The translations under genes were made by a program, and so were the position numbers. The notes beneath the pieces are model-generated. The model had not been told where the DNA came from. It saw only the letters and a program-made list of their open reading frames with translations, and made no database searches. From contig JALAGF010006591.1 of assembly GCA_030167865.1 (NCBI GenBank), positions 1 to 44,680 on the forward strand: a stretch of DNA of 44,680 nucleotides. The letters are read 5' to 3'. The DNA comes from Craspedostauros australis. Its lineage: Eukaryota. This document shows positions 1 to 44,680 of this stretch, one piece after another; position 1 is the first letter of the stretch; each line of letters starts with the position of its first letter.

Positions 1-1
1 T

Positions 2-880
2 CTCGACCTCTACAACGCCATCAGCACAAAGACCGGTGTTTTCGAGGCATTCACTGCCGCACTCGCCGCTGACGGAGATATGTTCACCGGAACTGACGCC
101 GACGCCATCGCCTGGTGCGCCGAAGGAGGACGACCCTGCTGCACTGGAACCAACGCTTGCTCTTGGGTGGGCATTGCATCCATCGCATCCAACAGCTGCA
201 TTGGAACTACGGCCTGCAGCAGCCTCGAGCCCCAGAGCATCATCTTCCAGGGATCCTGCATCAGCGGCCCCGGCCCCACTGACGACAACGCCTGTGCGTA
301 CTTCAACTTCAACTCCGGAACCTTCAAGGCCTCCGTTGTGGCTCCAGGATCATGCCAGGGAGACAATTCGTGCTACGCCTTCGCCCAGCAGTCCAATGGT
401 GATGCCATCGTCGGCGCAGGTTCCTGCACCGGAACCGGTGCGTGTGCTGCGATGGGTGCTGGACCAACCAGCTACGCCACCGTCACACCAACCCAGGGCA
501 ACGGCACCACCGACAACAAACGTGTCTCCGACACTATCGTCGGGGCCGGATCCTGCACCAACAACAATTCGTGCTCTTACGTCAATGCCCACGTCAGCGA
601 CACTAACGTCTCCCCGGCCATCCCATTTAACCAGTTCGAGGGATCCACCAGGATTGGCGATGGCACCTGCGTGTCAGCCAACTCTTGCCGATACTTGGGC
701 TACCAGTTCTACTGGAGCGCCGACATCAACCTCTCCGATGGCGTGTGCAACGACACACCTGTTGTGCCCTACTCCGGATGTAGCTACTGCTACTACGATC
801 TCCAGGCCCCCAATTCCTGCACTCCTCTCACTGCCTTCTTTTACATTGGGTCCGGCAGCTCCTGTCCAGCCTGCACATAA
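2..880 (+). CDS. Cys-rich repeat protein (5'-truncated by the window edge), probably extracellular
   Basis: The frame is open from base 2 (LDLYNAIST...) to TAA 878-880, with strong GC3 codon bias. It has about 8 repeats of [IV]xxGSCxxxx[AS]C, e.g. IASNSCIGTTAC, VAPGSCQGDNSC, VGAGSCTGTGAC, VGAGSCTNNNSC, IGDGTCVSANSC. Confidence 0.75.
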   Translation, partial: LDLYNAISTKTGVFEAFTAALAADGDMFTGTDADAIAWCAEGGRPCCTGTNACSWVGIASIASNSCIGTTACSSLEPQSIIFQGSCISGPGPTDDNACAYFNFNSGTFKASVVAPGSCQGDNSCYAFAQQSNGDAIVGAGSCTGTGACAAMGAGPTSYATVTPTQGNGTTDNKRVSDTIVGAGSCTNNNSCSYVNAHVSDTNVSPAIPFNQFEGSTRIGDGTCVSANSCRYLGYQFYWSADINLSDGVCNDTPVVPYSGCSYCYYDLQAPNSCTPLTAFFYIGSGSSCPACT

Positions 881-1625
881 GCGGCTTGTCTGCTCACCGG
901 TGGCGGCACCAAGGGAGCGACCCATTTCTCTGATCGGATCAGCCCCACGCCAAACCCAAGTCTTGAAGGGCTTGAGCCACCGACGGATGCTGCTCTCATC
1001 ATCGTGTCCACACGATGGCTTCTGCCCAACCGGAATGTCCGAAGCACATTACCTGCGAAGCAGCACCACAAACAGATGAGGAGAAAGCACAGCCAGCTGA
1101 GGATGTATCAGTGCAGCCTGTACCCCTAAAAGTAGTGGATGTGCCAACCCAAAGAACGTCGGTGATGACAATCCCAGGACGAGGAAGCGAATCATTCCCA
1201 TATGACCCGGTTGAGTGATGGGACCTGCAGTCCGTCCTGGAGTGGTGGCAACATATGGGGCTTTCAACCAACACACTCATGTATTAGTTTACTAGATAAC
1301 ATTATTAGATGCTCAATGGACGCCGATTTCTCTCTAAGGTCTTATTTTAATTGTTTTGGACCTTTGTAGATTCTTGGTCCTCTTGGTCCAATATGCACGC
1401 TGCTTCACGACGATCGGATGTGTTAAGAAATCCACTTGGCGCAAATTGAGAGTCCTTGTTTCACACAAATTGTGTGTTATTTTTGTTTGGTTTTGTTGTT
1501 ATCGTTTGTTGTTCTCGATGGCGAATTATGAGACCAAGATTTCCATCTTGTCACTCAATTTCCCATCTGCACTTTTGTATTCATACTTTACATTCATTGT
1601 TCCACTTATACAATTCTCTTCACCT

Positions 1626-1687
1626 GGTGTGCCACTGACATGCTGCTGTTCTTCATCCGGTATGCCACTGACATGACGCTGTCCTTC
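1626..1687. repeat. Imperfect tandem duplication, 33-bp period
   Basis: GGTGTGCCACTGACATGCTGCTGTTCTTC followed by GGTATGCCACTGACATGACGCTGTCCTTC. Confidence 0.7.
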
Positions 1688-2697
1688 GCGCTGTTTTATT
1701 GTATCTGTGTTAGGAATCCAGGGTACAACTTTGTCAAGATACCCATGATTGCCGCACCCCCCAAAGTTATCAATCACGACTGAACAAATCGACTCTTGTT
1801 GATCACACCCTTGACCCAACGCGAACGTGACTGAACTCAGTCTCACCAAGAAAGATAGCCTGTCCTCCTCTGACATGAACACCATGACAATGCAAAACAG
1901 TGAGTCCTGACCCGAGCCGACAAGACACCTTCTTGGTCGGTGAGGTATATCCAGAAGGGGAGCAGGGGCAGTGGGTAGGAATCGTATCCCACTTGCAGAA
2001 ACAGAAACAAGTGATGCACTTGTCTCCAATGACAAGATCATTCGTATGATTGGACAATCAGAACGATTCAGAAAAGCAATCAAGATGACTCCAATCATAA
2101 AACAGGTGCAATCTTGATTGTCACGGGATCGATGCGAAACCTGTGACAAGATGGATGCATGACTGCGGAAACGTACCACATGAATGTAGATGTCAACGAG
2201 TGTGCAGATATGCTTGATGAGATGTCATGATGAGGACATGATGAAATGCACACAAGGATGTATGAGGCAAGGGATGATGATCACCATGAAGAGCAGCTAT
2301 GAATGAAATGATATCTCATGATGCTACCACGGAACATGCCTGATGTGAAATTGAAATTGAAAGAGATGAGTTTGAGCTCACAGTTCTAAAACGGTACGAT
2401 AAAAAAGAGATTAGATTACTACTACGATCATAACCCCAGATTTCCAATATGCTTCACCACACAGACTACATGAAATAAAGCACTGGATAACACAGAATCA
2501 AGAAGAAGACAACGAGCCTCATAATCATCAGATAGAGATGCGATCAAGGGATCACGATCAAACAAGCATCAAGTCAATCACACCGGCAAGCTCTTCGTCC
2601 AAGCTCGTCATATCTGATCTGGGCAACACTCCATTCTGCCTCACCTATCCCTGCACACTTACTGCACTCCAACCAACAAGCCAAAGCAACCACCACC

Positions 2698-3857
2698 ATG
2701 GTCTTCATCCTCCTGCTGAAATCGACCCCTGGCGATGTGTTCGAACCAATCGTCACTGACCAGGATCCCCTACACGCTTCAGAACAAGGAGATGTGGAGA
2801 CCCTCACCGCATGGAAGACGGCATTTTCACAAACCTCCATCGACACGATCAAGGATCACCGCGACAAGACTGCACTCCACCTCGCATGCTCCAACAGTCA
2901 GCTTGATATGGTCAAGCAGTTGGTGGAGTCATGCAGAGCGGACATCAATGCCCAGTCCATGGATGGAAAGACTGCGCTCCACTATGCATGCGTGCAGGGC
3001 AACCTCGATGTCGTGGAATATCTAGTGGAGTCGCATGCTGCAGATGTCAACCTTCAGGACAACTTGGGCAAGATGGCACTCCATGACGCATGTACCAAGG
3101 GGCATGCGTGCATCGTGAAGGTTCTGATCGAGTCATATTCTGCAATCGCTCTTGTGCAAGATGAGAAGGGTGAGAATTCCCTCCTTGGCGCGTGTCTTCA
3201 TGGGCACTTGGATGCCGTGAAGTACCTCATTGGATCATGTGGAGTGGAGATCAATGTGCAAAATGATTTCGGTAACACTGCGATCCACAATGCATGTCTG
3301 AAGGGGGCATGTTGATATCTTGAAGTGTGTGATGGAGACTCGTACTGTGGACATGGACGTCCGGAACAATTACTTTGATATTTCGCTCCATGTCGCTTGC
3401 AAAAATGGTCATTTGGATGCCATTGAAATGGTTGGTGGAGTCAGGCCAGGTGGACATCAATATCAAAGACAGGAATGGCGACACTGCCCTTCACTGCGCA
3501 AGCGCCAATGGCCGTCTCTATATTGTGAAGCGTCTAGTTGAGTCTGGTAAAGCCTGTATCAACGCTTCAAACCACATGGGTGAGACTCCAATCTCCGGGG
3601 CATATCTCAACAGCTGCTTCGATGCTCTCGAGTATTTGATTGGAACGCCCAACATGGATTTGACCGTCAACGACTATGGCGGTTGGGCGATACTTCATTA
3701 CGCAAGTGAGTGTGGACAGCTGGATGTTGTGAAGTTGTGGGTGGAAATGTGCAACGAAGACATCAGCATCATGGATAACTATGGGAGAATCCCAATGGAT
3801 CTTGCGAAAATAGAGGACCACACTGATATTGCCGACTACTTTAGCTCTCTGGGCTAA
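2698..3857 (+). pseudogene. Ankyrin-repeat gene with two +1 frameshifts (pseudogene or sequencing errors)
   Basis: Starts at accATGg 2698 with about 9 ankyrin repeats (TALHLAC, TALHYAC, TAIHNAC, TALHCAS, AILHYAS). Removing one G from the G5 run at 3303-3307 restores ...LKGHVDILKCVME...; removing one base near 3422 restores ...GHLDA-LKWLVESG.... The three ORFs then join into one frame ending at TAA 3857. Confidence 0.8.
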
Positions 3858-4294
3858 ACAGGACGAAGACACGGACGTAACCTGGTTGACAGCAAGCGAC
3901 GAGTTGAATGTTCAAAACGGCAATCGCAGATGTGCAATTGATCCCATCAAGGAAGCAGTCATCCTCTCTCTCCCTCCGTCACCATCTGGCCTGCCCAGTT
4001 TCTCCGTGCCATTGATGAGACGGAAATCTTGCACTTGGTCGAATGGAAGAACTAATGAAACAATGTATCGATGGAGTGCTGCGAACCGGAAATAACTCAA
4101 CAGGACTCTCGTTCGAATGTACTCTCTTCGAAGCTCAGGTGTGAATGAATGAATGTCGGCCACTGTCGTGGACTGTTGCGAAAGAGCATACCCACCATTG
4201 TCGGGTTGCAGTATTCGATTCAAGCTGGCGAGTTATCGTTTTCGAGAGAACATATTGTTCAATTTGGAAGGAGCAAACGGCAACAACAAGTACT

Positions 4295-4366
4295 TCCGAC
4301 ATAGTATAGTGGCTAGTATCCCCGCCTGTCACGCGGGAGACCGGGGTTCGATTCCCCGTGTCGGAG
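4295..4366 (+). tRNA. tRNA-Asp (anticodon GTC)
   Basis: 72-nt cloverleaf: acceptor stem TCCGACA/TGTCGGA with discriminator G, anticodon stem CCCGC/GCGGG with loop CTGTCAC (GTC at 4328-4330), T-arm CGGGG-TTCGATT-CCCCG. No intron and no encoded CCA. Confidence 0.98.
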
Positions 4367-4375
4367 TTTTTTTTT
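4367..4375 (+). terminator. RNA polymerase III oligo-dT terminator
   Basis: T9 run immediately after the tRNA discriminator base. Confidence 0.9.
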
Positions 4376-4854
4376 GCAGCGACCAGTACAGTACTTTCGA
4401 CCAATTCGACCGCGTCGGTCTTTCAATCTCAATGATATTTTTTCGCCGCTTCGTGCTGTTTCGAGTCTTGTGCGGTTTCGGTGGACACAAGTTGTTCCAC
4501 AGCGGCATTGAAAATGACTGATGGAACAGCGATTTAATCGAAACTTCATGGGAGCGACGATGGGTGCGACAAGGAGACGTGATTCGACCTACAGGCGCTG
4601 CGCGTGTGTGTGGAAGAACCTTTTGCTTGTGGGAGATGCACGGAACACGGTAGCGGCGATGTTATCGGTGGCAGAAGAGAGAGGAGGAAAGGTACTTCGG
4701 CAAACAGAGAGATTGCGCCCAAGGCGAAAGCAACACACCACCGCACGCACTTGTTGGCATCCAAGAAGGTGCACGCACAGACATCGTGCCACCACTGCGA
4801 CCCGCGACAAAACACAGAGCAACCAAGACCGGTGAGTTCGAGAAAGCCAAGGCA

Positions 4855-4896
4855 AGGAAGGAATCGAGGAAGGAATCGAGGAAGGAATCGAGGAAG
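4855..4896. repeat. 12-bp tandem repeat (AGGAAGGAATCG) x3.5
   Basis: Perfect units at 4855, 4867 and 4879, plus a partial unit at 4891, in the kinesin upstream region. Confidence 0.9.
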
Positions 4897-5230
4897 CAAG
4901 CGAGGTGACCGAACAAACCACCATCGACAGCAATCAAAAGGCAAGGGGAGGAAGAACAAGAACAAAACAGAGCAAAGCAAAGCAAACAAAGCAAGAAGAG
5001 AACAAAAAGATTCCATTCCTGCAAGAACGGTTGCTGCGATCTCCCTCGTTGACTCTCAGGGAACATTCCGCCATAGCACGACTTCCGCAACAGCACGACT
5101 TCCGAGACGTCATCATCAACATCGTCAACCGTCCAGACGAGCAGCGTGGGCAGCACCAACAGAAGCAGCACAGGAAGTCCTCCCTCCATACCAATACTTC
5201 AGCACTTCAGCGCTTCAGCAGAACACCACG

Positions 5231-7432
5231 ATGACAGCTCCGGTGGAAAAGAAGATGACGTCGCCGACGGTGAAGAAGAAGAAGAAGACCAAGGCATCAT
5301 CATCGTCGTCGTCGTCGTCCACACCTGCGTCTTCCTCGTCATCATCAGGAGGCAACAAGCGAAGCAAACCACCGTCATCGTCGAACGTGAGGGTGGTGGG
5401 CCGCATCCGCCCGCTCGCAAAGTACGAGAAGGAGAAGGGCTGCAAGCAGGTGGTTGCGAAGGTGCCGTCGTCCGGAGATGGCGAGGCCCCCGATGGCCCG
5501 GAAGTCCTCCAGATCAAGAGTCCCGAGAAGCGGTGGTTCGAGCTGGACGCCGTCTTCGACGACACCTCCACGCAGCAGGCCGTGTACGTCACATCGGGGG
5601 CGCAGCAGGCGGTGTGCGAGGACATCTTCCGGGGCTTCAACTGCACCATCCTGGCCTACGGACAGACGGGGGCCGGAAAGACATTCACGATGGGCACTGC
5701 GGCCGCCAAGCGCGATGGGGAGACGGGGGAGTCCACGATCGGCGAATCGGACGGAGTCATCCCGCGCGCCTGCCATGACCTCTACAGGATGATCAACGAC
5801 AAGTGCGATGGCAACGCCACCGTAGAGCTCTCCTACATGGAGGTGTACAACGAGGAGATCAGGGACCTGCTCTGCGACAGCGGCAGCGCCGCCATGCTCC
5901 GCATCCGCGAGAATCTCAACGGCGAGGTCTACGTGCGAGGCTTGCAATCGCAGGTCGTCAAGGATCCGGGCGACATCGGCATGCTCATGGAGGAGGCATC
6001 CAGCCGCCGCGTGGTGGCCTCGACCAAGATGAACGCCACGTCCAGTCGGAGCCACGCCATCTGCGTCCTGCGCGTCAAGGGGGTGCTCGAGGATTCCACC
6101 AAATTCCAAGCCAAGCTCACGCTCGTGGATCTCGCCGGTTCCGAGCGCATCAAGAAGACCGGCGCTGGCGGCAACCGCGCGCAGGAGGGAATCAACATCA
6201 ACAAGGGGCTCTTCGTGCTGGGTCAGGTCGTCAGCGCCCTGTCGGAGCAGAGGCCCAAGCTCAAGCGGAAACCGCCCTATCGCGACAGCAAGCTCACCCG
6301 ATTGCTGCAGGACTCCTTGGGCGGCAATTCGCGCACCATCATGATCGCCTGCGTCAGTCCAGCCGATTTCAACGTAGAAGAGACCGTCACCACGCTGCGC
6401 TACGCCACCAGTGCCAGGAACATCCAGAACTCAGCCACGCGCAACGTCATCAAATCCATATCGCCCGAGGAGGCCGCCAAGCTGCAGCGGGAGAATCAGC
6501 TCCTCAAGAAGCAGGTCGGCGAGCTGCAGAACACGATCAAGGACATGGAGAAGCAACTCACGATCCCGGAAAGCAGCTCGGATGAGGAATCCCTGCAGCT
6601 CGAAGACGCCGTCGATAGCAAAAACAAGAAAGGAACGGACGATGCTCACAGTGCCAAGGATGCAAGAATACAAGAACTGGAAAAGGAAGTCAAGACGTTG
6701 AAGCGAGATCTCAGACGGGCCAACGGCGACATCCGAGAATCCTTGCACGAGACCGCCATCGAGCTGCCTGCCATGAAGGTGCAGATGGCCATCCTCGAGG
6801 ACGAGCTGCACGAAAGCCAATCCATCAACACCGAAGTCCACGACCTGCACCAGGAACTCGAAGAGGCGAAGGCTGAGGCGCATGCCGCCAAAGCCGTGGC
6901 CAAGCGTCTCACCAATATCCTCGAGAAGAACGAAGCCTCCGCCGAGACCCACCTGTCCATATCGGAGGGCGACGAAGAGAAGGTCCAATTCGCCAGCCAG
7001 CATGAGATGGAAATTCAATGGGTCCAATTCGTCTTCATGGTGCTCAACACATTCCAGGAGAACATGAGGCAGCTCGGCGATTACTTCGAGATGGTCTCCA
7101 GAATCGTCGACTCGCCGGATATATTGAAGATGCTGCCGCGTCAGCAACAGCAGATGCGCAACTCGGATGGTAGCATGCCTCGCAAACGGTGGTGGAATTC
7201 GGCGTCGGCGGCAACGGACTTGGCGGAAGGATTGCAGGAGGAGATGGCGCTGCGGCAGAAACTCTTGACGGAGCATATCAATTTTTATCAGGAACGGTTC
7301 CTGGAAGTTGAGGACAAGATTACGGGCCGATCGGAAGTTGTAGACACGATACTCGAGACGCTGCGGCAGGGCAAGACGCGCGACTTGGGCATATTGCCGG
7401 AATTGACAGCGATATTGATCGATGTGATGTGA
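5231..7432 (+). CDS. Kinesin motor protein, kinesin-4 (KIF4/KIF21/KIF27)-like, ~733 aa
   Basis: First in-frame ATG at 5231. Motor motifs RIRP, GQTGAGKT, NATSSRSHA, DLAGSER and PYRDSKLTRLLQDSLGGNSRTIMIACVSP are followed by coiled coil. Single exon. The subfamily call is based on motif resemblance only. Confidence 0.93.
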   Translation: MTAPVEKKMTSPTVKKKKKTKASSSSSSSSTPASSSSSSGGNKRSKPPSSSNVRVVGRIRPLAKYEKEKGCKQVVAKVPSSGDGEAPDGPEVLQIKSPEKRWFELDAVFDDTSTQQAVYVTSGAQQAVCEDIFRGFNCTILAYGQTGAGKTFTMGTAAAKRDGETGESTIGESDGVIPRACHDLYRMINDKCDGNATVELSYMEVYNEEIRDLLCDSGSAAMLRIRENLNGEVYVRGLQSQVVKDPGDIGMLMEEASSRRVVASTKMNATSSRSHAICVLRVKGVLEDSTKFQAKLTLVDLAGSERIKKTGAGGNRAQEGININKGLFVLGQVVSALSEQRPKLKRKPPYRDSKLTRLLQDSLGGNSRTIMIACVSPADFNVEETVTTLRYATSARNIQNSATRNVIKSISPEEAAKLQRENQLLKKQVGELQNTIKDMEKQLTIPESSSDEESLQLEDAVDSKNKKGTDDAHSAKDARIQELEKEVKTLKRDLRRANGDIRESLHETAIELPAMKVQMAILEDELHESQSINTEVHDLHQELEEAKAEAHAAKAVAKRLTNILEKNEASAETHLSISEGDEEKVQFASQHEMEIQWVQFVFMVLNTFQENMRQLGDYFEMVSRIVDSPDILKMLPRQQQQMRNSDGSMPRKRWWNSASAATDLAEGLQEEMALRQKLLTEHINFYQERFLEVEDKITGRSEVVDTILETLRQGKTRDLGILPELTAILIDVM

Positions 7433-8585
7433 TTACACGAGTATGATGATGCTGCTACTGACGCCAATGATGATGCTGATGGTCGTGGCAAATGGGACGA
7501 TGCATGCAACGGCGATGATGATCCATGATGCGATTTGAACGATGCCGTGGAATGAGAATCCTTATGGTACGAGTACGATGACCTCGTCTTCGACCTCAGC
7601 GAGTACTTGGATTGCTGAACACAAGCAACCAATTGTGGGCACACTGCCTGCTTTCTGACAGGGGTCATCACGCCGATTCTGCTCTGATGCTCCTTGCAGA
7701 ACAGTGGAACATATTATACGTGATTTCACCGGAAGACCAGTGAGTACGTACGAGAATGAGGCAAGGAGCAACAGCGATAGCGATAGCAACCACGACCATT
7801 CGACTTAATCCCACCCGGAGCAACCGAATTACAACAGTTCGGCGAGCGGGTGAAGACAGGACAACGTTTGCACGTGCGGCATGTGGCAGGCCAGAACGAT
7901 GAGAGAAGAACTCATCGCTGCGATCAGGACAACAGCCTATTCTCTGATGTTCCTGGTCTACTCATGTTCCGTGGCGGTCGACACCACTGCGAGCAGAACA
8001 GGACGAGCGCAGCAAAGAAAGGCAAGGCACACGAAAGCACGGTAGACAGAGAAACAATTCTCTCAACGATATGATCGAGCTCACGCACTCATCATCATAA
8101 TTAGCAATTAGATTGTGGTATGCAAGGCAATCACTCATTGTCCTGAGATATCGCTTCTCCTTTTGTCTTCGGTCTTGCCTCCAAGCACACCTTGATTCTG
8201 TCTCCCAACATATCTAGCCTTGATTGCATAGACTGTCGCGCGGTCGACTCATCCGAATGTTCGTGTTTTGAAATTCGTGAAAATAACCGCCACATTTCAA
8301 AACATCACCCAACCAAACCCACAAACGAACACAAGCCGTCTCCAACGCGACATCGCACACCAGACACATTCGTTCAGACAACATTCACGACCATCTTCAT
8401 CATCAGCATTCACACTTTCACCTTTACTGTCACTTTCGCTATCATCATCATCAAACCATCACCATCGCCATCACCACCAAAGCAAACTTCATTGAAGCCT
8501 TGTTTTCCACACAAGGACGCGACAGTGGAGGAGAGTACATGGACCGACAGTGTTCACACAAGCAAACACATTGACGGCGAACAAG

Positions 8586-11500
8586 ATGACGTCCGTTGAT
8601 CTCAACGCGCTGTCGATGCGCTCCCGAGTGATGCAAGATGTCACGAACGACTATGAGGACGGTGGGGCTCCGGCCGAACCCGATGATCTGGGCGCTTCGT
8701 TGCGACGCAAGACGTTGGCACGCAGGAAGAGCAGGAGCAGCATGGCGCATGGCGGAGGAGCATCCATGATGACGAAACGTCGACGACGTTCCTCTGCCCG
8801 CTTCCTGCAGTTGGGAAATGGTGGCGACGACGACGATGATGCCACCGTGGCCACCATGGCAACGAATGCCACGCTCTCCAGCACCATCGGTGGCAACGGC
8901 GGCGGTAGCAGCCGGAGAAAGACCAACCTGGGTGAACTCTATCAGAATGTCATCCGAATGAACGCGGAGAACAAGATCAACGTCAACAACACCTGGAGCC
9001 TGTCGTTGATCGATCACATGGATAGGTTCTTGAAGGATGACATGCACTCGCACAACGCGCACCATTCCTCCTCATCGCACGGCCACCATCACGGCAACGA
9101 AGACGATGGCCGAATGAACCAAACACAGCCTGGTTCCAAGGTCAACTTCACACGTGCGAGCTGCACGTTGGATGCATCCGTTAAGATCTACTCATACCGC
9201 GTGGACGATATTCATCTCACATCGTACAAGGTCTTGGCCAACTTAAATCGCTCCGACACAGGCAAGAAGAGCAGGAAGAGCCAAGGCGGAGGTGACGGTG
9301 CCGATGGTTCTGGCGACGACTCTGGCAAGCAGAAGAGCAGCCGCAAGTCATCCAATGTTGACACGTTGGAGCGGAACATGGGTGCGTGGCACGTGTACTT
9401 CGAACTCAACTTCTGATCAATTCATGGATCCACGTATTGTTCACGTGTATGTATCCGTGCGCGTATGCTTCATGCCATTTCGCGGTCGACAGCCGGTTGC
9501 TGCGTGACATCGTCGATGATAGTTTTGCCGTTGTTGCCACTGTCTTCTTTTGACATCGTTTCTCACATCAATGTGCCTTGTTTACTTCACCCATTCCACT
9601 CGTACTCGTATCACCATTCGCTCCACTATGTGCATTGGACACATCATGATGCTTCTGGTTGTATCCCTGCAACGACCTCTTCAACTTCCGTTCAACGGGC
9701 AACAGCAAACATCAACATGCAGAAGCTGGACTCCGCATTCGACATCGATCCGTTGTTCCACAAGATGTCCAAGGCCTTTGACGAAGGCGGTGCCAAAGGT
9801 CTGCTCTTGGCGAATCTCGCCGTCGGACCAAAAGGGTGCAACATCGTGTTCGATTCCACGTTGGACGACGAAAAGGCAACTCAACCAACAGCAACAAATG
9901 AGAGCAACAGCAACAGCAATAGCAACGAAGGCGACGAGTACAGGGGTCCAGATGAGGACAAGGAGGAAGCAGACCCAACGTGCGATGGCACTATTGACAT
10001 TTCCGGCTTCAACACCTACCTCGACGGCCTCTTGGGAGGCAAGTCCCTCGAATCGCAGCCCCTGGTGCCGCAACTCGCTGGGTTGAGAGGCGAGTACTCG
10101 CAGCTGGAAGAAGAAGGCTTTGTTGATCACAATGTCAAGGTAAGCAACCTGAAACAATCACGAGATGGTGTCGGTGTTGCTACTCTCGCCACTGTGACGA
10201 CAGTGGCCTTGGACGGTATGAACGCATTCAGCACAACTGGCCACTATACGCTCACGTGAACGCACATGCTCACGGTCATATATCCATACGCTCATCTTGC
10301 ATTCTATCCGCGCCCTTTCATACCATACACACCATCCATCGATTTCATATGACAACAGCGCAACCGATACGCAAGTTCACCAGAGGAAGAGAACGAGGCC
10401 GATCGTTCCATTCATCAAGAGGCTTTGGAGAGGAGCCGGGCTTCCGCTGGAGCGTTTGGTCGTTCGTACAGCAACGACGAAACCATGGATGATGGATCCG
10501 GCGAAGGGACGAACATGTTCAGCGCTGATGACGACTTCGGCGGAGGCTTCGAGCTTGGTGGGGATGGCGACGACGACGACGACGGCTTCGATGATGGAGA
10601 CAACGCAGGCGGTTTCGATATGTTTGGAGGCGGAGCTGATGGCGTAGGTGGGAGCCTCTTCACCGATGGGGATCATCGCTTCTCCTCCTCCAGTTTCCAG
10701 GCCGTGCCCGCTGAAGCAGAGTCATCGCAGGCATCGGTGTTGCTAGACGCCATCGCGTCTGGTGACATCTCCACCTCTCAATCAAACTACGAGTATCTGA
10801 ATTCGCAGGCATTGGAGAAGCTGCAGCACAGCAACGCGTGGGCAGGATCCATGCATTGGAGAAAGTCGAGCCGACGAGCGGCAAAACTCAAGGCAACCGA
10901 GGAGGAAGATGGCACCGACTCTCTGCCGAAGGGAAGCCAGAAGAAAAAGAAGGGCCGATCGAAGAAGGATCCTTCCACGGTGTTGGTATCATTCCAGTCC
11001 GACATCGAAGTGGAGAGCCTGGGAGATCTTCTCCGCAAACCACCGAAGGGACGCAAGGGGGTTGACCCTTTGCAGCTGTCGAAGGCCGTGAGAACGAAGC
11101 ATTCGAAGGCAGACAACTTGCTCCCCATCGATGCGGATGTCGGAGTGCAGCAACTTTCCTCGCTGTTCCTGCGCCCCAATGTGGATGTCGATGACCTGAA
11201 GCGAAGCGTCTCCGCGCCCACCAAGAGCGTTGGTTTTGGCGGCGTCGAGATGATGGAATGGGGCGGTGATGACGATGTCAACAACGACGGGGACTACGAC
11301 GGGGACTTCGACGATGATGACAACGGCGGCGGAGGGTTCCATTTCAACGATGATAACATGAATGAATCGAAGGATGACTTCACCATCGAAGAGTTGGAAG
11401 GTGTCCGTAAGGTTGAGAAGATCCGCGTTGGATACGCCACCGTCGCCAAGAAGGTCGACGTGAAGAAGCTTAAGATTGAGCTGTGGGAGGAACTGGAAGT

Positions 11501-11840
11501 AGCCCTGGGAAAGAAGCAACTGCGACAAGACGAAGAAGGAGGTGGTAATGATGATGAGGCAAAGGAAGGTACTGATGATACCGTCGAGGATGACGATGAA
11601 TCGCGCTCAGAGACAGATCCCGAAAGCGCTGAGTATGACGACGACATGGTGGACGGTGAGGATATGCGCACATCCAAGGACGCCCTGTCCTTTTACGACA
11701 CTGTGCAGGACATGCAAGCGTCCCAATCCCAAGGCGACGTCACTCTCCCGTTCTACTTCATCTGTCTCCTCCACCTCGCCAACGAGAAGGGCCTCGCGTT
11801 GGAATCGAAGGGCTTGGACGACTTTGTCATTCGAGGTTGA
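8586..11840 (+). CDS. NCAPH: Condensin I kleisin subunit CAP-H (Barren/Brn1/Cnd2), ~903 aa, 3 exons
   Basis: Exons 8586-9381, 9706-10139 and 10359-11840 join in frame (introns GTGCGT..AACAG and GTAAGC..AACAG). Kleisin motifs: ENKINVNNTWSLSLIDHM, NFTRASCTLDASVKIYSYRVD, DPLFHKMSKAFDEGGAKGLLLANL, WAGSMHW, GYATVAKKVDVKKLKIELW, FICLLHLANEKGL. Confidence 0.96.
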
Positions 11841-12206
11841 TTGCAAAGTCTGAGATGGGGATGTTGCAAGGAAAATGTAATTCGTAAACATGGTACAACA
11901 TGACATCCGTCGAAGTATTATATGATGCTGGTCTGTGGTACCTATTCTGGTATGATGCTCCTGGGCAGGAATTGCAATGTGATGATTAGGCTACAACTCA
12001 AGTGTAGCCCTTGGCGTTTTTTAATCTGCTCTCTGGTCCCACCAAATCTCGTGTTGTTTGATTGAGTCGTGAGCCGGTCACCCCACATTGTTCGAATGAA
12101 CACGACGCGTTTGGGGAAGTGGAGAAACAGTCACAAAAGAAACGGGCAACTCGACAACCAACGGAACACAAAACAGCACAAACCAGGGACGACTTCAAAT
12201 ACAAAC

Positions 12207-12210
<4 letters not shown>

Positions 12211-12244
<34 letters not shown>
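12211..12244. repeat. (AG)17 microsatellite
   Basis: Perfect dinucleotide run. Confidence 0.95.
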
Positions 12245-12245
<1 letters not shown>

Positions 12246-12371
12246 ACTTGGAAGCAACAGCTATACTCCATCAGAAACGCATCAACGCACGTAGACGTCG
12301 TCAGCTTATCTTCGCCGGCGTGGCTAGTAGAGCACGTCGCTAAGGCTTCCATAAAGCCAACGAGCGGAGGC

Positions 12372-15300
12372 ATGTCGAGTGACGGAGAGGAATGGCGGAA
12401 CGATCAGCAGCAGCAGGAGGCGGTTGGTTTCGAGAACGAGGAGGATGCAATGACAAACGACGGAAGTGCGCGGTGTGCAGAGGATACTTCCGCGCGAGGA
12501 CAGCAGCCTTGCATCGAGGTTGACACCAATGACGACAGCGATGCTCATGCTGCGACCGAAAGCAACGGCCAGGCAGGCACCGCGTCTCCACGTGCAGCCA
12601 CAGCAATCCCCCCAAGTCACTCTGCATGCGACGACAACGTTAGCAATGCTTCCCTGATCTCGGCACCGCTGAGGCAGCATGAATCTGAGCATGGCGACGG
12701 CAATGAAGATGGACAGGACGACGTTGCTGCAAACGATGCCGAAGGCGATACAGTTGAGGGCGTCCCAGATGCAACAGCCGGTTCGTCACATGCATCGATG
12801 GTACTTCCGATACCGAGACAGATACCACCCGCGTTACCTGCTGATCTCCCGCAACACTCAGGGAGGTCTTATGCTGCAGCATCATGGTCAAGGTCCAGAT
12901 CAGTACCAGCGCTGGCCTCAGCGTCAACATCGGCACTGGCATCGGCGCCTCCATCAGGTCCAAGTAGGGCATCGGTAGCTGCATTGCCGTCAGCATCAAC
13001 TTCGGCATCAACTTCGACATCAACTTCGACATCGACGTCAGATGAAAAGTCGGTGTACCGCCACAGCGCAGCTTCGACAGTGTTGTTCGCAAGCGCTCAG
13101 AGGCTTTCGTCACCACCGCAACCTCCACCGATGCGGCCCATTCAAGCTGTGGCGGTCGAATCAGGAGCAGGAACAGGCGCGTCCACATTGCCACTGCCCG
13201 TGTCGAACACCGCCAGGGACGCTACTGCCACTGGCAATGGCGACGAAGAAGCTGCGAACGACGATGGAACCAACGGTCCTTTGCACACGCGGCACGACAC
13301 GATGGACCAAACAGACGGCAGAACCACAACCTCCAGCCTGTCAGGACAAAGCAGCAACGCTGTTGCCCACCCTGGCGCGGTCGCCGTGCAAGGCATGGAT
13401 GCACAAGCTTCCGCAGTAACGGCATCCGTCACCACCCGCCAATCACAACAGGATGTTCAGACCTTCGATGTCCACTATGATGAAGAAGACCCATCGGAGC
13501 AGCAGACGCAAACCACCATCTTGGAAGCAATCCGTGTGGACGAAAGCGAGGAACGCCCGCTGGCGTATGCGAAAGCCATTCGCGGCTGCACTTCGAAACG
13601 ATACTGCCAGATAGTAATTGGGATTATTGGTGCCATTGCGATTCTCGGGGTTGGGGTCACACTGGGAATACAGCGGGGCATTGATTTGGGATCGGGTGGC
13701 GACTCGGAGGATCCTCCAGGTGTAGGCGTTGATAACGACAAAGTAACGCCACCGCCGATGATGGCTCCAGGGCAGACGATAAACACGATTATGAAACGAG
13801 GCAGGGTCGTCTGCGGCGTGCAGGAAGATCTGCGTGGATTCAGCGCGTTCAATGCAACCACCCAGACGCGGGAGGGATTTGAGGTCGATCTCTGCAAGGC
13901 CCTCGCTGCCGGCTTATTTGGCACGCATGAGGGTCACTACGAGGTCAAGGTCGTGGCATCGTTGGAACGATGGACAGCCCTTGCGACTTACGAGATCGAT
14001 GTCGTGACTCGTACAACCACGCACACGATGGAGAGGAGCGTGTACCACGCCCCGACGAAACGCGGGTACACCTTCTCCACTCCGTACCTTCACGATGGTC
14101 TGCAAATCAACGGCAAACCTCCATTCACAAGCTGCGCGGAGAATTTCGAATTCGTTGGAGAGTGCAAAGATCTCAACGTGTGCAGCTTCGTCAACTCGAC
14201 GCATTACGACACATTGAGGCTGTTCTTTCCGAGCACCAAAATCGTCGTTGGCGAGGCTGATGACCGCGTGGACAATTTCGTGGCAGGCGAATGCAATGTG
14301 ATCGCCGGGACGAGCCACGAAGTATCGGACGAGGTGATCCGATCCCATGGCTACAACGGAAGCTTGGAATACGGCAGGCACATATGGACGAAGGAACCGC
14401 TGTGCATGGTGACGAGAGAAAACGATTCAGAATGGTCCTCCTACGTGGACGCCATCTTGCAAGGCCTCATGGCGGCGGCCGAGATGGGGGTCACGCAATC
14501 GACGGCCAGCAGCTTTCCCAAATCGGTTTGGCATATCCGAGATTTCGACAGCATGTACGCCGATGCGGTTGCGTCTGTGGGGAATTATCTGGAGTTGTAC
14601 AGCACGAACATCCGATCCGCGGGTCTCGCCAAAAGGATGAACGCCATCAACAGTGGCACGGGGATGCTGTACGCCTTGCCTCACGGATATCCCGAACAGG
14701 AGGGCCCAAGGCCGGCGGAAGGCAGCAAATTGAACGCCATCCAGGTGGCCCAGAAGCTCCGATGCGGCATGATGACGAACCAAACCTCGCTTGGTGAAGG
14801 ATTTTGCTTGGCCATCGCCGCCGGGATCTTTTCGGACGTGCCGGATGCGAGGGTGGAGTGGGTCTGGTACGAGGCACACGAGGAGCTCTTGCTCGCGGTG
14901 AGCAATGGAGAGGTCGATGTGGCAATGGATGTCCCGGTCTCCGCCGAGGCCGCCTTCCAGTACGACATCACGTTCTCGTCGCCGTACTTCTTTCCGTACG
15001 ACGAAGAAGACGGCGGGGTGTCGCTTGATGGAAATGGACAGCAAGCGTTGGAACTGCCCGATCATGACCGCGCGGTCGGTCTGGCGGCCTCCAATTCGGA
15101 TCGGCAGTTCGCCAAGTTCTGCTTCTGGATCATGACGGCGCCCGTCATCTCGGAGGAGGACGAGCTGCCGTTCAATGACATGGTATTGGTGGGCCTGTTT
15201 GGTTCGTCGTACAAGCGCATGTTCCGCGATGCCGTGCTGTTCGTCGGAGACTACAGTCGCATCTACGAAAGTTATGAGATTCTGGTGGGACCGCGGCGTG

Positions 15301-15389
15301 GTCGCAACTTCATCAACCTGTTGGAAACGCGCGGTCCACAGCATCTGCCGTTGCTATTTGGGTCCAACGTAACGTCGTTGGTGTGGTAG
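12372..15389 (+). CDS. Single-pass membrane protein with two AapJ/BztA-like amino-acid solute-binding domains
   Basis: Acidic disordered N-terminus, PGAVAV motif and a TM helix IVIGIIGAIAILGVGVTLGI. Domain 1: TIMKRGRVVCGV...GFEVDLCKALAA...ERWTAL...EIDVVTRTTTHTMER...FSTPYLHDG...WTKEPL. Degenerate domain 2: KLRCG...FCLAIAAGIF...NGEVDV...TFSSPYF. The start is uncertain because an in-frame ATG also lies at 12096. Confidence 0.85.
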   Translation: MSSDGEEWRNDQQQQEAVGFENEEDAMTNDGSARCAEDTSARGQQPCIEVDTNDDSDAHAATESNGQAGTASPRAATAIPPSHSACDDNVSNASLISAPLRQHESEHGDGNEDGQDDVAANDAEGDTVEGVPDATAGSSHASMVLPIPRQIPPALPADLPQHSGRSYAAASWSRSRSVPALASASTSALASAPPSGPSRASVAALPSASTSASTSTSTSTSTSDEKSVYRHSAASTVLFASAQRLSSPPQPPPMRPIQAVAVESGAGTGASTLPLPVSNTARDATATGNGDEEAANDDGTNGPLHTRHDTMDQTDGRTTTSSLSGQSSNAVAHPGAVAVQGMDAQASAVTASVTTRQSQQDVQTFDVHYDEEDPSEQQTQTTILEAIRVDESEERPLAYAKAIRGCTSKRYCQIVIGIIGAIAILGVGVTLGIQRGIDLGSGGDSEDPPGVGVDNDKVTPPPMMAPGQTINTIMKRGRVVCGVQEDLRGFSAFNATTQTREGFEVDLCKALAAGLFGTHEGHYEVKVVASLERWTALATYEIDVVTRTTTHTMERSVYHAPTKRGYTFSTPYLHDGLQINGKPPFTSCAENFEFVGECKDLNVCSFVNSTHYDTLRLFFPSTKIVVGEADDRVDNFVAGECNVIAGTSHEVSDEVIRSHGYNGSLEYGRHIWTKEPLCMVTRENDSEWSSYVDAILQGLMAAAEMGVTQSTASSFPKSVWHIRDFDSMYADAVASVGNYLELYSTNIRSAGLAKRMNAINSGTGMLYALPHGYPEQEGPRPAEGSKLNAIQVAQKLRCGMMTNQTSLGEGFCLAIAAGIFSDVPDARVEWVWYEAHEELLLAVSNGEVDVAMDVPVSAEAAFQYDITFSSPYFFPYDEEDGGVSLDGNGQQALELPDHDRAVGLAASNSDRQFAKFCFWIMTAPVISEEDELPFNDMVLVGLFGSSYKRMFRDAVLFVGDYSRIYESYEILVGPRRGRNFINLLETRGPQHLPLLFGSNVTSLVW

Positions 15390-16092
15390 AGGAAAGGATA
15401 GAAGACTGGATAGATAATGTGTGCTAGCTACTGCAATGGAATGTGATGGGCGAACTGCGGACTTGTCAGTTGCGGGGTCTGTTCTTTCCACGTTCTCTCT
15501 ATCCTCATTGGTAGATTAGTCTCCACAGACACCAGCATGGTTCACTCAGCAGAAGGAAGACAAGTGAGTTGTGGTGGATCCTCTCTGCACTCGACAGTGA
15601 AGTATTATCATGCAATTAGGAGTTGTTGGTGCCAGTCAAACAGTACAACTCCTGCACTGACTACTCCACAAGTACACGTACAACGCACAGCATCCAATGA
15701 CACAGAACAAACACAGTGATGACACGCAGCCGGAAAAGCGCACATCACAAGCGTTGCTGAAGCAAACGCAGAACACAACTGCCTCCGCACCCACAGCAAT
15801 CCCTCCACGCTTGGTGCTGTGCTTAGCCTTGCTCACTTGCATCATCGATCCTTCCCAGCTGACCTTGGTGTTGACACTCACATTCGCATCCGCACCTTCA
15901 CAAGTGTTTGGACAGCCATCATCCGCGCTCATCCTTTCCTTCGGAACCATCACTGTCCAAGGAAGGTCTGCTCCAGCTGCGACTCCAACTCTATCTGCCA
16001 CAACCTCTCGGCTATTTCAACAAGCACAAGGCAACGACATCCAACGCAAGACCGCCACAAACGGCGACAACGAGCTTCAATCCACAGGCACC

Positions 16093-17151
16093 ATGAGCAA
16101 TGACACGAGGCACTCGCAGAAAGACGCGTACGACACCCAGGCTTTGCGATCGGCCATCCTGGAGGTCGGTGTCAAAGCAGGTCGGCTGTGTCATGTCGCC
16201 AATCTGCACATGCCGGGATCCATCGCAGACGAACAACCAGCCAAGGACACCTGCACGTCATTGTCGAAGCCGGAGGTTGTTCTGTCCGCCATCGTCGAAC
16301 TGCTCGTCTCGTTGCTGGAGACAACGGCGATCCTCGAGTTGGATCTGCTGACGTCGGTTCGCAGCAAGCTTGCGTTGAACGCCAAGAAGTACCCGGTGGA
16401 GTTATGCAAGGTGAGGAAGGATTTGGGCAATTGTGCGCTGTTTGGAACGGCGGCGTTGATACTTCGTTGATGCTATCAGGTGGGAGCGATCAGAGCCATG
16501 TGGAGATCTCTCCATGAACGCAGGCATTGCTGGCAGTATTGTGCGAATCATCATTCATTAACTCATATGTTCCCATCGTCTCCTATTTGTCGTCAACATG
16601 TTGGGCTACATCTTCACAATCGCAACTACAACGTCACAACTATAACGTCACAACTACAACGCCACAACCAAACATACTAATGATCGAGCCAACAGGGCAA
16701 AGCGGGCAAGTACACCAAGTATTCAAATGTCACCGGCGTTACCAAGGACAACCAATCCACGCTGGACGAAACGCAACCAGATACAAATGGCCAAGCAGAC
16801 AACAACGACGACGACGTCGCATCGTCCGGGTTTGATAAACAGACGATGTCCCAAACCTTCGTGGGTCATATCCGCATCCTGTGCGACGATCTCGAAGAAT
16901 TCGCGGTGGCACGGTTGTGGTCCAAGTACCATCTGCCGCGCAATATCGTCTTGGCATTGTTGGGAGAAGTGGGGGAGTTGGCGGAGGTGGTGCAGTGGCA
17001 TGGGGATGAAGCGGCGTCCACCGTGTCCTTGCAGGAACGTGACAAGCTGTCCCAGGAATTGGCCGATGTCACGATCTACTTGCTGCGATTGACGACAGTG
17101 GTTGGTCTAGCATCGCGACTGGAAGCAGCCTGTCAAGAGAAGGTGGCGTGA
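16093..17151 (+). CDS. DCTPP1: dCTP pyrophosphatase 1-like (MazG/all-alpha NTP-PPase) with two modules, 2 exons
   Basis: Exons 16093-16410 and 16696-17151, phase-0 intron GTGAGG..TACTAAT..AACAG. Exon 2 carries FAVARLWSKYHLPRNIVLALLGEVGELAEVVQW...QELADVTIYL. The exon junction gives SKLALNAKKYPVELCK/GKAGKYT. The true start may be upstream, at the in-frame ATG 15697. Confidence 0.85.
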
Positions 17152-17545
17152 TGCATCCACAATCATGATGCGTGATGGGGTGAACACCAACACCAACGTC
17201 AGCATGTCAGCTTCAATGGGATGTCATGAGAGGCACAGGTTGGAGGCGTCACACGCAAGATCTGAACACCCATATCTGCATCTGCATTTACAGCTACAGC
17301 TGCAGCATGGTAGAGTATGTCGCATACTCCATTCCAGTTGAACATGACACTATTCGGCTGTAAAATGCAATATGTGTAAATTATGTATTCATTATGTCGT
17401 GAGTGCATGTACGTCATGCAAGTGTAAAGTTTCGGAGATGCCAGCGATACGCTGCTGCTTCATTTGCACACAGCATCCTCATGAGAGGCTCCAACGATTG
17501 AGCCGTCGGTCTTTATGCGATGACATCTCCCATTCCTTCATGAAT

Positions 17546-19318
17546 TCAATCATGTTGACTCCTCCCATCCCGGGCAACGTGCAACTGCGGTAGCTGCGGC
17601 AACCGCAGATTCGCAATGAACGGAAGCTTGTTCTTCTCCTCATTGATGGGAACGACCCCGACACGGCTATGCTTCGCGGACAGCAACTTGCCCACGCCCG
17701 GCTTCGAGCCGCGCGGTGACAGCATGTGCGCCAGTTCCGAAAGATTGGCATCCAACGCTTCCTTTTGCTCCTGCGGCATCACCTTACGCCGACCGGCGGA
17801 CTTGGGCGTGGCCCTCATGGATTTGGGAATGCCGCTGGCGCTGTCGATGGTTTCACGTGCCGGACGTGCGCGTCTGTTGCTGCGCACCCATTGCATATCG
17901 GTCGTGACGGATGTTGGCGACGACATGTCATCATCGTCGTCGTTGGTCTTCGTCGTGCGACTGGTTCTGCCCGATCTGGAGCGGCTGCGTCTGCGTGGCT
18001 TGAGGCGTGAGCGGCTGCTGGCGGAGGAAGCGCGCTGACGAGATTTGGATCGGCGCGATCGCTGCTTCCTCGTGCTTGAATCGGCATCGTCCATGCTTCT
18101 GCCACTGCGGGGTTCCTGACGCGGCTTGTCTTGGCCCGATGACATCTCCACGACTTGGCCTGCCCTGCCAAAGTCAATTTGGAGGCAGCCATTGCCGGTG
18201 GCGTCCTCGGCGTTGGGCGACGCCGGAGGCGATGCTTTGCGACCCGGAGACGTCTCGGAGCGGATCGGAGACGACACGTCAGAGGCGACAGAGGGCGGCG
18301 TCTTTGGACACGTGTTGGACGACGTCGTGCGGCGCTTGGCACGGTATGCCGCCGAGTGCCTTCCAGGCGATCTACGGCTGCGGCCGCTCGTCGGAGTGCG
18401 CGGGCCTGTGACGTGTCTGCCCCTGGGCTTGCTGCTGCCGCCTCTCAGGGCCATGGTGCCGGTGTTGGAGACCATGAGCGTGGCATCGTCCGAATGCACG
18501 GTATCCGCATCGGTGCCTTGATGCGATTCCAGACGCAGCTGCAACGCGGACGGCGGCGAGCTCGGTGGTGGCGGTGGTTGCGACGAACCTCGCGACCTCC
18601 TGGACGGCGAACCGACGGTTTGGTTGGGCTGCGACGTCGTGCTCTTCGAGGCCTTCTTCCTGCAGCCGCGACGCAGAGGAGCCGACGAAGACGAACGCGC
18701 CTTTTGCACCGACTGCGAGTTGGATGTCAACGAACGCGATCTGCGGACGCGTGTCTGCGATTGGTTGTCGTCGGTCACATCGCCTGACTGGTCTTGCGAC
18801 GAGCTTGCAAAGGAGGCGTTCATCTCGGCGACGACAGAGCCCGACAAGGACCTGCTGCGTCTCTGGGCGCCCGGGGACCTCGGCACATGCTGCGGCCTTT
18901 GTCGATGCTGTCGTTGGGGGCGCTTGTGCTGGTACTGCGACTTGGACGGCTGGCGATACCTCACTTGCTCGCGTTCATCGGCGGCACCTTCGGTCGCTGC
19001 GGTGCAGCCATTGCGATCGCCTGCGGCAGCCGCGGCAGCTGTGGCGTAGGGATGTTGCGTGGCCTCGCCTTCTTTCTCTTCACTCGCATGCGTCGACGTG
19101 GACTCCTCGCCCGTGATGCCGGACATGACGGAGACCGACATGTCATCGGCAAGCTGGTTGTAGGGTTTCGGAGACTTGCGCTTGTTGCGGTTGTACGCCG
19201 CCATTCTCAGGTCGGAGAAGTACGATTCCAGCTGCGGCATGAAGCTCGTGGATGCCGACATGGCTGACATCGCGGATGACGACTCGTTGTTGCTGCTGGT
19301 GTTGTTGGTCTTCTTCAT
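17546..19318 (-). CDS. Hypothetical Ser/Arg-rich intrinsically disordered protein (~590 aa)
   Basis: Long single ORF with coding-like GC3, first true ATG at 19318 (MKKTNNTSS...) and a CA-rich leader upstream. No recognisable domain. Confidence 0.7.
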   Translation of the reverse strand: MKKTNNTSSNNESSSAMSAMSASTSFMPQLESYFSDLRMAAYNRNKRKSPKPYNQLADDMSVSVMSGITGEESTSTHASEEKEGEATQHPYATAAAAAAGDRNGCTAATEGAADEREQVRYRQPSKSQYQHKRPQRQHRQRPQHVPRSPGAQRRSRSLSGSVVAEMNASFASSSQDQSGDVTDDNQSQTRVRRSRSLTSNSQSVQKARSSSSAPLRRGCRKKASKSTTSQPNQTVGSPSRRSRGSSQPPPPPSSPPSALQLRLESHQGTDADTVHSDDATLMVSNTGTMALRGGSSKPRGRHVTGPRTPTSGRSRRSPGRHSAAYRAKRRTTSSNTCPKTPPSVASDVSSPIRSETSPGRKASPPASPNAEDATGNGCLQIDFGRAGQVVEMSSGQDKPRQEPRSGRSMDDADSSTRKQRSRRSKSRQRASSASSRSRLKPRRRSRSRSGRTSRTTKTNDDDDDMSSPTSVTTDMQWVRSNRRARPARETIDSASGIPKSMRATPKSAGRRKVMPQEQKEALDANLSELAHMLSPRGSKPGVGKLLSAKHSRVGVVPINEEKNKLPFIANLRLPQLPQLHVARDGRSQHD

Positions 19319-21557
19319 AGTAGAATCGTACTTCTGGTAATGCTCTTGATTGTTTGACTGGTATGCCAACAACTTGACTGCTTGAGTTGTGCAGTGGCGG
19401 AGACCTGTTTTTGTGCTGGCTGTCGATTTTGTGAGGGCGAACCGCAAACTGGTATCAGATGATCAGTTTGTTGTTGGTGTGTATTCCTACTGTATCGTGT
19501 GGTATAGTATGGTACAGTATGTTATGTTGATGTTGACGGCGGTTGCAGTCGCAGTTGCTTTCCTCAGAGATTGTGAGAAACTCAAAAGACCTTGCAGCTC
19601 GTCGCCAACAATTGCAGATGCTTCGTCGTTCTTCTTAACCCTGTCTGTGATGAGGATAAGCGTTGCTGATGTTTGTGGCGCCGTTTGATGCCGTTGACGT
19701 TGTCGAGGGCGATGGATGCCGTTATGCCTCTCCGTTCCATCTGTTCAGCCCTACTCACCCCCGTACGATTAGTTCGGAGAGCCCAGTAGAGCAGAGTATA
19801 GTAGTCCTTTGAGATGGTATAGCAGTTCGTATGAGTGCGCGTGTCTGGTAATTGTATCTGCGTCCGTACGGGTAATAATTGCTCTGGGATTTGATGCTTT
19901 GTCGCTGTCTTGTTCGTTCCTTTTGGCGTCGCCTCTCTTGTGCGAGTTCCTCCTTGTTGTCCTTGTTATTGACCTTATCCGTCCTGTTGGTGTTGTCGCG
20001 CTGATCCCGTTGTATCATGTGCTTTGGACGGTATCCGTTGGGAGATGGTCGGAGAAGGATCGTGTGCTGTTGTCCGCAGCGTTGATGGCGTGAGAAGCGC
20101 GGCTCCGTCATCTCCGTCCAAGACTGTGAAACTTCGTTGGTCTTGCCTTCGTATTCCTTCCTTTGCCTCCTCTCGCTTCTCTGTTGTCTCGTTTCGCTTG
20201 TGCCGTGTTGCGTAGATCCTTTCTCGCGTTGGTTGCAGCCGTTTACACTTCGTCCACAGCCTCGGTGTGACGAGCATGATGCGCGCACCCTGGATGGCTG
20301 CAGCAACGTATGGTACCGCGCTTCACCTCACACCTTCTCTTCCATCCCTTCCACATTCCCCCTCCGACATCATGAGTGGGGATGAAACACATTCAGGTAC
20401 AAGGCATTCCAACTGTTGACGTTGGTTGATGATTTGAAAGTTCGGCGACAAAATGTGACAAGAATTCAAGGATTGCGCGTTGGGCTTTGTCACGCGTGTG
20501 ATTTTATTGAATCTTGTCGACGATTTTAGTCATCTGTAACACACGCAAACTCAACAACAACAACGACAATGAACAGCCTGCACGAGCACACTTCGCTCTG
20601 CGTTGAGAGACAGAGAATGCCCAGCAACACTGTTGCGACTGGTACACACGATCGTGGCAGAGTATCACACAGCTTTTTAGAATCACAGCCACCATGGCCC
20701 TTTCCGGCAACGCATTTTCGCTCGGCTCTACCTTTCCTTTTGTTTGAAGATGAACAAGAAAGCTCCCTTCTTGATCCGATGTCAATAAACGTTACGACCA
20801 ACAACTATCCTATCTTCGCGTTGGCATTCATTCGTGTTCCGTTTTTCGCATGTCTGACTTCAATGTCAATGTACACGTCTCTGACTCCTTCGAGTAACAA
20901 CAACATCACAATTGCATTTCTATATCTTATTTCACGTAGTTTCCAATGTTTGTCCGAAGCTGAATCAAACAGTATCTCAGTTAGTCCTTCCGCCGAATAC
21001 GACTAGACCGACCGCACAGAGAATACAACCAATGACGATGACAGAAATGGAAAGCGTCATCCAACAACCAACAACGGAATGAAATGACCAATGGCGTTTG
21101 CGCGTGTGTTTTGGTGGTCATCAATGGGCCGACGTGGTGTTGGCTGACATACGACAACGCGTAAGCCCTCCTGCGCAACTTTTACTCCGGTTTCTTTCGC
21201 GGGGTCTACCACGAATGAGAATTCGCGACAGAGGGCGAAAAGACGCAACTTCAAAAACGCAACGCAAACCACGACAACACCACAACCACCCATCACACGA
21301 CGCCAAAAGACACCCAAGACAGAACAATTTGCACACACGAGCAAAGTACGCGGTTCGGAGCAGTAAAGACTGCAGCCACAACTAGCGACATCACAGACAA
21401 GACCACGCACAACACAGAAACCAAACCCGATTTGCGTTCTGTCATTGTTTTCTTTTTGCTTCTCGTGCGAAGACCTCTCTCCTCCGCACTGTCCCATAAA
21501 ACCACAACACCCTCCTCCACAACCGTTCGGACGACCACTCAACTTACCCCCGCCACT

Positions 21558-21620
21558 TCAACGCATTCAACGCATTCAACAAGGTCAACAAATTCAACAA
21601 GGTCAACGCATTCAACACAT
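21558..21620. repeat. 9-bp tandem repeat (TCAACnnnn) x7
   Basis: TCAACGCAT, TCAACAAGG, TCAACAAAT and TCAACACAT units just upstream of the SEL1 gene ATG. Confidence 0.85.
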
Positions 21621-21632
21621 TCGGCAGTAACA

Positions 21633-22697
21633 ATGGCATCGGCAATGAGATCAACAATCACAGCGGCATCGGCCGCCAAGACATCGGCAGAGCCGCCAGC
21701 TGAAGGACGACAGTACGATCAGCCCAAGCTGGCGGCGTCATACTTCGAGACCACGAACGCTGGCGCAGGCCTCGTCGACGGCCAAGACGGCGCCACGGTC
21801 CAGCTCCCCAACGAGCTCATGTCCATGTGCCTGCTGGAGTGCGCCGATTGGGGCGACCTGGCCAAGCTGGCATGCGTCCAGTCTTCCTGGAAGGACATTG
21901 TTGACGAGGCAGCGAACACCGACCAGCAATCCAAGTGGCAGCTGGCGCAAGCCTACTTGCATGGAGACTGCGGATTGCAGCAGGATCCCGAAAAGGCGAT
22001 GCGCTACTTCCGCGAATTGAGCTGCGTGGATATGGACGAGCAGACAGGCACGTTCGCCATTCACGGCGATGGCAGCGGCGACAATAAGCCATACGCGCCT
22101 GCGATGAGACAGCTTGCGGCGCATCAATTCTCGATGTTGACAGACAACATGGAAAACCATTACGCCGACGAAACTCAAGACGAGCACGATAGCAGCAACA
22201 GCACCACCACCATCCAACAGCAAAACGAGCAGCTCTCCAAGCTGGGCACGGCGTGGTTGCAGGCCGCGCATGATCTGGGAGATGATGCCGACGCCGCGCA
22301 CGAATTGGCGCTGCATTACGAGTACGGCAAGCACCATGTGGCAGTCGACGTTGTGGCAGCCTACGAATGGTTCCAAAAGGCGGCCACCGCTGGCCACGTC
22401 GATGCCATGGCGGAGCTGGGCCTTTGCTACGAGCTGGGTTGCGGCGTGGAACAAGACGACGAGCTTGCGTTGGATTGGTACACCAAGGCTGCGAACGAGG
22501 GCAACGTCACTGCCAAATTCTCGGTCGGCGAAGCCTTCGAGGAGGCACGCGGCGTCCCGCAAAGCGACGAAGAAGCCTGCCTGTGGTACTACCGCGCTGC
22601 CATGGTGGGCGACGAGGACAGCAAGGTCGCCCTGAAGCGCCTCTACGACATTGCCCGCATCGTCGTCCCAGGCGTTGCCACTCTTCTGAATGTGTAA
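21633..22697 (+). CDS. F-box-like domain + SEL1-repeat protein (~354 aa)
   Basis: F-box-like segment LPNELMSMCLLECADWGDLAKLACVQSSWKDIV. SEL1 repeats include AAHELALHYEYG...AAYEWFQKAATAGH, AMAELGLCYELGCGVEQDDELALDWYTKAANEGN and AKFSVGEAFEEARGVPQSDEEACLWYYRAAMVGD. Confidence 0.88.
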   Translation: MASAMRSTITAASAAKTSAEPPAEGRQYDQPKLAASYFETTNAGAGLVDGQDGATVQLPNELMSMCLLECADWGDLAKLACVQSSWKDIVDEAANTDQQSKWQLAQAYLHGDCGLQQDPEKAMRYFRELSCVDMDEQTGTFAIHGDGSGDNKPYAPAMRQLAAHQFSMLTDNMENHYADETQDEHDSSNSTTTIQQQNEQLSKLGTAWLQAAHDLGDDADAAHELALHYEYGKHHVAVDVVAAYEWFQKAATAGHVDAMAELGLCYELGCGVEQDDELALDWYTKAANEGNVTAKFSVGEAFEEARGVPQSDEEACLWYYRAAMVGDEDSKVALKRLYDIARIVVPGVATLLNV

Positions 22698-23382
22698 CTG
22701 CGCAGGGAATGCGCAGCAAACAAAGCACAGTCGGCAATCGCCCCGACGATCAGCACAGCCCCGTGATGTATTGGATTATATGTAACAAGTATCATAGAAA
22801 GACGATGTGACATGTGAACACCTTGCGCAGCCACCATTCCCTTCATGTTCAGTCTGTCTTTGCAGATTGATGTGCCATGAATATGTACGTGTTGCGGGTT
22901 GCACCACAGAGATACTCTCGCCGAAAGCCAGGAAGGGGAACATCTCACGTACCATACGAGTATGAAGACACAGTGATAGTGACAAAGTGGCACCGTATTG
23001 CAGGATGTAGCTTCGACACTCTCAGTACAAAGAGTTACATTTGATCATTCCTTGCTCGAGGCTGCGTTGGGTAGGATGAGCACGACGGATCCACTGGGCT
23101 TCCTCGCAGGCCTATGGCCGACATATCCAAAGGTCGAGGTCAGGAAGAGCGCGGGTGGAGTTTGTGAGCGATGTTCAGTCGGACAACGGGAGTTGGGGTA
23201 AAATTATAAACAATTTTCTATTCTTCACGAATCTCCACTTGGAATCTTGTATTGTTGTATCGAAGTAGTCACAACCACGAGTTCGTATTGCCAACATGAG
23301 AAGGCAACAGCTGACAATAGGCGAATGTCGAACTTTGCGAAGGCTCTGCCAATCGCGACCCGGCCTTATTTGGAGAAGCGCA

Positions 23383-23473
23383 CACGTGGCACACAATGCG
23401 AAGCTCACGTGGCTCGATGGACCACAACGCGAAGTTCACGTGGCTCAATGGCCCACGTGTCAAGCACTGACGT
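23383..23473. promoter_or_regulatory. Cluster of four CACGTG (G-box/E-box) sites plus TGACGT
   Basis: CACGTG at 23383, 23406, 23437 and 23454; TGACGT at 23468. Two of the sites lie in a 31-bp-period direct repeat, about 550 bp upstream of the next gene. Confidence 0.55.
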
Positions 23474-24006
23474 GAACGCTGTTGAAGCAACATTCCCAAA
23501 ACAACACGAGCACCACTTACATCTAATCGATGACAAAGTCCAACTTCAAAGACACCAATGGCGTGTTTTCGAAGATGACGAGGCAAGGGCAAACCAGATG
23601 CAACAACAACACTGTACATCACGTTTTCCACCACAGAGCTGATTGCCGTCCGGCACTCCCATCTGTAGAGGTGGATGTAGTCCACAGTGTTGGTTCACAT
23701 TTTGGATGGATGCCGTGCGGTCGCGCAGAGCCATCAATTGCAATCCACATCCATCAACATCAACATCGCCATTGTCATTGTTCTTGTCATCCTCATCACA
23801 ATCAATTCACGCAGCGAGAATTGCGGCAACAACAAGAGCCACAACTACTACAAACGGAACAAAAGAGTGCATTGAGAAAGTCTGAATGAGACACCTTCGT
23901 CGACCCATCCGCCATTCATCCATCATTCTTCCACCCTCCAACTGCCCATTCCTTCTCCATCATCTATTCGCCTCGTACATGCGTCAACGCCGTGCCACAA
24001 GGTACT

Positions 24007-25647
24007 ATGATCAACAGTAACAACAACAGCAGCATGCCTGTCGACATCAACGATGGCGCCGATACCAGCGTCAGCTCGACAACCTCTTCTTCCTCCTCCG
24101 CCAGTGAATCGACGTACAACAAGCTGTCCGCACCGTCCTCCACGCAGGACCACCTCACAGTGGAGGACATCGCCAAGCGAATCTTGTGCTTCCCCACCCA
24201 AGCAAGGACCTCACGAGAACTCCGGGCGCTTCCCACATCCCAACGGGAGAAGGTCTGGGCGGACATGACGGGCGACCCTCTCCTCTCCAACTACGCTCCG
24301 ATGGTGGAGACGCCGGAATTCATCAGCCGATGCCTATCCAAGTTGGAAGCCGAGATCGCCGCCATCGTCGACAAACCAGCCTACGACAAGGCTTGCAAGC
24401 AAGATCCTGGCTACCTTCGTCATCCGCAATTCCGGCTGATGTTCCTTCGGGCGGACGAATACAAGATCGACGCTGCGGCCGCCAGGATGGTCCATCACTT
24501 CAATGCCAAGCTCGAGCTGTTCGGGGAGGCTGCTCTGACCAGGGACATTGACATCCACGACTTCGACGAGGATGATTTACAGTCGCTCCGGGCCGGTGGC
24601 ATTCAGATCCTACCAGACCCCGATCGAGCAGGCCGTCCCATCATCTTTACATGCAACACGTGTTTTCGATACAAGGAGCACAGCAACATGGTGAGTGCAG
24701 CATGATTGTTCGAATACTGAAGCACGTGCAGGGTACTTGGTTTGAGTACTCGACACTCTTCATCAATTTTTGTGTTTTGTACTGAGACGGGTACGTGCGA
24801 CTACGAATGGATCGCAGACCTCTGTCGCCTCACTTTTGTGTGCTACGCATGCTAACGCAATCTTCATTTGGACTGTCCTTCGTCACCATCTTGCCCAATC
24901 GATCAATTCACCGAACGCATGATTGCATCAAACATCCCAACGTACGCAGCTGCGAACCATGTGGTACACCCTCATGACAGCGATGGAACAAGAAGACGGG
25001 CAAAGACTGGGCATCGTGGACGTGTCCTACCACATCGGACAGCGACACAGCTCCTACGACTGCGAATTGAGACGGCAGCTCATCGCGATGACGAAATGCA
25101 TCCCCGTTCGTTTCGTATCAACCTACATCTGCTTCAGCTCATCCGTTTGGTTGCCGATTGCCGATCTCATATCGCACATGGTCAGTCCAACGCTCCGCAT
25201 GCGGTTAAGGACGATACATGGTACGTACGTGTGCATCATAGCATGTTATGGCATGTCATGGCATGGCATGTTATATGCGCTGCTTGTGCATTGCACCACT
25301 CTGTTACGCGTCTCCTGTGTGCACCATGTGTGCACTTTCACCTCGAGTACTGCATTACGGACACTCGCCTCACAATCTCATTCGTGTCTCCCCACTCGCC
25401 TTCATCTGTGATGCTCGCCACAGGTTCTCCGCAAGAAGTTTTGTACAGTCTCATGGCGCTGGGCATACCGAGATTGTCATTGCCGTTCGCAGACGATGGG
25501 GAGATATCGCTGGATGATCACAAGGTATGGATCGAGGAACAGCTACGAGGGGATGATTTCTTTGACGACTGCCATCCCGGAGAGTATGCATTGACCGACA
25601 GTATGGGGATGCACCTGCAAATGGATGCGAAGATGGATTGCCAATGA
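24007..25647 (+). CDS. CRAL-TRIO/Sec14-like protein of the diatom-type family, ~392 aa, 3 exons
   Basis: Exons 24007-24690, 24950-25220 and 25424-25647 join in frame (introns GTGAGT..GCAG and GTACGT..ACAG). Motifs: FRLMFLRADEYKIDAAAARMVHHF, QILPDPDRAGRPI, QRLGIVDV, RMRLRTIHG/SPQEVLYSLMALGIP. Confidence 0.82.
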
Positions 25648-26100
25648 AGGAACATCCACATCCGCATTGATTTGGGACCTGTGCTGATTCTGGTACTGCG
25701 ATCTCCAACTTCCTTTTTAATGGGCGCCATGGAACTTGAACCAATTTTGGCAAACGCCGCGCAGGTGCGGACCCTCACAGCTTGCAAATGGAGCGGAGCA
25801 CGGGGAAGGAGAGGGAAGCAAAATAACACACTGCATGTATGGCACTGAGAGAATAGAGTGCCCTAGAGAGTACATATTACGTATATCCCTTCTTTGCCGC
25901 TCCGTTACATCGTGCTGTCGCAAACGCGACTTGTAGAGAGCAGTTTGATTCGTTGGTGTTTCGTCTTCAAGTTCGCTGGCAGTGTTGCATGGTTGAACTC
26001 AGCATGGGGTAGCGCATGAGAGAGTCTTGGAGCTACTCGTATCGCATGTACGAATATGGCCATTGCTATCACACTAAGACTTGTGCGAGTATGGTACATA

Positions 26101-27201
26101 TCATTGCCCACCACCAGGCCTCCATGTCTCGTACGGCCTGCCGTGATGCACGACGTACCGGATGCCGAAATACGCATTGTCCTTTTGCCGCACTTCCTTG
26201 GAGTTGATGTACGTGCAGAGGTTCGGATTTTGGAAGCACGTGCTTTGCAGGACGGTCTGATCTTCCCCGATGAACATACCGCGCTGAATGTAACCATCGA
26301 CCGTTGCTGTGAAGGCAGCCAGGAACCGTCGCCATGTCGCCGCACGCCCTGCGATCAACGAGCCGCTGTGGATAAAGTGCTCGCTATGCTTCGTTTTGTC
26401 GAACCACACGAGATCCTTCGGTATGCGATGCGGCCTTGGTTTGTGATGCGCCATGAAGAGCATGGAGTCCTGCGGCACGGCGTCGGGGTACCGCACTAGC
26501 GTCTTGCTGTTGTACTGCGGTTCGCGGAATGATCCGATGTCCACCCACAGGAACAGATCGGAAGCAAAGTGATTGGCCCGAATGGCCTCGTTGACCCAAT
26601 ACGTCTTGCTGAGCCATATCCAGAACAGCTCGTAGGACTGATGAATGCCACTTTCCGGATCAATCTCCAGCTGATGCTTCCAGAACGCGGTTGGATCCGC
26701 AAGTTGCGCGGACGTGAGCTTCGCCGCAGGCAGCGCCCCAAGTTGCGCCGTGATGATGACCGTCCGATCGATGGCGTGCTGCCTCAGCGATCGGATCGTC
26801 GATGCGTGCTTCTCCTCCGTGAAGATGACCATGGCATCGTGCAAGCTGAGCATGTTCTTCATCCACACGGAGTACTCGTCGCTGGAATGCTTGGACGGAA
26901 TCTCAAAGTACGCCGTGACCAGCGTGGGCGGAGGCCCATTGTGTTGCGATGATGAAGCCGGATGGATCACCGCGTTCGATGCTGGATACGCAGCCGCCAC
27001 TTCCATGTCCAACGATCGGAGCATCTCGTTGGAGCTCGAGAAGACATAGGTATTCCACCACGCAGCAACGGAGATCACCAGCACGGCGCATGCTGCCAGA
27101 TACGATCGACGGCGACCTGCGCAGCGCTTGTTGTTGCTGGTGTTGGTGTGGCTGCTGAAACGGGTGGCGCCATTGTTCGTATTCGCGGAGATGACCGTCA
27201 T
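26101..27201 (-). CDS. HtrL/YibB-like putative glycosyltransferase, type II membrane protein (~366 aa)
   Basis: Basic stretch RRRS, then TM helix YLAACAVLVISVAAWW. The catalytic-like region reads TLVTAYFEI..., IWLSKTYWVNEAIRANHFASDLFLWVDIGSFR, SGSLIAG, FIGEDQTVL. Confidence 0.78.
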   Translation of the reverse strand: MTVISANTNNGATRFSSHTNTSNNKRCAGRRRSYLAACAVLVISVAAWWNTYVFSSSNEMLRSLDMEVAAAYPASNAVIHPASSSQHNGPPPTLVTAYFEIPSKHSSDEYSVWMKNMLSLHDAMVIFTEEKHASTIRSLRQHAIDRTVIITAQLGALPAAKLTSAQLADPTAFWKHQLEIDPESGIHQSYELFWIWLSKTYWVNEAIRANHFASDLFLWVDIGSFREPQYNSKTLVRYPDAVPQDSMLFMAHHKPRPHRIPKDLVWFDKTKHSEHFIHSGSLIAGRAATWRRFLAAFTATVDGYIQRGMFIGEDQTVLQSTCFQNPNLCTYINSKEVRQKDNAYFGIRYVVHHGRPYETWRPGGGQ

Positions 27202-27547
27202 GGCAACGATCGCGATGCTGCTGTTGCTGCTCTGACGATGGTCTGTATCACTCTGTCTGGCTGTTACTCTTGCTGTTGTTGCTGTTGTTGTTGGTGAGAG
27301 GGACGGCAGAAGACCATTGTCACCTCTTCCCTCTTTCGTGCGCAAGGACTTGGCGTGGTGGTTGTGTGGTCTTCGATCGTGCTTCGAAGTTTGGAGCAAT
27401 GCAATTCCAAGTCGTGCATGACTACCTCCGTTTTGGCGAAATAACAAAGCGGACGACTGTCTGGAGTCCAGGAGATAGATTGCAAAGAACAAGAGCTGCT
27501 GACCAGAGTTGCCAACGCAACCACCAGGTGGGTTGACGTTATATTGA

Positions 27548-27623
<76 letters not shown>

Positions 27624-27646
27624 GTCTATCTATCTGTCTATCTATC
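27548..27646. repeat. (TATC)n / GATA microsatellite, ~25 units
   Basis: Near-perfect run with two TGTC variant units at its right end. Confidence 0.97.
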
Positions 27647-29267
27647 GTTCTACTATTGTTTTCATTCTGTTCTATTCCATTGCTTATTGTGCAGCAGTGT
27701 GCTGAAGAGAGTGGTGGGGACTTGAAGCCGTTGCATTTATTGGATGGTGCGAATCGAATGATGTCGCCAACTGCTTGGAACCCTTTCATTTCAATCGATG
27801 TACAGACAACGCTTGCCAGGAGGAATGTAAGCCCGTAGATGATGGGACTTGCAGCCATCGGATCCCAGTTTCGCCTTTGCCGGTCTAAGTTGAACAGCTG
27901 GCTCCTTTCCACCTGCTTAGTATGAACGCGTGCTGTTTGCTTCAAATCAGCATTCCTCCGAAACTTGTCGGTTCGCAAATGGAAGCTCTCTCCTTTCGGT
28001 ATCCCTTGCTTGTGTTCCAAATCGAGCTGTTCTCCCGTGCGTCGCGAAACCCCACGCAAGCAAGGCTGGGCGCAGAAAGTGGACGCGGATTGAAAATACC
28101 TTCACTACAATGGGAGCACCGCTGTACTCCGGCGCATCCCATCGTCATATGGGCGCATGTGCTGGCTGTTGCATGGCACCTTGGAACTATCACTTCTCTG
28201 GGTGAATTGAAGGACCAACGAGTCAATTCACGTCGATGGTGCGACGCAGACATGGCGGGTCCATTCTCTTCCCTTGCCTTCTGACCTGCATTGGCTGCTT
28301 CAGCATCTGTCGTTGGATGGACGATGAAAATCCTCGATACTCTATCAAGCTCTGGAAGAACCCCCGCGGTTGGCATCATCGTCCTCTTCTTCCCCAACAC
28401 CCGGCGGCAAGAAAAGCCCCCGCTTGCCAAGGCAATCGCAGTCGCGAGGATGATTCGAGTTCGAGACGTCATGCGTTGGATTCGGCCCATCGGTGGACCG
28501 CGATGCATCGAGGCTCGTCTTGGCATCGCTGACCTGCGCTGTCTCATCCTTCGTCCTTCTCCTGCGCGGCAACGTGGCCTTGCGGCGTGGCCTTCGAGCC
28601 ATATCCGAATTTGCAGCGCCTGGCCGATTTGTGGTGACATGCTGTTCAGCACCATCTTGGTCCACATCGTCGCTGTTGTTGTCGCAAAATCGTTTCGTGA
28701 CTCCGTTTCACATGACTCAGGCATGTCTGTACTGCGACCGTCCACTATGCAAAAGAAACGCAACAAGCGCAACCCGAAAAAGGAATGACCATGGCCATCT
28801 GCCGTTGATCTTCACCGACCAACGCGCCAAGCACGACTACGAGCAGAAGCGGAGGGGGACGATCTATTCTCCATCCCCAACCACAATTCTCCGGCATGGC
28901 AACGGATGCCATCGCTTGCCAAGTGCTCATCTCAGATACTCTCGTCGAATAGAACAGAGTGGAGCAGCAGAGAGAACGCCGATTAACTCGCTGCTTTCCA
29001 CCAGAAGACCGACGCAGAACGTGTCCGAAGGCAGCGACGATCGTTGGACGCACAAACTCCCGAAGTTGTTGTGCACAAACGATCAGCACCGCGAACGGTC
29101 GTTGTCGTACGATCTCAACAACCACTGCACTGTGCGCTGCCTTTCACATTGTCGCAGTGGGCATCGTCACCAGCGCTTCCAAGCCGATAAGACTCATACT
29201 CGGACAGGGGCAAAGACAAACAGAGAGACAAGCACACAGAGACAATTGCAAGCACAAAGGCGTGACC

Positions 29268-31626
29268 ATGAGCAGCGCAGCCAACTCCGGAACCGATGAG
29301 GAATCATCCGATGTCGCGGCCAGGAGATCCCGTCGGTCATCGTCCACCAGACAGCAGCGCCGCAGCTCCAGATCGCCATCCTCGGGACGACGCACGCGCA
29401 GACAATCGTCCTCCAGAACCCTGAAGCGCCGCACCAGCAAACGGAGGCAGTCGTCGTCCATGCCGTCGCCCGCCCTCACTCCAGAGGAGGAGGAGGATCT
29501 GGTGCGCCAGCTCATGAGCCTGCAGCTGCCGCAGATGCCATCGCCGCACACCATGAACGCGACCACCAACCCCCCGACGATCCGAATTCTCATCGTTTCC
29601 GACGTGGACCTCGAATCGGCGTCGGCCTTGGCGGAGAGCGCGCTGGCGGCATCCGCGGATTCGGCGGCGCGGGCGAAGCAAGCCACGGTGGATGCGTACT
29701 ACAATCCGGATTACAATGCGTCGCCGGCGCAACCGAGCGGCGAGGGCAACCTGCTGGATCGCGTCGATCTCTGCATCGCGTGCGGGCCCTTCTGCGGAGA
29801 TGAGGACTTGAAGCATTACTACCAGGGCAGGCAGCGGAAGCGGTTCATGGCGAAGCAGCAGCGTCAGCAACGTTACGCGCATCGTGCGGGTGCGATGCAG
29901 GCAGGCGGGCATCAGGCTGCGTCGGAAGATCGCTACGGGCGGCGGTCTGCCAACAGTCACAGTCAACAAGCGCAGAATCACCACTATCCTCATCACCAAC
30001 AGCAGCAGCCGCAGCAACAACAACATCACCAGCATCACGGTCATCAACAGCCGAATCGCCGGAGGAACACGACCATGTACTCATCAGTGTCCAACCATGA
30101 CGGCTCAAGTCACTACTCGCAGCACGGTCAGTTCCACTCTTCCGCCTCTTCGCTCTTTCAGTCCAGCCAGGCCGCCGCACACAAGAAGTTGCTCAGTTCG
30201 CCATTCTACAACCGTTCCAGAGAGGAGAATTCTGCATTGGAAGGACTCATGACAGCGGCGCTGTCGCAGCTGGAATCCATCGTCTGCCGCGTTGCTTACA
30301 TCCCGGGCAGGACCGACCCCATCACCACATCCTCCCGTGATCCATCCCTCTACACATCCTCGTCCTCCTCCTTGCATGCTTCCTCGTCCTCGTTCGCACC
30401 GCCCTTCGATGAGAGCTTCAGCACCTTGGGCGGAAATGGCAGCCACCAATCCAGCACGCGCGAACGACGTCTCACACCCAACTCGCGCAACATCCACCAG
30501 AAATGGATGTCGCTGTGTCCCGGTCTGGGATGCGGCGGTTTGCTCTACCTCGATTGGAACAGTCTGCAGGAGCATCCGCCGCCGCTGGAAGATGAAGACG
30601 CGGAAGATGGTGATGCGCTGCCGGAAGACTTTGAGGATGATTCGGTCGGATCGGGTCGTCGATTCGGTGAAGGCAGTGTCCGCTACATCACGCCGCAGCA
30701 GCGATATGAAGAGCGATCCAAGGCGCATGGGTACGTACGCGGTGTGATTGCGTGTCGATGCGGTGTTCCATATGTGATTACGCGTACTTGCATTTGAGTG
30801 TGTACCATAATATTTGTGTGCATCTATTGAAGCATGCTTTGGGTTCATGGTTGGGTGGGTTTGCGCACGTTCGCATGCGCGCATGTCCAGGAGGAAACTC
30901 AGCATCATCATCTCACATTACTCAACTGATGCTTCGCCATTGCAATCTCCACCGTGACGTGCACCAAACGTGACAATCTCGCTGTGCAATCGGTATCTAA
31001 CTCTTCACCAACACAGAGAGGAGTTCTGCAAGACATTGGAAGAGCTGGTGCAGTTGGCCCCGCCCACGTCAGCCGTAACCGACACGCCAAATGCATCGCA
31101 GATTAGCAACGTGTTGAAAACATCGTTATTCCAAACCATCCTGGTGACGCACTTTCATCATGCGGAACGGGACGATACGGACTTCGGACCACCGCAGGCT
31201 CATTATCAGGACCAGATGCTGCACAGCCATCCCTCGTCCGGTTCCATCAACGACAACGCGACCACCGCATCGAACGACATGTCGACGGCCTCCGCGCAAA
31301 GCAGCGGCTACCCGGAGGAAGACGAGGAGGAATCGTTCGACCCGCCGTGGCCGACCCAGCACGAGGCCTTTTGCGCACGCAAAGTAATCCAAGAGCACGT
31401 GCTGCTGGAGATCGCATCGGGCGTCAATTCGTCCGGCAGCACCGTGCGTCCCATGGAACTGCCCAAGGGCAAGCTGCGCGTGATTCTGCCCGGCAGTCTG
31501 CGCGAGCGTGGGGAGTACTGTCTCGTCGATGTGGCGTTCATGAAGGATCCGTATCATCAGAAATCGAACGACTATCGATGGAGGGTGCGCAAAACGCGAT
31601 TCCATACGCTGAACGACTTTCTGTGA
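29268..31626 (+). CDS. Calcineurin-like metallophosphoesterase-fold protein with degenerate metal ligands, ~690 aa, 2 exons
   Basis: Exons 29268-30730 and 31017-31626, phase-2 intron GTACGT..TCTAAC..ACAG. Motifs appear in fold order: RILIVSDVD, VDLCIACGPF, RVAYIPGRTD, TILVTH, LLEIASG, VILPGSL. Confidence 0.72.
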
Positions 31627-32244
31627 TGATCATGCCAGCAATCGAGACGATAAGGGCAGTACAGTACTCTCTAACCAGGCAAAAGCAATACTCCAGTTCG
31701 AATGCAATGCTCAAACATATAATACCATAGAGCAGGGTTGTTTGGATGGAGCACATGCTGTCGCACAAAACTGCTTTTCATAGTTTGTGGCGAGCAAATA
31801 GCGGTCCTCGTTGTCATGTTATGATGCGAGCCAAACCCTGCCTGCGCGTGTTGCTTGGAGTAGTCTGTGCATGATTGTTGTTACTGTTAATGTTTTGGAT
31901 GTGACAGTGAGTGGCGCAGCAAGATCCTGCCGCTGCCATTTCTTGCCGAAATTGTGCTCGTCGTTGCTGTAGAAGAAGAAATGAAGTGATGAGGCTATTG
32001 GGCCTAGCGTGATGAAGCAATGACCTCGAGTGCATTGCTGCCGACAATCTGCACGAGCCAACGTGATGCACAGTCTCTAAGAGCTGCGCCGTGCCGTGGC
32101 GTCTTGATTGCTGTGATGGATCCATCTGCGACACTCCGCCCGCATCCGCACAGCTCGCCACCACAGAAGAGGCATGCAAGACAACGCCCCTTGATACACA
32201 CATGGGGTTCCGATCGCAAGCACTCGCAGCAACCGAGAGAGCGT

Positions 32245-32934
32245 CTAACAGCCGCAGGCACCGGCATCCGCAGAATCACCCTGCGGCGTGGAATCCTCGA
32301 GCTTGACCGTCTGGCCGCCAGGCTGCGCGCCGGGGGTCGTGGCCATGCCCTTGATCCCCGTCTTGTTCTTGGAGGCCGCTAGCGCGCGGTCGTGCACAAT
32401 GCCGATGAGCTTCTCAAACGCCTGCAGGACGTTGGCGCCGGACTTGGCGGACGTCTCGAGCATCTCCATGCCGTACTCCTTGCAGAACTGCTCTGCCTTC
32501 TCCTTGGTGACCTCACGCGAGCCCTCGAGGTCGGCCTTGTTGCCCACCAGCAGCTTGGCGAGGTCGTCGGCGCTGGAGTGGTCGTTGAGCTGCGCCATCC
32601 AGCGCTCCGACAGCGACTCGAACGACTTGGCGTTGGTGATGTCGTAGACGAGGATGACGCCCTTGGCCTTGCGGAAGTAGGTGGGCAGCAGGACCCTCGC
32701 GAACCGCTCCTGCCCCGCCGTGTCCCAAATCTGCGCCTTGACCTTTCCCTGCGGCGTGTCCAGCATCTGCGTGTCGAATTCGATCCCCATGGTTGCCGAG
32801 ATGTCGTGATTCAGTGGTCGTTCCGGGTTGGTCAAGCGCGCCACGAGACTCGTCTTTCCGACTCCGGAGTCTCCCAGCATCACGATCTTGTACAGAGGTG
32901 GCTTTCCGCCTGTCGAGGTTGCTCTGTTGGACAT
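32245..32934 (-). CDS. Rab family small GTPase (divergent, Rab11-like), 229 aa
   Basis: GDSGVGKT, TMGIEF, KAQIWDTAGQE, GNKAD, ETSAK and a C-terminal CGC prenylation motif. Intronless. Confidence 0.95.
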   Translation of the reverse strand: MSNRATSTGGKPPLYKIVMLGDSGVGKTSLVARLTNPERPLNHDISATMGIEFDTQMLDTPQGKVKAQIWDTAGQERFARVLLPTYFRKAKGVILVYDITNAKSFESLSERWMAQLNDHSSADDLAKLLVGNKADLEGSREVTKEKAEQFCKEYGMEMLETSAKSGANVLQAFEKLIGIVHDRALAASKNKTGIKGMATTPGAQPGGQTVKLEDSTPQGDSADAGACGC

Positions 32935-33299
32935 CTTGCTTGTGTGTATTGTTGCTGTATTACTGCTGTATTGTTTATTGTTGTGCTGCTGTGATGCTGT
33001 ATTGTTGTGCTGCTGGATAGGATCGAGTGGTATTATACTATTCTATGTAAGACGATGGTGCTTCCTGTGCTTGTGTTTGTTTGAAATTCAGAATTTCAAG
33101 GGGAAATGACACTGTGGATCACAATGACGATTCCTGTCAAGTTGGGGAGATGAGCAATGTCGAAGCCCTCGTCGTGCAGAAGGAGAGGCAGAGAGACGGA
33201 GGCACGAATGTGATAATGCGGGTGGAGTACTCTTGTTGCTGGTATTGCTGTGTTCAAGATGTCATTGATGTTCAAACGTCCGCAACGGTTTTGCTAGCG

Positions 33300-33349
33300 A
33301 TGATGATGATGATGATGATGGAGAAGATGATGATGATGATGATGATGAT
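33300..33349. repeat. Interrupted (ATG)7-GAGAAG-(ATG)7 microsatellite
   Basis: Read directly from the sequence, between the divergent Rab and RPA12 genes. Confidence 0.9.
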
Positions 33350-33952
33350 AGCCAGGATGATGGTGGCAATTGCCAGCGCAACCACAACAACAACGATGGC
33401 AACAATGATGATGTGCTTCTGTTCCTTGTTGGAGTCGTTGCTCGTGCTGCAGTCGTTGTCATTTTCAAGAAGCGACACTCGTTCGACGAATAACCGCCGC
33501 CACCAACAATGCTATCACAAAAGCCTTCCAGCACATGGAGCGTGCACAGTTTCTGGCCTTGTTTTACTGCATACAAATCTTAATATTATTCAATGTTACC
33601 AACGACTATATTCGAGTCCTGCGAGACAGCCTTCCTCACTCCCGAGCGGGATTAACGTAGCCCATAACCCATGATACCGTCCAACAGATTGCGTGACAGA
33701 AACACAAAAATGGGAAACTCGTGTCGAATTGATGCCGAACCCGACTCCCCTGCTCTCTTTCGTTTGATTTGATGGGCGCAACGACGATGAGAACGCACCA
33801 TCGTCTGAATGTACGTACGTATGATCTTCGTCATCAACGCATCAACCCTTCAACCCATCAATGCATCATCGTGCGGCACCATCGTCTCCATCCATCCCAT
33901 TCACCACGAAGACATCTTGCTCCCACCACGCTGCCGACTCTAGTCCAACACG

Positions 33953-34306
33953 ATGACTTGGCCCTTCTGCCCATCCTGCCGAGCGACGCTGTCGGTCTAC
34001 TCCACCGGCTCCATCGAATGCCGCATCTGCCCGTACCGATCCAACCTCTCGCAGATGGACAAGCTGCCGGAATCCATCACGCACTCGGCCAGCCGTCCCA
34101 CGCCGCTGTGGGCCAAGAGCGACGAGGAGCAGCAGGCCCTGCAGCGTGCCAGCGAGCCCGTGCGCGCCACCATCGAGGAGCCCTGCATCAAGTGCGGTCA
34201 TGCCGAGGTCGGATATTACACCGTGCAGCTGCGGTCCGTCGATGAAGGGCAGACGGTCTTTTACGAATGTCCGCAGTGCAAGCATACGTGGTCCATCAAC
34301 AATTAA
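33953..34306 (+). CDS. RPA12: DNA-directed RNA polymerase I subunit RPA12 (POLR1H/ZNRD1)
   Basis: N-terminal Zn ribbon CPSC...CRIC; RATIEEPCIKCGH; TFIIS-like hairpin QLRSVDEGQTVFYECPQC. 117 aa. Confidence 0.95.
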   Translation: MTWPFCPSCRATLSVYSTGSIECRICPYRSNLSQMDKLPESITHSASRPTPLWAKSDEEQQALQRASEPVRATIEEPCIKCGHAEVGYYTVQLRSVDEGQTVFYECPQCKHTWSINN

Positions 34307-35573
34307 TGTGCGCAACGAATGGGTCATTCGTTTCATCGTCACGCGCGGGAGATGCAGCGGGCCATTTGATGCACACGGGATGGCGCACCAACCAAGGGGG
34401 TATAGTACACGACGAGTAGAACATTTCGGCGCTTCCAGAATGGCATGGCAAACAAGCGCGATGAACGCTGAGATGTCAAGGGACGTTCGTTCGCAGAAGG
34501 ATGGTGCATTGTGTCACATCGCATCGCATCACATCATTGCAGGGTTGATGGCATCGCGAAGACTGCTGGTTGTGCCCCAATTCCCACGGATGGACGAACC
34601 ACCCAGCGTGTCCGCAATGCTTCCACCATTCTTTTCCACTTGGCTGCACGTGGGAGACGGCCAGGAGATACACGATCCAAGTGTCCATGATGTGCGCACG
34701 CCTCATGCGACACGGGTGCCAAAGGAAGAGAGAATGCTCGCGCAATTCATCTTGAACCACAATCCAGCACAGGGCTTGCTGTTGATGTTGGCAAGTTGGC
34801 GATGACTATGCTCGACTACGTACATGGCCCACGATTATGCCACAATTCTGTCCCCGTACGATCCGGACATGCAGTGCGATCTACACTTTCGCGAAGTATG
34901 TGTATGATATGGCAGTCTACCCTTCCCTCAACAATTCTTTTGAGAGCAACTCAATCCTGTTGCAGTGCAATAGTGTAATATTTGTTAGATAGATCCAATA
35001 AACAGTATAATAGGAGTATGTGTACTCACAGCATGAATGATGATGTCCAATCTCAATACTGTGCGTTTGCCTGGTCGGAAGCTGGTGCAACCTGGTAGGG
35101 TCAGTTACGACAATGTGATGCTGTGTCATTCTATTGCTCTCATCATGCTCCTTGCGTTCGTATTGTACGTTGTGGTTGGAACAGTGGGACTCGTCTTCCT
35201 TTGACAGAATCTCTTGCTTGGTTGCCTGCTCGACAAGAATCACGCGGCGCGAACCCTTCTACGACGACCGTGCAATCCTAATCCAATCCACTCCGGCGGA
35301 TGGCAGTGCCGATTGGGCCCTTCGCCCATGTGAAAATGTAGCAGGGTAGGTACTCGAGTACTACGCGGGCGGTCGACGCAGCGGAGGCTAGCCTTCTTCG
35401 GCCATGCGCTCATTGATACATCATCATAGCACTCGATAGACCACTCTACTCTACTGTACACTCACTAACTGGGGATGTTTGTGTTTCGATATCAGTTGTG
35501 AACTATTGTACTCTAGTTGTGTATCATTCGTTTAGCTCTCTATGTTGATTGATTGACTGTGTCTCTCGCTCGC

Positions 35574-36668
35574 TTACGACGAAAGGATGGTGACTTCGAG
35601 CACACGCTCCGATCGCTCATCGAGAAAGGACGTCCACCGATCCCAATGACTCTTGCGCGCGTACGACAACGGCGTGTGGCCGCGTCGGTCGCTGATGAAG
35701 AGCAGATCGGGGCACTTCTTGACGAGCAGATCCACAACGTCAAAGTTTGGCTCGCTGGTCCAGAAGGCATCGTGCAGCGGATTGCGTCCCATATCGTCGG
35801 CGACGTTGACGGGCACGCCGAGCTCGTTGATGAGCAGATCGACGACGTTGGACAATCCCTTGCGGCAGGCCAGATGCAGCAGGCTCTCGCCGAACTTGTT
35901 GCTGCATTTGAGGGGCCGGCCCTGATCATGGAACGCGCGCAGCTGGTCGATGTCGGCCCGGCGGATGGCTTCAAGGACGTCGTGGTCGTACGAATCGACG
36001 TCGGCCTGTTTCGTGGTCTGGAAGAACTGGTGCAGGGAATCGAATGACTTTGTGGTGTAGCTGATGCCCTTGGCGGACAGGATCGATTCGAGCTTCTTCT
36101 CAGGACTGACGAGCTGGCTGACCTTGCTGGCCGGCAGCGGCGCCTCCGAGAGGATGCGAATGATCTTGCTCCTCGTGCTGAGGCCGTTCGACTGATGCTC
36201 ATGGCGCGATCTCTTGCCGGTGGAGTAGGAATCGCGGACGCAGCTCATGCTGTAGCTCTTGCGCTTGAGTGTGGGACTGGATGATCTGCCATCGGGGATG
36301 ATGCTCTTGCTGATGTGAACGGAGGTGTTGAGGCCCTGGAAGCCTGTCTTCCGTCTCGCCGATGTCGTGGGATGGTGCATGCTTCGTCGTTCCGAGACGG
36401 AAGGCAGGGTCGGCGAGGCTCTTGCGGATGCCGGGGCGCTCTGGGACATTGGGACGCTGTAGTTGAGCATGCCGACGATCGAGACCGCGCCATTTGCCGA
36501 GGCTGCGGCAGCTTGGTTGAGCGACGAGGCAGCCGAGAAGGTGGAGGTCGAGGTCGAGCTCTGGCTGGCGGCCGCAGCTGCTGCGATGGGCTTCGTCATG
36601 ATGCTCTGCATCATGGTCACTGTGTGGCTAGACATGTCCAAGCTGGTGCTGTTCTCCATTGCGTACAT
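35574..36668 (-). CDS. C-terminal ankyrin-repeat protein with low-complexity N-terminus (364 aa)
   Basis: NKFGESLLHLACRKG, DDMGRNPLHDAFW, DRRGHTPLSY. Single exon. Confidence 0.88.
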   Translation of the reverse strand: MYAMENSTSLDMSSHTVTMMQSIMTKPIAAAAAASQSSTSTSTFSAASSLNQAAAASANGAVSIVGMLNYSVPMSQSAPASARASPTLPSVSERRSMHHPTTSARRKTGFQGLNTSVHISKSIIPDGRSSSPTLKRKSYSMSCVRDSYSTGKRSRHEHQSNGLSTRSKIIRILSEAPLPASKVSQLVSPEKKLESILSAKGISYTTKSFDSLHQFFQTTKQADVDSYDHDVLEAIRRADIDQLRAFHDQGRPLKCSNKFGESLLHLACRKGLSNVVDLLINELGVPVNVADDMGRNPLHDAFWTSEPNFDVVDLLVKKCPDLLFISDRRGHTPLSYARKSHWDRWTSFLDERSERVLEVTILSS

Positions 36669-38564
36669 GGTTGGCTGTTACTGGTTGGCTGATTGCGTGG
36701 CTAGTAGCTGGTTGTGGCTGTGGCTGTGCTTTGTGTTGAAGCAAGGTTGCAGATTGTGAGTGGATTGTGAGCTTCTCACGAAGTTGGCGTGACGTTAGTT
36801 GTGAACTTGTTGCTGGGTGGCTTCAATTTGTGGATTGGTCGAGGCGTCTCTCTCGATGTGAGATGAGATGATGTGATGCAATGTGATGTGACACAAGATG
36901 ATGTGATGTGGCTCTGTGTCTGACCGCTTGTTACGTGGAGCGTCACTTTGTGTCTCAGTTGTTGTGGCCTTTTACGCAGCTGCTCCTTGCGCGATGGAGG
37001 AGACCTGACGAACAGGGTGTTGGTGTCACCACCTCGGCACACACAAGGTGGGAGATGACACAGTCACTACCGCCACCAGCAACAACAACAACGACAACCA
37101 CAACAACGACAACAACAAGAAACGAGACAAGGAAGCGGTCACACACTTTGCACGCTACAACAAGTAAAGGGAAGTACTGGTGGTCTGATAGGACGTTCGA
37201 CACGTCGCCAGATGGCCACGATGTTGAAGCCACTGAGGTTTGTGATGTGTTACGAAGCCGATCCATGATGTGGACAATCTGATTTAATGACCCGTGCACG
37301 TGTACTTAACGGCGGAATGCCATCAGCAGCAACACTTACGCTTTCATCGTCATCCGTCCACCACGTACCCTGATGACATTTTCTCCGATGAGCTGACTGT
37401 ACTCGTGAAGGGGTCCCGTGATGCTCAGCTCACCACGATTCTCTGTTGCACAGATCGTCCTCGTGGGTTGCGAAACGGATTGATCCACGAGTACCCCAAA
37501 GTATTTGTGGACTGCTCAATTCCAGGCACGTACTCTTGCAGTAATTGCAGATAGTGCTTTGGACAACACCACACAACACGCAACCGTCAATCCCAATCCT
37601 ACTGAGGAGTTCCTCCACACCAACCAGCTGTTGTTCTCACCCTCCCATCGCCACATCCTATCCGAGAGAGCCAAATGCGAAGAGCCAAACCAAAGGAACA
37701 ACAAAGCGTTTGTGACGTCGGCAGTATCTGACACGCAACTCCAAGCGACATCGCCAATCGTGTTGCGAATGACCCATCAGTTCCGCGGATGTGTGGATTG
37801 GATGAAGAGATGGAAAAAAGTGCGCGGCAGTATGTCGCTGCTTGCTTGTTGTTGTGGTTGGCGATGGTGGTGTTCCTGCAGCTGCCAGCGCCGTTGTTAT
37901 CCCAGCATTGCCCAATACTCAGCCACCCACTCTATTCTATTCTTCTCATCTGTTTCTGCTCGCATGTACATCTGTTGCTGCAACTCTACACTCTGCGCCT
38001 ATTGCAATACTCTCTCTCTCTCTACAGAAGGCTTCTCGAATTAGCTATCAATGCTATTGGCGTTGGTGCGCCGATGGATGAAGTTCTACTCGTAGTCGGA
38101 CGCGTCCTCTGCGCAAGTTCGACAACATCGGGGCCAAACCACCCCGGCGTCGTCACACTCTGCACATCACAACCGACTGGGATGTTGTTGTTGAAGATGA
38201 TCCTGCCCGATCGTGAACAAACCAACATCCACGACCATGACAAGAAGGACGTTGACAAGAACAACGCATGCTGGTACGATGACGGTTCCTGCGCGGATTT
38301 GTCCTCTGCGCGTTTCGCTTCGCCACGTTTGCGATGCGGCACGTCTTTTTGTGCCTCCGATGAGCGGATCGGTCGGTGTCCATGTTGGCCACGAGATTCT
38401 CCGACTCACAAAAACGGAATGGTGATCCTTCGTTGTGGCAACCTCTCTTCTTTCTGCTGCGATTTGCAACTGCCTCTGTGCCCTCGCATCGGTAGGAATA
38501 CCCTTGCCACACACAAGAGCATCGGCATTGGCATTCGTCCCGCTACTTGCTTGCCCGATGATGA

Positions 38565-39272
38565 TCATTGAGAGTCGCTGGCAAGGGTATCGCAAAACAG
38601 AAGGATGGACGTGTCGGAGCTGGACGAGGACGACAACGACAGGGATGAGAAGAGGTGATCGTCACTGGAATTCTTCCAACTCTTCTTCTTGCTCGAAGTC
38701 GACGCTGACGACAGCGATACGGATGAGGAGATCGACGACGGCAATGAGAAGGATGACGACGACGACGATGATGACGACGACATCCCTGATGTCCACGAGA
38801 GCCAAGCCGATTCCGCCACCGTCGATTGGGTCGTGAGGGACGCGATCTTCTGATGCAACGTCGCGGTGATCATGTGATGATCCATGCCCACCAACGTCTC
38901 CTCGAGCTTGAGGGCCTTGTGGTATTCGCGAAAGGCCTTCCTGCGGTGCTTGTCGCTGCCGTCCGCTGCGTGCGCGTCGCCTTGGGCTTCGTGACGCACG
39001 GACTTCTTGAGCAGCTTGAGATACTGCTTGCACTCCCTGTCGCTGAGGCCCATACGAGACAGGACGGTGCGGATGAGGTCGTGCGTTTCCTTCGTGGCAT
39101 CATGACGCGAACCCAGATGCGCCTCGCGGATCATGAGCGCCTTGCGCCATGAGACGAGGCAGTCGTCGAACTCCTGACGCATGTACTGCTGCCAACCACG
39201 TTGGTGGTGCTTCGTCGATAGTCGGTGCTGGCGGATATTGTCGTTGGCGTCGTTGGCTTTGGGGCTTGGCAT
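38565..39272 (-). CDS. TPR-like protein (kinesin-light-chain type repeats) with Ser-rich tail, 235 aa
   Basis: CLVSWRKALMIREAHLGSRHDATKETHDLI and AFREYHKALKLEETLVGMDH match the ...KALxIRExxLGxxHP TPR pattern. Confidence 0.72.
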   Translation of the reverse strand: MPSPKANDANDNIRQHRLSTKHHQRGWQQYMRQEFDDCLVSWRKALMIREAHLGSRHDATKETHDLIRTVLSRMGLSDRECKQYLKLLKKSVRHEAQGDAHAADGSDKHRRKAFREYHKALKLEETLVGMDHHMITATLHQKIASLTTQSTVAESAWLSWTSGMSSSSSSSSSSFSLPSSISSSVSLSSASTSSKKKSWKNSSDDHLFSSLSLSSSSSSDTSILLFCDTLASDSQ

Positions 39273-40121
39273 TGTGATGGCTGCGGTGGTTCGGATTGTT
39301 GCGGTGATTGTGGTACGGTGAGGATTGCGATGGTGTGGCGACAGCGGCGATGGAAGTATTAGTATGAATGTTGTCTATTGTGAGACGGAAACAGATGCTG
39401 GTCGGAATGTGTGTGTGCGTGTGCGTGTCGAGATGATGCTGGCACTGCTGTTGCTGGAGCAGCAAGTTCGATGAGGCTGCAACTATGAAATGCTCCAGCC
39501 AGCAATGATGATCACAACAGTAGCGAATGTATTGGCAAGTGACGAAAGCGATCGACAGTCCGCCATGAATTATTCCTGCAACGGTGATGAGGTTGAATGT
39601 TCGGCTATTGCCACAAGGGAAAACAACCAAAATTTCCAGAGTACTATCTATGTTGATTTGCCTTTTGTCGTTGTTGTTTGCATTCAGATACGAGCAAAAA
39701 TGTGAACGGCGCAGCATCACATGTCGACGTTACAGATCGCAAGGCAAACGACGCACGCCCAGTCCTGCAACGGCATCATGTGCCTCCTCTCTTTGCCGGG
39801 TTTGCATCCATGTGATGGTCGTTGCAGACTTTCCCATTTCGCAGGAGCATCGCGAAAAAAGTGGCGAGCCCATCATCTGAGACGTGTATACTACCTGCAT
39901 GTTGTGACGTCACGAGTTGCTCTCAAGAGTCCTGTCCGCCCATCCGTTGAGAACGTAATTCGAATCTGGACAAACGAGAAAACAGGACGCACGAGAACAA
40001 CAACACGAAGGGGGATACGAGGCTCATTGCGTGAGGTGACCTCAAGGAGGTGAGCGGCCAAGGGAGAAGGTCTTCTCGAAACGCATTGCTCTCGTCACCG
40101 CTCAAGCGAAGCAAGCCAGTG

Positions 40122-40202
40122 AGGGAAGCAAGGCCAAGAAGGAAAGCAAGGGAAGCAAGGCCAGGAAGGAAAGTAAGGAAAGTAAGGAAAGCAAGGGAAG
40201 GA
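40122..40202. repeat. Purine-rich 9-bp tandem repeat (AGGnnAGnA) x9
   Basis: AGGGAAGCA, AGGCCAAGA, AGGAAAGCA and AGGAAAGTA units upstream of the 40396 gene. Confidence 0.8.
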
Positions 40203-40395
40203 AGGAAAAAGGAGAACGGAGGATCGCCCCATCGTCGTCAAGTTCGACAGAGGTCCACGGGCACATTCATCGCAGCAGCAGCTGTAAGGGCACCAGTACC
40301 ATACGTTGTAGATCGTACTCCACTAATCCAGGTATAGTGGTTCAACAACAGGGGCAAGAGCGGAAGCCCACAAACCAACCAACCAACAAAGCAAG

Positions 40396-42258
40396 ATGGG
40401 CGGAACGACATCGAAATTCAACGACAACGTGTGGGAGGCGGCGGACGGCAAACTGGAGGACCCGTCGCACACCATCGACGGCGTGCCGCCCACCATGGAG
40501 TACGAGGTCTTCGAGCTGCAAAAGAAGGCCGTCAACCAGCGCGAGTTCGACGTCGTCGACGACGTCAAGAACCTCATGTACACGACGCGCGCCGTCTCCG
40601 GAACTCTGGCCTGGTTCGACGTGCTGGGACCCGGAAGTCTGGGCAAGTACGAGGATCTGCGTCTGCGCGTGCAGGTCGATCTGGCACGCCGCACGTGGAT
40701 CGTGTATCGCTACGACAAGCCGCTCTTCGCGGGGCAGAAGGCGTCGATGACGGTGCAATCGACCAAGACGGATCACATCTACCAGCTCTTCAAGACGGCC
40801 TGCATCACCGTCTCGTGGAGTCGGTACGTGGCCGTGGCCGCGCGGTATGGCCCGCCCTCCATATCGGCCAGCTTCACCATGGAGGATGGCGCATCGCGCG
40901 ACTTTGGTGGCAAGGTGACCAGCGCAAGTCTTCTGGACGACGACGATGAGGAGGACGACATGATGGCTCAGGCGGCGAAGATCGCAGCGAGGCGGAGGAC
41001 GGCGTCGGAGGCTGACCTGGAGACGTTGCATGAGGATGGGCCATCGGAGGCACCGATTGATGTGACCAATGACATCAAGGCAACTGATCATGACGACGAC
41101 AGGAAGGAAGCAAAGGCATTGGAGAATACGCGGACGGCGTCGCCCGCTGGAAAGATGATCGCCACCGCGCTCAACTCCACGTGTGAAATGTGCACATCAT
41201 CCAATCAAAAGTCACCGCCTGCCTCAGTCCATGCTCCCGATGACATTGATCGAATGATGATGGAGAAATCGCAAGGCGAGGCGGCATCCAATAACGCAGA
41301 CCCAGCTGCAACAAAGACAAATGCAGATGGTTCCGTTGCAACGCCCGCCGCAAAAGAGAAGGCGCCGACCGCAGCGTCACCGGGATCCGAAACGCCAGCG
41401 GAGACCTCCGGCGCGAGAGTCAAGAACTACTTCATGTCCAGATTGCCATTCCAAAGAACGAACACACCCACAAACAGCAACGGCGGCGAAGGAGCCTCGC
41501 CCGTATCGGAAAAGATGACGCCGTCCCGACGGACGCTCTTCCGACAGCAGAGTTCGCAGTCGGACTACGAGGTGCAGCTCGAGGGCGTCATCAACCTCGA
41601 CGACGACGCGATGCCCATCATCAAGTGTCAGGAAATTTACAACAAGATCATCGGCAATCACCAAACCTCCTTGATCAGCAAGCAGGAGATGATCGAGATG
41701 CTGCGCATGGATCAGGAGCAGCATGATCGGGAAGAGACAGGAGGCGCTGATAGCACGGGCAGTGGCGCGAAGGATCCGGCGCCGTTGGCGGACGGCGCCA
41801 GTGAAGAGAATCCGTTGGTCGCCGCCATTGAGAACGAAGAGGAAAAGAGCGGTGGCTTCGTGGCGACGCTGGATGGGCGACGCATCAAATCGGCGTGGTC
41901 CAGTCTGACGTCATCGTTCCGTGGTGATGAGAAGGATGCTGCCGCCGTAGCTGAAGCGGTGAAGGAAGACAAGGAGACCGCGGCACCCAGTACGGACGAA
42001 ACCGCAAAGGCAGAGGACAGCAACACCCACAACAGAAACGACAAGAGTGAAGGAGATGAGAAGGAAGGAGACGATGCAAAGGACGCGCCGCCTGGAGAGC
42101 AACCCCTGGTGGCGTACTGGAGCTGGAAGAACACCGTCATGGTGCACAAGATGCAGCTGCATCTTGCCAAGAATTCGGACCTTGCCTTGCACGTTGTTCT
42201 GGCAATCATCGTCAACCAAGTGCGGTACGAACGCAATGCGATCGCAATGACAGTGTAG
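40396..42258 (+). CDS. Hypothetical 620-aa protein; N-myristoylation motif; probable Tubby-C/LURP-one/scramblase-like fold split by disordered inserts
   Basis: MGGTTS start, beta-rich N-terminal segment and acidic inserts. The C-terminus reads KMQLHLAKNSDLALHVVLAIIVNQV. Strong GC3 bias supports coding; the fold call is inference. Confidence 0.75.
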   Translation: MGGTTSKFNDNVWEAADGKLEDPSHTIDGVPPTMEYEVFELQKKAVNQREFDVVDDVKNLMYTTRAVSGTLAWFDVLGPGSLGKYEDLRLRVQVDLARRTWIVYRYDKPLFAGQKASMTVQSTKTDHIYQLFKTACITVSWSRYVAVAARYGPPSISASFTMEDGASRDFGGKVTSASLLDDDDEEDDMMAQAAKIAARRRTASEADLETLHEDGPSEAPIDVTNDIKATDHDDDRKEAKALENTRTASPAGKMIATALNSTCEMCTSSNQKSPPASVHAPDDIDRMMMEKSQGEAASNNADPAATKTNADGSVATPAAKEKAPTAASPGSETPAETSGARVKNYFMSRLPFQRTNTPTNSNGGEGASPVSEKMTPSRRTLFRQQSSQSDYEVQLEGVINLDDDAMPIIKCQEIYNKIIGNHQTSLISKQEMIEMLRMDQEQHDREETGGADSTGSGAKDPAPLADGASEENPLVAAIENEEEKSGGFVATLDGRRIKSAWSSLTSSFRGDEKDAAAVAEAVKEDKETAAPSTDETAKAEDSNTHNRNDKSEGDEKEGDDAKDAPPGEQPLVAYWSWKNTVMVHKMQLHLAKNSDLALHVVLAIIVNQVRYERNAIAMTV

Positions 42259-42497
42259 AATAGAGTATTACAAAAAATTACGTAATCCAAGCATGTTGAA
42301 CTTGAAAGGATGAATTCAAGAGAGCAATGCGCTACATTCCTCTGGAGAGTACGTGATTGTGCGAACGATGACAATGGCATGCAATGATCGTCGCCATACG
42401 AGCTACTCGTCGTGTCGCTAACTCCGCTGCAAGCGTTCGTCTCTTTGATGTGCGCGACGCAGCCGAGTTGCCGAGGAAGGGCCATGTGGTTGGTGTT

Positions 42498-43341
42498 CTC
42501 GCGACGTCGCAAGAACAATCGAAGGAGCGCTACGACTATCTCACTCTACGAGGATATCGCCCTCCTCTTCTTGTAGCCGAGATCAGCCGTGTCTTCTCCA
42601 GTGCCAACTGCGCGAAATGTGCCAACGACAGGCCGAAACCAAGACAGGGCTCTTGTGACGTAACCGTCATCCTGATGCTCGTCTCTGCGGCCCTTGGAAC
42701 CGGATTGCCGTGTCACCACCCCGCGAATCATCTTGGGCTGATCCCCGAATGGATTGAGCAGCAGATCGGCCGAGAATGAGTACTCGCGATCCAGCTTCTC
42801 ATCATGGATCGTCCAGAAGACGCCCCATGGCTGCACCTCCCATTTGCCGATGCCCAGCATCTCGTGCTGCGTATCCTCGCCACTGCCATCTTGANNNNNN
42901 NNNNNNNNNNNNNNNNNNNNNNNNNNNNNNNNNNNNNNNNNNNNCTCGCGACGTCGCAAGAACAATCGAAGGAGCGCTACGACTATCTCACTCTACGAGG
43001 ATATCGCCCTCCTCTTCTTGTAGCCGAGATCAGCCGTGTCTTCTCCAGTGCCAACTGCGCGAAATGTGCCAACGACAGGCCGAAACCAAGACAGGGCTCT
43101 TGTGACGTAACCGTCATCCTGATGCTCGTCTCTGCGGCCCTTGGAACCGGATTGCCGTGTCACCACCCCGCGAATCATCTTGGGCTGATCCCCGAATGGA
43201 TTGAGCAGCAGATCGGCCGAGAATGAGTACTCGCGATCCAGCTTCTCATCATGGATNGTCCAGAAGACGCCCCATGGCTGCACCTCCCATTTGCCGATGC
43301 CCAGCATCTCGTGCTGCGTATCCTCGCCACTGCCATCTTGA
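42498..43341. other. 397-bp exact duplication (42498-42894 = 42945-43341) flanking a 50-N gap (42895-42944); probable assembly artefact
   Basis: The copies are identical at offset 447 and both abut the gap. The N at 43257 corresponds to C at 42810. Confidence 0.88.
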
Positions 43342-43829
43342 TCATCGCCGGCAAAACAGCATCGCACAAAACCGTTCTCGTGAAACTCCACCTCCAGCCT
43401 TCCCTGCCTGCGCTGCTTCTCCTTCCAATGCATCGACACGTTCCACATATCCGTCCGCATGGGATGCGGCTCCGTCATTTCCACACGCCGTGCGCGGCCA
43501 AGGTACCTGCCGCGGATTGCGTCCGGCATCCATGTCAATCGATGATCTTGGCGGCCGCACCACAGCATCTTGCGCAGCGGCGGCGGCGTCTCGCGATCGA
43601 AGATGTCCTGGAAGCGCTGCCGTCGCAGGAGAACCATCTCGCGATCGCTGGGGGTCAGCTCCATCCAGTAGGTCGTTGGCGATTGCGAGATCCTTGCGGC
43701 GCTGCTGGTCGCCTCGACTTGTACGAGCACGCAGTTGAGCATCGTCAGCAGCATCGCGATCGTGTTGATGGTGAGAATGGACCGCATTGTGACTGCTGTC
43801 CGTGTGCTTCCACACTGTAAAGATGCCAT
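42993..43829 (-). CDS. Hypothetical protein with predicted N-terminal signal peptide (~278 aa)
   Basis: Hydrophobic leader ILTINTIAMLLTMLNCVLVQVEA, then a globular beta-rich C-terminus (LEVEFHENGFVR, IGKWEVQPWGVFW, IRGVVTR, WFRPVVGTFRAVG). The start could be 43829 or the next Met. Confidence 0.72.
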   Translation of the reverse strand: MASLQCGSTRTAVTMRSILTINTIAMLLTMLNCVLVQVEATSSAARISQSPTTYWMELTPSDREMVLLRRQRFQDIFDRETPPPLRKMLWCGRQDHRLTWMPDAIRGRYLGRARRVEMTEPHPMRTDMWNVSMHWKEKQRRQGRLEVEFHENGFVRCCFAGDDQDGSGEDTQHEMLGIGKWEVQPWGVFWXIHDEKLDREYSFSADLLLNPFGDQPKMIRGVVTRQSGSKGRRDEHQDDGYVTRALSWFRPVVGTFRAVGTGEDTADLGYKKRRAISS

Positions 43830-44680
43830 CGTGGTTCGTTGCGTTTCTTGTGCTGTCTCTTCCTCTCTACATGCATTCATGCATTCATGCATGTGCTGGA
43901 GTATGTAAGGATGAGCGATGGTACTGCTATGGTGTACGTGTACCATGCCATACCATACCATGCATAGATCGTACAAATACTGGTGTGCACGAGGTGCGGC
44001 CTCAACAAGTTCTGGTCAGGCGACCGCCTGTCTCCACACGGCTGCGTCTGTCGCTTTCTGGGTCTTTCTTGAGAGAACGGGACTCGTCGGCGTATTGGAT
44101 CATGGCAGCAACAGAGGGGTCGAACGAACACGACGAAGAAACCGTACCCAAAAGACCAACAGAGGAGGTCGTCCAAAACAACACACACAGGCTTCGGTTA
44201 TCATCCATCATCAGACCTACTTCATACATCAGCACGCGCCTACGCTTCAATCACTCGATCGCAACTCTCCTGCACACACAAAGCTCCTCTCGCTCCGCAT
44301 AAAACAAGAAGGAGGAGCCCCAACGGACAGCCAACTGGATCGTCCCATTTCCTGCATTGCACAGCATCCGCAGCCTTGAGCAGACCACACCAATACCATA
44401 CGACCTCCAGGTCGCAGTTGATGCACCAACGATAACACTAGTTGTGGAGTGTTTTTTGAGTTTTACTCGTGATGAGTCGTGATAAATTAGACTAAAATAG
44501 AGCACACCCAAAACCATCCAAACAACTGCTTATGATGTTATATCTCAACAACACATCGTTTAAAATTAAAAATAAACAGTGCATCCGGACGAGTGTCTAT
44601 CAGTGATTCTGAATATTGAAGTTAAATTTGTATGGACTTTATTTTTAATGTCGTTTTGGCTTGCTGTCTGTCAGGTGGTG

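Follow-up and report, generated by a model that had tools for sequence, protein, structure and literature searches.

The window, by which we mean the whole stretch of 44,680 nucleotides of Craspedostauros australis DNA analysed here, carries on its forward strand a two-exon gene whose spliced product of 257 aa contains two modules, module 1 (M1) at the N-terminus and module 2 (M2) at the C-terminus. Its features are as follows:

15794-16092 (+): 5' untranslated part, lacking an ATG and lying within the cover of the spliced contig described below.
16093-16410 (+): exon 1, module 1 (106 aa, P0001), with degenerate helices 2', 3' and 4' and then NAKKYPVELCK.
16378-16395 (+): NAKKYP motif (exon 1 N96, K99, Y100, P101), counterpart of N125-P130 in mammalian DCTPP1.
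16411-16695 (+): phase-0 intron, GT..AG, 285 nt, skipped by the contig, its position kept in relatives.
16696-16761 (+): conserved tail GKAGKYTKYSNVTGVTKDNQST, the continuation of module 1.
16762-16857 (+): acidic linker, variable.
16858-17148 (+): module 2, helices 1-4, lacking NxxKYP; its key residues, in exon 2 numbering, are F69, R73, W75, H79, E91, E94, W101, E121, D124 and Y128.
17149-17151 (+): stop codon TGA.
17152-17402 (+): 3' untranslated part, contained in the contig that spans the exons.

The genes around this DCTPP1-like gene (an SBP_bac_3 protein, a Ser/Arg-rich open reading frame, a kinesin and a condensin) are unrelated to it, and no second, canonical DCTPP1 gene was found within the window. 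Directly upstream (12066-15389, +) lies a long open reading frame whose extended low-complexity N-terminal part is followed by a solute-binding domain of bacterial type (SBP_bac_3, E 1.6e-9), and beyond this frame are condensin subunit 2 (Cnd2, 8496-11840, +), whose division over three frames implies introns, and a kinesin motor gene (4583-7432). On the downstream side a convergent Ser/Arg-rich open reading frame of 638 aa (17546-19462, −) is without a Pfam match, and its 3' end is covered at 17419-17656 by a contig of the public run X1 (presumed RNA).

Exon 1 starts with the ATG at 16093 and its frame stays open to 16410, where it ends in LNAKKYPVELCK (…NAKKYPVELCK) followed by GTGAGG, and exon 2 (16696-17151, +) begins with GKAGKYTKYS and ends with QEKVA and TGA. 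The intron has the borders GTGAGG…CCAACAG and contains in-frame stops at 16468, 16678 and 16681; a 14-nt tandem repeat, CAACTACAACGTCA, occupies 16623-16668 within it (3.3 copies, 90% matches). A 1324-nt contig of X1, a run whose RNA nature is only guessed, matches 15794-16408 and 16694-17402 with 0 differences, leaves out exactly 285 nt bounded by GT..AG, and runs past the stop codon to 17402 with no further joint. X1 gives no cover ahead of the gene, at 15477-15784, and far less cover downstream from about 17402, and this pattern, together with the exact intron-sized gap, is what a transcript assembly gives, though X1 is only presumed to be RNA. Upstream of the ATG the frame is open in the DNA, in an extension that falls outside the contig's cover. 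The first-pass annotation had proposed that the two exons are joined by splicing, and this single error-free contig spanning both bears the proposal out; the same contig, and transcriptome-derived orthologues that read through KYPVELCKGKAGKYT without interruption, speak against separate transcripts for the two exons. A downstream exon supplying NxxKYP to module 2 was considered and ruled out, there being no such frame in 17152-17545 and the contig being unspliced through the stop.

Exon 2 passes the Pfam MazG model (PF03819) marginally, scoring 22.3 bits (E 1.6e-4) where the cut-off is 22, and module 2 matches solved DCTPP1 chains at E 7.6e-15 (about 1e-14 over exon 2 residues 67-133). All the acids that serve as Mg ligands are present, namely E91 and E94 in the ExxE of helix 2 and E121 and D124 in the ExxD of helix 3. 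The module ends 61 residues after the G of GExGEL, 2 residues ahead of the expected start of NxxKYP, which in canonical relatives (n = 16) stands 61-63 residues after GExGEL. An NxxKYP behind helix 4 is not a feature of every module: module 2 is devoid of it in the window and in 130 relatives. When a profile of 18 homologues was compared with mouse DCTPP1 it matched in two stretches, positions 153-240 (the C-module) on residues 30-117 (3e-29) and positions 80-121 (the end of the N-module, with helix 4, NxxRYP and KYT) on residues 103-144 (3e-6). The set of DCTPP1 pocket residues whose roles are described in excerpts of PMC13291643, PMC13616921 and PMC2954211 (W47, F50, H51, W73, Y102, N125 and Y129) is present and shared out between the modules, with W75, Y78, H79, W101 and Y128 in module 2 and N96 and Y100 in module 1; the equivalent of His38 is absent, its place being taken by Ile, Val or Leu in 119/119 proteins.

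Module 1 is without metal ligands and retains NxxKYP and the KYT tail. By alignment, its K28 and R31 take the place of the two Glu ligands of helix 2, and the positions of E95 and D98 are occupied by A65 and E68. Its homology rests on profiles, since BLASTP gave no alignment between the two modules of the window and exon 1 had no match in Pfam (nor in the PDB); a word-based search with module 1 for longer proteins also found nothing. An HMM of module 1 only, built from 53 exon-1-type fragments, matches mouse DCTPP1 residues 44-143 in the expected register (E 1.2e-12), so that PRS..IL..G..G.L falls on PRNLLLALVGEVGEL. In hhalign comparisons, module 1 minus NxxKYP matched module 2 (119 sequences; prob 94.2, E 1.2e-7), and module 1 matched the 16 canonical single-module proteins both whole (prob 98.7, E 2.2e-16) and minus NxxKYP (E 6.2e-10); an earlier hhalign run with 16-17 rows had been weak (prob 19, P 0.0012) and became strong once 119 rows were used. 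From these HMM, profile and hhalign matches we take module 1 to be a diverged DCTPP1 module without helix 1. Four points of the first-pass annotation hold up here: that the normally C-terminal DCTPP1 motif precedes the core, as the swapped order of the two profile stretches on mouse DCTPP1 confirms; that module 2 has intact catalytic motifs and stops before NxxKYP, as its spacing from GExGEL shows; that module 1 keeps the helical pattern with its acidic ligands gone; and that module 1 is MazG-like, which it had proposed to check by just such profile comparison.

Protein searches yielded 297 proteins, which were sorted by motif order, and a profile search returned 929 proteins at E <= 1e-10, of which the best 120 were listed. 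Among the matches listed, at least 130 have NxxKYP before GExGEL, transcriptome entries included, 16 have the canonical order and 3 have both elements twice. Two-module entries among these matches come from Cylindrotheca, Nitzschia, Fragilariopsis, Pseudo-nitzschia, Seminavis and Amphora, and also from Thalassiosira, Skeletonema, Cyclotella and Leptocylindrus; for one protein, P0010, the Atlas has a model (pTM 0.76, pLDDT 0.74), and searching the Atlas revealed no informative neighbours. The survey of the architecture that had been suggested at the outset has thus returned, across the genera listed, at least 130 proteins of the diatom type and, from a brown alga, an intact tandem. The MMETSP transcriptome of Proboscia supplied two entries, P0020 and P0204, the first of which groups within the pennate Bacillariaceae in the module tree (P0204 is not in the tree); this placement suggests contamination of the Proboscia culture, and because of the clustering with Bacillariaceae these entries were left out of the taxonomic breadth. 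Nearly all exon-1-type fragments (58/59) depart from the conserved sequence straight after LCK, mostly with a Val read from GT, and 27 exon-2-type fragments begin with junk and then continue with GK.GKYT; judged from these fragment ends, the intron position is common to the relatives.

Conservation was scored in 119 near-full-length two-module proteins, a set chosen with the regular expression N..[KRQ][YF]P plus GExGEL; E95, D98, Y102, W47, H51 and the tail played no part in the selection. The equivalents of E63, E66, E95 and D98 in module 2, and of Lys121, Asn125, Lys128, Tyr129 and Pro130 in module 1, are found in 119/119, the N, the P and the helix-2 Glu pair being partly conserved by construction because the expression fixed these columns. 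Module 2 also has the equivalents of W47, H51, Y102 and R105 in 119/119, with that of W73 as W, F or Y, and in module 1 the equivalents of W73 and Y102 are gone. Of the four acids, module 1 has lost all in 55 proteins; a single one survives in 58, and two survive in 6. Module 1 retains the equivalents of Arg54 (116/119) and Gly65 (118/119). The tail, C-K-G-K-x-G-K-Y-T-x-Y-S-x-x-T-G-I-T-K-x-x-Q, is almost invariant among relatives and has a conservation of 0.79, on a par with the catalytic helices (0.82 and 0.78), while the C-end of module 2 is variable (0.30). Within the helices of module 1, residues at the predicted interface with module 2 are more conserved than the rest (0.54 vs 0.35, one-sided p 0.0012).

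This interface was predicted with ESMFold2 from the products of exon 1 and exon 2 given as separate chains, our alignments not being an input. The two modules were placed together with ipSAE values of 0.89, 0.89 and 0.90 (0.00 for the top-scoring of 3 controls; the mark is attained by 51/78 solved complexes and 2/108 mismatched pairs), a score that may reflect resemblance to the DCTPP1 dimer rather than prove binding, since DCTPP1 dimers have already been solved. The runs had at least 80% of contacts in common, with a partner pLDDT of 78. In the predicted complex, helix 3 of module 2 runs antiparallel to helix 3' of module 1, and helix 2 packs against helix 2'. Helix 4' rests on module 2's helix 3, beside the E121/D124/I127/Y128 face; N96 and Y100 of module 1 and helix 1 of module 2 (F69, R73, W75) are part of the interface. 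Exon 2 residues 1-44, which make up the tail and linker, received no confident placement.

A tandem with both modules intact was found in a database entry from the brown alga Discosporangium mesarthrocarpum (P0292). Its chain has two MazG-like Pfam stretches, is collinear with the diatom proteins and, by tblastn, with both exons of the window gene, and carries after the KY of its M1 tail a motif that resembles the diatom one; unlike the diatom proteins, it has helix 1, the ligands and NxxKYP in both modules. In a tree of modules, the diatom M1 sequences form a clade on a long stem (SH-aLRT 97) and the M2 sequences another (87), with matching subgroups; the two P0292 modules have no resolved position.

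Mammalian DCTPP1 (RS21-C6; PDB 7mu5, 2oie, 6sqw, 2a3q) has the helix 1-3 core, the four metal ligands and the W47, H51, W73 and Y102 seen as equivalents in module 2, and the helix 4, NxxKYP and KYT seen in module 1. It differs in being a homotetramer of single modules that each contain every element, whereas the diatom protein divides them between two unequal modules fused in one chain, and in having His38 where the 119 two-module proteins have Ile, Val or Leu. As described in excerpts of PMC13616921 and PMC13291643, three chains contribute to every DCTPP1 site: one gives Trp47 and Phe50, a neighbour gives Trp73, and another gives Tyr102 and Tyr129, the latter lining the pyrimidine pocket; an excerpt of PMC2954211 describes a dimeric four-helix bundle and the recognition of deoxyribose by Asn125.

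In our judgement the diatom protein is probably a single-chain pseudo-dimer of the DCTPP1 branch that arose by tandem duplication and reciprocal loss and has one predicted composite site per chain. An ancestral tandem duplication would have given two fused modules with two composite active sites, one of which would have decayed as a unit in the diatom line. Module 1 would have lost its four acidic Mg ligands along with helix 1 and the equivalent of Trp73, and module 2 would have lost NxxKYP and the KYT tail, the parts that would have served the dead site. Helices 2' and 3' of module 1 would remain paired with their module 2 counterparts, helices 2 and 3, in a central four-helix bundle, and helix 4' would lie on helix 3 of module 2, offering its Asn and Tyr to the catalytic centre there. 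The live site would then consist of helices 1-3 of module 2 together with helix 4', the Asn, the Tyr and perhaps the tail of module 1, acting in trans, and Trp73 may be supplied across the interface by module 2 of a second chain. Each chain would thus have one working dNTP pyrophosphatase site, for which, from the sequence, dCTP-like nucleotides are the most likely substrate. The duplication and reciprocal loss were already put forward in the first-pass annotation, and the intact brown-alga tandem fits them. One structural detail sits poorly with a simple trans model: according to an excerpt of PMC13616921, a single adjacent monomer contributes both Tyr102 and Tyr129. Should these two tyrosines be in cis to the metal ligands, helix 4 would have to be swapped for the simple trans model to hold.

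A different account, which we consider unlikely, makes module 1 a structural or regulatory pseudo-enzyme partner that stabilises module 2 or binds another factor through its tail, with NxxKYP standing outside module 2 catalysis. The tail is indeed conserved far beyond any known catalytic need and has no placement in the complex model, and the C-terminus of human DCTPP1 is flexible and dispensable for the crystallised cores (excerpt of PMC13291643). This account has to face the role of Asn125 and Tyr129 as substrate contacts in the canonical enzyme (excerpts of PMC2954211 and PMC13291643), the retention of their equivalents by every module 1 in the set, at the predicted interface with module 2, and the fact that module 2 has no copies of its own.

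A plain circular permutation, in which module 2 takes its fourth helix from helix 4' with NxxKYP and the tail, folded back onto it, and the N-terminal stretch is unrelated filler, would fit the order of tail before core and the weakly conserved C-end of module 2; we regard it as very improbable, given that helices 2' and 3' align to canonical DCTPP1 even minus NxxKYP, that module 1 aligns to mouse DCTPP1 residues 44-143 and keeps the Arg54 and Gly65 equivalents, and that the diatom proteins are collinear with the intact tandem P0292. The phrase 'circular permutation in progress', used when the gene was first read, is rhetorical, because the form is stable from diatom to diatom and its module 1 helices show conservation at the predicted interface. 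That a gene-model or assembly artefact has joined a decayed copy to a working gene by chance is scarcely credible: an internal Met in module 2 (exon 2 residue 51) would allow separate translation of that module, but both exons lie in one spliced contig of X1 (presumed RNA), at least 130 proteins, transcriptome entries among them, have the same order, the intron site is kept in the exon-1-type fragments that leave the frame after LCK, and module 1 is under strong constraint.

The single-chain pseudo-dimer would be a clear natural case of reciprocal loss within a fused homodimer with shared active sites, in an architecture that is widespread in a major phytoplankton group and annotated only as 'dCTP pyrophosphatase 1' or 'MazG-like'; a literature search on DCTPP1/MazG in diatoms (full-text, in part by title and start of abstract) returned no paper on it among the matches listed. 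It offers a testable model of which parts of the DCTPP1 site act across subunits and of how single-chain enzymes could arise from MazG-like oligomers. More tentatively, and with slightly less than even confidence, we suggest that single-module relatives, the brown-alga tandem and the diatom proteins form a living series from homo-oligomer through fused dimer to asymmetric single-site enzyme, in which the unit of loss was one composite site and not one module. If so, the series would demonstrate, through evolution, a trans action of NxxKYP and the tail, and would serve as a model for the origin of the single-chain dimeric dUTPases. Within this view the CKGKxGKYTxYSxxTGITKxxQS segment, which is invariant, may act as a novel lid or regulatory element.

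Other enzymes of the superfamily share parts of this design. E. coli-type MazG also has two tandem MazG domains in one chain, of which the N-terminal one is dispensable. It belongs to another branch, rNTP-directed and without the Asn discriminator (excerpt of PMC2954211), its listed active-site acids (Glu171-Asp196) lie in the C-terminal half (excerpt of PMC10014863), and reciprocal loss of a trans-acting motif is not described for it. Dimeric dUTPases such as that of Campylobacter jejuni (1w2y) hold the whole four-helix bundle in a single chain and are thought to be duplication products of MazG-like ancestors (excerpt of PMC2954211, citing Moroz 2005); they are far more diverged and have no recognisable DCTPP1 motifs, whereas the diatom protein shows both halves clearly. 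Two further database proteins, P0260 and P0272, are tandem DCTPP1 chains with identical or nearly identical halves, and on account of this near-identity we read them as either recent independent duplications or assembly artefacts.
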